From contig DASQGZ010000034.1 of assembly GCA_035632315.1 (NCBI GenBank), positions 12,693 through 76,692 on the forward strand: a stretch of DNA of 64,000 nt. The letters run 5' to 3'. The position numbers and the translations under genes are program-made. Below the pieces are notes generated by a model that made no database searches, had not been told where the DNA came from, and saw nothing but the letters and a program-made list of their open reading frames with translations. Within the stretch, counting starts at the first letter, position 1; each line of letters opens with the position of its first letter. Positions 1 through 64,000 of this stretch are shown in pieces. The DNA comes from Candidatus Kapaibacterium sp. (lineage in GTDB: Bacteria > Bacteroidota > Ignavibacteria > Palsa-1295).

Positions 1-153
1 ATTGTCTCGCTGATTATTAAGCGCCGAGTTCTGGTACCTGAAGAACAAGAAAGTGTAATGGTACAGGCATTGCTTGACAATTATATGCTGCTAATCAAGC
101 GATAATTTTTTTCATATTAACTTAACACTGTTCACTATTTAATCATTGTTATT

Positions 154-2526
154 ATGACTACCACCTCTAAGCACTTTATACTTTACGTTCTAATACTTTT
201 TTTAATCCCCTCTAGCGAAGCTTTTGCTCAGGAAGCAATCCCGAATCAAACGGTAAAAGGAATGATAACAGAGCAAGGCAGCGATCAGCCGGTACAAGGA
301 GCGATCGTCTCCATTGTCGGCACAAAGCTCGGAGCACGAACAAAAGCCGATGGAAATTTCCGAATTGAAAATGTCCCTGTCGGCAGACACGAGCTTCGAG
401 TCCTTGCAGGAGGATACGAAACGATCACCCAAGATATTCTCGTCACAAGCGGAAAGCAAGTCATCATCAATTTACCGTTGACGGCAAAAGTATATAAAGC
501 CGAACAAGTCGTCGTTCAGGCAAATGACGATTTCAAGCCGATCAATGAAGCGGCGCTTTCAAGCGCGACAACATTCACGGTCGACGAAGTAAAACGATTC
601 GCCGGCAGCCGCGAAGACCCTGCTCGTATGGCGCAGACGTTTGCCGGTGTCGTCGGCGTTGACGACCAGCGCAATGACATCATCATTCGCGGCGGCTCGC
701 CGATGGAATTGCTCTGGCGACTTGACGGCATTGATATACCAAACCCGAATCACTTTGCCACACAAGGCGCGACCGGCGGCCCCGTTAATGCCATTAACAC
801 AAACCTGCTGAGCAACAGTGATTTTCTTACGGGGGCATTCCCGGCCGAATACGGTGATAAACTTTCGGGCGTATTTGATCTGCGCACCCGTAAAGGAAAT
901 ACTGAAAAATATGAATTCGTCGGACAACTGGGATTCGCCGGAGTAGAAGCGATGGCGGAGGGCCCTCTTTTCGGCAACGGAAGCTCGTTTATTGCAAGTT
1001 ACAGAAAATCAACATTGCAGGTATTCGATGCACTCGGGATTAATTTCGGTTTTGCCGGCATCCCAAAATATGAAGATCTGACGATCAAAGCAGATATCCC
1101 CCTCGGCAGCTCGGATGCGCTTAGTATTATTAGTTTGGGCGGAACCGGCACGATCGATCTTTTCGACAGCAAAAAAGACACGGTGTATACCGGAGATTTT
1201 GATATTACGAGCGGTTCCGACCTCGGCGTTGCCGGTGCAACGTGGAAGCACACATTTAATACAAAGACAATCGGAGAATTCTCACTCAGCGGAGTCTATC
1301 AAAAATATCATACGACGGTCGATTCGCTGACGACCGATGCGTTCAACCATGTCACGAGTAAAAATCTGTTCTACGTTGCCGATTCATACGAAGGATTCTA
1401 TTCTGCAAAATACAAACTCAATTATGCGCACGACGTTTCGAATTTCTTTAGTGCAGGGATCGAAACACGATTGCCATTCTATAACATTGATGAATATCGT
1501 ACAACCGTTCGCGATGAAAAGAACGGAATCCCATACTCGATCAAAGCAAATGGTAATTCATTTCATGCACTCACATATGTAAATTGGCAATGGCGGCCGA
1601 ATGATGCGCTTACTTTCAATACTGGCGTACACGCTCAATATATTGAGATCAGTAAAAAAACTTCGATCGAGCCTCGCTTTGGCGCTCAATGGGCGTTCGC
1701 AGAAGGACAAGACCTCACGGCAGGCTTTGGCGTACATCGCCAGTCTCAGCCCCTTGTAGTGTATTTCGGGAATGCCGCGAATTCGTCGCTCGATTATACT
1801 CAGAGTCTACACTACATACTGGGATACTCAAATCGATTAGCAAGCGATCTGCTTCTGAAAGTTGAGGGTTATTATAAAGACATTTCACACGCACCGGTCA
1901 GAAGCGACTCTCTTTCATCGTTTAGCATGTTAAATGCCGGCAGTACATTTGGTGGTGTCTCTACGGACTACCCATTAATGAGTACCGGACTTGGTCGGAC
2001 GTATGGTATTGAATTCACACTGATGAAACATTTTGCCGACGGATACTATTTTACGGCAACAAGCTCGCTCTTCCGTCAACGTTTTACCGGCTCGGATGGT
2101 GTATGGAGAAACGGCGCGTTCGACAATAAGTATATCATCAATTTACTGGCGGGTTACGAATGGAAATTAAGCCCGACCTTTTCAATCGAATTTTCAGAAA
2201 AGTTAACGCTTGCCGGCGGCGCACCATATACACCGATCGATACTGTACGCGCTAGAATGTTCAATGCATCGGGTCAATTTGGCCCGCAGTACTACGATGA
2301 GACACAGGCGTTCGCCGTTCGTTATCCGGCATATAAGCGGCTCGATCTTAAAATCGAATTCAGGCAGAATCTTGGATCAGTTTCGATCATTGGGTTCATC
2401 ACCGCAGAAAATGCACTCAATGCAAAAAATATTCTGACCTATGCTTGGGATGCTCGCAGAAATGAGATCACACAACTGAATCAGTTAGGAATATTTCCGT
2501 ATGGTGGCTTTCGAATAGAGTTCTGA
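154..2526 (+). CDS. TonB-dependent outer-membrane receptor (N-terminal CarboxypepD_reg-like domain, plug, beta-barrel; C-terminal Phe)
   Basis: 790-aa ORF with signal peptide MTTTSKHFILYVLILFLIPSSEAFAQ; CarboxypepD_reg-like N-terminus (GMITEQGSDQPVQGAIVSIVGTKLGARTKADGNFRIENVPVGRHELRV); plug-like region (DIIIRGGSP); ends ...GFRIEF. Confidence 0.8.
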   Translation: MTTTSKHFILYVLILFLIPSSEAFAQEAIPNQTVKGMITEQGSDQPVQGAIVSIVGTKLGARTKADGNFRIENVPVGRHELRVLAGGYETITQDILVTSGKQVIINLPLTAKVYKAEQVVVQANDDFKPINEAALSSATTFTVDEVKRFAGSREDPARMAQTFAGVVGVDDQRNDIIIRGGSPMELLWRLDGIDIPNPNHFATQGATGGPVNAINTNLLSNSDFLTGAFPAEYGDKLSGVFDLRTRKGNTEKYEFVGQLGFAGVEAMAEGPLFGNGSSFIASYRKSTLQVFDALGINFGFAGIPKYEDLTIKADIPLGSSDALSIISLGGTGTIDLFDSKKDTVYTGDFDITSGSDLGVAGATWKHTFNTKTIGEFSLSGVYQKYHTTVDSLTTDAFNHVTSKNLFYVADSYEGFYSAKYKLNYAHDVSNFFSAGIETRLPFYNIDEYRTTVRDEKNGIPYSIKANGNSFHALTYVNWQWRPNDALTFNTGVHAQYIEISKKTSIEPRFGAQWAFAEGQDLTAGFGVHRQSQPLVVYFGNAANSSLDYTQSLHYILGYSNRLASDLLLKVEGYYKDISHAPVRSDSLSSFSMLNAGSTFGGVSTDYPLMSTGLGRTYGIEFTLMKHFADGYYFTATSSLFRQRFTGSDGVWRNGAFDNKYIINLLAGYEWKLSPTFSIEFSEKLTLAGGAPYTPIDTVRARMFNASGQFGPQYYDETQAFAVRYPAYKRLDLKIEFRQNLGSVSIIGFITAENALNAKNILTYAWDARRNEITQLNQLGIFPYGGFRIEF

Positions 2527-2535
2527 TCACCCAAA

Positions 2536-2570
2536 GAAAAAGCGAGCGTTCAAACGCTCGCTTTTTTATT
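2536..2570. terminator. rho-independent hairpin terminator (bidirectional)
   Basis: aaaaagcgagcgttcaaacgctcgcttttttatt: perfect GC-rich stem flanked by A-run and T-run, immediately after the receptor stop codon. Confidence 0.6.
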
Positions 2571-2572
2571 TG

Positions 2573-2646
2573 TAGCGGGGGAGGGATTTGAACCCACGAC
2601 CTGCGGATTATGATTCCGACGCTCTAACCAACTGAGCTACCCCGCC
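2573..2646 (-). tRNA. tRNA with CAT anticodon (elongator tRNA-Met, or tRNA-Ile2 if lysidinylated)
   Basis: Reverse complement GGCGGGGTAGCTCAGTTGGTTAGAGCGTCGGAATCATAATCCGCAGGTCGTGGGTTCAAATCCCTCCCCCGCTA folds as a cloverleaf with a 7-bp acceptor stem, D-arm GCTC/GAGC, anticodon loop ATCATAA, T-loop TTCAAAT and discriminator A; two stem mismatches (27-43 and 50-64); CCA not encoded. Confidence 0.6.
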
Positions 2647-2677
2647 GCAATCTTCCACAACAAATACGCGGCCGTTA

Positions 2678-3379
2678 TTGTTGAGAGCGCTCCTAACGAA
2701 TAAGCGAATACGTCAAGTTCCGATGTCATCAAAGAAAGCCTATCCGCTTCATTATCTTGAACGACTTCCTAAAACGGGAAGCACATCCCGGCATCCTGTC
2801 ATTATCCTCCTGCATGGAAGAGCAGCGAAAGCTGAAACGATCTTTTCCATCGAAGGCCTTTTCGATCCCTCATTTCATATCATTGCAATTCAGGCGCCGT
2901 ACAGCAGCGAGAAGGGTGACTTCGAATGGTTCTTGCCATACGATTACGAACGTCCGCTTGAATCGTTTTCTGAGCAGCAGTTTCGTGAATCGGAAACAAT
3001 ATTGACTGAACAAATTCAAGCAATGATGATCGAACGTTCGGTAACTGCAGACCGGCTTTTTATCGGCGGATTCAGTCAAGGTGCGGCGATGAGCCACATT
3101 ATTTCACTCCGAGGAAATATCTCTGTTCGCGGAGTACTTGCGATGAGCGGCTTTTTCCCAAGACCGCTGTTATATTGGAAATTGCCCGAAATACGTTCGT
3201 CTTATTTTATCTCTCACGGGACGAACGACAAAGTCTTATCTATTTCAGAGTCGAAGTTCGCATACGACTTTTATACAGAGCATCATATTGATGCTGAATT
3301 CTTCGAGTATAATGGCCGCCACAAAATGACGATTTCGTTATTACAAAAAATAAATGATTGGATCAGGACGAAGTATTAA
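2678..3379 (+). CDS. phospholipase/carboxylesterase-family alpha/beta hydrolase
   Basis: 233 aa; nucleophile elbow GGFSQGAAMS; HG...ISHGTNDKV; typical PF02230-like layout. Confidence 0.7.
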   Translation: MLRALLTNKRIRQVPMSSKKAYPLHYLERLPKTGSTSRHPVIILLHGRAAKAETIFSIEGLFDPSFHIIAIQAPYSSEKGDFEWFLPYDYERPLESFSEQQFRESETILTEQIQAMMIERSVTADRLFIGGFSQGAAMSHIISLRGNISVRGVLAMSGFFPRPLLYWKLPEIRSSYFISHGTNDKVLSISESKFAYDFYTEHHIDAEFFEYNGRHKMTISLLQKINDWIRTKY

Positions 3380-3396
3380 TACGCCTGAATGCTGTG

Positions 3397-3717
3397 CTAA
3401 TTAAAATCGAGAACTCGTATGCGGTCACCATCACGAATCGTGATCACGCCGCTTCCGAATTTCGATTCAAGGTATGGTGAACGGATAAGCCATTTACGAT
3501 CCGTGCTTGGTAAGATACTATTTTGCCCTTTGAACATAAATGGGTCGCGCTCGTCGGTCTCGGAACCATCGTTGACAAACAGCCAATATGCAGTTTTCCC
3601 GCGCGGTGTTTTCAGCCGAAGCCGGTAACCGCCTGTCGTTTTCGAAAGAGAAAAATCTGTCGCGGTATTTATCGAGAGAGAAACAGTATTGAATTGCACT
3701 TTCACCTCATGCCACAC
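3397..3717 (-). CDS. hypothetical small protein (GTG start), last gene of the sugar operon
   Basis: 106-aa ORF co-directional with and downstream of 3787..5022; no recognisable motif. Confidence 0.3.
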   Translation of the reverse strand: MWHEVKVQFNTVSLSINTATDFSLSKTTGGYRLRLKTPRGKTAYWLFVNDGSETDERDPFMFKGQNSILPSTDRKWLIRSPYLESKFGSGVITIRDGDRIRVLDFN

Positions 3718-3786
3718 AGTTGAATCGACTTCGAGAAACTCTCCCCAATCCGGAATAAACAGATCGACATGATGATACGCGGCATC

Positions 3787-5022
3787 TTACGGAATGTCGT
3801 ATGAACATCGTAACTCATTCCTTCGCTGCCACACGGTTTCGTACGGCGATGCTCCGACCCATTTATCTTCACTGGTGTACCCTGCTTTCACTGCTTCGAT
3901 CTTTTCAAGCATGAATGACGGCTCTTCGGGAAAGAATGTACCAAGTTCTTTTGCAGAGTAATATGGATGAAGTCCGGCAATCACTGAATATGGGTTCTGA
4001 GATCTCAGCACAAGTGACCATGTTCGCTGTTGGATCGGTTGTGCGATCCCGCTCTCAAGTGAGCCAAGAGCATAATCGCGAGCCATATATGTATATTTAT
4101 GTATAGATTTTACAGCCGGTATTTCATAACGAACTCGTCTGCGTGAACGAACGATCTCAGTACATTCGAACGAATTGTTTCGTTTGTGTGCAATCTCGCG
4201 AATGATCTCCGGAAGAACATACGATGTGGCAGCGACAAATACGATATCAGGAAGAATATGAGTTATAGAGTCTTCAAAAAAATATTCTCCGTACGAGGCA
4301 GCTTCTGTATTTGACGGCACAAGCGTAGATTCATTTGCGTCACGTGAATGCGCCCCGCAGTAACTTCCCCCAAGATATTTCACGGAATAATTTGCCAGCA
4401 GATATTCGAGCATCATTTCGGATTTACTTCGAATTGCCGAATCGCGGCTGTATTCACTAAGAAGAACGAGTGGTGTAATATAATAATATAAATAACGAGG
4501 AGAATCGAACTCTGTCATCCCTGTTCGAACAGTTTCATGTATCCAATACAGAAGCCACTCTTTCGATTCTGCGTTGATCTCCTGTGAAGAACGACCCATA
4601 AACCATTCACTCGCATCGAGAGAATCCCACTCCTCGCTGAAAAGAAATAAAGATCCGTAATACATTAAAAAATGATTTTCCGTATCTCCGCGATATGGGG
4701 TAAAATGCTTCCAACACTCACGGATCTTTTGTTTATAGGATACGGGAAGAATATTTTTACATGAAAAATAGAGTCCGGCACAGCCATACATCCAAAACAT
4801 ATCACCATATTCACGGCCTAATAATGTGTCAAGCTGCCCGTACGCAAGCTTAGGGTTTATTCCTTCGAGTAGCTTTGCCGTCACTGCCGAAAATGTCGGG
4901 TGATATTCTGTCTGCGCGATCTTTTCGATAACCTCAAATTTAATTGCGTCAGACTGCGCATACGAAGTCTTGCATAATATAATACAAATAGTAAATATAA
5001 TGATATATTTAAATGGAGTCAT
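3787..5022 (-). CDS. secreted hypothetical protein
   Basis: 411 aa with signal peptide MTPFKYIIIFTICIILCKTSYAQ; stop overlaps the start of the upstream gene (ATGA at 5022). Confidence 0.6.
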   Translation of the reverse strand: MTPFKYIIIFTICIILCKTSYAQSDAIKFEVIEKIAQTEYHPTFSAVTAKLLEGINPKLAYGQLDTLLGREYGDMFWMYGCAGLYFSCKNILPVSYKQKIRECWKHFTPYRGDTENHFLMYYGSLFLFSEEWDSLDASEWFMGRSSQEINAESKEWLLYWIHETVRTGMTEFDSPRYLYYYITPLVLLSEYSRDSAIRSKSEMMLEYLLANYSVKYLGGSYCGAHSRDANESTLVPSNTEAASYGEYFFEDSITHILPDIVFVAATSYVLPEIIREIAHKRNNSFECTEIVRSRRRVRYEIPAVKSIHKYTYMARDYALGSLESGIAQPIQQRTWSLVLRSQNPYSVIAGLHPYYSAKELGTFFPEEPSFMLEKIEAVKAGYTSEDKWVGASPYETVWQRRNELRCSYDIP

Positions 5023-5897
5023 TATTTAACGGTGGCTGATCTGATCGACCACAACTGAAGCGAGTCCAGGCCTGAACGAAGGAAAAAACGTTTGCTTCCA
5101 TAGAGATCGCAGACCCAAACCCCGCCTGAAAGAGAGACTGCATACATTTTATTTCCGATAGTGATCATCGAATGGATATTTCTTGGAGATCCTGTTATTA
5201 AATGCAGGACACGACTGCTGTCATACTCATATATACCCCTCTCCCCGCTGATAAAGATATTCGAGTCGGAATATGCAACACTCCACAACGGGCCCCGCTG
5301 TGAGTACTGACGAACAACCTGCTTCCCATTTGCAAACAAACCTCCGTCATTCGTAAGAACTAATTGCGTCTCATTATTCAGAACATCGGCAACTATATTT
5401 GGTACCACACGATGATCCCGGTCATAATATAAATGAGATTGAAATTCTCTGGGGCCCGACTCACTCCAATGTTCTCCTCGATCAGTGCTTGACCACATGC
5501 CTGTCGAAGTTGCAATGGATATTTTTTCCGGATCTGCTTGATCGATCGCAACGTCCATTACCTCAGCAACTTTCCAATCGGTGAGCATTCGCCAATGAGC
5601 GCCTGCATCAGTTGAACGCATACAGCCATTTCCACAGCCGAGATAGAGCGTTCTGCCAAAACTCGAATCGACAACTGCAACAGAGTAACATTTCACATGG
5701 CTCCATCCGACATGTTTCCAGGTCGAGCCGCTATCGTCACTCGTCCAAAGTCCGGCTCCGGTCGAACTGCCGCCCATAAATGCAGAGGGATCATCGTTTG
5801 CAAGGGCACAGGTATATAAACGCAGGTGATTCTGGGCAGACAAATTTGATGCCCATAAAAAGAGACTACAGACAAAGAGTAGAATTACAATTCGCAT
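5022..5897 (-). CDS. secreted BNR/Asp-box repeat protein (sialidase/Ycf48-like beta-propeller)
   Basis: signal peptide; three SxDxGxTW boxes (SDDSGSTW, STDAGAHW, STDRGEHW). Confidence 0.7.
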   Translation of the reverse strand: MRIVILLFVCSLFLWASNLSAQNHLRLYTCALANDDPSAFMGGSSTGAGLWTSDDSGSTWKHVGWSHVKCYSVAVVDSSFGRTLYLGCGNGCMRSTDAGAHWRMLTDWKVAEVMDVAIDQADPEKISIATSTGMWSSTDRGEHWSESGPREFQSHLYYDRDHRVVPNIVADVLNNETQLVLTNDGGLFANGKQVVRQYSQRGPLWSVAYSDSNIFISGERGIYEYDSSRVLHLITGSPRNIHSMITIGNKMYAVSLSGGVWVCDLYGSKRFFLRSGLDSLQLWSIRSATVK

Positions 5898-7888
5898 TCG
5901 ATGTATCCATCCCGAAAGCGGATTTTTGCAGAAAGACCGTTAACTTTTGGAGTGTATGTCAAAATGTTATTTTCGAGTTTTGCGCCAAGCATATCCCGTA
6001 CAACAAGAATAATAAATTCCGCCCACGACCATGGTAGAATCCCGATCGGTGGTAACGGCGGTGTAGGTCGCGAACCGTAAAATTCAAAGAACGACCCCGA
6101 GGCTCCTGCCTTATTAATAAGCCACTCCATCGCCTTATCAAACCAAACCCTCTCATTAAATTGTAATGCACACTGAGCAAATAAAATTGTGGCAAGCGAC
6201 CATGGTCCCGGTGAATCAGGCTCGCCCGAAATATCATAACGGCCAAGTCCGCCGCCGTCCCATGCTTGTGACCACAGCGCTGTGATGTCTGCAAACGTAT
6301 CTTTTGCTATACTGCTATTCCGGTCGATCACACCGAAGAGTACCGGAAAGAGTTGCGTAATATCAGGCTCAAGCTTGTGGACTCCTTTTCCTGATAATGG
6401 CATTGTTTTCGGAACGAACCTGGAAAAAAAGTCCTCGGCTTCTTTTTTCGTGTTAAGACGAATCTCTGTTTGCACACGTCCATCAACAAGAATTCTCTTT
6501 CGAATTTTCCCTTCGCGAATGAACAAGTGGGTCGGGTGAGAAAGAAATGCTGTTCTCATTTTCTGTGCTGCATCGTGCCATTTCAGGGCTTTCTGTTGCT
6601 TCCCTAAACGATCTGCAATGACCGATGCCGACTCCAGTCCGCAGATCGCAACTGTTTGATGAACTATGTCGTAACCCGATTCAATGCCCATTGCTGCCAT
6701 GCGTTCCCAAATATCGCGCGATGATTTGAGTAGATTTGTGTTCGAATCAAAAAATTCCGAATGCAATAGATAGTCTGCAACTCTTTCGATGGGGTCCGAA
6801 TAATCGTTGAAGAATTTTTCATCTGCCGTCCAGTCGAGATATGTTCGAAGGGCCATGAGGACAAATCCGTTCGAGTCAAGCTCGGCATCTCGTCCGCCTC
6901 GAAAACGACTCGCTTCGGCGATCATCCCCACGTTACTTGTCAAGCGTGTGAGTATGTTCTTCAGTACAGCCCTTGCACGATCGAATTGCCCCGAATAAAC
7001 AAGTCCTTCAGCTACCCGTGAAGCGTCTCTCCCCCACTGCATTCCATACTGCCAGATGCCGGAATCGAATCTTCCGTCATCTGATACCACCGCTCGAAGT
7101 CCGTATTTCGCAGCGTCAAATAGTTTTGCGATCGGCTCTGATATATTATTACTCGAAACTATATTTGATGATGTATTCCAATATTTTTGTTCGTCTGTGA
7201 ATTCACTTGCGAGATCGATACTGACATCTGTTAATTGATGATTAACAATATAGATAAATTGGGACTCAGTATTATCACCTTGGATTCCCTCAGGAGTAAG
7301 GGTAATAAATCTCTCATTGGTTGTTACTGTCGGAGAACCGGTAATGACGATCGCTCCGTGTCCGGAAGCAACGAGCGATCTGTCGGAAGCGTAAAATGAA
7401 GAATATAATACAGGGTTTGCGTACAATCCCGTTTCGATCTGAATATCTCGTTTGCCGGCATTATAAACATTTACCCATCTGATAAGATGATCAGCACCGT
7501 CCGGCACATAAAAACTTTCCCAGACGTCGCAATTGCCTGCGTGCCAATGTGCAAGAATGGTCGGAACTCCCTCATATTCAGACCACTCAACTGTCAAGTC
7601 ATCGTGTGTAGGCCTGTGGCGTATACCTTCGATCGTGACCGTCAGCATCGTACGTTCTAAGCCATACTCAGGGTGGAAAAGATAGCTTCCCCATTTACGG
7701 GTAAAATGCATCGGTTCTTGCAAAATAATACCGAGCGGCGTTGCGTCTAGGTTTCTGCTCCATTGAATACACGCCGTGATTTTGCCGGAGCCGAGAAAAA
7801 AGTAATCGGTGTCGGCAAGCATCGTTTGGTGATCGGGATGTAGTGATTGAAGATTATTCACGACAAGCAAAGTTACGTCACGAGCCAA
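5885..7888 (-). CDS. six-hairpin (alpha/alpha)6 glycoside hydrolase, GH15-like (glucoamylase/trehalase/glucodextranase family) with N-terminal beta-sandwich domain
   Basis: 667 aa, the size of bacterial GH15 enzymes; motifs QYGMQWGRDAS and RDIWERM resemble GH15 conserved regions; 13-nt overlap with the downstream BNR gene. Confidence 0.55.
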   Translation of the reverse strand: MARDVTLLVVNNLQSLHPDHQTMLADTDYFFLGSGKITACIQWSRNLDATPLGIILQEPMHFTRKWGSYLFHPEYGLERTMLTVTIEGIRHRPTHDDLTVEWSEYEGVPTILAHWHAGNCDVWESFYVPDGADHLIRWVNVYNAGKRDIQIETGLYANPVLYSSFYASDRSLVASGHGAIVITGSPTVTTNERFITLTPEGIQGDNTESQFIYIVNHQLTDVSIDLASEFTDEQKYWNTSSNIVSSNNISEPIAKLFDAAKYGLRAVVSDDGRFDSGIWQYGMQWGRDASRVAEGLVYSGQFDRARAVLKNILTRLTSNVGMIAEASRFRGGRDAELDSNGFVLMALRTYLDWTADEKFFNDYSDPIERVADYLLHSEFFDSNTNLLKSSRDIWERMAAMGIESGYDIVHQTVAICGLESASVIADRLGKQQKALKWHDAAQKMRTAFLSHPTHLFIREGKIRKRILVDGRVQTEIRLNTKKEAEDFFSRFVPKTMPLSGKGVHKLEPDITQLFPVLFGVIDRNSSIAKDTFADITALWSQAWDGGGLGRYDISGEPDSPGPWSLATILFAQCALQFNERVWFDKAMEWLINKAGASGSFFEFYGSRPTPPLPPIGILPWSWAEFIILVVRDMLGAKLENNILTYTPKVNGLSAKIRFRDGYIECEL

Positions 7889-9983
7889 TGCTCATAATCC
7901 AAATATATAGTAAAACGATTACCCCCACACCAACCCAAGAGAGCAGGAATCCAAGAATGTCACTTCGTGTCGGTTTCCAGAATTCCCAATTTGTATGCGG
8001 AAATAATTTATTTTTCTCGATGAGCGTCGGATCGTTCACACGGCGCAGAACTTCAGCATCATCTACTGCCCTGTCTGCAACGGATGGCGTATGCACTCGA
8101 GCATAAAACTCTCGCAGTACTCGTTGCGAATTTGGCTTTGTCAACAGACTCACCAGAAAAAGTATGACGAACGGGAAAATAATATCGAATGCAAACGAGG
8201 CAGTGTCGAGCCCTGCTTTCGAATAATTCGTAAAGTCAAATCCGACGAGCGACAGAAGCCAAAGCTCCGCTTTGAATGTGCCGATACCGATGTGTTTTGA
8301 ATTCTGATCTGCCGGGTCAGTCGCTTCTATTTTTTCGAAAAAGATCGGAGTAGAAGCAACATCAATATGTTTCGTAATTTTCTCACCCAGTGAATGGGCC
8401 GCACCGTTTGCAACATCCGATTCTTTTGCACGAACAGTCGCAACTTCTGTTTTCGAATGAGTCGATCGAAGGAGCGACGGGTCGGTTCGAATTGACGTGA
8501 TCGCAGGCATAAGCGTCGGCATAATAACGGTCACAAAGATCGAAAGACACATCTGAAGCACGACTGCTTTCGTCGTAAGCCGACGCCAAAAATAGACAAG
8601 CCAGAGCGACGGACCGATCACCGTACCGATCGCAAGCACATATTTAAATACGACAAAAATATCATCGACCACATACGCGAACGCAATACCTCCGAGAAGT
8701 ACGAGAAAGATAACGATGCGGCCGGCGAGCAATTGAGTTTTCTCGGAAGTACCCGGACGCAACGGAAGTAAAATATTTTTTGTGAAAGCCGCAGACCATT
8801 CGAGACTCGATCCCGCTTTCGATGACATATTGGCTGCAAGAACACTCGCGATCATCAGCCCGACAAAGCCGACACCAAGCAGATCGTTCGTCATCGTGCC
8901 CCAAATGAATGTCGCATCGGAAAGTGTACCTCCATAGAGTGCCAGTGCGATCATACCGGTGAGCGCCCAACCAATGATAAGCAGGCGCTTTGCAAATGCC
9001 CCGCTGACCATTCCGATTCGCGCTGACGAATCGTCTTTTGCAGAACCTCCGACAGTGAAGTTGCGCGGTGCAAGACCGATAAGATTCACCAGTACCATCG
9101 TCAGAACAAAATACCACGTATAATTACTGCCCGCTCCGCTGCCGAAGAGATCGAACAGTGCATCCGGTACTTTCCGATGCAATCCCTCAAATCCTCCGAG
9201 GACGTGAAGTCCGACCGGTATCAGTGCTGTTGAAAGAAAGAAGATCATAATGCCTTGCAACACATCCGTAAATGCTGCAGCAAATAAACCGCCCATAATG
9301 ACATACGCCGCCGTAATACATCCGTAAATCAGATAGAAAGTAGTCAGATCTAGGTATGAAATACTGGAAACGATCTCTCCCCGATTCGATAATTCATGAA
9401 GATAGTTCAACCTCGATAGTGACTGAGCATTGAGTGAACTGTGCGATTGCGTCTCTTCGAGCGTTTTCATTTCCGAAAACATCACAACCTTCTGCCGCTC
9501 CTCGAGCGTACATTCATTCGCCGGTTTTATCATTACCGCTTGCATTGTTTTGCCCGTGATTAGATACCCGAGCGAAGAACCATAGATAGCTGATAGTAAG
9601 AGATACACAGCAAAGAGTCCCGACAAAAATTTCGATTCGAACCGATGTTCATAGATATCGCCTGGACCGACATAGCGCGCCCTTCGCTGCAAGACGGCGC
9701 TAAACCAATAGAAAGGCGTAATGAAGAGCACAAGATTCTGAAACCATACGCCGGAAAGACCTTGACGGTAAATTTCGCGTGTGACCCCGGCAGCCTGATC
9801 GGCGCTGACCATATTGCCAAAATTCAAGAACGTGGTCAGCACTTTGCCAAAACTTCGCCCTCCTTGAAAGAAATCGCTTGTGGACCTAATGCGGCGCTGT
9901 GTTCGCCGCCCGATATAGATAAGTACTGCAACGTAGAGCAGAATGATCGCCCAATCAAGAATATGCAGGCCCCAAATCCTCAC
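7878..9983 (-). CDS. sodium:solute symporter family (SSS) transporter with long C-terminal extension
   Basis: 701 aa, multi-TM; N-terminal region (FFQGGRSFGKVLTTFLNFGNMVSADQAAGVTREIYRQGLSG) typical of SSS; first gene of a four-gene operon with overlapping stops and starts. Confidence 0.8.
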   Translation of the reverse strand: MRIWGLHILDWAIILLYVAVLIYIGRRTQRRIRSTSDFFQGGRSFGKVLTTFLNFGNMVSADQAAGVTREIYRQGLSGVWFQNLVLFITPFYWFSAVLQRRARYVGPGDIYEHRFESKFLSGLFAVYLLLSAIYGSSLGYLITGKTMQAVMIKPANECTLEERQKVVMFSEMKTLEETQSHSSLNAQSLSRLNYLHELSNRGEIVSSISYLDLTTFYLIYGCITAAYVIMGGLFAAAFTDVLQGIMIFFLSTALIPVGLHVLGGFEGLHRKVPDALFDLFGSGAGSNYTWYFVLTMVLVNLIGLAPRNFTVGGSAKDDSSARIGMVSGAFAKRLLIIGWALTGMIALALYGGTLSDATFIWGTMTNDLLGVGFVGLMIASVLAANMSSKAGSSLEWSAAFTKNILLPLRPGTSEKTQLLAGRIVIFLVLLGGIAFAYVVDDIFVVFKYVLAIGTVIGPSLWLVYFWRRLTTKAVVLQMCLSIFVTVIMPTLMPAITSIRTDPSLLRSTHSKTEVATVRAKESDVANGAAHSLGEKITKHIDVASTPIFFEKIEATDPADQNSKHIGIGTFKAELWLLSLVGFDFTNYSKAGLDTASFAFDIIFPFVILFLVSLLTKPNSQRVLREFYARVHTPSVADRAVDDAEVLRRVNDPTLIEKNKLFPHTNWEFWKPTRSDILGFLLSWVGVGVIVLLYIWIMSIGS

Positions 9984-10059
9984 GTTCAGTAGTGTTTATG
10001 CGATATTTGTAATGAATATCATTTGAATTGGAATTCTCTATCGAACGAGAAAGTTTCTG

Positions 10060-11448
10060 TTGATGAAAGGTAATGATATGAATTACGACGAAACCAACGA
10101 TACAATGTGGTCCGGCTCGCGCGATCTGATCGGCTCAGGAATGCCGCTTGAAAAATATAATTTCCCGAAAGACCCCCGCCAGATCGGCGGAGCGTATAGT
10201 GTCGAGGAGAATGCAAAATTGCTCCTGCGCTATTTCTATTTCGAACGATTGTTGCTCCGATCGCTCGCCGGGTGGTCAATGGGTACGCCGGAATTCGAAG
10301 TAAAAGTAGAATACGGGCGCCACCTCTATTATCATTCGGAAGCGGCGATGGCATTTCGTACTCGGCTTTCGGAATTACGTTTCAATCCGGAAACAGCCGA
10401 TCATTATACGAATCAAGAGATCGAGTCGTTCTTTGCCGAACTCGTTCACGCCGAATCTCCTGCCCATTTTCTTGCTGGCGTGTACGGCGTGCTTGTACCG
10501 AATCTTATCAATACGTATCAGGAACACATGTCCTCGACCGATCAAGTCGCCGATGCTCCGACTGTTCGCATTTTCAAGCATATTCTTGCCGATTATACCG
10601 AAATGTATCTTTGGGGCAAAGAAGCGATCGAAGCATATATAAATGGAGGGTATGACGGAGCGAATATCGTCTTTTCCCAGATGCATATCGAGCAGATGCT
10701 CAGTTCGATCGGAGGGGTCTCCGGAAAAAAAGAGCGTTCCGTTACCCCGACAAATCTCCGCAGCGCTGGCAAAGGGATCTTCGAACGGTCATTCGTTGCC
10801 ACACGCGATCCTCGTTTCACAACGTTCGAGCATACATACGATTACCGCAAAGCTGACGAAGGAAAGATCGAATACGACTCAGAATATGAAGAGGCACAGC
10901 TTGACCTCATTCGTTCTCAGCGCGATGAACTCGATGCGATCGAGACGTTCAGCAATGTTCTTTACGAAATACGAGATGTGCCGTTCGGTTTCGATTACGA
11001 TCTGGCAAGAATCATTTATGATGAGTGCCGTCATACCGAACTCGGGTATAAAGCATTAATCGAGAAGGGGTTTGACCCATTCGACCTTGCTAATCGGCTA
11101 CTCGGTATCAAAGTGCGTACGAAACTGCCTCCTGAGTATTCGCTGGCTGAGATCAATTTGTTCGGCGAAGCAAATATTGTGCAGGAGGTTGCAAAACAAT
11201 CAAAAGCCGGTTATAAGAAAAAAGATATTTCCGGAATGCTTTTTGATTACGTCAATGCCGACGAGCGAACACACATCCAAAAAGGCACGCGTTGGCTAAC
11301 CTATCTTTTCAAGACCGACTCCATTACGGAGATCGAACAAAAGACGAAAGAAATAGCGATCGAACGGTTACTCGAACTTGGGATCATCGATCATGAAGTG
11401 GCGCTGACAATATCGCATAAAGAGCTGGCAAAAATTATCGGCGAGTAA
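10060..11448 (+). CDS. ferritin-like/diiron-carboxylate superfamily protein (hypothetical, 462 aa)
   Basis: two ExxH motifs about 80 residues apart (YDECRHTELG and NADERTHIQKG), each preceded by a Glu about 25 residues upstream; N-terminal half may be a degenerate duplicate. Confidence 0.5.
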   Translation: MMKGNDMNYDETNDTMWSGSRDLIGSGMPLEKYNFPKDPRQIGGAYSVEENAKLLLRYFYFERLLLRSLAGWSMGTPEFEVKVEYGRHLYYHSEAAMAFRTRLSELRFNPETADHYTNQEIESFFAELVHAESPAHFLAGVYGVLVPNLINTYQEHMSSTDQVADAPTVRIFKHILADYTEMYLWGKEAIEAYINGGYDGANIVFSQMHIEQMLSSIGGVSGKKERSVTPTNLRSAGKGIFERSFVATRDPRFTTFEHTYDYRKADEGKIEYDSEYEEAQLDLIRSQRDELDAIETFSNVLYEIRDVPFGFDYDLARIIYDECRHTELGYKALIEKGFDPFDLANRLLGIKVRTKLPPEYSLAEINLFGEANIVQEVAKQSKAGYKKKDISGMLFDYVNADERTHIQKGTRWLTYLFKTDSITEIEQKTKEIAIERLLELGIIDHEVALTISHKELAKIIGE

Positions 11449-11450
11449 TT

Positions 11451-11478
11451 AAAAAGGCGGCTGTGAGCCGCCTTTTTA
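11451..11478. terminator. bidirectional rho-independent terminator between convergent genes
   Basis: aaaaaGGCGGCTGTGAGCCGCCttttt. Confidence 0.7.
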
Positions 11479-11484
11479 ATAAGC

Positions 11485-13332
11485 TTAGTGTGTATGTGCC
11501 GCTTCGCTTGACGGTCCCCAACCCGGCGGAGGCATATTCTGCGGGTAGTAATCCATTCCCTCAGGCGCATCGGGCGAACTATATTCGTATGGACCACGGA
11601 ATACGCGCGGCTGTTCGGCAAAATTGCCGTGCGGGATCGGATAGGTCAACGTCCATTCGAGCGTGTTTGCATGCCACGGATTCGTCGGGGCTTTCTTCCC
11701 TCTGAAAATACTATAGATCAGATTGAAGAGAAAGATTAATACCGAGAACCCGAGTATAAATGCGCACACCGACATAAATGCATTCAGCGGCTGTAAGTGT
11801 GCCAAATGCGCGTATTGCGTGTAATCGTAAATACGGCGCATCATCCCGTTAATGCCAAGAATATGCATCGGGAAAAAGACTCCGTTGAATGATAAGAATA
11901 ACAGCCAGAAGTGGATCTTTCCTAGTGTTTCGTTCATCATCCGCCCGAACATCTTCGGAAACCAGTAATAAATACCGGCAAAGATCGACATGATCGACCC
12001 TCCAAAGAGTACATAGTGGATATGACCGACAATGAAATATGTGTCATGGATAAAAATATCGACAGGTGTTGACGCCATAAAGATACCGGAAAGACCTCCG
12101 ATCACGAACATCGACACAAACCCGACAGCGAACATAAACGCCGTCGTGAATTTGATATTCGCCCCCCATAGCGTGCCAAGCCAATTGAATGTCTTAATGG
12201 CGGACGGGACTGCGATCACCATCGTCGAGATCATAAATGTCGTGCCGAGCAGCGGATTCATTCCGGACTGGAACATATGATGACCCCAGACGATAAATCC
12301 GAGAAAAGCAATGCCGGCGATCGCAAGTACCATTGCTTTATACCCGAAGATCGGTTTACGGGCAAACACAGAAATTATTTCCGAGGCAAGCCCCATCGCA
12401 GGTAAGATCATAATATATACTTCAGGATGTCCGAAGAACCAGAAGAGATGCTGCCAAAGCAATACCTGCCCGCCGCCGGCATGACCGGTGATCGGAGAAC
12501 CGGCTACAAGCAATCCGTGCGGAATGAAGAAGCTCGTACCGATCGTGCGATCGAAGAGCAACAGTACCAGTGCTGCGGCAAGAACCGGAACAGCAAGTAA
12601 CAGCAAGATCGCTGTAATAAAGATCGCCCAGATCGGAAGCGGCATACGAAACCACGACATTCCCGGTGCGCGCATATTGACGACCGTCGTAATGTAATTG
12701 ATCGCTCCCATCAGCGAAGCACAGCCAGAAAATAGCAAGCTGATCAGCCAAAGATTTTGCCCCCACGTTACACCGGAAAGCTCAGGAACAGCCGAAAGCG
12801 TCGGATAGCTTGTCCAACCACCGCCTGCCGCTCCGCCCGGTACTAAAAATGCGCTCATCATCACGAGGCCGGCAAGCAGAGCAAGCCAGAACGATGCCAT
12901 ATTCAGTTTCGGGAAGGCCATATCACCCGCCCCAAGTTGCAACGGTATCAAGAAATTCGCAAATGTGCCCATTAAAAATGGCATCACTGCAAAAAAGATC
13001 ATGAATGTTGCGTGCATTGTGAACGCGGAATTGTAGAATTCAGGAAGAATAATACCGCCGGCGATCATTTTCTCACCGAAGATCAATGAGAAAAACTTTG
13101 CCATGATCGTATAAAACCAACCTTGATGATCAGGCCATCCAAGCTGCAAGCGAACGACAAGAGCAAGCAAACCGCCGACAAGCAGGAAGAAGCAGCTTGT
13201 AAATAAGAACTGAATACCGATCGTTTTATGATCGGTCGAGAAGATGTATTTTCTCCAGAAACTGAGTTCGTGATGCTCGTGAGCATGGGCTCCGGCAATT
13301 TTTATTTCTTTTGGTAGTACGATCGTTGACAT
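11485..13332 (-). CDS. coxA: cytochrome c oxidase subunit I (heme-copper oxidase)
   Basis: 615 aa, 12+ TM; canonical subunit I sequence blocks (GHPEVYIMILPAMG, WGHHMF, HDTYFIVGHIHYVL); GAGG Shine-Dalgarno upstream of ATG. Confidence 0.9.
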   Translation of the reverse strand: MSTIVLPKEIKIAGAHAHEHHELSFWRKYIFSTDHKTIGIQFLFTSCFFLLVGGLLALVVRLQLGWPDHQGWFYTIMAKFFSLIFGEKMIAGGIILPEFYNSAFTMHATFMIFFAVMPFLMGTFANFLIPLQLGAGDMAFPKLNMASFWLALLAGLVMMSAFLVPGGAAGGGWTSYPTLSAVPELSGVTWGQNLWLISLLFSGCASLMGAINYITTVVNMRAPGMSWFRMPLPIWAIFITAILLLLAVPVLAAALVLLLFDRTIGTSFFIPHGLLVAGSPITGHAGGGQVLLWQHLFWFFGHPEVYIMILPAMGLASEIISVFARKPIFGYKAMVLAIAGIAFLGFIVWGHHMFQSGMNPLLGTTFMISTMVIAVPSAIKTFNWLGTLWGANIKFTTAFMFAVGFVSMFVIGGLSGIFMASTPVDIFIHDTYFIVGHIHYVLFGGSIMSIFAGIYYWFPKMFGRMMNETLGKIHFWLLFLSFNGVFFPMHILGINGMMRRIYDYTQYAHLAHLQPLNAFMSVCAFILGFSVLIFLFNLIYSIFRGKKAPTNPWHANTLEWTLTYPIPHGNFAEQPRVFRGPYEYSSPDAPEGMDYYPQNMPPPGWGPSSEAAHTH

Positions 13333-13353
13333 ACGTTATCCTCTCTTACAATC

Positions 13354-14199
13354 TTATTTCGAAGCGACGGTGGAAGCAGAATCGGAAGCCGGGGCAGCGG
13401 GTGCGGGCGGCGGTGCTGCTTGCGAAGCAAGCCAATGATTGAGCGAATCGCGCGTAACAACATGCACGAATCCTTTCATTCGGTAATGGCCGAGACCACA
13501 GAGTTCAGCGCAGGCGATCTCAAGATCGCGAACTTCGGTCGGTTGTATCCAGACAGCCGTCGGCATTCCGGGAACCGCGTCTTGCTTGATACGAAATTCA
13601 GGTACAAAGAAACTATGGATCACATCCTGCCCTTCGAGTTTGATCTGCACCGGCTCATTGACAGCAAGATATAATTGATTGATCGTATTAATGTCATCTG
13701 CCGTATTGAACTTGCCGTCAGGACCAGGATAGGTAATATCCCACTCAAACTGACGCGGACGGATCTGTATGACCGGAGCGCCTTTCGGAAATCTGTCAGG
13801 GCTTTTGACCTCAGACCAGATCGCATTACTAAAGATCGCAAGAAATACCAATATGATTGCCGGCAACGCAGTCCAGGTAATTTCGAGCTTGTTGTTACCG
13901 TGATAGTATGTCGCTTTACGGCCGGGCTTCTGACGATACTTCCAAAGAAAATAGACCAGACAAACCTCGACCAGCACGAACACGACAAGCGTAATCCACA
14001 GTATAACATTAAAGAGACTGTCAATGTCAGGAGCGTATGTGCTCGACTTATCCGGAAGGGCATTCATCCACCAGGAATACCAGTGATGGTTCGGATAGCG
14101 GGGTTTGACATCCTGCGCCAAAAGCGCTGTCGGAAGCGCGAGGAGAAGGGCTCCGACACATCGCCCGATTCCTCGCTTAATACCTGAGATCATCAGCAA
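13354..14199 (-). CDS. coxB: cytochrome c oxidase subunit II (CuA site; no cytochrome c domain; Ala/Pro-rich C-terminal tail)
   Basis: CuA motif H...CAELCGLGHYRM; two N-terminal TM helices; C-terminus AAPPPAPAAPASDSASTVASK. Confidence 0.85.
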   Translation of the reverse strand: MLMISGIKRGIGRCVGALLLALPTALLAQDVKPRYPNHHWYSWWMNALPDKSSTYAPDIDSLFNVILWITLVVFVLVEVCLVYFLWKYRQKPGRKATYYHGNNKLEITWTALPAIILVFLAIFSNAIWSEVKSPDRFPKGAPVIQIRPRQFEWDITYPGPDGKFNTADDINTINQLYLAVNEPVQIKLEGQDVIHSFFVPEFRIKQDAVPGMPTAVWIQPTEVRDLEIACAELCGLGHYRMKGFVHVVTRDSLNHWLASQAAPPPAPAAPASDSASTVASK

Positions 14200-14275
14200 T
14201 AAAAAGTAGATCTATTAAAATTTTCCTCACAAAACAGCGAGGGGTACCATTCTACCCCTCGCTTATGACATTCGC

Positions 14276-15088
14276 TTATTGCGCTTTGAGGGTAAAGTCA
14301 ACTGTCTTGCTGTCTTTTGCAGCGACAGTAACTTTTTGATCGACACTCACGCCTTTACCGTCAACCGTCTCGTGCCAGCAGCTGATCGTGTAGTCCCCTG
14401 CCGGAACGCCTGCGATGGAGAATTTACCGTCATTTTTAGTAACTGCAAAGAACGGATGGTTCAGCACACCTGCATAGCAGTTCATCCAGCCGTGAACGTC
14501 GCATTTGATCGGTACCATCACCTCAACTTTGTCGAAGCTCTCTTCTTTATCCGGCGATCCCGGCGGCTGTCCGTCGTTGAACTGAGAGTTCTTGTCACCG
14601 TGTGAATGGATATTATGAAGTGTTTTATCGGAGTTCTTGATCACAAACTTCTGGCCTGTGAGAATTCCAAAAACGTGAGGCTCATATTGACAGCCATGCT
14701 GATCAAGCGTGACCGGTGTTGTAGGAGCGGCATACGTTTTCCCGCCGAGTCCGTCTTTAATGTAAATAAACGCGTTCGAAAGCGTCCCGCCGTCCCCGGT
14801 GATCCAATGGTCTTCCATAACCGCACCGGAATGTGCTGATTTACAAACCGGATCGGCATCCATCGCGATCGCTTTATTTGCCGGAGCCGCTCCATCGAGC
14901 TTCACTGTTCCGGTAATCGTCGCACCGTTTGCCATATCGACCGTTGCAACAGTCCCAGGGCCGCCTGCGGCGCCATTGTCTCCACCTTCATTTTCATCTT
15001 CGCTCTTCTTGCCGCCGCAACTGATGAGTCCGACAACAACAAGTAACGACAGGAAATATGATAACTTACGTAATGTTCGAGTATTCAT
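14276..15088 (-). CDS. lipoprotein with type-1 copper (cupredoxin, amicyanin-like) site fused to a CarboxypepD_reg-like domain
   Basis: lipobox LISC; Gly/Ala-rich linker; His (LHNIHSHGD) about 37 residues before CDVHGWM (C-x2-H-x2-M); C-terminal DGKFSIAGVPAGDYTISCWHE...VDFTLKAQ. Confidence 0.5.
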   Translation of the reverse strand: MNTRTLRKLSYFLSLLVVVGLISCGGKKSEDENEGGDNGAAGGPGTVATVDMANGATITGTVKLDGAAPANKAIAMDADPVCKSAHSGAVMEDHWITGDGGTLSNAFIYIKDGLGGKTYAAPTTPVTLDQHGCQYEPHVFGILTGQKFVIKNSDKTLHNIHSHGDKNSQFNDGQPPGSPDKEESFDKVEVMVPIKCDVHGWMNCYAGVLNHPFFAVTKNDGKFSIAGVPAGDYTISCWHETVDGKGVSVDQKVTVAAKDSKTVDFTLKAQ

Positions 15089-15244
15089 CTCTGCTAATCT
15101 TATATTTTGTGAAATTCTTGGGTTCTCTGGTAGCTAGATTACAAAAATACGGAGAATTTTGGCGCCCGAACAGGAATTTACGTTATGAAGTCAGACGATA
15201 TGAGGCGTAATATAACTTCAAATAGTGTTAATTACTCTTAGTCA

Positions 15245-16096
15245 ATGAATATCCAACTTCAAAACACATATAATGAATGCCGCAGAATCGCGGCACATTA
15301 TGAAAATTTCCCTGTAGGTTCGGTACTCATCCCAAAACGATTGAGGCACCATTTTTATGCATTCTATGCATTTATGCGCACCGCAGATGATTTCGCCGAT
15401 CTGCCGAACCGGTCGCGTGAAAAAAGGTTACGACTTCTCGAAGACTGGCGGGACAAATTACAAATGATCTTATCGGGCGGTACTGTCGATTCTCCGATCT
15501 TTATCGCGCTTGCCAATACTATTACAGAATGTGATCTTGCGAGTGAGCCGTTAAAAAAATTACTCGAAGCATTTGAGTTCGACGCACGCGGAGATGTCCG
15601 CTTCGAAACATTCGAAGATCTTCGGTGGTACACTTCTCGTTCAGCCGACCCGGTCGGCGAACTCGTTCTTGCGCTCTTCGGCTATCGTGATCAGAGGCGC
15701 GTCAAATTATCAAATGACATTTGTACAGCCCTGCAGCTCCTGAATTTTATTCAGGATATTGCAGAAGACCTATCGAACGATCGTTTTTACTTCCCGAATG
15801 AAGATTGGAACATGTTCGGTATCGAGCCTTCGAAGCGCCCCGATCTCGAACGGCTTGCATTGCTCTGTCTGTTCGAACTCGAACGGGTTGAATCGCTCCT
15901 CGATCGTGGCGCGCCGCTTGCCGAAGCTGTCGGTGGGCGGTTAGCATTCGAGCTTCGCGCTATTATCCATTCTGCCCGCCGATTATCGCAAAAAATCGCT
16001 AAAAACGATGGTAACACTTATTTAACGCGCCCAACACTCGGAAAAAGGGAACGTTTCGCTGTGCTTTTACAGTCTTTGATGTTCAGAGCAGCATAA
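15245..16096 (+). CDS. hpnC: squalene/phytoene synthase family protein, HpnC-like (hydroxysqualene synthase)
   Basis: 283 aa; N-terminal HYENFPVGS...YAFMRTADDFAD (Asp-rich motif 1); trans-isoprenyl diphosphate synthase head-to-head fold. Confidence 0.6.
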   Translation: MNIQLQNTYNECRRIAAHYENFPVGSVLIPKRLRHHFYAFYAFMRTADDFADLPNRSREKRLRLLEDWRDKLQMILSGGTVDSPIFIALANTITECDLASEPLKKLLEAFEFDARGDVRFETFEDLRWYTSRSADPVGELVLALFGYRDQRRVKLSNDICTALQLLNFIQDIAEDLSNDRFYFPNEDWNMFGIEPSKRPDLERLALLCLFELERVESLLDRGAPLAEAVGGRLAFELRAIIHSARRLSQKIAKNDGNTYLTRPTLGKRERFAVLLQSLMFRAA

Positions 16097-17028
16097 TGAC
16101 AGACATACGACCCGTTCATAGCGCGGAATCCATTTTTTTAGAAGAGCCTTTGCCTGTCGCATCGACCGACGGCAAGAGTAATTTCTTCTACTCCTTCTCG
16201 CTTTTGCCGCGCGATGAACGCGAGGCACTCCAGTCAGTATATGAATTTTGCCGTTATACCGACGACCTCGTTGATGAAGATCTGCCGCTTGAAATCCCGG
16301 GCATCGATGTCAAAAAAGAAGTAGCGCTCGAAAAGAAACGCGTTCGGCTCGATTGGTGGCGCGCTGAAGTAGAAAAGTGCTATGCAGGAACGAGTAAGCA
16401 TCCGATCCTTCGTAATCTATATAAGGTCATCTTACGCTTCAAAATTCCGAAGCAGTATTTCCTGACACTTATCGACGGTGTCGAGATGGATCTCGTCAAG
16501 AATCGTTATGAGACGTTCGACGAACTGCGGGAATATTGCTATGCCGTAGCCAGTATTGTCGGTCTCGTCACGATAGAAATTTTCGGTTACAAGTTCGAGC
16601 GCACGAAAGAATATGCGATCGATCTCGGTATTGCGCTGCAACTAACGAATATTTTACGCGACGTAAAAAAAGATGCTTCGATGGGGCGCATCTATCTCCC
16701 ACGTGAAGACATGGAATGCTTTGGCGTAACCGAAGAAGATATTCTGCATGGCAATTACAATCTGCCGTTCATTAACCTAATGAAGTTCGAGGTCGCGCGC
16801 GCGCGTGAGCATTACACGTCTGCACGGATGAAGCTTGGCAAAGGCGAGCGTTTCACGCTTTTCGCCGCTCAGATAATGGATGCGATCTATTTCCGATTAC
16901 TTCGCAAGATCGAGCTTGCAGAGTATAATGTCTTTCAAAAGCGTATCACAGTCAGCACACCGCATAAGATCTTGATCGCATTTCGGTTCTGGTTTTCAAG
17001 CGTGATCTTTCGCGAACGCGGAAGCTGA
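16096..17028 (+). CDS. hpnD: squalene/phytoene synthase family protein, HpnD/CrtB-like (presqualene diphosphate synthase)
   Basis: 310 aa; FYYSFSLLPRDEREALQSVYEFCRYTDDLVDE; second Asp-rich motif ILRDVKKD; ATGA overlap with hpnC-like gene. Confidence 0.6.
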   Translation: MTDIRPVHSAESIFLEEPLPVASTDGKSNFFYSFSLLPRDEREALQSVYEFCRYTDDLVDEDLPLEIPGIDVKKEVALEKKRVRLDWWRAEVEKCYAGTSKHPILRNLYKVILRFKIPKQYFLTLIDGVEMDLVKNRYETFDELREYCYAVASIVGLVTIEIFGYKFERTKEYAIDLGIALQLTNILRDVKKDASMGRIYLPREDMECFGVTEEDILHGNYNLPFINLMKFEVARAREHYTSARMKLGKGERFTLFAAQIMDAIYFRLLRKIELAEYNVFQKRITVSTPHKILIAFRFWFSSVIFRERGS

Positions 17029-17071
17029 TGTACTATTTGTAAATTTTTCGCCACGAATTCGTCTCGTATTC

Positions 17072-18703
17072 ATGAATAAATTAATTGGTTTTTTTCTTTT
17101 ACTGATCACCTCGCCGGTATTCTCTCAGATCACGGTCGAAGGCACCGTCACCGACGCGAATGGAAAAGCGCCGATCCTTGCTCATGCACATATTGGGCAG
17201 TATAATGATATGGAAAAAAGTACCGACGTACTATGTGACCAGAATGGACATTTTACTGTGCAAGTCCCTGCATTCGGTATTTATTCGCTTCGTCTGAGCG
17301 CTGTCAATCATCAGGAAGTTAATGTGCAGGTCATTCTCGATGGAACGGAAAAAGATGTAATAGTTAGTGTCAGACTTCAGACGAACGCGTATCAGATCGA
17401 AACCCCAAAAGTCACCGGCGACTGGAATAAATTTGCTTTCTCTACTGCCGAGGTGATGAAAGTATCTCAAACAGCCGGTGGAAAGACCATTTACACGGCC
17501 GAACTCACTGCGACAGCCGATACGCTAGCGTATCAATTATTGGGTGTTGCCGGCGAGCATAGTGTTAATGGCACTCAAGCTGACTACTTTTCCTATGACG
17601 GCGGAGGAGATTATCGCTCGGTCATCAAAACTCACAAAGGCGATAAAGTAACGGTCACGTTTGACCCGGAAAAATTACCGGCGACACAAACGACAGGACT
17701 TCCCATCATTGAATTCAAAAATAGCCCATTCCTCAAACGATCGTCAGAACTTTCTACAGCGATCAATAAAATGCATCGAGAGACGTTCCCAGATCCTTCA
17801 AGCGAAACTCCTGTATCTGCGGAGAAATACAAAGAGCTATTTCGATTTATTCAAAAGGCGCAAGCCGATGCTAATACCTCCGGCGACAAGCGCTTGGCAG
17901 AATTTGCGACCGTAATGCTCGTAAAAGAATTTACACCGGAAGCCGAGTTCGGCACAGCAAATGCCGAGCTTGTTCTGCAAACAGTACGGGCTGAGTCGCC
18001 GCTCTGGGTCTTTGCTCCGAACGAGATCATCGAGGTCACCAAACTCGCAGCAAAAGAACGCAGTGAAACATATCGCAATGCGTTGAAAAAGAATCCGCAA
18101 AAACTTGTTCGTGCTATTGCGCTGGCGACTGAAATGCAACATGCTATCTCTGTTGAGGATAAGACAAACTGGAAAAGCCTGTATGTAACTCTAAAGAACG
18201 ATTACAACGATGTTCCCGAAGTCAAATGGTTCATTCTTCAAAATAATCCCGATGCACTTGTTCAAACCGGGAAACTCGTACCGTCTTTCGAGCTGGCATT
18301 GTTAGACGGCTCAGGAAATGTAAGTAATACCTCAATGCTCGGCAAGTATTATATGATAGACTTTTGGGCAACGTGGTGCGGGCCCTGTGTACATGAGATG
18401 CCTGCGGTTCACAAAGCATACGAAAAATTCAGAGGTAAAAAAGGATTTGAGATCCTCTCAATTTCCATGGACGCAAAACAAGACAATATCGCCCCCTTCC
18501 GTGCAAAGAAATGGAAGATGCCGTGGCTCCACGCATTCATCCCCGGTGTGTTCAATGCCGATCTTGCAAAGAAATTCGAAATCGCAGGTATTCCAAAACC
18601 AATTCTCGTCAGCCCTGAAGGTAAGATTGTTGCAAAAGACGACGATCTGCGCGGCGAAAATCTTGAAAAAACACTGGCGAAGTATTTGGGAGAACCGAAT
18701 TAG
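17072..18703 (+). CDS. secreted thiol-disulfide oxidoreductase, TlpA/ResA-like thioredoxin domain with large N-terminal domain
   Basis: signal peptide; C-terminal YYMIDFWATWCGPCVHEMPAV (WCGPC active site). Confidence 0.75.
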   Translation: MNKLIGFFLLLITSPVFSQITVEGTVTDANGKAPILAHAHIGQYNDMEKSTDVLCDQNGHFTVQVPAFGIYSLRLSAVNHQEVNVQVILDGTEKDVIVSVRLQTNAYQIETPKVTGDWNKFAFSTAEVMKVSQTAGGKTIYTAELTATADTLAYQLLGVAGEHSVNGTQADYFSYDGGGDYRSVIKTHKGDKVTVTFDPEKLPATQTTGLPIIEFKNSPFLKRSSELSTAINKMHRETFPDPSSETPVSAEKYKELFRFIQKAQADANTSGDKRLAEFATVMLVKEFTPEAEFGTANAELVLQTVRAESPLWVFAPNEIIEVTKLAAKERSETYRNALKKNPQKLVRAIALATEMQHAISVEDKTNWKSLYVTLKNDYNDVPEVKWFILQNNPDALVQTGKLVPSFELALLDGSGNVSNTSMLGKYYMIDFWATWCGPCVHEMPAVHKAYEKFRGKKGFEILSISMDAKQDNIAPFRAKKWKMPWLHAFIPGVFNADLAKKFEIAGIPKPILVSPEGKIVAKDDDLRGENLEKTLAKYLGEPN

Positions 18704-18715
18704 TGTTTATTTGCA

Positions 18716-18754
18716 TCAAAAAAAAATGGGACGAGAATGTCCCACTTTTTTTTT
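18716..18754. terminator. bidirectional rho-independent terminator
   Basis: aaaaaaaaaTGGGACgagaatGTCCCActtttttttt. Confidence 0.7.
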
Positions 18755-18766
18755 AATATTACCAGC

Positions 18767-19174
18767 TTATTTTCTTCTCATCGCGTCAATACTCCACGGT
18801 CCGGCTCCGGCAGCAGAAATAAAAAGCCAGATGAAGCAGAGGAGCACTGCCGGTTCTCCATGATTGACGACCGTCCAGAATCCATGGGAGAAATGCCCTT
18901 GGAAATATGCAACTGCCATTTCACCGGAGAGAATAAATGCCACCGGACGCGTAAATAATCCAACGAGCAGTAACGCTCCGCCGAAGACTTCGAGGACGCC
19001 GGCAAGTCCCATTTGCGAGAACAGTGAGATCGTTATTCCATTGGGCAATGGCGCCGGCCAGCCAAAGAGCTTCATTGCGCCGGGCTGCATGAAAACCAAT
19101 GCGGCAAAAATGCGCAGCAAACTTAATATATAAGGGGAATACGATTGCCACTTGGATGAAATATTATTACTCAT
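18767..19174 (-). CDS. DoxX family membrane protein
   Basis: 135 aa, four TM helices, typical DoxX N-terminus (YSPYILSLLRIFAALVFMQPGAMKLFGWP). Confidence 0.75.
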   Translation of the reverse strand: MSNNISSKWQSYSPYILSLLRIFAALVFMQPGAMKLFGWPAPLPNGITISLFSQMGLAGVLEVFGGALLLVGLFTRPVAFILSGEMAVAYFQGHFSHGFWTVVNHGEPAVLLCFIWLFISAAGAGPWSIDAMRRK

Positions 19175-19230
19175 ATTTGTCTGATAGATATTAATGAGGG
19201 GCGAAGCAGAGTATCGCCCCCCAAGTCAGT

Positions 19231-19659
19231 TTACTTTTTCGGGTAAGTATAATTTACCATCCACTTGACACCGTATTTATCGGTAAACATACCGAAATAC
19301 GCGCCCCAGAACATATCGGCGAGCGGTACTTCAATTTTTCCTCCTGCGGATAAACCGTTGAAGAGCTTTTCGGTTTCTGCTTTACCCTCCGTTTCGAGAG
19401 AAAGCATCATGTTATCTCCGACATTGAGCTTTTGCCCCATTGACTCGAGTGCATCGGTGCCCATCAGAACATTTCCTTTGCCGATCGGCAAGGAAACGTG
19501 CATGATCTTATCGGCATCCTGCGGCTGCATTTTCGCTCCATCTGGAGTATCCTTGAATCGTTGGAGCGTAATGAACTCTCCGCCGAAGACCGATTTGTAG
19601 AAGTTGAATGCTTCCTCGGTATTGCCGGGAAAGTTTAAGTATGGATTAAGAGTTGCCAT
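19231..19659 (-). CDS. VOC-superfamily protein, PhnB/3-demethylubiquinone-9 3-methyltransferase-like domain
   Basis: 142 aa; MATLNPYLNFPGNTEEAFNFYKSVFGGEF. Confidence 0.7.
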   Translation of the reverse strand: MATLNPYLNFPGNTEEAFNFYKSVFGGEFITLQRFKDTPDGAKMQPQDADKIMHVSLPIGKGNVLMGTDALESMGQKLNVGDNMMLSLETEGKAETEKLFNGLSAGGKIEVPLADMFWGAYFGMFTDKYGVKWMVNYTYPKK

Positions 19660-19692
19660 GGTGGTTTATAATTATTTGGTGAAACAAAAAAA

Positions 19693-20142
19693 TTATCCTT
19701 TTGACGCCGCTTCAAGATCGGCGATTATTATCTTGCTCATTGCAAAAAAAGCTTCCATGATTCGCTTTCCTTTTACGGGGTCACGTTCCTGCAAGAACGT
19801 CCCGAGATTCTCTGGCACGACCTGCCACGAAACGCCGAACTTATCCTTGAGCCATCCACACCGGCTTTCGGCGCCGCCTTCGGTGAGCTTCTGCCAATAA
19901 TAATCGATCTCCTTTTGATCTTTACAGGTAATGAAAAGTGATATTCCTTCTGAGAATGAGAAGTGTGGTCCCCCATTGAACGTGTACAATGTCTGACCGT
20001 CAACTTCGAATGTCCCGCCCTGCGCACGATCTGCGCCCGGGATGAGGCTTGTGATCTTCGAGTTCGGAAAGACGGATGTGTAAAATTTCATCGCCTCTTC
20101 CGCCTGATTATTGAACATCAGGAATGTTGTGATCTTTTGCAT
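19693..20142 (-). CDS. VOC-superfamily protein, PhnB-like (paralogue)
   Basis: 149 aa; ITTFLMFNNQAEEAMKFYTSVFPNS. Confidence 0.7.
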   Translation of the reverse strand: MQKITTFLMFNNQAEEAMKFYTSVFPNSKITSLIPGADRAQGGTFEVDGQTLYTFNGGPHFSFSEGISLFITCKDQKEIDYYWQKLTEGGAESRCGWLKDKFGVSWQVVPENLGTFLQERDPVKGKRIMEAFFAMSKIIIADLEAASKG

Positions 20143-20162
20143 GATATTTTTATTAATGTTAA

Positions 20163-20786
20163 TTATACAAATGAGCCGGTTTTTATATCGCCCGAGCGTG
20201 TATAGTTTGCGACAATAACGCCGTGCGGTGAAACTGTGCTCTTGGTGAGCGTGAATGATCCTGCGATCGTGCCATCGTCAAATAAGCGCTTACCCGATCC
20301 GAGTGTCACAGGAAAGATCTTCAGCCACATCTCATCGACGAGATCGTTCTTCAAGAGTGTCTGAATGAAATTACCACTGCCATGCACTTGCAGGTCGGGT
20401 CCCTTCTCCGATTTTATTTTTTTTACTGCCGCGACGACATCGCCTTCAAGTTGTATGGTATTTTTCCAATCAGACGTGATCGGCGAGCGAGATGCAACAT
20501 ATTTTGTTGCATTATTCAGCGGAGCGGCACCAAGATCTTTTGGATCAGCCTTTGGCCAGTATGAAGCAAAAATGTCGTATGTTTTCCGACCGAGCAACAG
20601 ATCGAATTTATCGCCCATCTGTACACCCATTTCTGTTCCTAAGAATTCATCGAAATATGGTACTGTCCAACCGCCATATTTGAACCCGCTCGAAGTATCT
20701 TCTTCAGGTCCTCCTGGGGCTTGCATGACGCCATCAAGTGAAATAAATGATAGAACTATTACCTTTCTCATATTCATACTCCTCAA
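20163..20786 (-). CDS. dihydrofolate reductase-family protein (RibD C-terminal domain, YwjB-like)
   Basis: VIVLSFISLDGVMQAPGGPEED... Confidence 0.7.
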   Translation of the reverse strand: MRSMNMRKVIVLSFISLDGVMQAPGGPEEDTSSGFKYGGWTVPYFDEFLGTEMGVQMGDKFDLLLGRKTYDIFASYWPKADPKDLGAAPLNNATKYVASRSPITSDWKNTIQLEGDVVAAVKKIKSEKGPDLQVHGSGNFIQTLLKNDLVDEMWLKIFPVTLGSGKRLFDDGTIAGSFTLTKSTVSPHGVIVANYTRSGDIKTGSFV

Positions 20787-20971
20787 TTTTGATTGTTATC
20801 CAGAAACGGGATCACGGTTTCCGCAAGTCGCGGCGACGAACAGATCGTATAATGTGTAAGCGACGGAATAATAGCAAGTTGTGACGCAGATTTTCCCTCT
20901 ATTCCAGCTTGCCCAAAAACAAAAGCCGGCAGAAAAAGGGCAGCGAGCAACACAGTGATGATAGTTTTCAT
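20783..20971 (-). CDS. small secreted hypothetical protein
   Basis: 62 aa with signal peptide MKTIITVLLAALFLPAFVFGQ; 4-nt overlap with downstream gene. Confidence 0.4.
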   Translation of the reverse strand: MKTIITVLLAALFLPAFVFGQAGIEGKSASQLAIIPSLTHYTICSSPRLAETVIPFLDNNQN

Positions 20972-21016
20972 AACTTGTTTTCCTTTCGTTTATAGTAATA
21001 AAATCGTTTTATGTAA

Positions 21017-21505
21017 TTACTCTTTGACAACGGGTACCCAGATCTCTAAATGGACGTTGTTCATATCCATGCTCGGCTCTGAATAAAATTCAAAATCGAG
21101 CGACAGCTTCGGGTCCATCGAGTATCCTGATGTCGGCATCCATTCACCGTAAATGTAGCCGAAAAATTCATGGAGGCGGCTGACTTCACCATTGTATGTA
21201 AAGACTGCATACTTTGCAGCCGGTATCTCCTTGCCCGTCATTCCTTCAGGAATATTGCCGAGGTCCGTGACTGCATATCCGGCGATATAGTAGTACTTCG
21301 GAAACCCGCCTTCATTCATATCAAAGTCACGCGAGTAATCTTCTATGCCGAAGACTCCCGGCAATATCGCATAAGGAATTGTCGTATGCTGTTTTGCGAA
21401 TTCATTCCATGCATCCTGTATTGCAGGAATCCCCCTTTCAGTATATCGCTCGACACCGACGATCTTGAATGCCTCTCTGGTTCGAAAATTTGGTTTTTTG
21501 TTCAT
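21017..21505 (-). CDS. GyrI-like small-molecule-binding domain protein (AraC effector-binding/SbmC family)
   Basis: start placed at internal ATG (MNKKPNF...); IVGVERYT...DAWNEFAK... typical GyrI-like. Confidence 0.65.
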   Translation of the reverse strand: MNKKPNFRTREAFKIVGVERYTERGIPAIQDAWNEFAKQHTTIPYAILPGVFGIEDYSRDFDMNEGGFPKYYYIAGYAVTDLGNIPEGMTGKEIPAAKYAVFTYNGEVSRLHEFFGYIYGEWMPTSGYSMDPKLSLDFEFYSEPSMDMNNVHLEIWVPVVKE

Positions 21506-21632
21506 CTCCGTTGATTTTTGATGATTTAATTTCTTGTGTGCAAAAATACAATGTCGTAATATGCCCATGTGAGGCGCGAAAACGCCAATTTAAAGGGTTG
21601 ATTCCGACAAAAAAATATCGTATCTTTGTGCT

Positions 21633-22598
21633 ATGAAAAACATCGCTATTCTCGTTCCTCGCGGGGCTGCAGCATTAAGCTGCATCGAGGGGTCGGTCAT
21701 TGGGTTTGGCAGAGCCAATGAAGTTCTAGCAAGTTTCGGCAAGCCGCCGCTCTTTCAAACGACACTTGTGGGTATTGATCACGAGCCGCAGACATACGAT
21801 CGGTGCTTCAGTGTTCGTCCTGACGTCACGATAGGCGATCCGCAGAGGTTCGATCTCATTATTATTCCGGCCGTCAATGGAAACTGGAATGACGTGATCG
21901 GCTTAAACCAAGATTTCTTTCCATGGATCATCGATCAGTATAAGCATGGCGCAGAAGTTGCGAGCTTATGTGTCGGTGCATTTTTGCTTGCGGCGACCGG
22001 TCTTGCCGACGGGAAAAAGTGCGCAACACATTGGATGTTTCAAAACGACTTCCGCAAAATGTTTCCGAACATCGACCTTGTCTCCGAGAAAGTGATCACG
22101 GATGAACACGGCGTGTATTCGAGCGGCGGCGCTTCTTCGTTTTGGAATCTCATCTTATACTTGATCGATAAATATGCCGGGCGCGATGTCGCGATCGCCT
22201 GCGCGAAGATCTACGAGATCGAGATCGACCGCAACTCGCAATCGCAGTTCATTATCTTTTCCGGTCAGAAAGATCATGAAGACGAGCCGATCAAAGAAGC
22301 TCAAGCGTTTATCGAGCAAAATTTTCAGAAGAAAATAACTGTCAATGAACTTGCGTCGATGTGCGCGATGGGACGCCGAACATTCGAACGGCGTTTCAAA
22401 AAAGCAACATCTAATACGGTTGTCGAATATCTTCAGCGTGTCAAGATCGAAGCGGCCAAGCGAAGTCTCGAACACAATCGCAAGCACGTTGCCGAGATCA
22501 TGTACGACGTCGGTTACTCCGATACGAAAGCATTCAGAACGACCTTCAAGAAGATCACAGGCCTTTCACCGGTCGACTATAGAAATAAATATGTATAG
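21633..22598 (+). CDS. GlxA-type transcriptional regulator (DJ-1/PfpI domain plus AraC-family HTH)
   Basis: N-terminal DJ-1/PfpI-like (MKNIAILVPRGAAALS...LCVGAFLLA); C-terminal AraC HTH (ITVNELASMCAMGRRTFERRFKK...YDVGYSDTKAFRTTFKKITGLSP). Confidence 0.8.
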   Translation: MKNIAILVPRGAAALSCIEGSVIGFGRANEVLASFGKPPLFQTTLVGIDHEPQTYDRCFSVRPDVTIGDPQRFDLIIIPAVNGNWNDVIGLNQDFFPWIIDQYKHGAEVASLCVGAFLLAATGLADGKKCATHWMFQNDFRKMFPNIDLVSEKVITDEHGVYSSGGASSFWNLILYLIDKYAGRDVAIACAKIYEIEIDRNSQSQFIIFSGQKDHEDEPIKEAQAFIEQNFQKKITVNELASMCAMGRRTFERRFKKATSNTVVEYLQRVKIEAAKRSLEHNRKHVAEIMYDVGYSDTKAFRTTFKKITGLSPVDYRNKYV

Positions 22599-22614
22599 TC
22601 TGAGGCAGCGGATA

Positions 22615-23118
22615 TTACTTGATCGTCATAAGGTACGCATCAAGCTGCTCGAATGTACCACTCCAACCCTGTGTCATACCACCACGCCCGGCTTCGAAGG
22701 TTGCAATCTCTTCTTCGGTACCATCGAGCGGAGCCCATTCGATCATTAATTCCGTTTTACCATCCCGCTCAATGAGTGTTGTCGTCGAGATCATTTTCAA
22801 CGGCCACGTCGGAGCAAGCGGATGAATGGTTACGCCGCCGGCCGCATCGGAAAAATGTGTTATGAGCGAGATCTTTTCGGGCGGGATGATCTCAAGAAAC
22901 GTCCACTTCCCCCACATTTCATTTCCATCAGCGGAGACAAGTGAATAATGAAACGTGCCTCCGACACGAAGATCCATATTACACGTGCCCATCTTCATCC
23001 CCGTGGGGCTGAACCAATTGATGAGATGTTTCGCATCGGTCCATACCGCCCACACAAGTTCGCGCGGAGCATCGAATGTGCGTTTGATCGCGAACGGCTT
23101 TACTGATTCTGCAGTCAC
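22615..23118 (-). CDS. SRPBCC-superfamily protein, AHSA1-like (paralogue 5)
   Basis: start placed at GTG 23118 preceded by AGGAGAATTATT; KPFAIKRTFDAPRELVWAVWTDAKHLINWF. Confidence 0.65.
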   Translation of the reverse strand: MTAESVKPFAIKRTFDAPRELVWAVWTDAKHLINWFSPTGMKMGTCNMDLRVGGTFHYSLVSADGNEMWGKWTFLEIIPPEKISLITHFSDAAGGVTIHPLAPTWPLKMISTTTLIERDGKTELMIEWAPLDGTEEEIATFEAGRGGMTQGWSGTFEQLDAYLMTIK

Positions 23119-23146
23119 AATAATTCTCCTGAATAAAAAAAAATGA

Positions 23147-23632
23147 TTAATACTCCGCAAGCACTTCGTCAAGACGTTCGTAGCCTTCGCGCATCCCCCA
23201 TTCCATACCTTGTTCAAGCATTCCATCACGGTCTGCTTTCGAAGCAAATGTGGAGATGACAGTCATTTTTGTTTTACCGCTGATATTTTCAAGTGTCGTT
23301 GCATTTGTGATAATATGTCCGGCTTGCGGCTCGAATTCAAGGGTCATCACAAGCTTCGATGGCGGATCGAATTCTTTGAAGATGCCATTGAACGCAAATT
23401 CGTTTCCATCAGGATCATACTGAAGAAATCTCCACTTCCCACCCACACGCGGCTCAAGTGTTTCTATGACAGTGCGGAGCATTCGCGGCCCCCACCATTT
23501 GGGGATCATCTCGGCATCTGTCATCGCCTTGAAGACAAGTTCGCGCGGAGCATCGAACTCGCGCGTGATGACGATCTCGGTATCCGAAGCGAGCGTCATT
23601 GTCAATGTGTCTTTAGCAGTTGTTGTACTCAT
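23147..23632 (-). CDS. SRPBCC-superfamily protein, AHSA1-like (paralogue 4)
   Basis: ITREFDAPRELVFKAMTDAEMIPKWWGP. Confidence 0.75.
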   Translation of the reverse strand: MSTTTAKDTLTMTLASDTEIVITREFDAPRELVFKAMTDAEMIPKWWGPRMLRTVIETLEPRVGGKWRFLQYDPDGNEFAFNGIFKEFDPPSKLVMTLEFEPQAGHIITNATTLENISGKTKMTVISTFASKADRDGMLEQGMEWGMREGYERLDEVLAEY

Positions 23633-23650
23633 AATATGTTCTCTTAAGAA

Positions 23651-23917
23651 TTATCCGAAACGCTCGATCGCTCTTGCCTTTGCACGAGCTGCGACGACAG
23701 CACGATCGCGCGGCTCGGCTGTGGTTGTCAGTGAATCAATCAACACCCTGGCAACTCGAGCAGTATCTTCAACGGCTCGATTGAAAGCCGCCACATTTGG
23801 CAAAGAAGGCTTTTGAAAACCCGATAATTTTCTGACGAATTGCAGCGCCGCATCGTGAATTTCTTCGTCGGTTGCAGGCGGATCGAAGTTAAATAGTGTT
23901 TTAATGTTTCTGCACAT
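23651..23917 (-). CDS. DUF2277 domain protein
   Basis: 88 aa starting MCRNIKTLFNFDPPATDEEIHDAALQFVRK, characteristic of DUF2277. Confidence 0.65.
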   Translation of the reverse strand: MCRNIKTLFNFDPPATDEEIHDAALQFVRKLSGFQKPSLPNVAAFNRAVEDTARVARVLIDSLTTTAEPRDRAVVAARAKARAIERFG

Positions 23918-23932
23918 AGTTATTTCGGAATA

Positions 23933-24415
23933 TTACCGAAGACTATCAGCAAGTTTATCGAGCGACTCGTTCCAGCCCTGCTTGGTCATTTCGCTCATTT
24001 CACCGCCCGGTAATCCGGTGTGGTGTAATGTCATCTTTGTTTTGCCGTTCAGATCTTCAAACTCTACGTAGGTTATCATATCTCCGGGAAACTCTCCCGG
24101 AAGACCATAATAACTTGCCGGCACGACATTCCCGTCGGGATCGGAGAATTTATTCGTAAAGACGATCTTTTTCATCGGGACTAGTTCGAGATACTCGCCA
24201 GTGTTGAAATTATCTCTTCCGTCCGGCCAGCGCATCGCCCAAAGAAATTTCCCGCCGACCCTGAGATCTATCTCGCAGACCGGGCAGGTAAATATCTTTG
24301 GTCCCCACCATTTCTTGAAATGCTCCGGCACAGTCCATGCGCGCCAGACAAGTTCGATCGGCGCGTCAAAGATGCGTTCAATAGTAATTTCATTCGTTGT
24401 TACTGTTGCCGACAT
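23933..24415 (-). CDS. SRPBCC-superfamily protein, AHSA1-like (paralogue 3)
   Basis: ITIERIFDAPIELVWRAWTVPEHFKKWWGP. Confidence 0.75.
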   Translation of the reverse strand: MSATVTTNEITIERIFDAPIELVWRAWTVPEHFKKWWGPKIFTCPVCEIDLRVGGKFLWAMRWPDGRDNFNTGEYLELVPMKKIVFTNKFSDPDGNVVPASYYGLPGEFPGDMITYVEFEDLNGKTKMTLHHTGLPGGEMSEMTKQGWNESLDKLADSLR

Positions 24416-24419
24416 CGGT

Positions 24420-24905
24420 TTATCCTTTTAAGTATGTTTGAACATATTCTTCAAGATGGGCAAGATGTTGCTTGCCGCCTTCGATAGCGCCGTATTTCTC
24501 GACGACATGGTTGCGCTGCTTCGCCGTCTGGAATAATGATCTCATTGTCACTCTCGTTTTACCACCAAGATCTTCGAACGTGACCGTTGCGTGAAATTGC
24601 GCATCGTTTACGCCAACATCATCCCCGCCGCCGTGACCATATTCGAGCCTCTCGGGTTTTATGATCGTCTCATAGTACATCTCATTCGGAAAGTCTTTCC
24701 CATCGGGTCCGTGCATCGTGTGAAACCATACGCCGCCGGGCTTGAAGCTGAATTTATGTGTCGTGGTCGTAAATCCGTTCGGACCCCACCATTTCTCGAG
24801 ATGCTTCGGGTCGGTCCATGCTTCGAAGACAAGTTCACGCGGTGCATTGATGATCCGCTCGATGACGATCTCGCGTTCTGTTGTTGATTGATTATCCATA
24901 AGCAA
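24420..24905 (-). CDS. SRPBCC-superfamily protein, AHSA1-like (paralogue 2)
   Basis: IVIERIINAPRELVFEAWTDPKHLEKWWGP. Confidence 0.75.
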   Translation of the reverse strand: MLMDNQSTTEREIVIERIINAPRELVFEAWTDPKHLEKWWGPNGFTTTTHKFSFKPGGVWFHTMHGPDGKDFPNEMYYETIIKPERLEYGHGGGDDVGVNDAQFHATVTFEDLGGKTRVTMRSLFQTAKQRNHVVEKYGAIEGGKQHLAHLEEYVQTYLKG

Positions 24906-24952
24906 CGGTACTATTTATTGAAATAAATAATGTATTTATCAATCAGATAGAG

Positions 24953-25597
24953 TTACTGTTCTACTTCATACATTATATGCGTAATCCCTTGAGAAGGTAT
25001 TACCTTTTTAATTTTTACGGCTCTATCCGGATTCATATTTTCAAAAAGTCTGACGCCATTCCCAAATACGACGGGAGCATAATGAAGAGTAAATTCCTCA
25101 ATAAGGCCTGCGTTGAGATATTGCATCACAGTATTTGCACCTCCCGAGATTCGTATGTCTTTTGAACCGACTACTTTTTTTGCCTGAGCAAGTGCGCTTT
25201 CGATGCCATCGTTTACAAAATAGAATGTGGTGCCACCGGGTCGTACCCACGGCTCGCGAACCTCGTCAGTCAGAACAAATACCGGAGTGTGGAATGGTGC
25301 GTCGTCAGGCCAAGAGTTTTCGCCAGCGTTGAACATATTCTTGCCCATGATGCTCGCCCCGGTACGGGTAAATGTTTCCTCCAGCAGTGTATTATCTTCT
25401 CCTGTTTCACCGCCTTCACCGAATTTTAGGTTTTTAAGAAAAAATTTCTGCTGAAAAACCCAATGCATGAGATCCATCCATTTTTTCATCGAATTCTTGA
25501 ATTCCGGATCTCCGGCAAGAGCCATTTCAAACTTTTCCGGCGCGATGAAGCCGTCGAGCGAGATCACCATATCAAAGAAGACTTTATTCTTTTTCAT
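24953..25597 (-). CDS. dihydrofolate reductase-family protein (RibD C-terminal domain), second paralogue
   Basis: start placed at internal ATG (MKKNKVFFDMVISLDGFIAPE); the longer ORF would overlap the upstream gene. Confidence 0.7.
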   Translation of the reverse strand: MKKNKVFFDMVISLDGFIAPEKFEMALAGDPEFKNSMKKWMDLMHWVFQQKFFLKNLKFGEGGETGEDNTLLEETFTRTGASIMGKNMFNAGENSWPDDAPFHTPVFVLTDEVREPWVRPGGTTFYFVNDGIESALAQAKKVVGSKDIRISGGANTVMQYLNAGLIEEFTLHYAPVVFGNGVRLFENMNPDRAVKIKKVIPSQGITHIMYEVEQ

Positions 25598-25604
25598 AAG
25601 TATG

Positions 25605-26075
25605 TTAATGTGATTGTAAAAAATCTCTGAGTGAAACGCCAATGATATGTTTCCAACCTTCCTCGAAATTCGAGCGGAAGAAATCCTTTGTGTCCGGAAA
25701 ACTCTCGATGCCGGCATGAGTGAGTCGGAGACGGGTACCATTGTTTTCGGGAAACAGCTCGAACGTCACTTCCGAACTGCCGGGATAATTTTCATATCGC
25801 CAGGTGTATGATATTTTTTTGCCGAGAATGACACTTGTTACCTTGCAGAGATGCGTATATGTTTTCCCGCCATTCACGACCGAGAAATGAAATTCAAAAC
25901 CTATCTCAGCCCTAAACTCCGGAAGTTCAAAATACCAGCACGTCAACTTATCATTCTGTGTGATCGCGTCCCAAACTTTGGAAATCGGCACATCGAACGT
26001 TCGTTCGACGATGACCGGCTCGGCGGTATGGACGCCATTATGGTTTGTTCTCGTCGCTGCTGTTGTTTCCTGCAT
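25605..26075 (-). CDS. SRPBCC-superfamily protein, AHSA1-like (paralogue 1)
   Basis: start at ATG 26075 with AAGGAG 7 nt upstream; VIVERTFDVPISKVWDAITQNDKLTCWYF; 38-nt overlap with arsR-like gene. Confidence 0.65.
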   Translation of the reverse strand: MQETTAATRTNHNGVHTAEPVIVERTFDVPISKVWDAITQNDKLTCWYFELPEFRAEIGFEFHFSVVNGGKTYTHLCKVTSVILGKKISYTWRYENYPGSSEVTFELFPENNGTRLRLTHAGIESFPDTKDFFRSNFEEGWKHIIGVSLRDFLQSH

Positions 26076-26397
26076 CTTGTTTCTCCTTCGATTGTAATTC
26101 CTGTAAGTACTGCTCCAATGCATCAAGCTTCCCTTCCCAGAATCTGCGGTACTGCTCGATCCAATCGTCCACCTCGCCAAGCTTGCCCAGTTTTGCTTCG
26201 CAGTACCGCTCTCTCCCCTGCTGCTTGATATCCACCAGCCCGCACTCCGAGAGTATCTTCACATGCTTCGAAACTGCCGGACGGCTCACCTTGAAATGCT
26301 CGGCGATTCCATTGATGGTCAATGCATGAAGCGCAAGCAAACTCAGTATTGCTCTGCGCTTCGGATCGGCTATTGCTTGAAATACATCTCGTCTCAC
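26038..26397 (-). CDS. ArsR/SmtB-family transcriptional regulator
   Basis: FQAIADPKRRAILSLLALHALTINGIAEHFKVSRPAVSKHVKILSECGLV (winged HTH). Confidence 0.8.
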   Translation of the reverse strand: MRRDVFQAIADPKRRAILSLLALHALTINGIAEHFKVSRPAVSKHVKILSECGLVDIKQQGRERYCEAKLGKLGEVDDWIEQYRRFWEGKLDALEQYLQELQSKEKQDAGNNSSDENKP

Positions 26398-26548
26398 GGC
26401 ATATACAACCTAATGCGTAACCGTTCGGTTTCCTATTTTTTAATAATTTTTCAGATTTTTTATTGCCCCTGTAATCTATTTGTTTATAAAGAATTGCAGT
26501 CCCTGGTGTATTGGCACGGCATTGAACCGGATTTTGTTTTAGCATAGA

Positions 26549-26872
26549 ATGAAGATTCTTTTCTCAGTCATTCTGCTCGTTGGGGCATTCTATTTTATCT
26601 GGTGGGGATATAAAAATCTTCTCCGGCGTGAGCGTGATACGGCAGAAGGTGCGATCGATGGTGTTGCTTGTCATCTCTGCGGTGAAGCATATCCGCGCGA
26701 AGAAGTTGTGACGGTAGAAAAGAAAGCCGGTTTCGAAAATTATTTTTGCGGCAACTGCATTGCCAAGCTCGCCGCTGCTTACAATGAAATTGTCGTCGAA
26801 GGTTCTGCTCCGCCTGTTTTCGAGCATCACGTTCTCAACGGCGATAATGGATCGGTAGCTCACTACAATTAA
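26549..26872 (+). CDS. small membrane-anchored zinc-ribbon protein (hypothetical)
   Basis: N-terminal TM helix; CHLCGE...x24...CGNC (two CxxC pairs); stop overlaps dusB start (TAATG). Confidence 0.45.
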   Translation: MKILFSVILLVGAFYFIWWGYKNLLRRERDTAEGAIDGVACHLCGEAYPREEVVTVEKKAGFENYFCGNCIAKLAAAYNEIVVEGSAPPVFEHHVLNGDNGSVAHYN

Positions 26873-27873
26873 TGGCTAGAATCGGACATATCGACTTAGG
26901 GGAAAAGCCATTACTATTGGCGCCGATGGAGGACGTCTCTGATGTATCGTTCCGCATCACACAGCGCCGCATGGGTGCTGATGTCGTTTATACGGAGTTC
27001 ATTTCGAGCGAGGCGATCATCCGACAGATCGCCAAACAAATGAAAAAGATGGCAATGCTCGAAGAAGAGCGGCCGCTGGCGATCCAAATTTATGGTGGCG
27101 ACCCGGAACATATGGCAGAAGCAGCTCAAGTTTCCGAAGCGGCGAGTCCCGATTTTCTTGACATCAATTGCGGCTGCTGGGTAAAGAATGTTGCCGGCAA
27201 AGGTGCAGGCGCTGGTCTCCTGAAAGATCTTCCGCGAATGGAAAAGATGACTCGCGCTGTTGTCGATGCAGTAAAACTACCTGTTACAGTAAAGACCCGT
27301 CTCGGTTGGGATACGGATTCTATTAATATCCTGGATACAGCTCCGATGCTTGAACAAGCCGGAGCCGCCGCATTAACAATTCATTGCCGCACCCGTTCGC
27401 AAGGACATAGCGGCAATGCAGATTGGAGCTGGATACCACGTATAAAAGAGCGTGTGTCGATTCCCGTATTTCTCAATGGTGATGTGAATTCTCCCGAAGC
27501 CGCAGATCGTGCATTTCGCGAGACAGGCTGTGATGGCGTAATGATCGCCCGTGCGGCGATCAGCAATCCGTTCATCTTCCGTGAGATTAAAGAATATTTT
27601 GCTGCCGGTTCGTATTCGCCTGCCTCTCTCGAAGAGCGGATCGAGTTTTGTCTGAACCATCTTCGCCACTCGATCGAAATCCGTGGTGAGCACGCCGGCA
27701 TCCCGAACTTCCGGAAATATTATCTTGGCTATTTCAAAGGTATCTACGGCGCGGCGAAACTTCGCGCAGAGTTGATGTTGATCTGGTCGTTCGCAGAGGT
27801 AGAGGAGAAACTGTGGCAATTCGCAGCGGTTACGAAAGAGCGTGAACAAGCAGCATTGTTAGTTGCCGCATAA
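26872..27873 (+). CDS. dusB: tRNA-dihydrouridine synthase (Dus family, DusB-like)
   Basis: LLLAPMEDVSDVSFR...IQIYGGDPEHM...DINCGCWVKNV... Confidence 0.85.
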   Translation: MARIGHIDLGEKPLLLAPMEDVSDVSFRITQRRMGADVVYTEFISSEAIIRQIAKQMKKMAMLEEERPLAIQIYGGDPEHMAEAAQVSEAASPDFLDINCGCWVKNVAGKGAGAGLLKDLPRMEKMTRAVVDAVKLPVTVKTRLGWDTDSINILDTAPMLEQAGAAALTIHCRTRSQGHSGNADWSWIPRIKERVSIPVFLNGDVNSPEAADRAFRETGCDGVMIARAAISNPFIFREIKEYFAAGSYSPASLEERIEFCLNHLRHSIEIRGEHAGIPNFRKYYLGYFKGIYGAAKLRAELMLIWSFAEVEEKLWQFAAVTKEREQAALLVAA

Positions 27874-27885
27874 TACTACTTTCTC

Positions 27886-28929
27886 GTGCTACAACTTTCC
27901 GATTATGACTACCAGCTCCCGGAAGAACTCATTGCGAAGTATCCCCTTGCGCATCGAAGTGATTCGCGGTTGCTCATACTGCATCATAAAAACGGTACGA
28001 TAGAAGACAGGTCATTTCCTGAGATTCAGCAATATGTACACCCTGGTGATTGTATCGTTCTGAATGAAACACGAGTGATCCCTGCCCGATTAATGGCAAC
28101 TCGTGAAACAACCGGAGCGATCGTAGAAATTTTTCTTGAGACACGACAAGCTGATATGACCGATACGTGGCGTGTACTCGCTGCGCCGGCGAAAAAATTA
28201 AAATCCGGCGAGCGATACATCATCAATAATGACCTTTCTTGCATTGTACTCGAAGAACTTCCTGAGGGCGAGAGAATCGTGCGGTTCGAGTCAGAGTCAG
28301 GGCACCTAGAAACCGCTCTCGAATCTGCTGGATCGATGCCTATCCCACCGTATCTTCACCGACCCGCAGAAATGCTTGACCGAGAGCGCTATCAGACAGT
28401 GTATGCGCATTCACCCGGCGCTGTCGCTGCGCCGACTGCTGGCTTACATTTTACATCGGAAATTCTTTCGGTATTAGAAAACAAAGGAGTTCGAATCGTG
28501 AAGGTCACCCTCCATGTCGGTCTCGGGACATTTCGTCCAGTAGAATCGGAAGATATTACAAAGCACACAATGCACGCCGAGCGATATGAAGTAAGCAAAG
28601 AAGCTGCATCTATAATTAATAATGTAAGAAAGAATGGCGGAAAGATCGTTGCTGTCGGAACGACTGCCGCACGAACGCTTGAAACTGTTGCAAACAGTGA
28701 TGGAATTATTAACACAGGAAGCGGCGAAACATCTATCTTTATTTATCCGCCATACAAATTCAAAGCGGTCGATGCACTTCTCACAAATTTTCACCAGCCA
28801 AAGTCAACGCTCTTGATGATGATCTCCGCCTTTTCCGGATATGAGAATGTGATGAAGGCATACAAACATGTTATTAAAGAACGGTACCGGTTCTTAAGTT
28901 ATGGAGATGCGATGCTAATAATTGAATAA
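27886..28929 (+). CDS. queA: S-adenosylmethionine:tRNA ribosyltransferase-isomerase
   Basis: MLQLSDYDYQLPEELIAKYPLAHRSDSRLLIL...; full-length QueA. Confidence 0.9.
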   Translation: MLQLSDYDYQLPEELIAKYPLAHRSDSRLLILHHKNGTIEDRSFPEIQQYVHPGDCIVLNETRVIPARLMATRETTGAIVEIFLETRQADMTDTWRVLAAPAKKLKSGERYIINNDLSCIVLEELPEGERIVRFESESGHLETALESAGSMPIPPYLHRPAEMLDRERYQTVYAHSPGAVAAPTAGLHFTSEILSVLENKGVRIVKVTLHVGLGTFRPVESEDITKHTMHAERYEVSKEAASIINNVRKNGGKIVAVGTTAARTLETVANSDGIINTGSGETSIFIYPPYKFKAVDALLTNFHQPKSTLLMMISAFSGYENVMKAYKHVIKERYRFLSYGDAMLIIE

Positions 28930-28961
28930 TCCCAGTAATCGAATAATCCCAAAATCCCGGT

Positions 28962-29999
28962 TCATACAGTTGGGATGATCTCCGCGATCAAATTCTCTAC
29001 GAGCAGTGAATCGTCAATACTTGTTTTGCGTGTTTGGTATTCTGTGCGAACAAGTGCGCGGATGGCATTGTCGAGCTGCGCTCGTGAATAGCCACGCGCC
29101 GCATTAATGTAATCTTTTACATAGTACGCAGCCCCGCCATAGAGATCGAGCGCTTTGATGATCTCGGCTTCGCTTGCTTTATTCGACACCAATTCTCTGG
29201 CAACGACGATCTGTTCGAAATAACGATTAATACCAAGCATCGTCAGATAGAACGCCTTCTTATCTGCTTCGAACATCTTGATCGCGATCTCGGTCGCAAG
29301 TGCTTTGTTGCGAAGGCCGATCGCCTTGGTAAGATTAAACACATTGTATGTTGGCGAAACACCGACACTCGCCTCGACATCGGCAGTAGTAATCTGGTCA
29401 GCATCACCGACGTATGTAATTATCTTCTCCAACTCGTTCGAGAGTGCACGAAGATCTGTCCCGATAAGCGAGACTAACATTTGTGCGGCGCGCGTATCGA
29501 GATGCTTCGCATATTTTTCGCAGCGCTCGTTTATCCATTCAATGGCATCCCGTTCTTTCAACGCGTCAAATCCGACCGCAGTACTTTTTGCATGCAAGCC
29601 TTTCCACGGATGAGTATTTTTTGCGCCAGGTTTTGACGAATCGAGAATGAGTACCGTCGAGCGGTTTGGGTCGTCGAGATACGCACCGATGGCTTCGTTC
29701 TCTTCCTGCTTGCGTTCGTCGGAACGTGCAGTAAATAATTTCTCGGTGTTACGGCAGATGACCAAACGCGATTCCGCCATTACCGGATATGCCCGTGCGG
29801 ACGACAATACTTCGCCAAGCGTTGCATCAATTCCGTCGAACTCATCAAGATTGAACGACCGAAGAGCTGCATCGGGAAGCAGCAGATCGACGGATTTGCG
29901 GATCAGTTCGTCACGGAGAAATTCTTCTTCGCCATAAAAAAAATAAACGGTATCGGCTTTTCCCGCGCGCCAGGCTTTTTCGATCTGTGATGCTGTCAT
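28962..29999 (-). CDS. holA: DNA polymerase III delta subunit
   Basis: 345 aa; N-terminal VYFFYGEEEFLRDELI; clamp-loader delta architecture. Confidence 0.8.
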   Translation of the reverse strand: MTASQIEKAWRAGKADTVYFFYGEEEFLRDELIRKSVDLLLPDAALRSFNLDEFDGIDATLGEVLSSARAYPVMAESRLVICRNTEKLFTARSDERKQEENEAIGAYLDDPNRSTVLILDSSKPGAKNTHPWKGLHAKSTAVGFDALKERDAIEWINERCEKYAKHLDTRAAQMLVSLIGTDLRALSNELEKIITYVGDADQITTADVEASVGVSPTYNVFNLTKAIGLRNKALATEIAIKMFEADKKAFYLTMLGINRYFEQIVVARELVSNKASEAEIIKALDLYGGAAYYVKDYINAARGYSRAQLDNAIRALVRTEYQTRKTSIDDSLLVENLIAEIIPTV

Positions 30000-30706
30000 C
30001 GAATAATAGTAAGCGAACGGCGAAGAACCGTGTTCCCCGCTTGGAGGATCACCGGATACGACCCCGATTGCAAATTGCGCGTATTGATCTTCACGCTTTT
30101 CCAGCCGACCGAAGGGTGATAATCTTCATAGATGCGCTGGATTTCAACGCCCATCTCATCGTAAATGGAAAGGCGGGCGAGTGAATAGTCCTCGTCGATA
30201 TAAAAAGTAAATGTCGTCTGGTCTCCGGTGGCAAATGAAACCGGATTCGGTATATTCTGTGGAAATTGTATTCCGGCCAAGATATTGCCAGCGCTTGGTC
30301 GAGGTGTCGGCGCATCATTTATGGATGCGGCAGAGATCCCTAAGCCGCCGTTACCAGAAATGATTGCAACACTATTTCCCGGATCGTCTTTTGTAGGACC
30401 GACTATCAGCATCCCGTTAACCTCGACGCGGCCCTGCATGATCGTGAGTGAATTCACTTCTACGCTCTGCCCTTCACCCACAGTAACAGTAGAATTGTCG
30501 CCTACGATAACATCAACATCACGATGATGGCTTTCGCCGGGGAAGACTCCCTCGGGAGGCTGCAGCCAAATACCGTCGTTCTGTATTTCCCAGTTCCGGC
30601 TATCGGTCCAAGGTCCGCTTGCGACCGAGCGAAACTCGCTCTGTGCAATGACAGATGCGGGTACGAGCGCCATAGCGGCTGCAAATATTGCGAGGGGGCG
30701 GTTCAT
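29996..30706 (-). CDS. secreted protein with T9SS C-terminal sorting domain (hypothetical)
   Basis: signal peptide MNRPLAIFAAAMALVPASVIAQ; CTD ...LSIYDEMGVEIQRIYEDYHPSVGWKSVKINTRNLQSGSYPVILQAGNTVLRRSLTIIR; 4-nt overlap with holA. Confidence 0.65.
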   Translation of the reverse strand: MNRPLAIFAAAMALVPASVIAQSEFRSVASGPWTDSRNWEIQNDGIWLQPPEGVFPGESHHRDVDVIVGDNSTVTVGEGQSVEVNSLTIMQGRVEVNGMLIVGPTKDDPGNSVAIISGNGGLGISAASINDAPTPRPSAGNILAGIQFPQNIPNPVSFATGDQTTFTFYIDEDYSLARLSIYDEMGVEIQRIYEDYHPSVGWKSVKINTRNLQSGSYPVILQAGNTVLRRSLTIIR

Positions 30707-30854
30707 ATCAGTAACTTATTACGAACAAACTTATAGCCCTCAAGGAGAGTTTCCTGCGCCAGATGCCCCCAGAATGAATTCATTTTAACTGAAACGTTAT
30801 TAAACATATAGGCCATTTTTGCGTCTATATCTACAAAGAAAGAAGGTTAGTAAA

Positions 30855-31286
30855 ATGACAAAGATGGATACGTTTCGAAAAATATGCGCAACGACTATCG
30901 CAGTAGCAATGACGAGTGCAGCGCTAGCGCAGCCGCCCACACGATGGAAGGATTTGACAGCCGACCAAAAGGTAGATCGCCGTGTTGAAATGATGAAAAA
31001 GCGCCTTGCAATATCAGATGCGCAAGCAGTTCAGATCTCGAACGTCTTACATCAAGAGCAGAAAACTCTTGCAACCGATCGCGAGCAAGTGAAGTCCGCG
31101 CCGGCTGAACAAAAAATGCTTGCGCGTACGAATCTGCAAAAAGACCGGCTCGCCGGCAAAGAGAAAGTGCTGACGGCACTCACCCCGGACCAGCTCGCTA
31201 AAGCGGAAGAAATACGGAAGCGTCATGTACAAAAAATGCGAGAGTACAGGATGTTTATGCACCATGAACGCTTCGACCAACGATAA
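30855..31286 (+). CDS. periplasmic LTXXQ-motif (Spy/CpxP-like) protein
   Basis: signal peptide MTKMDTFRKICATTIAVAMTSAALAQ; LTADQ and LTPDQ motifs; basic, helical. Confidence 0.55.
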   Translation: MTKMDTFRKICATTIAVAMTSAALAQPPTRWKDLTADQKVDRRVEMMKKRLAISDAQAVQISNVLHQEQKTLATDREQVKSAPAEQKMLARTNLQKDRLAGKEKVLTALTPDQLAKAEEIRKRHVQKMREYRMFMHHERFDQR

Positions 31287-31310
31287 GTTGACAACTCATT
31301 CCACACAATG

Positions 31311-31352
31311 CAAAACGCCTTCTCCTATAGTAGCGAGAGGGCGTTTTGTTAT
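31311..31352. terminator. bidirectional hairpin terminator between convergent genes
   Basis: caAAACGCCtTCTCctatagtagcGAGAgGGCGTTTtgtt. Confidence 0.55.
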
Positions 31353-31996
31353 GCAAAGAGTTGCTCTTGCAAAGACTTCAGTTTAAAACTTCGGCGGTGG
31401 ACATCACAAAAACCGAATTTTGCGATCGCATCGCGATGCTCCTTCGTCCCATAGCCTTTATTTCGAAAGAAATTATATTGGGGATATTCGGCGTGCAGTT
31501 CGCGCATAATTCGGTCGCGTGTGACCTTCGCAATGATCGAAGCAGCGGCAATGCTCGGAGATAAGGCATCACCGTCAACGATCGTCATAAACGCGTACCT
31601 GAGCGTTGTCCGAAAATAATTACCGTCAACCAGCAGCATTTGGGGAGTAAGTGTTCCCTCCAACTGTGCAACGGCATCCGTCATCGCCAGCATCGTAGCC
31701 GTGAGAATATTAATCTTGTCTATCTCTTGCGGCGAACGAATGCCAATGCCGATCCCCAGAGCATTTTCGTGAATGATCTCAAAGAGGCGTTCGCGTTCCC
31801 CCTCAGATAATTGCTTCGAATCATTAAGCCCGTAGCAATCTCGTGGAAGGCCGGATTCGATAGGAAGCAATACCGCCGCAGCCACGACCGGCCCGGCAAG
31901 CGGGCCACGGCCTGCTTCGTCAATGCCGGCGACCAAACGGCAGCCCTCGGCAAGAAATTGCCTTTCGTATTTCCACGAGATACGTCTTCGATTCAC
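31349..31996 (-). CDS. rnhB: ribonuclease HII
   Basis: VAGIDEAGRGPLAGPVVAAAVLLP...DSKQLS... Confidence 0.85.
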   Translation of the reverse strand: MNRRRISWKYERQFLAEGCRLVAGIDEAGRGPLAGPVVAAAVLLPIESGLPRDCYGLNDSKQLSEGERERLFEIIHENALGIGIGIRSPQEIDKINILTATMLAMTDAVAQLEGTLTPQMLLVDGNYFRTTLRYAFMTIVDGDALSPSIAAASIIAKVTRDRIMRELHAEYPQYNFFRNKGYGTKEHRDAIAKFGFCDVHRRSFKLKSLQEQLFA

Positions 31997-32038
31997 GATG
32001 CAAAATTACGAAGCAGAGGAATTGCGAACCCGGAAAGA

Positions 32039-33574
32039 TCAAAGTGCAGTTTTTATTCCAAAATGCAGCACTGCTGCATCGAGCGGAACACCACGGGCGA
32101 GCGCGACTGCTGCTTGCAAATATCCGATCTGTGTTTCGAACAGAAAACTGATACCATATCCGACCGCAGACCATTTATGAAATGGGACCGAGAGATATTC
32201 TGCCTGCTCAAGATAACCAATGTCGGTAAATATGCCCATATAAGATCGCGTCGAAAACATAAACCGAGGTTCGATCCGTGCAATGGCGTAACGGGAAACG
32301 TAAAAGCTGGCATCGCGGTATCCCCGAAGCGACAAGAGCCCGCCAATGCGAAACAGATCCGATAATTCAAGAGCTTTCGAATCTACCTCCCGTGCCGATA
32401 GTGCAAGAAATCCTACAAGCCGAGGCGCGACCGCAACGGCAGTTTCAGCATCCGCAATAAATGTCCGAATACCAACTGTCGTATTATAGCCCAGTGAATC
32501 GGTGATGGATTTCGCCCCGTATCTTGCTCCGAGCGAAATTTTATAACCATCTGTAGGTGCAATGGGGTTATCTCGCTCATCGAAAGAAAATAACAATTCG
32601 CCGCTCAGCGTATGAGATGCATCGACACTATGAGATATTCCGGGAGTCACATAGTCATACGCACCGTTTGCCGAGATCGTCACTGAAGAAAGCGAGTGAA
32701 TCGCAAATGATAATTCCAAATGGGTCGAGACGTAGAGGCTATCTTCATCATGCCGAGTTACCGAAATTGCGCCATCGATAGGAAGGGCAAATAACCAGGG
32801 TTCAATATACCTGAATGAAAGATCAGAAGTAACTGCAGTCAACCGTTGGTACCGAAATGCCGCTTGTCTGGCTGTTCCTCCAATATTCAAAAAAGCAAGA
32901 TCGAGAAATCCGTTGATGTAGGAGCCGGTCCCGCCAATCGGTGACGGATTATACCCGAGCACACCGTCGATCGAAGTAGTGCGTACTTCCTGAACAGATA
33001 GTGAAACACCGACCGATGAATCATTTATTTTATAGAGTGTCGGCTCGGATACATTTGCAAATAATCCCGATTGGCGCAATCGTCCGGCGGCAGCAACGAG
33101 CAAATCGTTAGTTGCAATAGGGTGAGCGGGAATAAAAAACTCTCTGCGAATGACATCGGTATCGGTTTGTGATATTCCTTCTACCCGGCACGAGGTAAGT
33201 TTGGCAAACATGCCTTCACTGATACGAAGACGAACAGCAATATGCCCGCTATCGAGCGGCTGCAAACGCTCGATTGTCCCAGTCGCAAATGCAAAGCCGA
33301 GGTCGGTGTATTTGCTGATGAGTGATTCGATGTCATTGGCGAGCAGCACTTCATTTAACGTATCACCGACTTTTGTCTTAAAATTACTGAGAATAACTTC
33401 GCCCGCGATATGCTCCGAGCCAATGACGTCAAGTCGTGAAATGATGTAGTGGTGCGAAAGCTGCGCAAAACCTGAGGAACAGCAAAACGCTGTAAAAATA
33501 AGAGGCAGGAGTCGTATGATCTGACGATTCTTCACAGAGCCGAGAACGACCATCGGCAAAACCGGATTCCGCAA
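32039..33574 (-). CDS. Omp85-family outer-membrane protein (POTRA plus bacterial surface-antigen beta-barrel; BamA/TamA-like)
   Basis: 511 aa; signal peptide; N-terminal POTRA-like (ISRLDVIGSEHIAGEVILSNFKTKVGDTLN); C-terminal barrel ending ...FGIKTAL. Confidence 0.6.
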   Translation of the reverse strand: MRNPVLPMVVLGSVKNRQIIRLLPLIFTAFCCSSGFAQLSHHYIISRLDVIGSEHIAGEVILSNFKTKVGDTLNEVLLANDIESLISKYTDLGFAFATGTIERLQPLDSGHIAVRLRISEGMFAKLTSCRVEGISQTDTDVIRREFFIPAHPIATNDLLVAAAGRLRQSGLFANVSEPTLYKINDSSVGVSLSVQEVRTTSIDGVLGYNPSPIGGTGSYINGFLDLAFLNIGGTARQAAFRYQRLTAVTSDLSFRYIEPWLFALPIDGAISVTRHDEDSLYVSTHLELSFAIHSLSSVTISANGAYDYVTPGISHSVDASHTLSGELLFSFDERDNPIAPTDGYKISLGARYGAKSITDSLGYNTTVGIRTFIADAETAVAVAPRLVGFLALSAREVDSKALELSDLFRIGGLLSLRGYRDASFYVSRYAIARIEPRFMFSTRSYMGIFTDIGYLEQAEYLSVPFHKWSAVGYGISFLFETQIGYLQAAVALARGVPLDAAVLHFGIKTAL

Positions 33575-33587
33575 GAATCTATACCGC

Positions 33588-34088
33588 CTACTGCCACTTC
33601 ATTTTTTGCATTGACTTTGGCTTATCAAGCACTTCTTTTGCAATAATAAATTGACGGTATGTTGATGAGGTTAGATTAGGCAATAACCTGATCTTCGCTG
33701 CGACCGGCACATCGTATGCGGCACGTTCCTCGGTGGTTTCTTTGTAGCCCGCGCTTGTCACGCCGGCGTCGTTGATTATGTTAGCGGCAGCGTCCGGCTT
33801 TGAAGCGGGAGCATCATCATACGAAGCTGATGCATACGCTGATTCAAAATTTGTATCGTCACGTGTCGTTCTTGCCGGCACGTTTTGCTTGATTTTATTT
33901 GCTGAAGATTCACTGTAGACTCGGACATTCTCGTTTATCTCGGCAAGACGCTTCTTACGAGTTTGGTCGGCAAGCGATTTTAAAAGCTCGTCTTTTTGGT
34001 TTGGCTTGTTCTTTTTCTTCGCCGCATTCGCAAATGCGCGAAGTATAAAAAAAATGAACGCGAGAATATATATCCAATTTCCTTTCAT
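33588..34088 (-). CDS. membrane-anchored hypothetical protein
   Basis: N-terminal TM (WIYILAFIFFILRAF) followed by Lys-rich and Ala/Ser-rich low-complexity. Confidence 0.4.
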   Translation of the reverse strand: MKGNWIYILAFIFFILRAFANAAKKKNKPNQKDELLKSLADQTRKKRLAEINENVRVYSESSANKIKQNVPARTTRDDTNFESAYASASYDDAPASKPDAAANIINDAGVTSAGYKETTEERAAYDVPVAAKIRLLPNLTSSTYRQFIIAKEVLDKPKSMQKMKWQ

Positions 34089-35326
34089 ACTGCTCCCGAT
34101 ACGATAGTCCCCGATTTGACGACTGCTACAACATCGCTGACACCAATATGGTACGGTAAATATGCAAGCGATGGAATGTCATACAGAACAAAGTCTGCCA
34201 TTTTCCCGATCTCGACCGAACCATGTGTAGCTGTCCTGTCTAGTGCCGCCGCCCCGTTGATGGTTGCGGCTGTGAGCGCTTCTTCAGGAGTCATCCCCAT
34301 CCCGATAACGGCAAGTGAAACCGCAAGCTGCATATTCTCGCTCATCGAGGAGCCAGGGTTGCAGTCGGTCGCAATTGAGACGGCACAGCCTGCGTCAATC
34401 ATTTTCCGAGCCGGTGCGTACGGGGATCGGATGCACATCGCAGTAATGGGTAACAACGTCGCAATCGTCCGATCCGACCGCGCCAGGGCTGCGATCCCTT
34501 CACTACTAATCTTCAACAAATGGTCGGCGCTGAAACTGCCGAGTTTCGCTGCAAGTTCGGCACCACCGGTATTTGCAAGTTCATCGGCGTGGAGTTTGAT
34601 TTTTAATCCTGCTCGCTTTGCCGCATTACAAATTTGTTCGGTCTCGTCGTTCGTAAAATATCCCTCGTCGCAAAAAACATCTGCGAACTCTGCAGCATTT
34701 GTTTTGATGACTGCCGGAAGTTGTTCATAAATCAATTCTTCGACATAATCAGCGTGAGTTCGTTCTTTCGGGATAGCATGCGCACCGAGCCACGTACGAA
34801 CGATCGTTACAGGAGTCCGGCCGCCGACGAGCTTCGCGGCTTCAAGTAGCTTCAGCTCTGCATCTACGGACAACCCATACCCGGACTTTACTTCCATCGA
34901 TGTTGTGCCAAGCGTTAGCGCGTTTCGAACTAACCGTTCCGAATGATCGGCGATCTGGTTTGCGCTCGCTGAACGCACAGGATCCACACTCGCTCGGATG
35001 CCGCCGCCCGCAGCAGCTACTTCCTGGTAACTTTTTCCCGAAGCGCGCATACAGAACTCATCACTCCGATCCCCCATAAAAACGGCATGAGTATGTGAAT
35101 CAACAAAACCGGGAAGAGCAAGGAGACCCCGGCAATCAACAACGGTCGAATCGGAAGGGAGTTGTTTCGTGACTTCATCTTCAGAGCCAACACCTATGAT
35201 CCTGCCGCCTTCATCACAAAGAATTGCAGCACGATCAATTCGAAAAATATCGTTCATTGCCTTGCCTCTTCGGGCGAAAGCTCCGGTGGGCGTGATCAGT
35301 TGTCCGATATTACGATAACACTTCAT
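34085..35326 (-). CDS. hutI: imidazolonepropionase (amidohydrolase)
   Basis: GFVDSHTHAVF...ATDCNPGSS..., HutI signature; no other hut genes adjacent. Confidence 0.8.
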   Translation of the reverse strand: MKCYRNIGQLITPTGAFARRGKAMNDIFRIDRAAILCDEGGRIIGVGSEDEVTKQLPSDSTVVDCRGLLALPGFVDSHTHAVFMGDRSDEFCMRASGKSYQEVAAAGGGIRASVDPVRSASANQIADHSERLVRNALTLGTTSMEVKSGYGLSVDAELKLLEAAKLVGGRTPVTIVRTWLGAHAIPKERTHADYVEELIYEQLPAVIKTNAAEFADVFCDEGYFTNDETEQICNAAKRAGLKIKLHADELANTGGAELAAKLGSFSADHLLKISSEGIAALARSDRTIATLLPITAMCIRSPYAPARKMIDAGCAVSIATDCNPGSSMSENMQLAVSLAVIGMGMTPEEALTAATINGAAALDRTATHGSVEIGKMADFVLYDIPSLAYLPYHIGVSDVVAVVKSGTIVSGAV

Positions 35327-35481
35327 TCGTCAAAATTACGAAGAATCAGAAATTGATCTCAGGGAATGAAGTTTTAAAATGTGAGGCCTGATCAAGCAAA
35401 CAGAATAACTCCTGCACCCGCGTCAAGGAGTGCAGGAGCCATTCTCAGGTTCCATTATGCGGTGAGAAACATATTGAAGTT

Positions 35482-35676
35482 CTAAACCGCGTCTGCGTGA
35501 GACTCACTTTCAAACATCACCGCCTCAGCCTCTTCGAGGTAATCATCGGCAAGACGTTTGAGCAGTTGGAGTTCGTTTAAGGTGAGCCCGACAAATATCG
35601 GTTCACTTTCGCTTTGGACGCGCGCATCGTGAAGCTTGCGGCTTAGCGCCAGGAGTCGGTCAAGAGTAGCTATCAT
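35482..35676 (-). CDS. small hypothetical protein (64 aa)
   Basis: ORF only; helical, acidic. Confidence 0.25.
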   Translation of the reverse strand: MIATLDRLLALSRKLHDARVQSESEPIFVGLTLNELQLLKRLADDYLEEAEAVMFESESHADAV

Positions 35677-35731
35677 AAGTCAGTGTTGAGGGGTTGGTAC
35701 ACTAAATTCTACGTCCCGTACTGCCTATTAT

Positions 35732-35755
35732 CGTGCTCCGATAAATGGGAGCACG
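35732..35755. promoter_or_regulatory. perfect 8-bp inverted repeat CGTGCTCC-N8-GGAGCACG (candidate operator)
   Basis: seen directly; related TGCTCCCG motifs recur at about 35848 and 35907. Confidence 0.25.
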
Positions 35756-35847
35756 GAACGTTGCTATACAAATATGCAACATTTTTTCTCAAAATCCAAA
35801 TTATTTTGCAAAAAAAATTAAAAAAAGTATAAAATGTTGAAAATTAA

Positions 35848-37053
35848 CTACCGTGCTCCCGTATTTTGGAGCATAATTGACACTTTTGATGCTTCCGATA
35901 GCGAGTTATCATGCTCCCGATGAGTTATCCCCGTGATCTGGACAAGATCGTAGCGCTCGGTATCCGTAAAGGCTTTATTATTTTCTGATTTTGACCGTTT
36001 GTTCAGGACATACTCGCCGCGACCGCTTTCGCCGCACGCCATCGCACGAACCCTGCCTTTTTCGTCGAACCGCTCACTAACAATTCGGAAAAGTCCGCTC
36101 TCAGTCGAAAGACCATCTGACAAACGCTTACCGGATCTGTTAAACGTCATATATGTACTTTTGAGCGAGAGGCGAAGTGTACTGGCAGCGTCATCAATAA
36201 GTTTGACAAACTCCGGCCGCTGCCATTTGTATTCCGAATGACACCAATTATCAATGGATGTAAGTGCCGGACAATTCGATTGACGAGTACATGGCGCAAA
36301 AATAGTGAACCCGTCTTTCACCACAGCATCACGAAAGCCGAGTAGTCGGCGTGATCGCTCTCGCGCTGCCGGTTCGGTGATAATGATAAAGCCGGTATCG
36401 GTGAGAATACTTTTGAATAAATTGAGTAATCGTGTCTCTGCTTCGCTTGAGAGTTCATTCAATGTATTTGTCATAAACACAAGATCGAACTTCTTGCTAT
36501 CAAATTGCACACTGTCTGCTAATTCGAGATCGACCATCTTTGTCTCGAGTGTTGACCGATCATTGCGAAGTTTTTTCGAAAAGGATGAGTAAAACCGTTG
36601 GACAAATTTCAGATTTTCTGCAATGTTATCTCCCGCAATTATTTCTATATTTGGAGGAGATGACAATTCGTACTGGCAATATTGTAATAGTCCCCATAAT
36701 GAAGCCCCCGTGCCCGTGCCGAGATCTAGAACACGCAATGAATCTGTTTTAAAAAAATTCGAAATTGCCAGCTCACGAAGCTGGGGAAGGATTTTCAGGG
36801 TATTCGTACTTGTATAATAGAGCTGGTATGCTTCACGAAATGCAGGGTTTGCAAGATATTTCTCTGATAAAAAGTCTTCTCGACCGGTTGTTAGGCCCAT
36901 ACTAAGCGTCCGGACGGCTTCGGCAATACCCTCGATGCGTTTTCGAATGATACTTCGTTTGATCGAATCCGGGTCAAGGCTGATGCCGAGAACCTCTTCG
37001 AGCGTTCCGATGTATTCAGGTGCAAGCGCAAGATTTTTCCGTTTGATGGACAT
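35848..37053 (-). CDS. class I SAM-dependent methyltransferase (Rsm22-like, COG5459)
   Basis: VLDLGTGTGASLWGL (motif I); DLVFMTNTLNELS; Cys cluster near C-terminus. Confidence 0.55.
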   Translation of the reverse strand: MSIKRKNLALAPEYIGTLEEVLGISLDPDSIKRSIIRKRIEGIAEAVRTLSMGLTTGREDFLSEKYLANPAFREAYQLYYTSTNTLKILPQLRELAISNFFKTDSLRVLDLGTGTGASLWGLLQYCQYELSSPPNIEIIAGDNIAENLKFVQRFYSSFSKKLRNDRSTLETKMVDLELADSVQFDSKKFDLVFMTNTLNELSSEAETRLLNLFKSILTDTGFIIITEPAARERSRRLLGFRDAVVKDGFTIFAPCTRQSNCPALTSIDNWCHSEYKWQRPEFVKLIDDAASTLRLSLKSTYMTFNRSGKRLSDGLSTESGLFRIVSERFDEKGRVRAMACGESGRGEYVLNKRSKSENNKAFTDTERYDLVQITGITHREHDNSLSEASKVSIMLQNTGAR

Positions 37054-37804
37054 CGACTCTCAATACGCTTCACAACCGCAAACGACACCAGTTCGCTCCA
37101 GCTGGCGAAAGGCACTCTCCATTCTTTGGAAACTTTGCCTCGCTGCTATCTTCATTCCGGTTCTGCAAGTGCTGATTTTGAAATTTATTAATCCGCCGGT
37201 TTCGACGATGATGGTCTATCAGAGCATTGAACATTTATTTACCGGTGAGAGTATGGCGTTCACACATACGAATCTGTCGTGGAATGAGATACCCGATTCA
37301 TTCGTGCAGGCAGTGATCGCCGGCGAAGACCAGAAATTCTTCGACCACAACGGCTTCGATTGGGATGAGATCGAAAGCGCCAAGCGCGAACACGCGCGGC
37401 ATCCGAACCGACCGATGCGCGGAGCAAGCACGCTTTCTCAGCAAACCGCAAAAAATTTATTCTTGCCACCGTGGCATTCGTTCATACGAAAAGGAGTGGA
37501 AGCGTATTATACTGTTCTTATTGAATTTTTCTGGAGCAAGCAGCGCATATTACAAACGTATGCGAACATTGCCCAACTCGGGCCGAACGAATACGGCGTT
37601 GAAGAAGGTGCCGTCTATCATTTTCACAAACATGCCTGGGAGCTTACTGCATCTGAAGCTGCCCGACTTGCTGCGACACTCCCGAACCCCGATCGTTGGA
37701 GCGCATCGAAACCATCCCCATATATTGTCAGACGATCCGCACGTATCCTTCGTCAAATGAGGGGATTACCGGGTTCTGACGAAGATGATGGCGATCCTGA
37801 TTGA
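37046..37804 (+). CDS. mtgA: monofunctional biosynthetic peptidoglycan transglycosylase (GT51)
   Basis: TM helix then INPPVSTMM...AVIAGEDQKFFDHNGFDWDEI...RGASTLSQQTAKNLFL; start placed at ATG 37046. Confidence 0.75.
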   Translation: MDIDSQYASQPQTTPVRSSWRKALSILWKLCLAAIFIPVLQVLILKFINPPVSTMMVYQSIEHLFTGESMAFTHTNLSWNEIPDSFVQAVIAGEDQKFFDHNGFDWDEIESAKREHARHPNRPMRGASTLSQQTAKNLFLPPWHSFIRKGVEAYYTVLIEFFWSKQRILQTYANIAQLGPNEYGVEEGAVYHFHKHAWELTASEAARLAATLPNPDRWSASKPSPYIVRRSARILRQMRGLPGSDEDDGDPD

Positions 37805-37863
37805 TAGAACTGCATTTAACAATAATTTTATATGGTTTGACTCGACTTATCCACTACTTATAC

Positions 37864-37888
37864 GGCTTTTGGAAAGCCTCATTTTGGA
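37864..37888 (+). terminator. rho-independent terminator of mtgA
   Basis: GGCTTTtggAAAGCCtcattttgg. Confidence 0.5.
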
Positions 37889-38241
37889 TTTCACCGATAA
37901 GCCGAGCGAGGAGTATGTGTATGTGGAAACCTGTGAAAACATCAAAAGTCGAATGATCTCGTGAATAACCCTCCACCGCTCCACAACTTGCTCACAAGGG
38001 AATTTCTCAGTATTGAGTAATCCACAAAGTTGTCCACTTTACTGTTAGTAAATATCAACAAGCCGCCGGAAGCCTATTTTATCGGATTGTTACCTGTGGA
38101 AAAACTCCGAAGTGCTGATTTGGCAATGATTCCGTAATGCCTTATTATTAAGACCCTTACAAAACGGTTGTTCTACGGACTCTTCCATTTTGAAATGCCC
38201 ATCAACACTGGCTCTGAGAAGTACGAAAAAACTATCTGTAC

Positions 38242-39111
38242 TTACAGATATTCACGGATCGCAACACCTGATGACGAAGCAACTGTGATAAAATTCGCAG
38301 GTTTATCGGTCCAACAACCCGAATTATAGTAATGGATATTGTCTTCGTGCAATTCCATTGCCTGATGCGTGTGTCCGCAAAAAACATACGACGCATTTTT
38401 CAATTTTGCATAAGCGATCGCGTCGGCGGCAATTTTTTCCGAAACACGCAGCCACGTTTTGCTGCGGCGCTTCATCCACCTCGTGACTCGCTGCTGCTCG
38501 GAATCGATCTTCTGGAAAAATTTATAGAATCCGCAGGCGACCGCACTGATGACGACGTTCTCGTTGAGAAATTTATCGAATTGATGTCCGTGGATCGCGA
38601 TATAGCGCTCATTCTCAAATTCCCATATATATTCGTCGAAGACCGGGATCCCGAGCAGATGTGTCAGGATCTGCGCGATGCCGTCGTGGTTGCCGGCAAC
38701 CCAGGCGACTTCGACGCCACGCTTCGGATTGGAAAGTTTTCTAATGTATGAAAGAAATTTCCAATCTTCTTTTCTCAGCCGCTTGAAATTCAGGTCGTCA
38801 AACACATCGCCGTTAATGACGAGTCGTTTGAATCCGTAACTTTTGAGCATCTTCAACGCATCGCGCGACCGCGAAACATCCGAGCCCAAATGTATGTCGC
38901 TGATGATCATCGTATCGACAAGCCGGACGTGCCCCAATCGTTCTTCGGCATGATCGTCGTCGAATTCGTGATCGAACTCGACGTCTATATCGACTTCGTT
39001 CGGGTCGAGTGCAATTACTCCATTCCTAAAGAGTTGCATGGTGCTGGTGTTAATTAGTGATAGATTTACATGAAGCATTCGTTCGTCCGAAGGCTTGCGT
39101 TCGGATGGCAC
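38242..39111 (-). CDS. calcineurin-like metallophosphoesterase (LpxH-like)
   Basis: MIISDIHLGSD...INGDVFD...VAGNHD; N-terminal 25-70 aa of the ORF may be non-coding (alternative ATG at 39039). Confidence 0.65.
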   Translation of the reverse strand: MPSERKPSDERMLHVNLSLINTSTMQLFRNGVIALDPNEVDIDVEFDHEFDDDHAEERLGHVRLVDTMIISDIHLGSDVSRSRDALKMLKSYGFKRLVINGDVFDDLNFKRLRKEDWKFLSYIRKLSNPKRGVEVAWVAGNHDGIAQILTHLLGIPVFDEYIWEFENERYIAIHGHQFDKFLNENVVISAVACGFYKFFQKIDSEQQRVTRWMKRRSKTWLRVSEKIAADAIAYAKLKNASYVFCGHTHQAMELHEDNIHYYNSGCWTDKPANFITVASSSGVAIREYL

Positions 39112-39454
39112 GATAACCGCTATGACTTGAGGGGCAAAACAGACGGGATATACAACAAACGATTGATCTGGAAAGCGGTTACCGGAACATCAACCTTGTG
39201 TTATATTATTGTAACGGTGGGAACTTTATTACCTAAATTATAGGTTTTATACTGTCACGTATTGTAAGGTTTGAATCGAAATCACGGGATACATTTCGTT
39301 CTACTTACTACAAAACAACGATGAATATTTCTCTTGTGGGTTACCACTAGAGTGTTGTTCGTTTTACAACTAACCCTGCCGATGATCTGTCACGGGAACA
39401 TCGGCAAGATCACAATGAAATTATCAGGCTGCGGGATAAGCCCCATAATTCGGT

Positions 39455-40225
39455 ATGTGCAATAACTGGATCGATCCGCTTGTGCGAATATTGATTCGCA
39501 ACATTTGGATCGTATTGATCATATTATGTTTCAGCGTATCTGTACGAGCGCAACAGACAACCCCATCTCACGACGGGCGTACTGTCGCTGCTACGCCAAC
39601 ATCTTCCGAAACTCCCGCCTCGCTTGACAATCCGGCATCCGTTCTTGCGATGATGAGTACTGAGCCGCAATTCTACAGAGACTTTAAATTTCAGAATACA
39701 GCGCCTTCTTCCGTTACAATTACCGGTGCGGACATCGCCTCCGGATATTCAGGTGTTAAGATCATATCATCTCAGACTACGCCATTGCCGGCCACGATCG
39801 CCCCGGGAGAATTTTTTACCGTCCGCCTTGGATATTCCGAACTGAATACCCACGTCACTTCCGATACCCTTATCCTGACAAAAGAGAACGGATCGACGCT
39901 CTCATACCCGATCTGTATTTCTCGCATAAAGGCGACTTTTGAGCAAAATGGATTTAATCACCGCCAAATCGCGCTCTCCGTTACCCCCGACCAAAAGAAC
40001 CGGAGCGTTCAGGTTATCCTATACAGTGGATATCACGGGAACATTGCTATTTATACAAAAGACGGCACGCTCCTTGACGAGGCGAAAAATGTCCGGTCGT
40101 ACATTTGGCATACGACGCCCGGAAAAAAATTGTATGACGAAAACGAATATGTTATCCGAGTTACGTGTATCGATGGCGGCCAGACTCTGACTCGCTCCGA
40201 AACGATCTCGTTCGCATCAAAATAA
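39455..40225 (+). CDS. secreted hypothetical protein, paralogue A of tandem pair
   Basis: signal peptide ...ILCFSVSVRAQ; C-terminal 60 aa about 65% identical to paralogue B. Confidence 0.6.
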   Translation: MCNNWIDPLVRILIRNIWIVLIILCFSVSVRAQQTTPSHDGRTVAATPTSSETPASLDNPASVLAMMSTEPQFYRDFKFQNTAPSSVTITGADIASGYSGVKIISSQTTPLPATIAPGEFFTVRLGYSELNTHVTSDTLILTKENGSTLSYPICISRIKATFEQNGFNHRQIALSVTPDQKNRSVQVILYSGYHGNIAIYTKDGTLLDEAKNVRSYIWHTTPGKKLYDENEYVIRVTCIDGGQTLTRSETISFASK

Positions 40226-40233
40226 AAGTTGAG

Positions 40234-40273
40234 CTGTGGCGTATTGTTGTATGGGTTAGTGAATACGTTGCAG
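40234..40273 (+). other. conserved 3'UTR stem-loop element, copy 1 (12-bp stem, 16-nt loop)
   Basis: CTGTGGCGTATT-gttgtatgggttagtg-AATACGTTGCAG; loop sequence identical in copy 2. Confidence 0.4.
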
Positions 40274-40281
40274 TCTTGAGA

Positions 40282-40319
40282 GCGCAGGCATCCAAACCCC
40301 GGACGCCTGCGTTTTTTTT
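40282..40319 (+). terminator. rho-independent terminator, copy 1
   Basis: GCGCAGGCatccaaaccccggacGCCTGCGtttttttt. Confidence 0.65.
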
Positions 40320-40605
40320 ATTGACAAATTAAGAAACTATTATTCCTTCTTCGAAATTATATTCTCGTTCTGTTTTCGAATGTGCGATTGTGTATGCACC
40401 CATACATCCATACACAACCACCGAACATTCGGGTGCCACAACAGAACGACTCATGACACAACGCATTCGCTGCGTTGCACTAACCGAAAAAAAAAATCAC
40501 TGACCCGTCGGCGGTTCATACCGGCTGCCGATTCTCATTTGTCACCACTATAGCAGCGGGTTTTCCCCACGTTGCAATATGATTTTTTTTCCGGAGCATT
40601 CCGGC

Positions 40606-41358
40606 ATGCGATTATTATATCGTGTGCTCGGAGTCGTGTACATTTTATTCTCTTGTAATACTCGGACGACTGCTCAGCATCTCGCCAATATGGCAGGATC
40701 CGACGCGGAGTTAGGACCGAAAAGTCTTGCCCCGGTTGTGAGCAGTATTCCGCTCGATACTTCGCATACCATCCTGAAGATGGCAAGCAGCGAGTGGCAG
40801 TTCACAAGGGATTTCCAGTTCATGAACATCTCTTCTTCGGCGATCACCCTCACAGACGCATTAATGCGTTCCGGCGATTCCGGGATCAGCGTCGTCTCAG
40901 TCATTGGTAACGAATTCCCTCTGACGCTTGCCGGCGGAGGAAATATGACAGTACGTCTTGCATATTCGGCATCGAATATCAATACACGCAGCGACACATT
41001 GCTGATCGAGCGCGAAGAGGGTTCGCCGTTCAAATTTCCCGTGCAAGCGCGTCACGGATCAGTGTCTGCCGTGCAAAACGGATTCGGAAGGCGGCAGCTT
41101 TCGCTGACGGTGACGCCAAATTCATCCGAGCGAATGATCGAAGTGAAATTTTCGATGGCAACCATCAAAGGGAATATTGGAATCTATACCACTGATGGCA
41201 TTCTCGTCGATGAAGCAAAAAATGTCGGATCGTATATCTGGAGAACCTCACCAAAGATGCCGAGACATAATGAAAATAAATATGTCGTCCGGGCAACGTG
41301 CACCGACGGAGGGTATACGCTTTCAAAATCCGAAACAGTAAAATTCTCCGCACAATAA
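40606..41358 (+). CDS. secreted hypothetical protein, paralogue B of tandem pair
   Basis: start placed at ATG giving signal peptide MRLLYRVLGVVYILFSCNTRTTAQ. Confidence 0.6.
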   Translation: MRLLYRVLGVVYILFSCNTRTTAQHLANMAGSDAELGPKSLAPVVSSIPLDTSHTILKMASSEWQFTRDFQFMNISSSAITLTDALMRSGDSGISVVSVIGNEFPLTLAGGGNMTVRLAYSASNINTRSDTLLIEREEGSPFKFPVQARHGSVSAVQNGFGRRQLSLTVTPNSSERMIEVKFSMATIKGNIGIYTTDGILVDEAKNVGSYIWRTSPKMPRHNENKYVVRATCTDGGYTLSKSETVKFSAQ

Positions 41359-41363
41359 TTGTG

Positions 41364-41404
41364 CTGCAGCGTATTTGTTGTATGGGTTAGTGATTACGTT
41401 GCAG
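41364..41404 (+). other. conserved 3'UTR stem-loop element, copy 2
   Basis: CTGCAGCGTATT-tgttgtatgggttagtg-ATTACGTTGCAG. Confidence 0.4.
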
Positions 41405-41414
41405 TTCTACCAAA

Positions 41415-41451
41415 GCGCAGGCTTCCACACCCCGGAGGCCTGTGCTTTTTT
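41415..41451 (+). terminator. rho-independent terminator, copy 2
   Basis: GCGCAGGCttccacaccccggagGCCTGTGCtttttt. Confidence 0.6.
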
Positions 41452-41516
41452 ATTTACATACATCGGGCGCGAAAAGATATGGTTGTGATGTTAGGTTTAC
41501 ATCGACAAGTCTTGTA

Positions 41517-41852
41517 ATGAGTGAAGACGATACATCCCGGCTAACACCGAAACAGATCCAACAGATCGCGCGGGACCGCGCAGTCGGTAAAACGTCTCAT
41601 ACTCGCGCTGAGGAAATGTCCGATCAAGCGGAAGAAGAATACCGCAATGCACTTCGCGAGAACGCACCATATCTGACGCTCGGAATGCAAATGGCAGCAA
41701 CGATCGCCCTTGGTGCGGGCGTCGGCTGGTGGATCGACCAAAGTTCAGGCAGTTCGATATGGCTTGGCATCTGCTCGGGGATCGGCGCAGTACTTGGAAT
41801 GGGTTACTTTATTTTGATCGTCCTGAAAATGGATCGGAAATCGAAGTTGTAA
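41517..41852 (+). CDS. AtpZ/AtpI-like small membrane protein (ATPase_gene1 family)
   Basis: NAPYLTLGMQMAATIALGAGVGWWIDQSSGSSIWLGICSGIGAVLGMGYFILIVLKM; start placed at internal ATG (MSEDDTSRL). Confidence 0.5.
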   Translation: MSEDDTSRLTPKQIQQIARDRAVGKTSHTRAEEMSDQAEEEYRNALRENAPYLTLGMQMAATIALGAGVGWWIDQSSGSSIWLGICSGIGAVLGMGYFILIVLKMDRKSKL

Positions 41853-41869
41853 GTAATGGCAATGAAGCA

Positions 41870-43120
41870 ATGGCAATAAAGATCGGACACAGCGCTGCTG
41901 CTGAGGCCCTTGACGCGAAAGACTTCGATATCTCGACGTTCGTGCTTGTCGTACTGCTGACCGTCTCCGGATTTATTTCGATCTACAGCGCAACCTACGC
42001 CGCTCAGATGAGCGACCGCTTCAGTTTGCAGCTGCTCTTCGGAGCCGGAGGCATCGTTATCTTACTTGTAATGGCTTTACTGCCGATCAGATGGCTGTCG
42101 GTCGCTGCATACCCATTCTATGCGTTCTCGCTCGGTTTGCTGGTGCTGGTGCTTGTCGCTGGAAAAGTCGTGTACAGTCAAAAAAATTGGCTGGCGTTCG
42201 GCGGATTATCGTTTCAGCCGTCAGAACTTGCAAAACTCGCTACGATCATGGCGATCGGGAAATATCTTTCGGGCGACAGAAAGCTGACACGACCCTCCGA
42301 TCTCATCGTCGCATCTATCATTGTGATCATCCCGATCGCGCTGATACTTGCCGAACCCGACCCGGGCAGTGCGATGATCTATGTCGGGTTGCTATTTATT
42401 ATTTTGCTCTGGGCAGGCGCCGACCTGTTCTTGCTGCTGGCGATCATTGGACCTGGCGTTGCTGCGGTGATGTCGTTATTTGGTAAATGGGCAATGCTCG
42501 GATCGGTGCTGGCGATCGGAGCTATGATGTTCTTAGGATTTCGAAAGAATCTGATCACGACAACGATCGTGTTCCTACTGGTCATCGGCGCGTCGTTCTC
42601 GTCGAACATACTCTATACTCATTTGCATCCGTATCAACAGGAGCGCATCGACCTCCTGCTCAATCCGGAGGCAGACCCACAAGGCGGAGGATATAATATC
42701 ATCCAATCGAAAATGGCGATCGGCTCCGGCGGAATGTTCGGCAAAGGCTATCTGAAAGGCTCTCAGACGCAGCTTCGGTTTGTGCCGAAACAATGGACAG
42801 ATTTCATTATGAGCGTTCCTGCCGAAGAGTTCGGCTTTGTCGGTGCAATGGTATTGCTCATACTATATATAATTTTAATATCACGAAGCCTCGCGATCGC
42901 ATCGAGTGTGCGAAGTAATTTTTCAAGTGTCATCGCGATCGGCATTGCCGGGATATGGCTTCTGCACGTGACTGTGAATATCGGAATGACACTCGGCGTT
43001 GTGCCGGTCGTCGGCATCCCCTTGCCATTTATGAGCTATGGTGGCTCCTCGCTCGTAACGAATATGCTGATGGCAGGAATACTAATGAACCTCTACCGAA
43101 ACCGCCGGATACAATTTTAG
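41870..43120 (+). CDS. SEDS-family peptidoglycan glycosyltransferase (RodA/FtsW)
   Basis: 10 TM; GGLSFQPSELAKLATIMAIGKYLS; NPEADPQGGGYNIIQSKMAIGSGGMFGKGYLKGSQTQLRFVP; start placed at ATG 41870 just after the upstream stop. Confidence 0.8.
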   Translation: MAIKIGHSAAAEALDAKDFDISTFVLVVLLTVSGFISIYSATYAAQMSDRFSLQLLFGAGGIVILLVMALLPIRWLSVAAYPFYAFSLGLLVLVLVAGKVVYSQKNWLAFGGLSFQPSELAKLATIMAIGKYLSGDRKLTRPSDLIVASIIVIIPIALILAEPDPGSAMIYVGLLFIILLWAGADLFLLLAIIGPGVAAVMSLFGKWAMLGSVLAIGAMMFLGFRKNLITTTIVFLLVIGASFSSNILYTHLHPYQQERIDLLLNPEADPQGGGYNIIQSKMAIGSGGMFGKGYLKGSQTQLRFVPKQWTDFIMSVPAEEFGFVGAMVLLILYIILISRSLAIASSVRSNFSSVIAIGIAGIWLLHVTVNIGMTLGVVPVVGIPLPFMSYGGSSLVTNMLMAGILMNLYRNRRIQF

Positions 43121-43126
43121 TGGGTA

Positions 43127-44872
43127 TTACCGATAATGCACAAATGAAATATCGAACGGCGGCATTGCCGCTGCGTCTATTTGCAAATGATATACACCCG
43201 TTGCAAGGCCTTCGACTGAGAGCGGCATCGGTGCATCTGTTGAAATATTTCCGTTGGATGATCCAACGAGCTTCCCGTTAAGATCGTAGAGCCGAAGCGT
43301 TAACGCGCCTGAATACAATGTCGAATAGATCATCGTCCGTTCGCCCGCAGGGTTCGGCACAAGCTTGAAGAGCGGCTCGGTATTATCGGCTGTTGTGCTT
43401 GTCACCGTACTTTGGCCACACGATCTGAACGAGCCGATGATCCCTTGAAAGCTTGCACCGGTGATCGCTGTTGCCGTTCCGGAACATCCGTCCCCTTCCA
43501 CAAGCGACGAAATGGAATCGAATGTAATATAATCGCAATCGAATTCGTACGGGTACCATTGAAACGCCGCATACCCGACAAGCGAATCGGGCAACGCATT
43601 AAGATCGTCCGCTTCGATATGCAGTGCGGCTCTTCCGCTCCAGCGGCTGCCTGCTACGTCAATGCTCTTGCCATAAAAAAGAAAACTACCAAGGTACGTC
43701 AGCGAGCCCGGTACATAATGCACGATCATATCAACGGTCGGCATCGGCGCTTTGTGATGCACGTAGATCGGCAGCCTGATCGTGACATTTGGTGTGTCAT
43801 TGATAATGCGCGCACTTGAGAACCGGTAATCAACTTTCGGTCCTGCCGTGACAACTTTCACCGAATCACCGCCGCTATTGGTCGTCCGCCAAATAGAGCC
43901 GTCCGGTGCAGAAGATAGAACAATATTGTCGTTAATAGCACATAGCAAACGAGAATCCTGGTGTTCAGATGGGCCACCGATCGCTTTCCAGGATTTTCCG
44001 TGATCGAGTGAACGAAACACCCCTTGTCCTTGCGAACTCCCAGCGTATGCTGCATTTGCCGATACGCTGCACGATGAAGAAAAGAAGGACTTAGGCTCCT
44101 GTATCGTTGAAGTCCATGACTGCCCATTATCGGTTGTTAAAAATATTTCCGAGTATCCGTTCTCAGTTTCATTGTACTGTTCATTTGTAATATAAACGCG
44201 CGACGCATCACAGGAGTCGAGCATAAATGAATAGCTATCGAGATCAACCTGCCCAGTTTGCTGAGACCATGATTTTCCAAAATCAGTCGATATGTTAATG
44301 TGTGAATTGTACATCGATTGTACCGACCTTGATAGTACATAACCTGTTTTTGACCGTGGGTTATAAATAGCTTCATACGCTCCGCCTCCAGAGCTTTCCA
44401 CTGTTTGTTTTGTCCATGTTGAACCTCCGTCGCTTGTATAGCTTATCGTACCTTGTAAACTGGCTCGGTCTGCGACAAAAAGCTCATTCCCATTTCGAGC
44501 AAACGAAACACCGAAACATTCACCTGTAACGAGAATATGATTCCAAGTAACACCTCTATCATTAGTGATGAATGCGCCTTGATTGATATAAACAATTGCA
44601 CCGGTATCTTTACTAAAAAAGCAAATATCACTGATGACATTTCCCGAACCTGATAATGGTGTCGTGATCTGCTGCCAAGTATTACCTGAATCTAAAGAAT
44701 TGAATACATCCGTTACGCCTGCCCAAAGGATACCATCTTTGAACGAGATTGCCCCCCCGTAAAGTATATTATATGACCCCAGTAAATTCGGCGCGACGTT
44801 TTTCCACTGGGCATAAACTGAGTGTGCTTGGCAAGCCAAGAGACAAATAAGGAAAATTATAGGACGTTTCAT
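43127..44872 (-). CDS. secreted BNR/Asp-box beta-propeller protein with T9SS C-terminal sorting domain
   Basis: signal peptide; six SxDxGxTW boxes (LDSGNTW, NDRGVTW, SDGGSTW, TDFGKSW, TDNGQSW, LDHGKSW); CTD ...LATGVYHLQIDAAAMPPFDISFVHYR. Confidence 0.7.
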   Translation of the reverse strand: MKRPIIFLICLLACQAHSVYAQWKNVAPNLLGSYNILYGGAISFKDGILWAGVTDVFNSLDSGNTWQQITTPLSGSGNVISDICFFSKDTGAIVYINQGAFITNDRGVTWNHILVTGECFGVSFARNGNELFVADRASLQGTISYTSDGGSTWTKQTVESSGGGAYEAIYNPRSKTGYVLSRSVQSMYNSHINISTDFGKSWSQQTGQVDLDSYSFMLDSCDASRVYITNEQYNETENGYSEIFLTTDNGQSWTSTIQEPKSFFSSSCSVSANAAYAGSSQGQGVFRSLDHGKSWKAIGGPSEHQDSRLLCAINDNIVLSSAPDGSIWRTTNSGGDSVKVVTAGPKVDYRFSSARIINDTPNVTIRLPIYVHHKAPMPTVDMIVHYVPGSLTYLGSFLFYGKSIDVAGSRWSGRAALHIEADDLNALPDSLVGYAAFQWYPYEFDCDYITFDSISSLVEGDGCSGTATAITGASFQGIIGSFRSCGQSTVTSTTADNTEPLFKLVPNPAGERTMIYSTLYSGALTLRLYDLNGKLVGSSNGNISTDAPMPLSVEGLATGVYHLQIDAAAMPPFDISFVHYR

Positions 44873-44961
44873 AGAATATATTCAGTAATCATGTATGATG
44901 AACCTCAGATACTGCCCTATTAGATATCTAAATAACCCTTACCCCCCTGAAAAGTTACAAC

Positions 44962-45900
44962 TCAGTCAATAAGAATTGCCTTTATTTTAGGTTGCATACG
45001 GTGATCATTGGTCAAAAAACAGTAATTTTCGCTTGCAGGGTGAGGGTCCTTAAGCGGTCCCTTTAGACCGTTTTTTGTAATTTCAAAACAATCGTAACCA
45101 AATTCTCGAAGAAAATCAAGAATATCTTTTGGCTGGTAACCAGCTTGCCGCATCATAGAGATTGTCATCTCTAGAATAACAATCGGTTTCTCGCGTGCAA
45201 GTAATTGTTTCATTCCTTGAAGAGCAAACAGTTCTGCCCCTTCAATGTCCATCTTAATAAAATCGACTCCTGAAATTCCTCGTGAACTGACAAATTCATC
45301 TAATGTCGTTGCCCCAACTTGAATCGTACGAGCTTTCAAGTGTTCTGCAAGCACAGTACTCCCAGTACCTCTATTCCCTTTTGGCGGCAAACCGAATGCA
45401 ATTTGTCCTGAAAAATTCGTAAGTGCAATCCTCGATAAAATGATCTTTTCGTTGAGTCCATTCAGGTCTATATTCTCTTGCAATCTGTCTGCAACCTCGG
45501 GGATCGGCTCGAATGTATATACTTTTTTCGCAAGTTTAGAAAAAAGTAATGCCATCTGACCAATGTTACCGCCAATATCAAGAATAATATTCGAACCCTC
45601 AGCAAGTATTTTTATTGTCGGTGTATCTCTCCATTCATAAATATTATAATACAGGGGGAATTGTGCTTCATCATCCAACTCCAACCTCATCCTCCCACGG
45701 TCTTTCGTTGTGACTTCGACGATGACGGGTTCGGATGCCCAGCCGTGGACTGCCATCATCAATGGGTAGCGACCCTTCTTGATCGGAGTGTAAGTCAGGT
45801 ATGCACGCAATGCTTTGCGGACAAGTTGTTTCAGCGTTGACGCCATTCGTTCGTTCAGTGGGAAATTATAAGTTCGTTTAGAACGCTGGTATGGGAACAA
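44962..45900 (-). CDS. FkbM-family methyltransferase
   Basis: ILDIGGNIGQMALLF...FEPIPEVADRLQENIDLNGL...FIKMDIEGAELFAL. Confidence 0.75.
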   Translation of the reverse strand: MFPYQRSKRTYNFPLNERMASTLKQLVRKALRAYLTYTPIKKGRYPLMMAVHGWASEPVIVEVTTKDRGRMRLELDDEAQFPLYYNIYEWRDTPTIKILAEGSNIILDIGGNIGQMALLFSKLAKKVYTFEPIPEVADRLQENIDLNGLNEKIILSRIALTNFSGQIAFGLPPKGNRGTGSTVLAEHLKARTIQVGATTLDEFVSSRGISGVDFIKMDIEGAELFALQGMKQLLAREKPIVILEMTISMMRQAGYQPKDILDFLREFGYDCFEITKNGLKGPLKDPHPASENYCFLTNDHRMQPKIKAILID

Positions 45901-45988
45901 CGGGTTCGGCGGAATTGAACTTATTGCTAAAGCTAAGAGTTATCTGCCCGCTTTTAATAAAGGCACAGCTGCTTCGGCGGCACAAAAT

Positions 45989-48082
45989 ATGGACAATGAA
46001 TCGAAAAAAGGCGACCCTCTCGAGGGATCGTCCGAACCCGAGATAGATCCCCTTAGTAAGCTCTCTCAGGCGACTCCTGAGCCTGACGGACAACAGAGCG
46101 TTCTCGATAAGATCAAGCACACCGTTCTCGGCGCACCTCGTAATCTCCGCGATCCGAAAGTTTTTCATTCTATTTCGCTCATTGCGTTTTTAGCATGGGT
46201 CGGTCTCGGGGCTGACGGACTCTCATCATCGGCATACGGACCGGACGAATCATTTCGCGCACTCGGCACACACACCTACCTCGCTGTCGCCCTTGCGCTT
46301 GCAACGGCATTTACCGTTTTTATTATTTCATACGCGTACTCGCGACTGATCGAGCACTTCCCGTCCGGCGGTGGCGGGTATATCGTCGCATCGCATTTGA
46401 TCGGGCCACGCTTCGGCGTGATCAGTGGCTCGGCGCTGCTCGTTGATTATGTGCTGACGATCTCGGTTTCGATCGCCAGCGGCGCCGACCAGATCTTCAG
46501 TGTTCTGCCTCCTGAATGGGCACAATGGAAGCTGTTAGTAGAAACATCAACGATCTTTCTCCTTCTTCTGCTAAATCTTCGGGGTGTGAAAGAATCGGTC
46601 ACCATACTGATGCCGATCTTTCTTATCTTTCTACTCTCGCACGCGATCATGATCTTCGTCGGATTGTTTTCGCATGTGCCCGAGATCGGACGTGTGACGA
46701 CCGAAGTCACGACCGGATTTAGCAAGGGATTATCGTCCCTTGGTTTTATGGTACTCTTCGGGATATTTATTAAAGCCTATTCGATGGGTGCCGGAACATA
46801 CACGGGTATCGAAGCCGTCTCGAACGGATTGCAAATCATGCGCGAGCCGAAAATTCATACGGCTCGCAAAACGATGCTCTATATGTCGCTCTCGCTGGCG
46901 ATCACAGCAGGCGGCATCCTGATCTGCTACTTGCTTTTCCGCGTCTCACCTGTAGAAGGCAAAACAATGAACGCTGTGCTCTCAGAAAATTTTGCAGGCT
47001 CATGGATGATCGGTACCTTCCCGATCGGGCAAGTCTTTATCTGGATCGTGCTCGGTTCTGAAGCGGCGCTGTTATTTGTTGCAGCGCAGGCAGGATTCAT
47101 CGACGGCCCTCGCGTGATGGCAAATATGGCAGGCGACTCGTGGCTGCCGCATCGCTTTACGTCGCTCTCTGATCGTCTGACAATGCAGAACGGCGTGATC
47201 CTGATGGCAGGCGCGGCTATCGTGACACTGCTGATCACCGGCGGCGATGTTTCGACGCTCGTCTTGATGTATTCGATCAATGTATTCGCAACGTTCTCAC
47301 TGACCGAGATCGGAATGGTGCGCTTTTGGTACAAAGGCAGGCATGAACATCATGATTGGTCGAAGAAGATCGTTATCCACGTCATCGGCTTGACGTTGTG
47401 TCTTTCGATTCTCGTCGTCAATATCATCGAAAAATTCCTCGTCGGCGGCTGGGTGACGCTTGTCGTAACGGTCGCACTGATATTATTCTGTTTCTGGATA
47501 CGCAAACATTACGATGATGTGAAAAACAACGTCAAGAAGCTCGACGATCTGCTTGCCGATATTCCGCTTCCCGATGCAACGACGATTCCCGAAATGAAAC
47601 CGAATGCGCCGACTGCCGTGATGCTTGTTGGCGGATATGGCGGACTCGGGCTTCACACGCTGCTTTCAATTCAACGATTATTCCCGAACAGCTTCAAGAA
47701 CGTCATCTTCGTTTCGGCCGGCGTTATTGACTCGGTTCGTCTGAAGGGCGCCGAAGAAGTCGAGCAACTGCAAAAAAAGACCGAAGAGGACCTTGCGCAA
47801 TATGTCAATCTTGCTCATAAGCTTGGCTTTGCCTCCGAAGCGCGATCAGGCGTCGGCATCGAAGTCGTCGATGAAGTTCGCAAGATTTGCCTCGAACTTG
47901 CCAGGGAATATCCGCGCTCGATCTTTTTCGCCAGCAAATTGATCTTCGAAAAAGAACACTGGTATCAGCGATTACTTCACAATGAGACCGCAAATCAAAT
48001 TCAGCGCCGCCTGCAATTCGACGGGCTCAATTCAATGATCTTACCGGTGAGGATTTTCGAAACCGCTGCAGCGAAGAAATAA
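45989..48082 (+). CDS. KimA-like K+ transporter (APC superfamily) with C-terminal cytoplasmic domain
   Basis: LSSSAYGPDE; FPSGGGGYIVASHLIGPRFGVISGSALLVDYVLTISVSIASGADQIF closely matches B. subtilis KimA (YPQGGGAYIVS...GGSLLVDYILTVAVSISAGTDAI); TGIEAVSNG. Confidence 0.7.
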   Translation: MDNESKKGDPLEGSSEPEIDPLSKLSQATPEPDGQQSVLDKIKHTVLGAPRNLRDPKVFHSISLIAFLAWVGLGADGLSSSAYGPDESFRALGTHTYLAVALALATAFTVFIISYAYSRLIEHFPSGGGGYIVASHLIGPRFGVISGSALLVDYVLTISVSIASGADQIFSVLPPEWAQWKLLVETSTIFLLLLLNLRGVKESVTILMPIFLIFLLSHAIMIFVGLFSHVPEIGRVTTEVTTGFSKGLSSLGFMVLFGIFIKAYSMGAGTYTGIEAVSNGLQIMREPKIHTARKTMLYMSLSLAITAGGILICYLLFRVSPVEGKTMNAVLSENFAGSWMIGTFPIGQVFIWIVLGSEAALLFVAAQAGFIDGPRVMANMAGDSWLPHRFTSLSDRLTMQNGVILMAGAAIVTLLITGGDVSTLVLMYSINVFATFSLTEIGMVRFWYKGRHEHHDWSKKIVIHVIGLTLCLSILVVNIIEKFLVGGWVTLVVTVALILFCFWIRKHYDDVKNNVKKLDDLLADIPLPDATTIPEMKPNAPTAVMLVGGYGGLGLHTLLSIQRLFPNSFKNVIFVSAGVIDSVRLKGAEEVEQLQKKTEEDLAQYVNLAHKLGFASEARSGVGIEVVDEVRKICLELAREYPRSIFFASKLIFEKEHWYQRLLHNETANQIQRRLQFDGLNSMILPVRIFETAAAKK

Positions 48083-48092
48083 GTTTTACCCA

Positions 48093-49502
48093 ATGTCTAT
48101 GAAAATTACTTCTGCACTTGCATCATTGCTTGTGCTCGCCCTGCACACTGCTTCGCCTGCACAAACAACTACACAAACACCAACCGACACGACTTCTCAT
48201 CCTGCCGCCCAGGATTCTGTCGGCGAACCATTTGCTTGGGGTGATTTCACCTGGATCAACGGCAACGACCGCCGCCACACTGCATTGCTCGATTCGAAGT
48301 ATGTGACCGGACGCGTGCTTGTCGATGCAAACTACACGGCATCGAACCAACATCCGATCGATCATACGGTCATCGGCTCGACATCATTGGCACGCGATAA
48401 TGAATTTGCAATCAATGTGGCTGCCCTTGGCGGAGATTTTCACTACGATAATGCCCGTGCATCAATTCTGTTGCAAATGGGCACCCGCGCTACCGTCGTA
48501 CCACGAAATGACTATAGCGCATACCACGGACAGTATGACCTCTTTGACGCATATAGGTTTCTCAGCGAAGCAAATGCCGGGTATCACTTCAATGTCTGGC
48601 ACGGGATCAATGTCGATGCCGGACTATTTATGTCCTATGTCGGACTCTTCTCGTATTACAATGCGGAGAATTGGACATACCAACCGTCGTTTACTTCGGA
48701 TAACACTCCATGGTTTTTTAATGGAATGCGAATTCAGATGTTTCCCAGCGACCGGATGAAATTCGAACTCTGGCTCGTCAATGGGTGGCAGTCGTATGCG
48801 AAGTTTAACAATGCCCCAGGAGTCGGGCTTCAGTTCACCTGGCGTCCGGTAGAGTCCATTCAGGTGCTTTCGAATAATTATTACGGTCACGATGCGGCCG
48901 GTATTCCCGACCGTATGCGCTTTCATACCGATAATAGTTTTTTACTCAGATATTATAACAACCCGGGATCGAACGGCATATCCAGAATGGCGTTTTCCGT
49001 TACGCAGGATGTCGGCTTTGAGAATGGCGACGGGATCGTTTCCGGGTTTTCAAAAGTGGCAGGGCAATACCAGCAGTATTTCATCAGTGGGATGGCGTAT
49101 AATCGTATCTGGTTCGCGAACGACCATCTCGGCACGACGATCGGTGCAGGCTATATCAATAATCCGGGACGATATCTGGTGCTCTACCCAACCGGTGATG
49201 CGAGCCCATTGCCAAATCCGAACAATCCTACTTCCAATGCCGGGACACATCCATTCTCAGCAAATCCCGGGGACCCGTTTCACGGCTGGGATGCGAGCGT
49301 GTCATTCGATTGGATGCCGAACGATTACGTGCAATATCAATTCCAAGTCATTCATCGTGAGGCGGATGTGCCATACTTCGCGGGTCCCGGCGGTGTGACT
49401 TCACCCTCCGGATATACGACGACAGTTATTCCGACCGGTTGGGCGCCTGATCTTGTCAAAAATGAGACTCGGTTTATCGGAGCCGTGCTCGTACGGTTTT
49501 AG
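48093..49502 (+). CDS. outer-membrane porin-like beta-barrel protein
   Basis: signal peptide MSMKITSALASLLVLALHTASPAQ; aromatic-rich alternating strands; C-terminal ...VLVRF. Confidence 0.5.
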   Translation: MSMKITSALASLLVLALHTASPAQTTTQTPTDTTSHPAAQDSVGEPFAWGDFTWINGNDRRHTALLDSKYVTGRVLVDANYTASNQHPIDHTVIGSTSLARDNEFAINVAALGGDFHYDNARASILLQMGTRATVVPRNDYSAYHGQYDLFDAYRFLSEANAGYHFNVWHGINVDAGLFMSYVGLFSYYNAENWTYQPSFTSDNTPWFFNGMRIQMFPSDRMKFELWLVNGWQSYAKFNNAPGVGLQFTWRPVESIQVLSNNYYGHDAAGIPDRMRFHTDNSFLLRYYNNPGSNGISRMAFSVTQDVGFENGDGIVSGFSKVAGQYQQYFISGMAYNRIWFANDHLGTTIGAGYINNPGRYLVLYPTGDASPLPNPNNPTSNAGTHPFSANPGDPFHGWDASVSFDWMPNDYVQYQFQVIHREADVPYFAGPGGVTSPSGYTTTVIPTGWAPDLVKNETRFIGAVLVRF

Positions 49503-49514
49503 AAGATTTGATTT

Positions 49515-49560
49515 TATGTAGTAGCTCCGACTTCAGTCGGAGCAAGCTGGCTCTACTATA
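49515..49560. terminator. bidirectional hairpin between convergent genes
   Basis: GTAGTAGCTCCGACttcaGTCGGAGcaagctggCTCTACTAT nested stems. Confidence 0.45.
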
Positions 49561-50775
49561 TTAAAAATGATAGCTCCCGCTGATGACCGGAATGATCGGG
49601 AAATCGGGCGCATTGAAGACATATTCACCGAGCGACTTTTCCGTTCGTGATGCACCGGACGTATAGAGCGAAAACACAACGCCAATATCGATGGTCAGAT
49701 CGTTCTGAAAATATCTGATCGTTGCAAGCACCGGAACAATATCGAAATCCTGAATGAAAAACAGTTCGATGTTGAATTTCAGATTTTCACCGACACGCTC
49801 GGAGCCGGCGATCGCCAGAAGATTTTCTTGTTTGTTGTACCGTATTCCGTTCGAGTCGAGCGCGTTCTTCCACGTCGCGCCGGCGAGCAGTGTCAAGTTT
49901 GCATCCCATCTTCCATACGTTGCCGCTCCATAGACCATTCCGAGTTTTACGGTACTGACAACTTCAGAGTATAACCCCTGTCCGCCAACGGCAAGATGCC
50001 ATAGTTCACTCTCGTACGGCGTCACTTTCAAACCGGCCGTCGCAACAATAATATTATTTTTCAGCGGGAGAAACACGCCTCCAAGATTTGTCGAGAGCCA
50101 ATTCGTCGGACCGAAGTTCATTTGCAAGCCGCCAAAAAAATAATCGGCGATAAAATTATTTCCTTCGCCGTACGGGATCGCAGTCGGTGTAATGTAGGTC
50201 TGTGATGCCCGTGGGTCGAGGGCAGTCAGATAGGCAGTCGTATAAAACTCATTGCGCCGATCGCCTTTTCCGCTGTAATTATCGATGTAGCGGATATTCG
50301 GATATTTGAAATAGAGGTCGCCCCAATCGGTCGAAAGCACGACATGAGCCGAATCGTCAAAGAGATAGCGGTTGCCGCGGAAATCGTCGTGCGTATCGGT
50401 ATGGACGAGCGAAATAAACTCCGCCTTTTGCTGTCCGGTAAAATTCAACACATTATTTTTTTGAACATCGATCGCATTTTTCGACGCGTCTTCGAGCAGA
50501 TTATCATGGAGGACATAATTGAAGCGGTAGTCGATGGCGTAGGAAATATCCTGTAACGGTATCTCCAGCCGCCCATAGCGCGTCTGAAACAGAATTCGGT
50601 CAGGCGCCGGTTTTTGCAGAACGATCCCGAAGAACTGGGATGAATCCTTCATCACGAGATCGACCAGAAAATCGCGCGCAAGATCTCGCGGCGACATCTG
50701 CGAACGCGAGACGCCGAACGTGATCAACAAAATAATAAACATTGCGACGGATCGCCTAAGACCGCTTGCGTACAT
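49561..50775 (-). CDS. outer-membrane beta-barrel hypothetical protein
   Basis: signal peptide; C-terminal ...ISGSYHF. Confidence 0.5.
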   Translation of the reverse strand: MYASGLRRSVAMFIILLITFGVSRSQMSPRDLARDFLVDLVMKDSSQFFGIVLQKPAPDRILFQTRYGRLEIPLQDISYAIDYRFNYVLHDNLLEDASKNAIDVQKNNVLNFTGQQKAEFISLVHTDTHDDFRGNRYLFDDSAHVVLSTDWGDLYFKYPNIRYIDNYSGKGDRRNEFYTTAYLTALDPRASQTYITPTAIPYGEGNNFIADYFFGGLQMNFGPTNWLSTNLGGVFLPLKNNIIVATAGLKVTPYESELWHLAVGGQGLYSEVVSTVKLGMVYGAATYGRWDANLTLLAGATWKNALDSNGIRYNKQENLLAIAGSERVGENLKFNIELFFIQDFDIVPVLATIRYFQNDLTIDIGVVFSLYTSGASRTEKSLGEYVFNAPDFPIIPVISGSYHF

Positions 50776-51319
50776 TTTTTATTCGTTCGGGATGTGATTC
50801 GATAAATTGCTTCCAATTCGTTGGCGCTCTGCCCGGGGCACGATGACGCAGTGCGTGCGTCAGTGCGACCGCCAGCGCATCGTACGCGTCAGGAAGTTTT
50901 TGTTTCTCGTCGCCTAAGGCGACTAATTTACCAACCATAAATTCGACCTGCGCTTTCGATGCGTTGCCGTTGCCGGTCACTGCCTTCTTCACAAGACGCG
51001 GCGCATATTCGGCAACAGGAATTTCTGCCAACTCCGCAGCTACTACAGCAACACCGCGAGCTTGGCCAAGTTTCATTGCCGACTGCACGTTCTTATCGTA
51101 AAATGCCGATTCGATCGCGCATTCATCGGGGGACGTCCGCTCGATTACAGCAGAAAGCCGGCGAAAAATAGTGACGAGCCGTTTCGGCATCACGTCCATT
51201 TTTTTTGCCTCGATGGCGCCGAACTCAACCAGACGAAACCGATTCGCCGAGCGCTTATCTATCTCAATGACGCCGTAACCGGTGACGATCGTACCGGGAT
51301 CGATACCGAGAATGATCAT
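50756..51319 (-). CDS. ruvC: crossover junction endodeoxyribonuclease RuvC
   Basis: MIILGIDPGTIVTGYGVIE... Confidence 0.85.
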   Translation of the reverse strand: MIILGIDPGTIVTGYGVIEIDKRSANRFRLVEFGAIEAKKMDVMPKRLVTIFRRLSAVIERTSPDECAIESAFYDKNVQSAMKLGQARGVAVVAAELAEIPVAEYAPRLVKKAVTGNGNASKAQVEFMVGKLVALGDEKQKLPDAYDALAVALTHALRHRAPGRAPTNWKQFIESHPERIKNVRKRS

Positions 51320-51393
51320 AATTTGACGTGCAAATTACGAACCGGCCGAGTTTTCCTCGTAAATTTGCACTCTTATACTCAACTTCGGTAATG

Positions 51394-51858
51394 AAACTGA
51401 TCACCTATCTTCGCCCGGAATATATCGAGATCGGCTTAAACGCTGCATCGAAAGACGAACTCATCCGTAATATGGTCGATATCGCCGCAAGAAATCCGAA
51501 CGTTCAGGATAAAGCGAAAGTCCTGACCGCGATCACCGAACGCGAACGTATTATGAGCACGGGCGTCGGCAAAGGCTTTGCAATCCCACACGGAAAAACA
51601 GATGCCATTTCCGACATTGTTCTTGCATTCGCTGTCACTGCCGAACCTGTCGATTATGCATCAATGGACAGCGAGCCGGTACGATTGGTCCTGTTACTCG
51701 TCAGCCGCGAAAGCGATGTCGGCGTGAGATTAAAACTTCTTTCACGCGCATCGAAAGTGATGAACTCCGATACGACTCGTAAAGCCCTGCTTGATGCGAA
51801 AACGAAAGAAGATATCCTCCGCATACTCGGCGACGAAGAAGAGAGGATCGGCGATTGA
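51394..51858 (+). CDS. ptsN: PTS EIIA-type-2 nitrogen-regulatory protein (PtsN-like)
   Basis: LITYLRPEYIEIGLNAASKDELI...GKGFAIPHGKTD. Confidence 0.7.
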   Translation, partial: KLITYLRPEYIEIGLNAASKDELIRNMVDIAARNPNVQDKAKVLTAITERERIMSTGVGKGFAIPHGKTDAISDIVLAFAVTAEPVDYASMDSEPVRLVLLLVSRESDVGVRLKLLSRASKVMNSDTTRKALLDAKTKEDILRILGDEEERIGD

Positions 51859-53117
51859 TGAATATCAAAGCTCCGCGCGGCACAAAAGATATTCTGCCGC
51901 CGGAATCAGCTCTGTGGCAGGAGATCGAACGCGCCGTTGATGAAACTGCCCGTGTGTTCGGGTATGATGAGATCAGAACGCCGATGTTCGAACCTGTCTC
52001 ACTGTTCAAACGCTCGGTCGGAGAAACAAGCGACATCGTCTCGAAAGAAATGTATCTCTTCACCGATAAAGGCGGTGAAGAGATGGCGCTTCGACCTGAA
52101 CTGACGGCTTCTGTCGTGCGTGCCGCGATCGAACATAATCTTATTTCGCAGCAAGGGTCCATTGCAAAGCTTTATTATAATAGCGCTCCGATGTTCCGCT
52201 ACGAACGGCCACAGATGGGGCGCCAGCGGCAATTTCATCAGTTCGGTATCGAACTGCTCGGTTCGCCCAGTGCGCTTGCCGATCTGCAGACCGTCGCGTT
52301 CGCACATTCTGTGTACCAACGGCTTGGTTTTGTGAATTTCGAGCTTCGACTCAATACGCTTGGCTCACCCGAGATCCGAGAAAAATGGCGAGAGTATCTT
52401 GTCGCATATTTGCGAAAATATGTCAATGACCTTTCCGATGACAGTAAACGGCGGCTTGAAACGAATCCGATCAGAATTCTCGATTCAAAAAATGAGCGCG
52501 ACCATGAAATCGTTCGTGATGCTCCGGCTATCTCAGATTATCTTGACGAAGCAGATAAAGTGCATTTTGACACCCTGCAAGCTCATTTAACCGATGCAGG
52601 AATAAAATTCCGGATCGATCCGCTTCTGGTTCGCGGACTTGATTATTACAACCGGACGGTATTCGAGTTAACATCAAATGATCTCGGATCGCAGGATGCA
52701 CTCTGCGGGGGAGGACGTTATGACGGACTCGTCGAGCAGCTCGGCGGACCGGCAATTCCTGCGGTTGGCTTCGCGGCCGGCGTTGAGCGGCTGGTGATCG
52801 TCCTGCAAAAAATGCGCGGCATAATAAATCAGACGCCGCTCGATGCCTATGTCGTGCTTGCAGATAAATCGGCAGTCAAAACGCTGATCGAGGTTTCGAG
52901 CGAGATCAAAGGCGCAGGGTTTTCCTGCACGTACGATCTGCTTGAGCGCTCGATGAAAGCTCAAATGCGTGAGGCAGGAAAGCTCGGGGCACGCTATGTT
53001 GTTATACTTGGTGCAGACGAGATCGCAAACAATAGCGTGACGCTCAAGAATATGGCAGAAGGCTCACAGGAGATGATCGGGCGTTATCTTCTTGCGGATC
53101 GTCTTGGGAAGTCGTAA
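51855..53117 (+). CDS. hisS: histidine--tRNA ligase
   Basis: MMNIKAPRGTKDILPPESALWQ...; class II aaRS motifs; AGAGGA Shine-Dalgarno. Confidence 0.9.
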   Translation: MMNIKAPRGTKDILPPESALWQEIERAVDETARVFGYDEIRTPMFEPVSLFKRSVGETSDIVSKEMYLFTDKGGEEMALRPELTASVVRAAIEHNLISQQGSIAKLYYNSAPMFRYERPQMGRQRQFHQFGIELLGSPSALADLQTVAFAHSVYQRLGFVNFELRLNTLGSPEIREKWREYLVAYLRKYVNDLSDDSKRRLETNPIRILDSKNERDHEIVRDAPAISDYLDEADKVHFDTLQAHLTDAGIKFRIDPLLVRGLDYYNRTVFELTSNDLGSQDALCGGGRYDGLVEQLGGPAIPAVGFAAGVERLVIVLQKMRGIINQTPLDAYVVLADKSAVKTLIEVSSEIKGAGFSCTYDLLERSMKAQMREAGKLGARYVVILGADEIANNSVTLKNMAEGSQEMIGRYLLADRLGKS

Positions 53118-53163
53118 ATTTGCCCACCATGTTATTATTCACTGATCGTAATATCAATCGAAA

Positions 53164-53922
53164 ATGGAACCGTTACCGCCAGTAAAAGAAGTCGAATACC
53201 GCTGTATCATCGGCAAGGATTTCGACGAAATAATGGGGCAGGAGTACACAACCTTCAGCTTCGAAACAGCAAAGGAATTCTCGAGCTTCCGCTACGAGAT
53301 CGCCGTTCGCTATAAGCTCGAAGGCTCGAATATCACGTTCCGTGTGCTTGGTATGACGGCCACACGAATGATGATGCCTGCATTCGGGACTGCGCAATCG
53401 GTTCTGAAAGTCCCTCAGCTTCAGCCGGGGAAATACACCGTTACATTCGTTAAAAGCGATAGTAATGCAACCGAATTTTTTCTTGAGGTGACCAAACGTG
53501 GTTTGCAGATCGTCAAACCGATTCCCCGCAAGCGCTTTATTGACCTTGTCATTAAAGGCGAAGCGGCTGCTCATACGCCGAAAGCAGTCGCGTCAACGAT
53601 CTCGAAGTCGCCGCATGCGCCGCTCGTACCTCGAACGATCCAAAAGCGCCCGCCCCCCCCGACCCCGGAAGAACTTGAGATATTAGCAGCTTTGAAAGAC
53701 GAAACCCCTGAAGAACGCGATGCCCGCGAGGAACTCGAGCTCTTCGGAAGGCGCGCAGCAAGGAAGAAAGCAGTGGCTGCAAAGGCGAAGAAGTCCCATA
53801 AGCCATTGAAAAAGAAGGTGAAACCGGCAACCAAGAAAACGAAAGCAAAACCAAAGGCAAAGCCCAAAAAAGCTAAAAAACCTGTGAAAAAGAAGCCTGC
53901 TCCTAAGAAGAAGAGAAGATAA
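53164..53922 (+). CDS. hypothetical protein with C-terminal lysine/alanine/proline-rich histone-H1-like tail
   Basis: 170-aa globular N-terminal domain, Pro-rich linker, tail KKAVAAKAKKSHKPLKKKVKPATKKTKAKPKAKPKKAKKPVKKKPAPKKKRR. Confidence 0.55.
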   Translation: MEPLPPVKEVEYRCIIGKDFDEIMGQEYTTFSFETAKEFSSFRYEIAVRYKLEGSNITFRVLGMTATRMMMPAFGTAQSVLKVPQLQPGKYTVTFVKSDSNATEFFLEVTKRGLQIVKPIPRKRFIDLVIKGEAAAHTPKAVASTISKSPHAPLVPRTIQKRPPPPTPEELEILAALKDETPEERDAREELELFGRRAARKKAVAAKAKKSHKPLKKKVKPATKKTKAKPKAKPKKAKKPVKKKPAPKKKRR

Positions 53923-54064
53923 AACGTGCACAAGGATCAACAAAAATTTGAAATTTTGGGCACTTTATTGAAAAAAGCTGTATTTTCGCCAGTGGGATGA
54001 TGCAAAGTGTATCAACCCATTTGTGTACCCTTGCACCATTATTCATTTAATTTGGAGAGATACG

Positions 54065-54250
54065 ATGGAGCGATATAATGAACTCAAAGCACTGCTCGAA
54101 AGCTTCGAACCGGATTTCGAGAAGTTTTATGTTAAAGGCAATAAGTCCGCGGGTGTTCGTGTCCGTAAGGCTATGAACGAGTTGAAAAAGAAGGCCCAGG
54201 AGATTCGCATCGAAGTCCAAAATATGAAATCGGCCGAAGCGAAAGGCTAA
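54065..54250 (+). CDS. histone H1-like protein Hc1-family small DNA-binding protein
   Basis: KGNKSAGVRVRKAMNELKKKAQEIRIEVQN matches the Hc1 N-terminal domain (KGNKAAAQRVRTESIKLEK); start placed at internal ATG (MERYNEL). Confidence 0.6.
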   Translation: MERYNELKALLESFEPDFEKFYVKGNKSAGVRVRKAMNELKKKAQEIRIEVQNMKSAEAKG

Positions 54251-54328
54251 CCTCAGTTCTTTCCAAACTATTAAACCCCTTCCAAATGTACATTTGGAAG
54301 GGGTTTTCAATAGTATTCGATACTGCGA

Positions 54329-55198
54329 CTACTGAACAAACGCCAATGGCAGTGTTGCAGAATTACTGCCGGCAATGACTCGTAGGTAATACATTCCGTC
54401 AGATAAGCCGCTGCGGATAAACGGGATCATATACGAGCCCGCAGAATATGTGCTCGAAACAAGTTTCTCGACTTCCCTGCCTGTTATATCATAGATCGCG
54501 ATCGTTACCGGAGCGCTCTCACTCAAAGAAAGATGAATGGCACTTTGCTCCCGGATCGGGTTCGGAAATACCGATACGTTAAATGAAGATGCTGCCTGAT
54601 CCGGAATGCCTGAGTGCACGTCACTGTATGCGAGGTCATCAACTTCAAACCAGCTGCCGACATGGGGTGTCGATGAAGTCTTACCGCTGATCAAGAAAAT
54701 GACTGTCATTGTATCCGGAACCGTCAACGGGTCGAGATATGTATAGGGCAAACTCAACTGAGACCATTGTGAAACCTCCGTTGCTGAACGTATCGAAATG
54801 GCTCCGACCGGAGTTGAGGATTGCTTTGTCAGCGTCGATGCGATCGAAAGGACATCTCCGCTATCCGAATGAAATTTTATCCACATCGTAAGTGCAACGA
54901 CACGATGATCGACTCCCGAACCGGCATTGGCGGCGGTTGTATTGAAAAGCAGTGGCGGATATGGTGTGCCGGAAAATTGCACAACATCCCCGCGAGCCGC
55001 AAGCGACCCGCCGTGCGCATCTGTTGTGGATGATACGTTCGTGACCGATCCGGGGATATTCGATGTAGCCCAGTTGTCCGGATCACCGCCCGTCCAAGTC
55101 TCGAAGCCGGCATTAAGAATTTGTCCGTAATTCGCTTTGGGGAGGCATATAACGATGAGTACACAAAACAATAATTTTCTCATTAATAACTTTTCCAT
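54329..55198 (-). CDS. secreted hypothetical protein with T9SS C-terminal sorting domain
   Basis: signal peptide; CTD ...YSAGSYMIPFIRSGLSDGMYYLRVIAGSNSATLPLAFVQ. Confidence 0.6.
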   Translation of the reverse strand: MEKLLMRKLLFCVLIVICLPKANYGQILNAGFETWTGGDPDNWATSNIPGSVTNVSSTTDAHGGSLAARGDVVQFSGTPYPPLLFNTTAANAGSGVDHRVVALTMWIKFHSDSGDVLSIASTLTKQSSTPVGAISIRSATEVSQWSQLSLPYTYLDPLTVPDTMTVIFLISGKTSSTPHVGSWFEVDDLAYSDVHSGIPDQAASSFNVSVFPNPIREQSAIHLSLSESAPVTIAIYDITGREVEKLVSSTYSAGSYMIPFIRSGLSDGMYYLRVIAGSNSATLPLAFVQ

Positions 55199-55334
55199 TG
55201 TAGTGCGATGGTTACCTGATTTTCTAACAATAATACTTGATAGTTCGGTTTAGAGATAATGCACGTCCATAATATAAAAAAATAGAATACAAAAGCGCCG
55301 TCCAGCGGCGCTTTTTTTTGGAAGATCACAACGA

Positions 55335-57500
55335 TCAGAATGAATGATGCACGATGCCCTTCGTCACTGTCATCCCTTCCGATTGTAATCTGCACATATA
55401 GACTCCATCCGCAAGATGCAGGCTTGCCGCATCGAATGAGATCTCGTGCTCGCCATTTGTTTGAAATTCGTTGACAAGCGTTGCGATCTCTTTCCCCGTT
55501 ATGTCTAACATATCCAGTCGAACAAGAGACGACAAAGGAACAACGTACCGTATGGTCGTTTCACCGGCGAACGGATTCGGATAGTTCTGCACGACCGAAG
55601 CATCCCAAGCAACCGGCACAGGCATAGTTACCCCACTTTTGCTCGGTCGTTGAGTACGGTAGAGCCCTGAACCCGTCGTGCCGGCATAGGCTATCTGATG
55701 CGCAGCGTCGTCATACATAAATGTCGGCGTACTTGCAAACGGGAACGTAGCTGCAAACCAAACAGAACCTCCGCTAGAGGAGGTTGACATTGCTGTCGCG
55801 CTCGCTGCGATCATAAAGAGACTCGGAGATTCTATGACAAGACCTGTAATATTCTTCAATGACGATGATAATGTCAACCAGCTCGCTCCGTTGTTGTTCG
55901 TATAATAAACACCATCAGCATTCGACGCATAGACATACCCAGTCGTACTATGAGCTGTCACTGCAAGGGGATTTGTGACAAGATTAGATGACAATTGCCA
56001 CGCATCGCCGTTGTTCGTTGTGTAATACACGCCTGATGTACAAAATGCAAATACATATCCTTGTGAACCGACGGTCAGGAATTTGATCGTATCCTGCGGG
56101 ATGCCGCTTCGCTTAATGCTCCAAGATAAACCGTTATCGATCGACCGATAGACCGTTCCGTTAAATCCGCCGAGAAACACTGTGCCGGAAGGCGTCACAC
56201 ACGATGCACGCATCAATGTTTTATTGATCCCGATGAGAAGCGAACCGGCTGTAATATCCGTCCAGGTATTGCCATCGTCAGTTGAATGATAGACTGCCGT
56301 TCCGAAAGCCGTCGCGTATAATTCGGTTGCGCTGGTCGCCGTGATGGAAGTAAAATTATGCGAAACGAGTACATCGCTTTGCACCGGTAACCAAGTATCG
56401 CCCTGATCGACCGAGCGGTATAATTCTGCGGTATCCGCCACAGCAAAGATATTTCCGCTGCTATCGGCTCCCATCGCCTGCACGGAGGCAGTGATCATAC
56501 CTTTACTACTCGGATTCCAAGTTTTGCACGTATCATGAGATGCAAAAACTCCGTTCTTCGAGAGCCCTTCAAAAAAATCCGAGTTTTTTCCTAAAAGACA
56601 GAGTGCATTATCGACGTCTGCAGTTGCCGCACGCACCGATTTCCAGGAGGCACCACCATTACGGGAAAACCACAGACCGGCTCCGCCGCTAACAAGGATG
56701 CTGTTGCCCTCATCGGTCGCAACTTCTGTGCCTGATGTAATATTCAATCCTCCGGTGCCGGAAATAATATTCCAGGAATTCCCGCTATCTGCCGAAGAAA
56801 AGATCCCTGCCTGGCTTGTTGCATACAGAGTTCCGGCAGCAGAGACTGCAATTGCGGCAACAACTTGTGGGAGCGATCCGGTGCTCACATTTGTCCATGA
56901 ACTTCCTTCATCTGTCGAACGAATCAGTCCGCCTGCGGTAATACCAAAGACTGAGCCGCTTGGTCCGCGGAAGAGCCGTGTGACCGGGAAAAGATCGGTC
57001 ACTCCGGGTTCGACCGGAATTCCATTCGTCGAATTACTCCACGACGTTCCCTGATTGCTTGAGCTGAATACGCCTGCGCCATAAGTTCCGACGATTATTG
57101 TTCCGTTCGAATTAACGGTAATCGAAAGCAAACTTGGTGCTGTCAGTGACGCGACCTGATTCCATGTTACACCTTGATCGGTCGATTTATAGGCGCCGGA
57201 ACTTGTCACAGCATACGCAACTGTCCCCGCAGGATCAAATGCAATAGCACTCTGCGAAGAGAAATCGAATGATTGGCTCGACGAAGTCCAGCTCGCGCCT
57301 TTATTCGTTGTCCGAAATACTTGCTTTGAAGCTGCAGCGAGTACGACGTTTCCTGACCCTTTTGCGAATGTCCAGACTTGCGCCCCTGCAGGACCTGCCG
57401 TCTGTTCAAATGTTGTTGGTTGTCCAAACGAATCGCCTGTAATTACCAACAAAGACAGAGCCATCACGCCAAAAAACGAATGTAATTTCATACTGATCAA
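55335..57500 (-). CDS. secreted multi-BNR/Asp-box beta-propeller protein with T9SS C-terminal sorting domain
   Basis: 721 aa; at least 12 SxDxGxxW boxes; CTD ...LHLADGVYMCRLQSEGMTVTKGIVHHSF. Confidence 0.7.
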   Translation of the reverse strand: MISMKLHSFFGVMALSLLVITGDSFGQPTTFEQTAGPAGAQVWTFAKGSGNVVLAAASKQVFRTTNKGASWTSSSQSFDFSSQSAIAFDPAGTVAYAVTSSGAYKSTDQGVTWNQVASLTAPSLLSITVNSNGTIIVGTYGAGVFSSSNQGTSWSNSTNGIPVEPGVTDLFPVTRLFRGPSGSVFGITAGGLIRSTDEGSSWTNVSTGSLPQVVAAIAVSAAGTLYATSQAGIFSSADSGNSWNIISGTGGLNITSGTEVATDEGNSILVSGGAGLWFSRNGGASWKSVRAATADVDNALCLLGKNSDFFEGLSKNGVFASHDTCKTWNPSSKGMITASVQAMGADSSGNIFAVADTAELYRSVDQGDTWLPVQSDVLVSHNFTSITATSATELYATAFGTAVYHSTDDGNTWTDITAGSLLIGINKTLMRASCVTPSGTVFLGGFNGTVYRSIDNGLSWSIKRSGIPQDTIKFLTVGSQGYVFAFCTSGVYYTTNNGDAWQLSSNLVTNPLAVTAHSTTGYVYASNADGVYYTNNNGASWLTLSSSLKNITGLVIESPSLFMIAASATAMSTSSSGGSVWFAATFPFASTPTFMYDDAAHQIAYAGTTGSGLYRTQRPSKSGVTMPVPVAWDASVVQNYPNPFAGETTIRYVVPLSSLVRLDMLDITGKEIATLVNEFQTNGEHEISFDAASLHLADGVYMCRLQSEGMTVTKGIVHHSF

Positions 57501-58270
57501 GTTTAGGATGAATGACGATTAATGCCGGAATCGAATAAAAAACACACCGGTAAATACAAAGTTACAGTCCTTTCTCGCAAAATGACCAAAATCCTAATTT
57601 AATACCTGCATAATGACGACAAAATATCAACTGTGTATTTTTGCACAGGTGTTTTTATCAATGAATACTCTTCGTTTTGTCATAGTCGTATTGTGCATCG
57701 CAGGCCTCCTTCGCCTGATCGGTTAATCGTTTTTTTTTCTGTATATACTCCAAAAATCATCCGTTCTCATAATCCATTTTATATGCCAATGTCTATGCTC
57801 ATATTCAGAATATTAAGGGCCAAAAAAATAAAATTGGATCTTTTTGACATAAAAAAACACTCATCCCCATTGTTATTTTAACCGCCATAAAAGATAAATT
57901 TTTGAAATTATTAGTTTAACGACTCAGCGTATAAGTTATTGATATTTAATAAATTATAAGAATCTATCTTTTACTTCAAAAATAATTTGCACTTGCTATG
58001 TTTTTTAATTATATTCGTATCCGTTTCTAGTTGCCCCTTCGCTCAAAACTGAATAGTTAGCCGTAATCCGCGAGTAAAAATCTCTCGGAGTAGTATGCCG
58101 TGCCAAAGGAGTTACCGATACTGTTTGTTTCGGTTACTCGAAACGATAAATTTGTTTCTGGCTTTGAAATAAGAGATAATGTAGGGGTGATCTTTATTCT
58201 GTAAAGATCAGCATTATTTTTTATGGCGGAAGCAACGGGAAAAAAGTTTTTATCACTAACCCATACATAT

Positions 58271-61200
58271 ATGAAGCAGGCACGTTTTCTTTTTGCCCTG
58301 TGGATTCTTTCACTCTTTGCAGCGAAAGACATATCTGCACAAATAACGCGCAGTTTTACCTATCAAGGTATTTTGGTTAATGCAGCAAACCAGCCCCTGA
58401 GCGGTGAACATCGTCTGACGGTAAAGCTTTACGATTCGCCTACCGAAGGCGCTGTTGTTCATAACGAGTCGTTCGCCACGACACTCGATAAGGGCGTCTT
58501 CAATGTGACGATCGGTTCAGAAACGCCATTCGAACCTCATTTTTCGTTCGCGAAGCAATACTGGATCGGCGTCAGCGTGGACGACGGCGTCGAAATGACA
58601 CCGCGTACGCTCGTTACTACCGTCCCGTATGCTTTGTCGTCTAATGAGGCAAGTGCGCTTACGCCAAATGCGACAGGAGCCGTACGCAGTTTCAATGGCC
58701 GCACTGGTGATCTCGTACTTAAAAGTGGAAACGGTCTCGATATTGAAACCGTCGGCAACACGATCACGATCTCGACTGCACTATCAGGTTATAAAGGCGG
58801 CGGAGCGCCACAGCAATCATTTGTAAATAGTGCGGCAGGAACAGCAAATCAAATATTTGTAAATGGTGGTGTCAGCGCGCAAACAGGAGCAGTCACACTC
58901 AGTCTTCCGCAAGATATTGCTACAACCTCTTCCCCAACATTTGGCGGGATGAAGGTGACAAATTTAAACACCACAGGCATCGTACATAACACATTGACAG
59001 GTACATTGTCGACTTCGCTGATCGTCGATGGTGATGTCAGCCCAAGTGCGGGCATTTCCGATTCCAAACTTGCAACGATCTCAAGTGCAGGAAAAGTAAA
59101 TAATTCTGCTACTACCGCAACATCCTCGAATACGGCGAATAGCATTGTATCACGCGATGCATCAGGTAATTTCAGCGCGGCAACGATCACTGGGAATCTC
59201 AATGGCAATGCAACGACTGCATCGACATTCACCGGTTCGCTTTCAGGGGATGTGACAGGGACAGAATCATCAACGGCCGTTAGCACTGTCGGTGGCCAGT
59301 CTGCAGCTAATGTTGCTTCGGGTGCAGTTGCGGCTAATGCTGCAACAAATGCGAATACTGCAAGCACGATCGTCAAACGCGATGCGTCCGGTAATTTCAG
59401 CGCCGGAACGATCACGGGTAATCTTAATGGCAATGCAACGACTGCAACGGCTGCATCGACATTTACCGGCTCGCTTTCAGGGGATGTGATAGGGACAGAA
59501 TCGGCAACAGTCGTCAGCACTGTCGGTGGTCAGTCTGCAGCAAATGTTGCTTCGAGTGCAGTTGCGGCTAATGCTGCAACAAACGCGAATACTGCAAATA
59601 CGATCGTCAAACGTGATGGTTCGGGTAATTTTAATGCCGGACAGATGACCGGAAATTTAAACGGCAATGTCATCGGTAATCTTGTCGGAAACATAACAGG
59701 TAATCTTACCGGTAATGTTGTCGGTAACCTGACAGGCAATGTGACAGGTAATATAACAGGCGATGTCAGCGGCACATCTGCAAATGTAACCGGAGTCGTG
59801 ACCGAAGCGCACGGTGGAACAAACCAAAGCACATATACAGCCGGTGATATGCTCTATGCTTCGGGCGCGAATACGCTTTCGAAGCGTTCGATCGGCGCTG
59901 CAGGAAACGTGCTTTCAGTTTCGGGCGGGATCCCGGTGTGGTCAGCTCTGTCATCGCTTGGCGTGACATCGGTCGCAGGTACTGCGAATCAGGTACTCGT
60001 TAATGGCAGCACTTCCGCTCAACTTGGCAGTGTCGCATTATCCTTGCCACAGAATATTGACCTTGGCGCAACACCGCAATTTGCGAATGTGAATCTCACT
60101 GCTATTCCGAATAGCAGTACATACACTAACTTTGTCGTCTCGGCCGGAGGCGCATTGCAAACCCGCAGTTTCGCATCGCTTGCGAACGGATACTGGGCAC
60201 GCGGCGGAAATGCCGGTACAACTCCAGGGACTGACTATGTCGGTACCAGCGATAACACCGCTTTGTATTTGGGAGTCAATGGCGCAGCACGACTCGTGCT
60301 CGGAACGAACGGAAGCATGCAACATGATGCAGGCGGCAACACACGAGGCACCAATGCGATCGATCTACAACTGACAAGAACCGATGCTTCACACATTGCT
60401 TCAGGCGATTACTCAGTGCTTGCCGGTGGCCGTGACAATACAGCCAGCGGTACCGGCTCATTCGTCGGAGGCGGCGGCACCGATGGAACGACGGTTATTC
60501 CGAATATTGCTTCCGGCAACGGATCGGTCATCAGCGGCGGTCTTTGGAATACTTCGAGCGATGAAGCAACTGTTGTCGCAGGAGGTTACCACAATACGGC
60601 AAGCAATACAACAGCAACAGTCGGCGGAGGATCTGCAAATACTGCAAGCGGCGGGTTTTCGACGGTCGCCGGAGGCAGTGGCAACGCGGCAAGCAGCATC
60701 GCCGATCTTGTCAGTGGCGGTTATCAAAATAATGCGAGCGGCGGATACTCCACTGTAGGTGGAGGAACAGGAAATAGTGCAACAAAATATGCTTCGACCG
60801 TTAATGGGGGCTTCGGCAATACTGCAGGCGGGCTCTATAGCAGCATAAACGGTGGGAAGAGCAATTCTGTCAGTTCAGACTACTCGTCGATCGACGGAGG
60901 ACTCTCTAACACAGTGAGTGACCAATATAGCGGAGTCGGAAGCGGGTTTAACAATAGTGTCTCAAACACGTTCAGCTTCATCGGTGGCGGACAGAATAAT
61001 GAAGCAGGTTCGTATTCCGGTGTAGTAGGCGGCGGTTATAATAATCATTCGCTCGCTAATTATTCAGCCGTTGTTGGCGGTCAGCTCAATTATGCTGAAG
61101 CAGATTATACATTCACCGGGGGTGGCTACAACAATATCGTTGAAGCTGGCTACTCGGCCACCTCAGGCGGTTACAAGAACATCGCAGATGGCTCGTACGA

Positions 61201-61837
61201 AGTGATCGCAGGTGGATATTCGAACGCAGGCTATTCCACGGCCGGCGTCGTCTCGGGCGGAGCTTCGAACCAATCGGTCGGAGATTATTCTACGATCGAC
61301 GGCGGATCGAGCAACACGACCAACGCAAATTATTCGACGATCACCGGCGGTGCGAATAACACGACGACATCCGGCGCTGATTATTCAGTTGCATACGGCA
61401 ATTCGGCAAACACATCACAGTATGGACAACAGGCGCAGGCAGCGGGTCAGTTTTCTTCCAACGGCGATGCACAGACATCCGTCTATGTAGAGCGCGGTTC
61501 GACTAACAGTACCACTACCGTGAACTTGGCTCTTGACGGCGGCTCGACCGAACTTGTTGTACCGGGAAGCACAACGTTCGCGTTCAAGATACTTGTCGCT
61601 GCTCGTGACGACGCCGGAAACTCGGCAACGTACCTTATCGAAGGTAATGCCGCTAATAATAGCGGCACAGTGACGATCACATCGTCTGCTACAACAAGCT
61701 ACACCAACGGATTCACCACCGGTTCTGTATCAGTCAGTTCGAATAGTGCGACGATGCGTATCAAGGTTAGCGATTCCAATGGGTCGCATACGGTTCATTG
61801 GGTAGCCCGTGTGGAAACAGCAGAAGTTATGTTTTAA
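58271..61837 (+). CDS. giant secreted Gly/Asn/Thr/Ser-rich repeat protein (tail-fibre/YadA-head Hep_Hag-like repeats); putative adhesin or surface fibre
   Basis: signal peptide MKQARFLFALWILSLFAAKDISAQ; three protein repeats of about 79 aa (IVKRDASGNFSAGTITGNLNGNATTA...); GNxTGN heptads; 14-mer repeats S.V.GG..N.ASG; C-terminal Phe. Confidence 0.7.
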   Translation: MKQARFLFALWILSLFAAKDISAQITRSFTYQGILVNAANQPLSGEHRLTVKLYDSPTEGAVVHNESFATTLDKGVFNVTIGSETPFEPHFSFAKQYWIGVSVDDGVEMTPRTLVTTVPYALSSNEASALTPNATGAVRSFNGRTGDLVLKSGNGLDIETVGNTITISTALSGYKGGGAPQQSFVNSAAGTANQIFVNGGVSAQTGAVTLSLPQDIATTSSPTFGGMKVTNLNTTGIVHNTLTGTLSTSLIVDGDVSPSAGISDSKLATISSAGKVNNSATTATSSNTANSIVSRDASGNFSAATITGNLNGNATTASTFTGSLSGDVTGTESSTAVSTVGGQSAANVASGAVAANAATNANTASTIVKRDASGNFSAGTITGNLNGNATTATAASTFTGSLSGDVIGTESATVVSTVGGQSAANVASSAVAANAATNANTANTIVKRDGSGNFNAGQMTGNLNGNVIGNLVGNITGNLTGNVVGNLTGNVTGNITGDVSGTSANVTGVVTEAHGGTNQSTYTAGDMLYASGANTLSKRSIGAAGNVLSVSGGIPVWSALSSLGVTSVAGTANQVLVNGSTSAQLGSVALSLPQNIDLGATPQFANVNLTAIPNSSTYTNFVVSAGGALQTRSFASLANGYWARGGNAGTTPGTDYVGTSDNTALYLGVNGAARLVLGTNGSMQHDAGGNTRGTNAIDLQLTRTDASHIASGDYSVLAGGRDNTASGTGSFVGGGGTDGTTVIPNIASGNGSVISGGLWNTSSDEATVVAGGYHNTASNTTATVGGGSANTASGGFSTVAGGSGNAASSIADLVSGGYQNNASGGYSTVGGGTGNSATKYASTVNGGFGNTAGGLYSSINGGKSNSVSSDYSSIDGGLSNTVSDQYSGVGSGFNNSVSNTFSFIGGGQNNEAGSYSGVVGGGYNNHSLANYSAVVGGQLNYAEADYTFTGGGYNNIVEAGYSATSGGYKNIADGSYEVIAGGYSNAGYSTAGVVSGGASNQSVGDYSTIDGGSSNTTNANYSTITGGANNTTTSGADYSVAYGNSANTSQYGQQAQAAGQFSSNGDAQTSVYVERGSTNSTTTVNLALDGGSTELVVPGSTTFAFKILVAARDDAGNSATYLIEGNAANNSGTVTITSSATTSYTNGFTTGSVSVSSNSATMRIKVSDSNGSHTVHWVARVETAEVMF
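59140..59690 (+). repeat. intragenic tandem DNA repeat, unit about 237 bp, about 2.3 copies at more than 90% identity
   Basis: near-identical blocks beginning ATCGTCAAACGCGATGCGTCCGGTAATTTCAGCGCCGGAACGATCACGGG at about 59143, 59371 and 59608. Confidence 0.75.
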
Positions 61838-61920
61838 AGTCAGAAAGAGTAGAGAGAGAGTTCGATCTGACTTTTTTAAGAGAAGGCTGTGAAGCGATTT
61901 GCTTCACAGCCTTTTTCTTT
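61838..61920. terminator. two tandem hairpin terminators (the second is perfect and bidirectional)
   Basis: AAGTCAGAaag...tcgATCTGACTTtttt, then AAGGCTGTGAAGCgatttGCTTCACAGCCTTtttc. Confidence 0.7.
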
Positions 61921-61925
61921 TGATC

Positions 61926-62645
61926 TTACTTTCGGGCGGAAATAATTTTATGTAATGCAACTTCGGAAATAAACTGTTCGAAGAGCTCACCGGCAAGCGG
62001 TTCGTCAAAGCCCATTCTCTCAGGATGCCACTGCACGGCAAGAAAAAATGGTTTTGTTGTTTGATCTTCCCATTCGATGGCTTCAATGATACCATCATTT
62101 GACGAGCGAGCACTGACCTTCATTCCCGGTGCAACATTTTCGATGCCCTGATGATGAGCGCTGGTAACATTCGACTCTGTCCGTCGTGTCGCGCGTTTCA
62201 ACAATGTCCCGGCTTCGATATGAATGTTATGCCTTCTGTCACTTTGTCCACTCTTTGAATGCAGGGCGAGGTCTTCAGGTGAAAGATTTGTTATCAACGT
62301 ACCGCCATAATGCACATTAAGCATTTGAAGTCCCCGGCAAATACCAAAGATCGGAAGCCCGCGTTCGTCGGCTCTTTCTGCAATCCTAAATTCGTTCGCA
62401 TCGCGATTTTCATCGATCTCACACATATCGCGTTCGCTCTCTTTTCCGAACCGCGCGGGATCAATATCAACTCCTCCGGTAAAAAGCACCCCATCAACCA
62501 ATTCGATCGCTGACGGATCACTCGAAAGATCGATCATTTCCAGTTCATCATGCTGCTTCGAAGCCGCATGCCTGAGAGCCACAATGTAATACTGATACTT
62601 TGCAACCCCGCTCGGAGCGTAACTGAGTCCGATCGTCAAATTCAT
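61926..62645 (-). CDS. class I glutamine amidotransferase/peptidase C26 (gamma-glutamyl hydrolase, PuuD-like)
   Basis: FGICRGLQ (nucleophile Cys); VQWHPE (His-Glu). Confidence 0.75.
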   Translation of the reverse strand: MNLTIGLSYAPSGVAKYQYYIVALRHAASKQHDELEMIDLSSDPSAIELVDGVLFTGGVDIDPARFGKESERDMCEIDENRDANEFRIAERADERGLPIFGICRGLQMLNVHYGGTLITNLSPEDLALHSKSGQSDRRHNIHIEAGTLLKRATRRTESNVTSAHHQGIENVAPGMKVSARSSNDGIIEAIEWEDQTTKPFFLAVQWHPERMGFDEPLAGELFEQFISEVALHKIISARK

Positions 62646-63646
62646 TATGTATTCGCAGAAAATATACTCTCTATTGCATTATGAAGAATGTCTTCACCAC
62701 GAGAAATGACAGTCCGAGACCGTACGACAACCAACGGCACAGCGATTGTCATTTCTTGCACGAGACTCAACAATTTCAATTCGTCTTTTGTCGTAGTAAT
62801 GACAAGATCGCAGTTATCATGCGCTGCGGCTGTCTCGATCTCGGCTATCATCCTACGATCATACATAGTATGATCTCGAAACCGTAGAGGTATAACATTT
62901 CGAAAAAATGGCCGAATAGAGTTTTCGAACGATCCCGGATTTCCAATGCCGGAAACAGCGAGAACGGTCTTATTTTTAAGCTCGGGCAATTCAAAAAAAT
63001 GTTTTTGCGGCACAATTTCCTCGAACGATTCGATCTTTGTAGCAGCAAAAACAACAGGTTTATTCACCGTCTGCCAGTTGGATGAAGCCCAGTTTGTGAT
63101 CATAATAATATCAGCATCATTAGCTGCCGAGATCGTTTCGCGACCTTTACCAAATGGAATGACCGCCGGTATGTCTTCATCTTCATTAATAAGAAGTATA
63201 TTGAGATCGCGTCGAATACGCATGTGCTGAAACCCATCATCGAGAATGACAACCTCTGCGCCAAGCTCTGCCGCTTTTTGTGCGCCTCGCAAACGATCTT
63301 CATCGCATAGAACGATCGCGCGTTGAAGTTCCTGTGCATAGAGCATTGCTTCGTCGCCACTTTGGTCAAGCGTTGAATAAATGTCATTAGAATCCCGCAC
63401 AACCAGCAAGCCATTCGATTTTCGTTTGTAGCCGCGCAGTACGATCGCAACTCGCTTGTGATACTTCTGCTCGATCAACAGGGCAAGATAGATCGCCAGA
63501 GGAGTCTTCCCTGTACCGCCGGAAGACAAATTGCCGACGGATATGACCGGAATTGAAACAGCATCTGAACGAAAGAACCCCCTGCGGTACAACCGCCGCC
63601 GCACCCACATTCCCCATGCATACGGATTTACCAGATCAATCAGCAT
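62645..63646 (-). CDS. lpxK: tetraacyldisaccharide 4'-kinase
   Basis: VISVGNLSSGGTGKTP P-loop; full length 333 aa. Confidence 0.85.
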   Translation of the reverse strand: MLIDLVNPYAWGMWVRRRLYRRGFFRSDAVSIPVISVGNLSSGGTGKTPLAIYLALLIEQKYHKRVAIVLRGYKRKSNGLLVVRDSNDIYSTLDQSGDEAMLYAQELQRAIVLCDEDRLRGAQKAAELGAEVVILDDGFQHMRIRRDLNILLINEDEDIPAVIPFGKGRETISAANDADIIMITNWASSNWQTVNKPVVFAATKIESFEEIVPQKHFFELPELKNKTVLAVSGIGNPGSFENSIRPFFRNVIPLRFRDHTMYDRRMIAEIETAAAHDNCDLVITTTKDELKLLSLVQEMTIAVPLVVVRSRTVISRGEDILHNAIESIFSANT

Positions 63647-64000
63647 AATCCGTTTTTAGAGACTGAAATGGAAGAGACATTCGGTTCAAATACGCAGCCT
63701 GTTCTTGCTCCGATCGCAAATATCCGGTATAATCGATGCGATGCGGCGTGATGATGACGGAAGAGAACGGATACGGAATCTCAAATTTATCCCAACTTGA
63801 TGAAAGTATCTTTTTTCGTTTGTGTTCGATCTCGAGAAAATATAACGGCAGATCCAGTCCGTTTGCAGCAATGAATGCCCCGCGCTTAAATATTTCCGCC
63901 GGACCTTGCGGACCGTCCGGCGTAATGACAAGACGCTGTGCATCGGCTGATCGAACGAGGTCCATTGCCTCGTCAAGCGCTTCCATCCCGCCTTTACCAC
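63636..64000 (-). CDS. DUF374-family (lysophospholipid acyltransferase-like) protein, C-terminal part; truncated by window edge
   Basis: VITPDGPQGP motif typical of DUF374; ORF runs off the window end; overlaps lpxK start by 11 nt. Confidence 0.5.
   Translation of the reverse strand, partial: GKGGMEALDEAMDLVRSADAQRLVITPDGPQGPAEIFKRGAFIAANGLDLPLYFLEIEHKRKKILSSSWDKFEIPYPFSSVIITPHRIDYTGYLRSEQEQAAYLNRMSLPFQSLKTDYAD

Follow-up and report, generated by a model that had tools for sequence, protein, structure and literature searches.

Two neighbouring genes in the window (i.e. the whole 64-kb stretch of DNA analysed here) encode a protein with a histone H1-like tail rich in lysine, alanine and proline (K/A/P; ORF1) and a small protein carrying an Hc1 motif (ORF2). 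The preliminary description of this DNA proposed that two such proteins, encoded side by side, may form a chromatin-like module, which raises the questions of whether the two genes constitute a conserved pair and with what, if not with each other, they are associated. ORF1 and its relatives are referred to below as X; the features discussed are the following.

51328..51858, forward strand: stand-alone PTS EIIA-2 protein (PtsN-like), first gene of EIIA-hisS-X (Pfam PTS_EIIA_2, 112 bits)
51855..53117, forward strand: hisS, a canonical bacterial histidyl-tRNA synthetase, HisRS (Pfam tRNA-synt_His and HGTP_anticodon)
53164..53922, forward strand: ORF1 (X), 252 aa, Kapabacteria form of a hisS-coupled beta-domain family (ORF, homologues, synteny)
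53194..53553, forward strand: predicted all-beta globular domain of ORF1, residues 11-130, nine strands, common to the ~135-aa Ignavibacteria proteins
53554..53649, forward strand: Kapabacteria-specific linker, residues 131-162, ending L-x-P-R-T-I-Q-K-R (alignments A1 and A2)
53650..53751, forward strand: acidic segment, predicted helical, residues 163-196, net charge -7 (charge, first AF2 model)
53752..53919, forward strand: H1/AlgP-like polycationic disordered tail, residues 197-252 (composition; pLDDT about 45-53)
53979..53988, forward strand: conserved TGTATTTTCG box in the ORF1-Hc1 spacer, the sole conserved spacer block in six loci
54065..54250, forward strand: ORF2, an Hc1-domain-only 'histone H1' mini-protein of 61 aa (Pfam Hc1 match)
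54267..54314, no strand assigned: terminator-like hairpin after ORF2, core 54276-54303, CCCCTTCCAAATGT/ACATTTGGAAGGGG, then TTTTC

ORF2 and its adjacency to ORF1

ORF2 runs from an ATG at 54065 to a stop at 54250, with KGNKSAGVRVRKAMNELKK as residues 24-42; a GTG at 54023 is an alternative start, although the length of the homologues (60-63 aa) favours the ATG. The earlier recognition of an Hc1 motif in this 61-aa protein was borne out by the Pfam Hc1 model (PF07432), which ORF2 matches over positions 1-56 of 57 with 80.2 bits (E 9.9e-23; cut-off 23.5 bits), and PF07432 is found in all 111 ORF2 homologues. One of these (P0095), which NCBI lists as 'histone H1 [Candidatus Kapabacteria bacterium]' from a MAG, is 100% identical to ORF2; the other 110 are 44-84 aa long and come from assemblies of Kapabacteria, Ignavibacteria and Bacteroidota. 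Mini-proteins of this Hc1-only type, 60-84 aa in length, occur widely in the absence of X. ORF2 gave no match to PDB sequences, and is an ordinary, publicly annotated Hc1-type 'histone H1' that presents nothing new.

In chlamydial Hc1 (HctA) the conserved N-terminus is responsible for dimerisation and the Lys-rich C-terminus for DNA binding (PMC2848022). ORF2 resembles HctA across the full N-terminal Hc1 domain, including the KGNK..RVR core; however, HctA is a two-domain protein of ~120 aa with a Lys-rich DNA-binding C-terminal half, whereas ORF2 ends 5 residues past the Hc1 domain, has no such Lys-rich tail, and carries a net charge of just +4. It also fails the NCBIfam HctA equivalog model (NF051889), with 19 bits where 100 are required, and aligns to positions 8-52 of 121 only. 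Because the tail is missing and the equivalog score so low, to assign ORF2 a role as a nucleoid compactor would be an extrapolation.

The spacer between ORF1 and ORF2, which lie on the same strand, measures 142 nt (100 nt if GTG 54023 is used), correcting the figure of about 60 nt given previously. To establish how widely this arrangement is found we collected 80 related loci, placing HisRS, EIIA, Lgt and Hc1 by tblastn, and counted Hc1 adjacency in the 38 distinct loci of Kapabacteria type whose downstream sequence extends to 600 nt or more. Hc1 is encoded 3' of ORF1 in six of the 38 (the window, L001, L006, L007, L008 and L080), these being the window and its closest relatives, in which the ORF1 N-domain is at least 77% identical to that of the window; it is absent from beside X in the other 32, and in all Ignavibacteria-type loci. 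Across the six Hc1-bearing loci the spacer varies from 142 to 187 nt and contains a single conserved block, GAAAAA..TGTATTTT(C/T/A)G (window 53979-53988). The Bacteroidetes -7 promoter element has the consensus TAnnTTTG, and the resemblance of the TGTATTTTCG box to this element suggests that ORF2 probably has its own promoter.

Beyond ORF2, and before a convergent gene that ends at 54329, the hairpin at 54267-54314 has a calculated folding energy of -26.6 kcal/mol (z = -6.2; RNA fold), and none of 200 shuffled sequences was as stable. Inspection by eye identified comparable hairpin-forming sequence 3' of Hc1 in L001, L006, L007 and L008, with none evident in L080. A scan for sigma-70 promoters and terminators gave nothing useful in this Bacteroidota-like organism, and missed the ORF2 hairpin. 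Because there is a conserved box in the spacer and a strong hairpin of its own, ORF2 has the appearance of a distinct monocistronic unit recently brought beside ORF1; the region as a whole appears to comprise two independent transcription units, i.e. ORF2 alone, and ORF1 as the last gene of an EIIA-hisS-X operon.

These data bear directly upon the proposal that ORF1 and ORF2 are the two components of a chromatin module, for example a split version of chlamydial Hc1 in which ORF2 would dimerise and the ORF1 tail would bind. The two genes do lie 142 nt apart on one strand, counterparts of the chlamydial dimerisation domain and Lys-rich DNA-binding tail are here found on neighbouring genes, and six related loci retain this arrangement. 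Against this, 32 of 38 Kapabacteria loci and every Ignavibacteria locus lack the adjacency, the tail of X is older than the adjacency, and Hc1-only mini-proteins are common without X; moreover the spacer holds a conserved promoter-like box, ORF2 is followed by a terminator of its own, and the tail precedes the N-domain. We consider this proposal very improbable, and largely refuted by synteny, which identifies hisS as the constant partner of ORF1.

Architecture and family of ORF1

The H1/AlgP-like tail originally noted in ORF1 proved to be genuine. Its 56 aa comprise 26 K, 4 R, 11 A and 7 P (79% K/A/P), with a net charge of +30 and zero acidic residues, and no other 30-aa stretch in any of the six frames of the 64-kb window is comparably rich in K, R, A and P. 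ORF1 thus has the long, disordered and strongly cationic terminal region that defines the H1-like K/A/P-tail class. The tail includes KAKPKAKPKKAKKP, yet its DNA contains no significant tandem repeat (2.2 copies of an 11-nt unit). We identified 94 close homologues (58-100% identity) in Kapabacteria, Ignavibacteriota and Bacteroidota MAGs, all annotated 'hypothetical protein' and none with a precomputed Pfam domain. In those that are full-length, which derive from independent assemblies, the N-terminal region is nearly invariant, beginning MEPLPPVKEVEYRC, and all have a K/A/P-rich, net-positive C-terminal extension of 88-185 aa. The length and sequence of these tails vary whilst their composition is conserved, and some relatives, P0437 among them, have literal AKPAAKPAAK (KPAA) repeats.

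This conservation also disposes of the concern that the tail might result from a frameshift or assembly error into low-complexity sequence. Low complexity alone could arouse such suspicion, and mirror-image shadow ORFs, rich in F and L, that appear on the minus strand illustrate the potential for spurious reading frames; but the same in-frame architecture is found in all full-length homologues, in NCBI, JGI, ENA and Logan assemblies, so that an artefact is ruled out and we give the idea practically no credence.

The N-terminal portion, previously described as a single domain of 170 aa, is better divided. Structure prediction confines the folded part to residues ~11-130, and this is followed by a linker motif and an acidic segment. 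In the linker, alignments A1 and A2 show L154, P156, R157, T158, I159, Q160, K161 and R162 to be invariant columns; the window sequence reads ..PLVPRTIQKR, to residue 162, and the L-x-P-R-T-I-Q-K-R motif is absent from Ignavibacteria-type members. The acidic segment, for which the first AF2 model predicts, at low confidence, helices at residues 168-177 and 182-194, ends ..EELELFG with an invariant F194. AF2 prediction of the X domain from a 40-sequence alignment gave a mean pLDDT of 87 and a pTM of 0.73, with residues 11-130 above 90 and nine beta strands. X is a cytoplasmic protein with a novel domain of about 120 aa, beta-sandwich-like in the model, in which neither a DNA-binding fold nor an OB-fold was detected, and which has no solved structural analogue among the PDB structures searched.

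The preliminary description had called this domain uncharacterised, and database searches agree. ORF1 and the Ignavibacteria-type members gave no match in Pfam, NCBIfam, PHROGs or PADLOC (for ORF1 in Pfam and NCBIfam, at E<=1), and profiles A2 and A4, searched against PDB sequences, returned chance matches only (E>0.1). Specifically, the non-tail part of ORF1 has no homology to AlgP, phasin, HU or Hc1 (Pfam and NCBIfam, E<=1), and ORF1 has no match to the tRNA_bind OB-fold (PF01588). The domain libraries searched therefore contain no entry for the X family, and the search of solved PDB structures yielded no match to it.

Relatives could nevertheless be found beyond Kapabacteria. A Kapabacteria profile covering residues 1-162, searched against 1.84 billion representative proteins, retrieved 145 representatives at E<=1e-3, and members from outside Kapabacteria are mostly stand-alone proteins of 130-140 aa that match profile positions ~9-132 with E between 1e-21 and 1e-4. 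A second search with a mixed alignment (A3) retrieved 221 proteins at E<=1e-5, all 'hypothetical' and with no Pfam domain, in which every match with a named organism came from an Ignavibacteriae, Ignavibacteriales, Bacteroidota or Kapabacteria MAG; the reciprocal comparison of profile A3 with window-type proteins gave ~1e-38. The full-domain family alignment is gap-poor, with F39, Y44, G63 and G75 invariant and E11, Y12, T35, F42, A77, F105 and F125 nearly so. Three long matches of the profile search, each with several aligned stretches (P0220, P0314 and P0337), were rejected as homologues, as they match solely a G-x-Y-x-V-x-V hairpin at profile positions 77-111; these are TIG, GEVED and PEGA Ig-like repeat proteins, and the similarity is at motif level only. 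ORF1 is the Kapabacteria branch of an undescribed, hisS-coupled beta-domain family.

Linkage to hisS and the evolution of arm and tail

Upstream of ORF1, the TGA stop codon of EIIA (51856-51858) overlaps with the start of hisS, whether this is TTG 51855 or ATG 51858, and a gap of 46 nt separates hisS from ORF1. The true start of EIIA is probably ATG 51391, which would yield a protein of 155 aa as in its homologues; the protein matches the NCBIfam PtsN and fruA models, but under their cut-offs. Wherever a locus extends sufficiently upstream, EIIA lies 5' of hisS, save in L036, and hisS lies directly upstream of X, on the same strand, in all 77 testable loci, i.e. those with enough upstream sequence, all of which were found by searching for X. 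Genes flanking the EIIA-hisS-X set vary among genomes, and include RuvC, YajC, RibBA, sensor kinases and T9SS proteins. The gene for X has remained directly behind hisS through the divergence of Ignavibacteria and Kapabacteria.

The spacing differs between the two groups. In Ignavibacteria-type loci the hisS-X gap is -4 nt (an ATGA overlap) in 17 of 28, -23 nt in three, and between -1 and +18 nt in the remaining eight, and lgt follows directly 3' of X. This overlap of start and stop codons implies translational coupling, so that X and hisS are probably translated together in Ignavibacteria. In Kapabacteria, where lgt has lost its place beside X, the gap spans +5 to +231 nt. Searches near hisS for leader RNAs, T-box elements and tRNA genes found none. 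The only Rfam or tRNA match in the 64-kb window is a tRNA-Met at 2572-2646.

We considered whether X might be a missing module of HisRS, but rejected this. The HisRS encoded in the window is collinear with the stand-alone enzymes of S. aureus (1qe0) and E. coli (1kmm) over residues 4-410, i.e. it is complete by comparison with solved bacterial structures, and therefore lacks nothing visible that X might supply. HisRS-X fusion proteins were likewise not found among the 145 and 221 matches of the two profile searches.

Comparison of the two groups of X proteins shows that a polycationic disordered arm or tail is a constant of the family, and that it is the end of the protein bearing it that changes. 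Ignavibacteria-type proteins have an N-terminal arm of ~13 aa, e.g. MKKGKRVKPKFP, with a median charge of +5 (+2 to +7), and no C-terminal extension; some members (P0212, P0231, P0247 and the L057 protein) have longer R/K/P-rich N-terminal extensions of 22-60 aa. In Kapabacteria the N-terminus is invariant and slightly acidic, and the C-terminal extension has a median net charge of +23; these proteins have lost the N-terminal arm and have instead the PRTIQKR motif, the acidic helix and the H1/KPAA-like tail. The domain itself has also behaved differently in the two groups. Between pairs with HisRS identity of 50-60%, X-domain identity is 68% in Kapabacteria vs 34% in Ignavibacteria, and at HisRS identity of 60-70% the corresponding values are 78% and 49%. 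The evolutionary rate of the X domain is thus two to three times lower in Kapabacteria than in Ignavibacteria, and in Kapabacteria the domain is also more conserved than HisRS itself; on this basis we infer that gain of the long tail in Kapabacteria may have coincided with a functional tightening or shift.

The nature of the tail makes a nucleoid-associated, H1-like DNA binder or compactor the main rival to the function that we propose below; the tail would coat DNA as do those of Hc1, Hc2, HupB or AlgP, and the linkage to hisS would provide only growth-rate-coupled expression. In its composition (79% K/A/P, +30, without acidic residues) the tail matches the DNA-binding tails of Hc1, Hc2 and AlgP, KPAA repeats occur in relatives of ORF1, and in the subclade of the window an Hc1-family gene adjoins ORF1. 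However, the Ignavibacteria orthologues occupy the same hisS-coupled position with a basic arm of 13 aa and no tail, making bulk DNA compaction unlikely as an ancestral role; KPAA tails also bind RNA, and no fold of a DNA-binding type was recognised in the domain. We regard a nucleoid function as possible, but doubtful.

Proposed role and comparison with known systems

We tentatively favour, with somewhat less than even confidence, a description of X as a polyanion-binding accessory protein that is co-expressed with HisRS and has an RNA- or translation-linked target. In such a mechanism the arm or tail would bind a polyanion (probably RNA or DNA) non-specifically and tether the beta-domain to it, whilst the beta-domain would supply the specific function, probably a protein-protein contact. 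The preferred target would be RNA (tRNA, mRNA or the ribosome), giving X a translation-linked role alongside HisRS. A protein contact is suggested by the conserved polar residues of the domain, most of which are acidic (E11, E22, E38) or structural; the acidic residues are unlike an RNA-binding surface, and point to contact with a protein or ligand.

The case for an RNA or translation-linked target is that the sole constant genomic partner of X is an aaRS gene and that KPAA tails bind mRNA: the disordered KPAA region of PhaF does so, and activates translation (PMC12818456). The related KPAA C-terminal domain of AlgP tethers polyP granules to DNA (PMC9239181). The choice of RNA over DNA as the target of X is weakly supported, since K/A/P tails bind DNA, RNA and polyphosphate alike. 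The AlgP example, together with PhaF, suggests a further alternative, namely that X tethers a non-nucleic-acid polyanion or inclusion body (polyphosphate, storage granules) to the nucleoid. X shares the modular build of both proteins, i.e. a specific N-domain joined to a KPAA-like tail; it has no phasin or AlgP homology, however, and the conserved neighbourhood contains no ppk or pha gene, the partners being EIIA, hisS and, in Ignavibacteria, lgt. Such a tethering function therefore seems to us highly unlikely.

A polyanion-binding protein co-expressed with HisRS might, in a stricter form, be a dedicated HisRS accessory partner, translationally coupled to the enzyme and with its arm or tail capturing tRNA or other RNA in trans. 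To our knowledge no accessory protein of bacterial HisRS has been described, and eukaryotic aaRS cofactors provide the precedent, in that they carry Lys-rich tRNA-binding appendages. The completeness of HisRS, the lack of fusions and the lack of an OB-type tRNA-binding fold count against this strict cofactor model; moreover a gene order can by itself be maintained where no functional link exists, and the loci here were all seeded from X. We judge a dedicated partnership of this kind unlikely. Were it correct, X would be a bacterial counterpart of the eukaryotic aaRS cofactors on a previously unseen beta fold, and the Kapabacteria X would represent a long-tailed, very slowly evolving elaboration, possibly linking translation to the nucleoid. 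The position of X behind hisS is among the tightest and most persistent of linkages (77 of 77 loci, often with overlapping codons), and as such provides a testable lead.

Three groups of known proteins invite comparison with ORF1. Arc1p, Trbp111 and EMAPII are trans-acting aaRS cofactors with Lys-rich tRNA-binding regions. ORF1 is similar to these in being a small, non-catalytic protein that is associated with an aaRS gene and carries a basic segment, but differs in having no tRNA_bind (OB-fold) match, and its HisRS looks self-sufficient. In mycobacterial HupB, as in other nucleoid proteins with H1-like tails, a lineage-specific K/A/P tail has been added to an older, widely conserved small domain; ORF1 has likewise a lineage-specific K/A/P tail, although its older domain is neither HU nor a known DNA-binding fold.

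The closest resemblance in overall design is to AlgP and PhaF of Pseudomonas, which, like ORF1, combine a specific N-terminal module with a long, disordered, polycationic tail rich in K/A/P. Their tails consist of KPAA repeats, and bind DNA, polyP-associated chromatin or RNA; some relatives of ORF1 share the AKPAAKPAAK sequence, although in the window the tail appears compositional rather than a regular repeat. Their N-terminal domains are unrelated to the all-beta domain of ORF1 (no Pfam match), and ORF1 is further distinguished by the PRTIQKR motif and acidic helix that precede its tail, and by hisS as its partner. In pairing one domain with a 13-aa basic arm in one class and with a K/A/P tail of 90-290 aa in its sister class, the gain of which coincides with a large drop in evolutionary rate, the X family provides a natural experiment that bears upon current work on bacterial KPAA-type disordered regions such as those of AlgP and PhaF.

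EIIA gene and its junction with hisS

The block comprising EIIA, hisS and X (ORF1, whose product carries an H1-like basic tail) opens with the following gene:
51328..51860, stand-alone PTS EIIA-2 (PtsN-like) gene, overlapping hisS at its 3' end

The IPHG motif containing the active-site histidine is retained, and the TGA that ends the gene (51856-58) shares bases with the start codon of hisS, be it TTG 51855 or ATG 51858. The longest open reading frame begins at GTG 51328 and encodes 176 aa, probably 21 codons too many: homologues have been called with 155 aa, a length that agrees with a start at ATG 51391.

The X family in Ignavibacteria

In the Ignavibacteria-type loci (L035-L064) the gene order is EIIA-hisS-X-lgt, with lgt (prolipoprotein diacylglyceryl transferase) immediately 3' of the family gene and in some cases overlapping it, an adjacency that is gone from all Kapabacteria loci. 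In a few short-type members (P0212, P0231, P0247 and the protein encoded at 3971..4408 of L057) an R/K/P/S-rich N-terminal extension of 22-60 aa replaces the usual 13-aa arm; here the basic arm has been elaborated independently, at the opposite end of the protein from the tail of X.

Hc1 spacer and neighbouring genes

The spacer preceding the Hc1 gene (ORF2, encoding a histone H1 mini-protein) is divergent among the window and loci L001, L006, L007, L008 and L080, except for a single conserved element approximately 75-95 nt 5' of the Hc1 start, the block GAAAAA..TGTATTTT(C/T/A)G (53979..53988 in the window), which is probably the -7 element of the Hc1 promoter. Beyond Hc1 lie two minus-strand genes, convergent or downstream:
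54329..55198 (-), secreted protein with T9SS C-terminal sorting domain (Por_Secre_tail, confirmed by Pfam)
55335..57500 (-), secreted BNR/sortilin-like repeat protein with T9SS C-terminal sorting domain (repeat type judged by eye from sequence)

Two such predicted T9SS-sorted proteins are consistent with a Bacteroidota-group host. Across the 64 kb, tRNA-Met (CAT) at 2572..2646 (-) was the only gene for an RNA to be detected. Separately, L006 (CAYOJJ010000019.1), titled 'uncultured Alphaproteobacteria bacterium', contains a Kapabacteria-type RuvC/EIIA/hisS/X/Hc1 block with 72-80% protein identity to the window, and this bin is probably mislabelled.

Acidic segment of ORF1

Two features concern the tail region of ORF1:
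53650..53751, acidic segment (residues 163-196) directly N-terminal to the basic tail
53552..53943 (-), several F/L/G-rich ORFs of 86-120 aa that overlap the tail

The minus-strand ORFs are not genes; they mirror the coding strand, which is rich in AAG, AAA and GCA. The acidic segment terminates in E-L-F-G, corresponding to DDDALF(E/A) in relatives, with Phe194 invariant. The segment has the appearance of a short linear interaction motif and bears a loose likeness to tips that combine acidic and hydrophobic residues, for example the SSB C-terminus or clamp-binding motifs; it could also fold back onto the basic tail.

Follow-up and report, generated by a model that had tools for sequence, protein, structure and literature searches.

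The window, i.e., the whole 64-kb stretch of DNA that was analysed, holds a single copy of a gene for a large fibre-like protein, encoded by one unbroken open reading frame on the plus strand. The longest form of this frame (58223-61837) starts at an in-frame upstream ATG; the orthologue P0003 begins at the position matching 58271 (MKQARFLF...), and counted from there the protein has 1188 amino acids. Its composition is G 14.8, S 13.2, T 12.4, A 11.9 and N 9.5 %, charged residues are scarce, and as it has no Cys it has no lipobox. No family in Pfam, NCBIfam or PHROG was matched by the protein, which is ordered as signal peptide, conserved N-terminal β-sandwich, mosaic shaft and swappable tip, ending in Phe (Table 1). 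A preliminary description of this DNA was right about the reading frame, the Gly/Asn/Thr-rich composition and the terminal Phe. Its overall view, that stacked kinds of repeat make up a secreted protein of fibre or adhesin type, is also upheld; all three repeat classes and the signal peptide are present.

Table 1. Coordinates of the fibre gene, the segments of its product and the downstream hairpin within the window.
Feature	Residues	Position	Strand	Basis or detail
Fibre gene	1-1188	58271..61837	+	1188 codons plus stop; start set by alignment with orthologue P0003
Signal peptide (MKQARFLFALWILSLFAAKDISA, followed by Q)	1-23	58271..58339	+	Read from sequence; leader in homologues; modelled helix
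Conserved N-terminal β-sandwich	~25-125	58343..58645	+	Homologue alignment, AlphaFold model
Proximal shaft modules	126-291	58646..59143	+	Sequence and orthologue comparison
Large repeat unit 1 (75 aa, 225 nt)	292-366	59144..59368	+	Repeat analysis
Large repeat unit 2 (78 aa, 234 nt)	367-444	59369..59602	+	Repeat analysis
Partial third copy (IVKRDGSGNFNAGQMTGNLNGN)	445-466	59603..59668	+	Runs into tetrapeptide array
Tetrapeptide array, ten units G-[ND]-[LIV]-x	461-500	59651..59770	+	Repeat analysis
Distal shaft modules	501-705	59771..60385	+	Sequence and orthologue comparison
UspA1/YadA-head-like β-roll array	706-1040	60386..61390	+	PDB phmmer, autocorrelation
C-terminal tip (GDAQTS...WVARVETAEVMF motifs)	1041-1188	61391..61834	+	Structure model, fold match
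Intrinsic-terminator-like hairpin (17-bp stem, then T run)		61880..61916	+	43 nt past stop codon

The fibre gene lies among housekeeping neighbours and others, namely hisS, Hc1, T9SS cargo, GATase and lpxK. Both upstream neighbours carry Por_Secre_tail (E 1.3e-8 and 3.8e-7), and the organism can therefore be taken to use T9SS. The order BNR protein, fibre, GATase and lpxK is conserved, with lpxB as well, in L001 and L003, from two related genomes. The G+C content of the gene is normal, and there are no phage-like genes in the flanks that were annotated (~6 kb on the upstream side, ~2 kb on the downstream side). The conserved chromosomal synteny speaks against a prophage gene and for a cellular origin. 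The terminator-like hairpin lies in the gap between two convergent genes, fibre and GATase. The fibre gene appears to be monocistronic with its own terminator.

The N-terminus of the protein looks like a Sec signal peptide, with an n-region (K2/R5), an h-region (FLFALWILSLFAA) and a c-region (DISA|Q) that can be read from the sequence. This bears out the earlier claim of a signal peptide, together with a hydrophobic leader in most of 16 aligned homologues and a helix modelled at residues 2-20. The β-sandwich that follows is marked by the motifs xxYQG, G75/F77 and P111-R112...P119-Y, and was modelled by AlphaFold with pLDDT of ~88-96 across residues 31-110. The domain is common to 17 of 120 homologues, nearly always at their N-terminus, and is presumed to form the cell-proximal end that would anchor the fibre on the cell. 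Foldseek against the PDB returned nothing at E <= 1e-3 and no specific fold match for this domain, and no PDB sequence was significant (best E 0.49). Homologues with the same N-domain carry a range of tips, e.g., Peptidase_S74 (P0024, P0066 and P0098), an FGE/C-type-lectin fold (P0094), and Cys-rich or His-rich tips in others.

Between this domain and the tip lies a shaft of roughly 900 residues. Its proximal modules comprise SFNGRTGDL..., a GTANQIFVNG...LSLPQDI...SPTF segment with a second copy at aa 571-604, and the start of an NSATTATS.NTANSIV module, which is shared with phage fibres and runs on into large repeat unit 1. The distal modules, for which no solved homologue was found, comprise HGGTNQSTYTAGDMLYA..., a second GTANQV...LSLPQNI module and YWARGGNAGTTPGTDYVGTSDN.... 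The large units had been put at 237 bp and more than 90% identity: tandem units do exist, but their sizes are those of Table 1, their nucleotide identity is 88.9% (91% for amino acids; TRF, 86% at period 234), and there are only two full units, the third copy retaining just its first 22 aa. Units 1 and 2 differ at 16 synonymous and 7 non-synonymous codons, and a divergence of 11% that is mostly synonymous does not look like a collapsed or artefactually duplicated repeat. Similarly, a repeat is present where GN(V/L/I)TGN heptads had been described, but its period is 4 residues (12 nt), with ten units in the array.

Orthologues differ by whole shaft modules. They carry 0, 2 or about 4 large units, 12 and 18 tetrapeptide units against 10 here, and about 8 fewer head units, and in a pair of genomes with 93% identity the gene changes length only by 72 nt, all in tetrapeptide units. 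The proposed length polymorphism by slippage is thus supported only on an evolutionary scale, with copy numbers that differ between orthologues. Within this genome the DNA repeats have degenerated: exact runs reach no more than 28 nt (common to large units 1 and 2) and 9 nt (within the tetrapeptide array), therefore frequent slippage is unlikely.

The head array has an irregular lead-in from about aa 706 and then 19 regular 15-residue (45 nt) units over aa 756-1040 (from nt 60536), with an autocorrelation of 0.41 at lag 15 versus 0.155 at lag 14. The array and the YadA/UspA1 likeness reported earlier are confirmed, and the true period is 15 rather than 14 residues. A phmmer search of PDB sequences matched the UspA1 head (3pr7) with E = 4e-16 over aa 768-1024, and by Smith-Waterman alignment the score was 321 versus 104 +/- 14 for shuffles (n = 300, z = 15.7), by which measure the likeness to UspA1 exceeds a composition effect. 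Pfam YadA_head did not match the fibre protein even at E = 1, and was matched by its homologues. The GG..N.A...S.. array is of the left-handed β-roll type seen in the UspA1 head and the YadA head (PF05658), and its strictly 15-residue period is unlike theirs.

This resemblance, the YadA_head matches of the homologues, the name 'trimeric autotransporter adhesin' given to relatives by some sources, and a C-terminal aromatic like the β-signal of outer-membrane proteins would all suit a type Vc protein, in which a stalk displays the head and a C-terminal β-barrel anchors and exports the trimer. We consider this extremely unlikely. The fibre protein has no YadA_anchor match and lacks both a β-barrel anchor and an evident coiled-coil stalk, and its last 148 aa model confidently as a soluble, phage-tip-like β-sandwich and not as four transmembrane strands. 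An identical domain type terminates phage fibres that have no signal peptide. Furthermore, the polarity is reversed, as the head is N-terminal in trimeric autotransporter adhesins but adjoins the C-terminus here.

The model of the tip is an all-β sandwich (pLDDT 92.8), with fold matches to the C-termini of phage fibres and tailspikes and to T4 gp9, i.e., Klebsiella phage Kp9 gp42 (7xy1), Acinetobacter phage Fri1 gp49 (6c72), the KP1 gp9-like protein (9f4a) and T4 gp9 itself (1qex). These matches are modest (TM-scores of 0.40 with 15-17% identity; 12-17% identity across the proteins named) and profile searches of PDB sequences with the tip returned nothing, as such, the tip is related to the solved phage tips at fold level only. 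The tip family comprises 2311 clusters at 50% identity, and the domain stood at the very C-terminus in 151/151 top matches examined. No Pfam or PHROG model matched the tip query or the ten family members scanned against each library, and the tip had no match in INPHARED phage genomes. IMG/VR contigs carry a head-plus-tip cassette alongside PHROG tail genes, and these viral versions have neither the signal peptide nor the N-domain. An aromatic residue falls within the last three positions in 48 of 59 tip members with a signal-peptide-like N-terminus, in 20 of 51 without one, and in none of 8 viral members. Two proteins with the same tip, P0204 and P0248, start with a GTAFTYQG-type N-domain, which also occurs in a match labelled Verrucomicrobiae.

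A second link with phages is found in the shaft, where a ~50-aa module within positions 59120-59800 is 57-61% identical to its counterpart in fibre proteins of cyanophages and a Nitratiruptor phage, with 170 matching phage records. Given these common modules, the cassette beside viral tail genes, and a tip fold like that of phage fibres and T4 gp9, the protein might be the receptor-binding tail fibre of a prophage, a tailocin or an extracellular contractile injection system. This, too, is very unlikely, since the protein carries a Sec signal peptide as well as an N-domain missing from the viral versions, and its gene has normal G+C, apparently its own terminator, no phage-like gene in the annotated flanks, and a chromosomal site that is conserved in two other genomes. 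The earlier suggestion of kinship with phage tail fibres is accordingly well founded, on the module, the cassette and the tip fold, but acquisition as a unit from a phage tail-fibre gene is contradicted by the conserved slot, the normal G+C, the lack of phage neighbours, the signal peptide and the N-domain.

Features that could take the protein across the outer membrane, i.e., a T9SS CTD, a lipobox or a β-barrel, were not found in it, nor does a partner gene adjoin. The lack of a T9SS CTD had been correctly noted: neither Por_Secre_tail (type A) nor the type B sorting domain was matched at E <= 1, though both upstream neighbours carry the former. The fibre could still be T9SS cargo if its C-terminal β-sandwich were an unrecognised sorting domain, removed on secretion so that the fibre becomes attached to anionic LPS. 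In favour are the use of T9SS by the organism, the position of the sandwich exactly at the C-terminus across the tip family, and the tendency of signal-peptide-bearing members to end in an aromatic residue. However, the tip is about 150 aa long and related to phage fibre tips, it occurs in viral fibres without signal peptides, and in relatives that share the N-domain its place is taken by S74 chaperones or lectin folds. Moreover, P0204 and P0248 combine the tip with the N-domain type of the Verrucomicrobiae-labelled match, and the phylum to which the Verrucomicrobiae belong is not known to have a T9SS. Taken together, T9SS export of the fibre is distinctly improbable.

We therefore favour, with a probability of about 60%, a Sec-exported mosaic fibre of the cell surface that belongs to the MAT-like (mosaic adhesive trimer) kind and is most probably homotrimeric. 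The signal peptide would carry the chain through the inner membrane, and the conserved N-terminal β-sandwich, by analogy with Bdellovibrio MATs, would remain proximal and hold the fibre on the cell. The shaft, built of exchangeable modules (the 75/78-aa units, the GN[LIV]x array, phage-fibre-like modules and the 15-residue UspA1-type β-roll), would push the tip outward from the cell, where the C-terminal β-sandwich may bind a ligand, likely a glycan, on another cell or surface. Comparison among relatives shows that fibre length and tip are tuned in evolution by repeat gain and loss and by cassette exchange, including with phage fibres. Subsets of the shaft modules, in varying order, are carried by 1918 proteins, and proteins with these modules have Peptidase_S74, collagen or C1q at their C-terminus, all of them obligate trimer modules. 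Of the 120 best homologues, 17 carry Peptidase_S74; a search for this chaperone (PF13884) had been recommended for the fibre protein itself, and Pfam finds none there. The association with these partners, the UspA1-like head and the trimeric phage-tip fold make a trimeric state likely.

A secreted protein of this build need not be adhesive, and might instead serve in structure or protection, as a surface-layer or matrix fibre, or as a decoy soaking up the receptor-binders of phages or predators. The single copy in the window, one relative labelled 'S-layer family protein' at source, and weak sub-threshold matches of two related proteins to the ice-binding β-roll are consistent with such a role, which we nevertheless judge unlikely. 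A conserved base with a swappable tip, the alternatives to which are lectin-like or of the phage receptor-binding kind, is what would be expected of recognition fibres, and the MATs of Bdellovibrio bacteriovorus bind prey glycans (Caulton et al. 2024, Nat Microbiol; PMC10769870).

The locus does not overturn current understanding. It illustrates how bacterial surface fibres may be built from a common pool of parts, with a proximal base, length-setting repeats and a phage-type distal tip, and would extend the MAT-like architecture to an FCB-group genome in which the neighbouring surface proteins use T9SS and the fibre probably does not. It also points to a large tip family in phages and bacteria that Pfam and PHROG do not recognise in the members tested. 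A possible but doubtful further reading is that the GDAQ...WVA tip represents an uncatalogued, widespread receptor-binding family, traded as a head-plus-tip cassette between phages and Sec-exported bacterial fibres, and that the bacterial members have perhaps acquired a terminal aromatic that signals export or retention along an outer-membrane route as yet undescribed for such fibres. If so, an FCB-group bacterium other than Bdellovibrio could recognise other cells with phage-style specificity.

Among known systems, the fibres of cyanomyoviruses (S-CAM22, Syn19, S-RIM8 and others, annotated e.g., as 'YadA domain-containing structural protein') and the tail fibre of Nitratiruptor phage NrS-4 have the ~50-aa module (NSATTAT..NTAN.IV.RDASGNFSAG.IT..L.GNA.TA); in both, this module is the sole match to the bacterial fibre. 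The C-termini of Kp9 gp42, Fri1 gp49, the KP1 gp9-like protein and T4 gp9 resemble the tip in fold and not in sequence, and belong to virion parts without a signal peptide, unlike the fibre. The closest described class is that of the MAT fibres, a recently described and widespread kind that the preliminary description did not recognise. The fibre matches it in architecture, and a relation of its N-domain to that of the B. bacteriovorus HD100 MATs (e.g., Bd2133, Q6ML84, and Bd3182) is putative; searches from divergent N-domains and via the S74 route returned no Bdellovibrio protein. The UspA1-type 15-residue β-roll and the tip family are not described in the main text or Tables S1 and S3 of the MAT paper (PMC10769870). 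Bdellovibrio has 21 MAT copies (PMC10769870) against one fibre gene in the window, whose 64 kb are the part of the genome that was covered, and there is no sign that the host of the fibre is a predator. The likeness is otherwise extensive. In the non-S74 subgroup of MATs, as here, a signal peptide is followed by a conserved β-rich N-domain without a solved structural homologue, the MAT criterion being ~130 aa after the signal peptide and the β-sandwich here spanning aa ~25-125. Both are about 1000 aa long, with shafts of phage-fibre-like modules and a C-terminal tip that varies and folds independently. Table S3 of the MAT paper lists FCB-group members with β-sandwich tips (PMC10769870), and the range of tips among relatives with the fibre's N-domain (S74, FGE/C-type-lectin and β-sandwich) is the range reported there.

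The locus holds a genuine, clearly bounded gene for a mosaic fibre; three of the numbers in the preliminary description needed correction. It consists of a single long ORF, and its ATG start codon (MKQARFLF...) lines up with the start of the orthologue P0003. The protein is composed of G (14.8%), S (13.2%), T (12.4%), A (11.9%) and N (9.5%) among its main residues, has no Cys, and is laid out as a signal peptide, an N-terminal β-sandwich (N-domain), a mosaic shaft and a C-terminal tip. The signal peptide described earlier was borne out: n-, h- and c-regions as in a Sec signal peptide can be recognised at the N-terminus (MKQAR, FLFALWILSLFAA, and KDISA followed by Q), a hydrophobic leader is seen in most aligned homologues, and the predicted model has a helix at residues 2-20. 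The chain does end in Phe (...AEVMF) and, again as described, bears no T9SS C-terminal sorting domain (CTD); Por_Secre_tail went unmatched here while both immediate upstream genes match it, and searches of Pfam, NCBIfam and PHROG gave no usable match to the fibre protein. On the opposite strand, ORFs as long as 223 aa overlap the repeat region; these are not genes but a side effect of a repetitive coding sequence rich in G/A/T/S/N. The same effect arises in viral loci, where simple ORF picking is misled.

Features of the fibre locus, the fibre protein and related viral contigs (nt, nucleotide position in the window or contig; aa, residue of the fibre)
Feature	Position	Strand	Remark
252-aa protein gene	53164-53922	+	no Pfam match; directly upstream of Hc1 gene
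Hc1 histone-like gene	54023-54250		Pfam Hc1 E = 2e-22
T9SS cargo gene	54329-55198	-	C-terminal Por_Secre_tail; immediately upstream of fibre gene
Larger T9SS cargo gene	55335-57500	-	C-terminal Por_Secre_tail; immediately upstream of fibre gene
Spacer	57501-58270		~770 nt
Inverted repeat, 16 nt	57882-57897 / 58214-58229		15/16 complementary; 316 nt enclosed
Fibre ORF, longest form	58223-61837	+
Fibre gene	58271-61837	+	1188 aa
Antisense ORF (example)	58849-59520	-
Terminator hairpin	61880-61916		strong
N-domain	aa ~25-125
Large unit 1	aa 292-366		225 nt
Large unit 2	aa 367-444		234 nt
Third large copy			only first 22 residues kept, then next repeat type
Tetrapeptide array	aa 461-500		ten G-[ND]-[LIV]-x units, period 4 residues (12 nt)
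Head array	aa 756-1040		19 regular 15-residue units, irregular lead-in before
Tip (search query)	aa 1040-1188
ORF, IMG/VR contig L007	156-8450		giant, fibre-like; query-type tip at end
ORF, IMG/VR contig L010	2-4801		giant, fibre-like; query-type tip at end
ORF, IMG/VR contig L010	4843-10383		giant, fibre-like
ORF, IMG/VR contig L011	3-2033		query-type tip at end
ORF, IMG/VR contig L011	2073-7634		giant, fibre-like

The gene order runs hisS, a Lys-rich protein, an Hc1 histone-like protein, two T9SS cargo proteins and the fibre gene, followed on the 3' side by the terminator hairpin, a convergent Peptidase_C26/GATase gene and lpxK; the G+C content of the fibre gene is unremarkable. The best two full-length relatives, P0002 and P0003 (the latter from a Bacteroidetes MAG, GCA_018266755.1), occupy the same slot, with the order BNR/sortilin protein, fibre, GATase, lpxK, DUF374, lpxB and uvrA. 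A third relative, P0001 (1987 aa), lies in a different chromosomal context, likewise without phage genes, and no paralogue of the fibre gene occurs elsewhere in the window. Given this setting, the synteny, the context of P0001 and the single copy in the window, the fibre gene is a resident chromosomal gene and not a prophage remnant. A fibre belonging to a prophage or tailocin is also unlikely, because the protein has a signal peptide and because of the synteny and the neighbouring genes.

Several other features of the locus were observed. The larger T9SS cargo gene encodes a BNR/sortilin-Vps10-type β-propeller protein and adjoins the fibre gene also in the related loci L001 and L003, an adjacency that could be functional or simply synteny. 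The spacer between these two divergent genes is unusually long and AT-rich, with spacers of ~850-890 nt in the orthologous loci as well, and neither an Rfam family nor a convincing sigma-70-type promoter was found in it. Within it, upstream of the fibre start codon, an inverted repeat has the geometry of an inverton; this candidate was rejected as probably due to chance, as ~0.25 such repeats are expected in the AT-rich spacer. The repeat is missing from L001 and L003, and there is no recombinase gene among the annotated genes flanking the fibre gene. Further upstream, the last ~70 residues of the 252-aa protein form an extremely Lys/Ala/Pro-rich, histone-H1-like tail (KKAVAAKAKKSHKPLKKKVKPATKKTKAKPKAKPKKAKKPVKKKPAPKKKRR).

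The three types of repeat described previously all exist, but with other dimensions. The large tandem repeat had been given as >90%-identical 237-bp units, whereas its two complete units differ in length and share 88.9% DNA and 91% protein identity, with 16 synonymous and 7 non-synonymous codon differences and a longest common exact run of 28 nt. This mostly synonymous divergence argues against an assembly artefact. The GN(V/L/I)TGN repeats, thought to be heptads, have a period of four residues, and the longest exact in-register run in their DNA is 9 nt. The head array repeats every 15 residues and not every 14 (autocorrelation of 0.41 at lag 15 vs 0.155 at lag 14), and it matches the solved UspA1 head (3pr7; E = 4e-16) with a local alignment score 15.7 standard deviations above composition-preserving shuffles.

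Repeat copy numbers vary among relatives. P0002 and P0003 have no large units, 18 and 12 tetrapeptide units, respectively, head arrays ~8 units shorter than that of the query, and an extra shaft segment of ~45 residues not present in the query, while P0001 has ~4 large units. The P0002 and P0003 loci are ~93% identical in DNA, and within the gene they differ in length only by 72 nt, which corresponds to exactly six tetrapeptide units. The proposed repeat-driven length polymorphism therefore stands on an evolutionary scale, but frequent slippage of the phase-variation type is unlikely, because the repeats in the window have diverged and their codons are varied.

The search for fibre homologues returned 1918 proteins at E <= 1e-3. 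Among the best 120 of these, only P0001-P0003 have both protein ends in common with the query, and the others match subsets of the shaft modules. The N-domain was found in 17/120, nearly always directly behind a signal peptide. It is modelled as a β-sandwich (pLDDT ~88-96 over residues 31-110), and no solved structure matches it specifically. Nothing significant emerged when PDB sequences were searched with profiles of the N-domain and of the tip, the best match, lambda tail tip protein I (E = 0.49), being treated as chance; phmmer searches of the PDB with two shaft segments returned only noise, including a MarR regulator (E = 0.17) and designed 'Bagel' propellers. A profile search with the N-domain alignment (A1) returned mostly short fragments. 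Proteins with a query-type N-domain bear different tips, e.g., Peptidase_S74 chaperone domains (P0024, P0066 and P0098), an FGE-sulfatase/C-type-lectin fold (P0094), and Cys-rich or His-rich end domains. In other proteins that share shaft modules, the C-terminus is a collagen, C1q or phage Collar domain. A shaft module of ~50 aa has phage counterparts at 57-61% identity, both in part of the fibres and "YadA domain structural proteins" of cyanomyoviruses and in the tail fibre of a Nitratiruptor phage.

The tip belongs to an unnamed, very widespread family that is shared with phages, which is among the most interesting points of the locus. Searched against 1.84 billion cluster representatives (E <= 1e-3), it matched 2311 clusters; it forms the very C-terminus in 151/151 top hits examined, 121 of which end at exactly the same position, and head-type repeats usually precede it. 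Pfam and PHROG models recognised none of the ten family members scanned per library, and searching the literature by motif brought up no papers. The C-terminal 159 residues (36-sequence alignment) are modelled as an all-β sandwich with a mean pLDDT of 92.8. Two independent structure searches concur on its best matches, namely the Klebsiella phage Kp9 tail fibre gp42 (7xy1; 3.1e-4; 9.4), a gp9-like baseplate protein (9f4a; 8.6e-3; 8.3), the Acinetobacter phage Fri1 tailspike gp49 (6c72; 2.5e-4; 8.2) and T4 gp9 (1qex; 3.3e-3, second value not listed). The fibre is rejected as a trimeric autotransporter, since it lacks the β-barrel anchor that defines that class and has a C-terminus predicted to be a soluble phage-type sandwich.

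While none of 50,697 deposited phage genomes matched the tip by tblastn, scanning IMG/VR with a narrower alignment (A3) found the tip encoded on eight viral contigs at 31-38% identity. In five of the eight viral proteins the match extends into the head repeats ahead of the tip (query aa 768-1186, ~31%), and on two contigs the genes beside the tip protein match PHROG tail, minor-tail and tail-fibre families. Since the same domain terminates viral fibres, it is unlikely to be a new type of sorting domain that would make the fibre a T9SS cargo. The viral proteins lack a signal peptide and N-domain at their starts. The preliminary description proposed acquisition from a phage gene, and this is only partly upheld. 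The shared tip, head and shaft module mean that the distal half is built of components used in phage fibres too, but the gene is a chromosomal resident, and its proximal end (signal peptide and N-domain) marks cellular fibres and is absent from the viral versions. The giant ORFs on the viral contigs encode 1599-2764 aa, and the viral ORFs ending in a query-type tip are followed by ORFs of 1085-1853 aa.

The other most interesting point is a terminal aromatic tendency of the versions bearing a signal peptide. Among the tip-family members (P0121-P0268), an aromatic residue lies within the last three residues of 48/59 with a signal-peptide-like N-terminus, compared to 20/51 without one (Fisher p = 1e-5), although both phylogeny and truncated gene calls confound this association. 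Of the viral versions (loci L004-L011), which end in ...EVTG/A/N/S/D, 0/8 have such a residue. The aromatic ending may serve as a signal for export or retention, or be only a subfamily trait.

The chain would be exported by Sec and held at the cell surface by the N-domain. It probably trimerises, as its modules accompany obligate-trimer domains, the head is of the UspA1 type and the tip resembles trimeric phage proteins, and the C-terminal sandwich would be presented as a putative ligand-binding tip. A non-adhesive role, either structural or as a decoy, seems improbable. As for crossing the outer membrane, a T9SS CTD, a lipobox, a β-barrel and an adjacent partner gene are all absent.

These features can be compared with the mosaic adhesive trimers (MATs), a fibre superfamily of Bdellovibrio. 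Genome-contig scans for Bdellovibrio MAT genes with primer-derived 27-mer and 22-mer patterns gave no match, an S74 query against the PDB did not match Bd3182, and none of the 18 matches to a divergent N-domain (P0084) came from Bdellovibrio. The MAG 'Proteobacteria bacterium NTY08' encodes at least two fibre proteins with a query-type N-domain and a Cys-rich tip (P0084, P0070/P0273), as well as P0285 with a partial N-domain match, a set reminiscent of the 21 MAT genes in Bdellovibrio. By definition, MATs open with a signal peptide and an N-domain that is β-rich and conserved but has no solved homologue, followed by a mosaic phage-like shaft and a swappable tip, which folds independently as S74 or another adhesive fold (PMC10769870). 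Those of Bdellovibrio bacteriovorus are on the cell surface, one has been shown to bind prey glycans, and additional MATs are named from the FCB-group, PVC, Myxococcota and other bacteria, their tips being of the β-sandwich, S74-like, collagen-like or FGE type (PMC10769870). The fibre most likely belongs to the MATs, an assignment based on the statement of FCB-group members (PMC10769870) and on a common architecture, in which the signal peptide is followed by the conserved N-domain, a ~1000-aa mosaic shaft and a self-folding, swappable tip.
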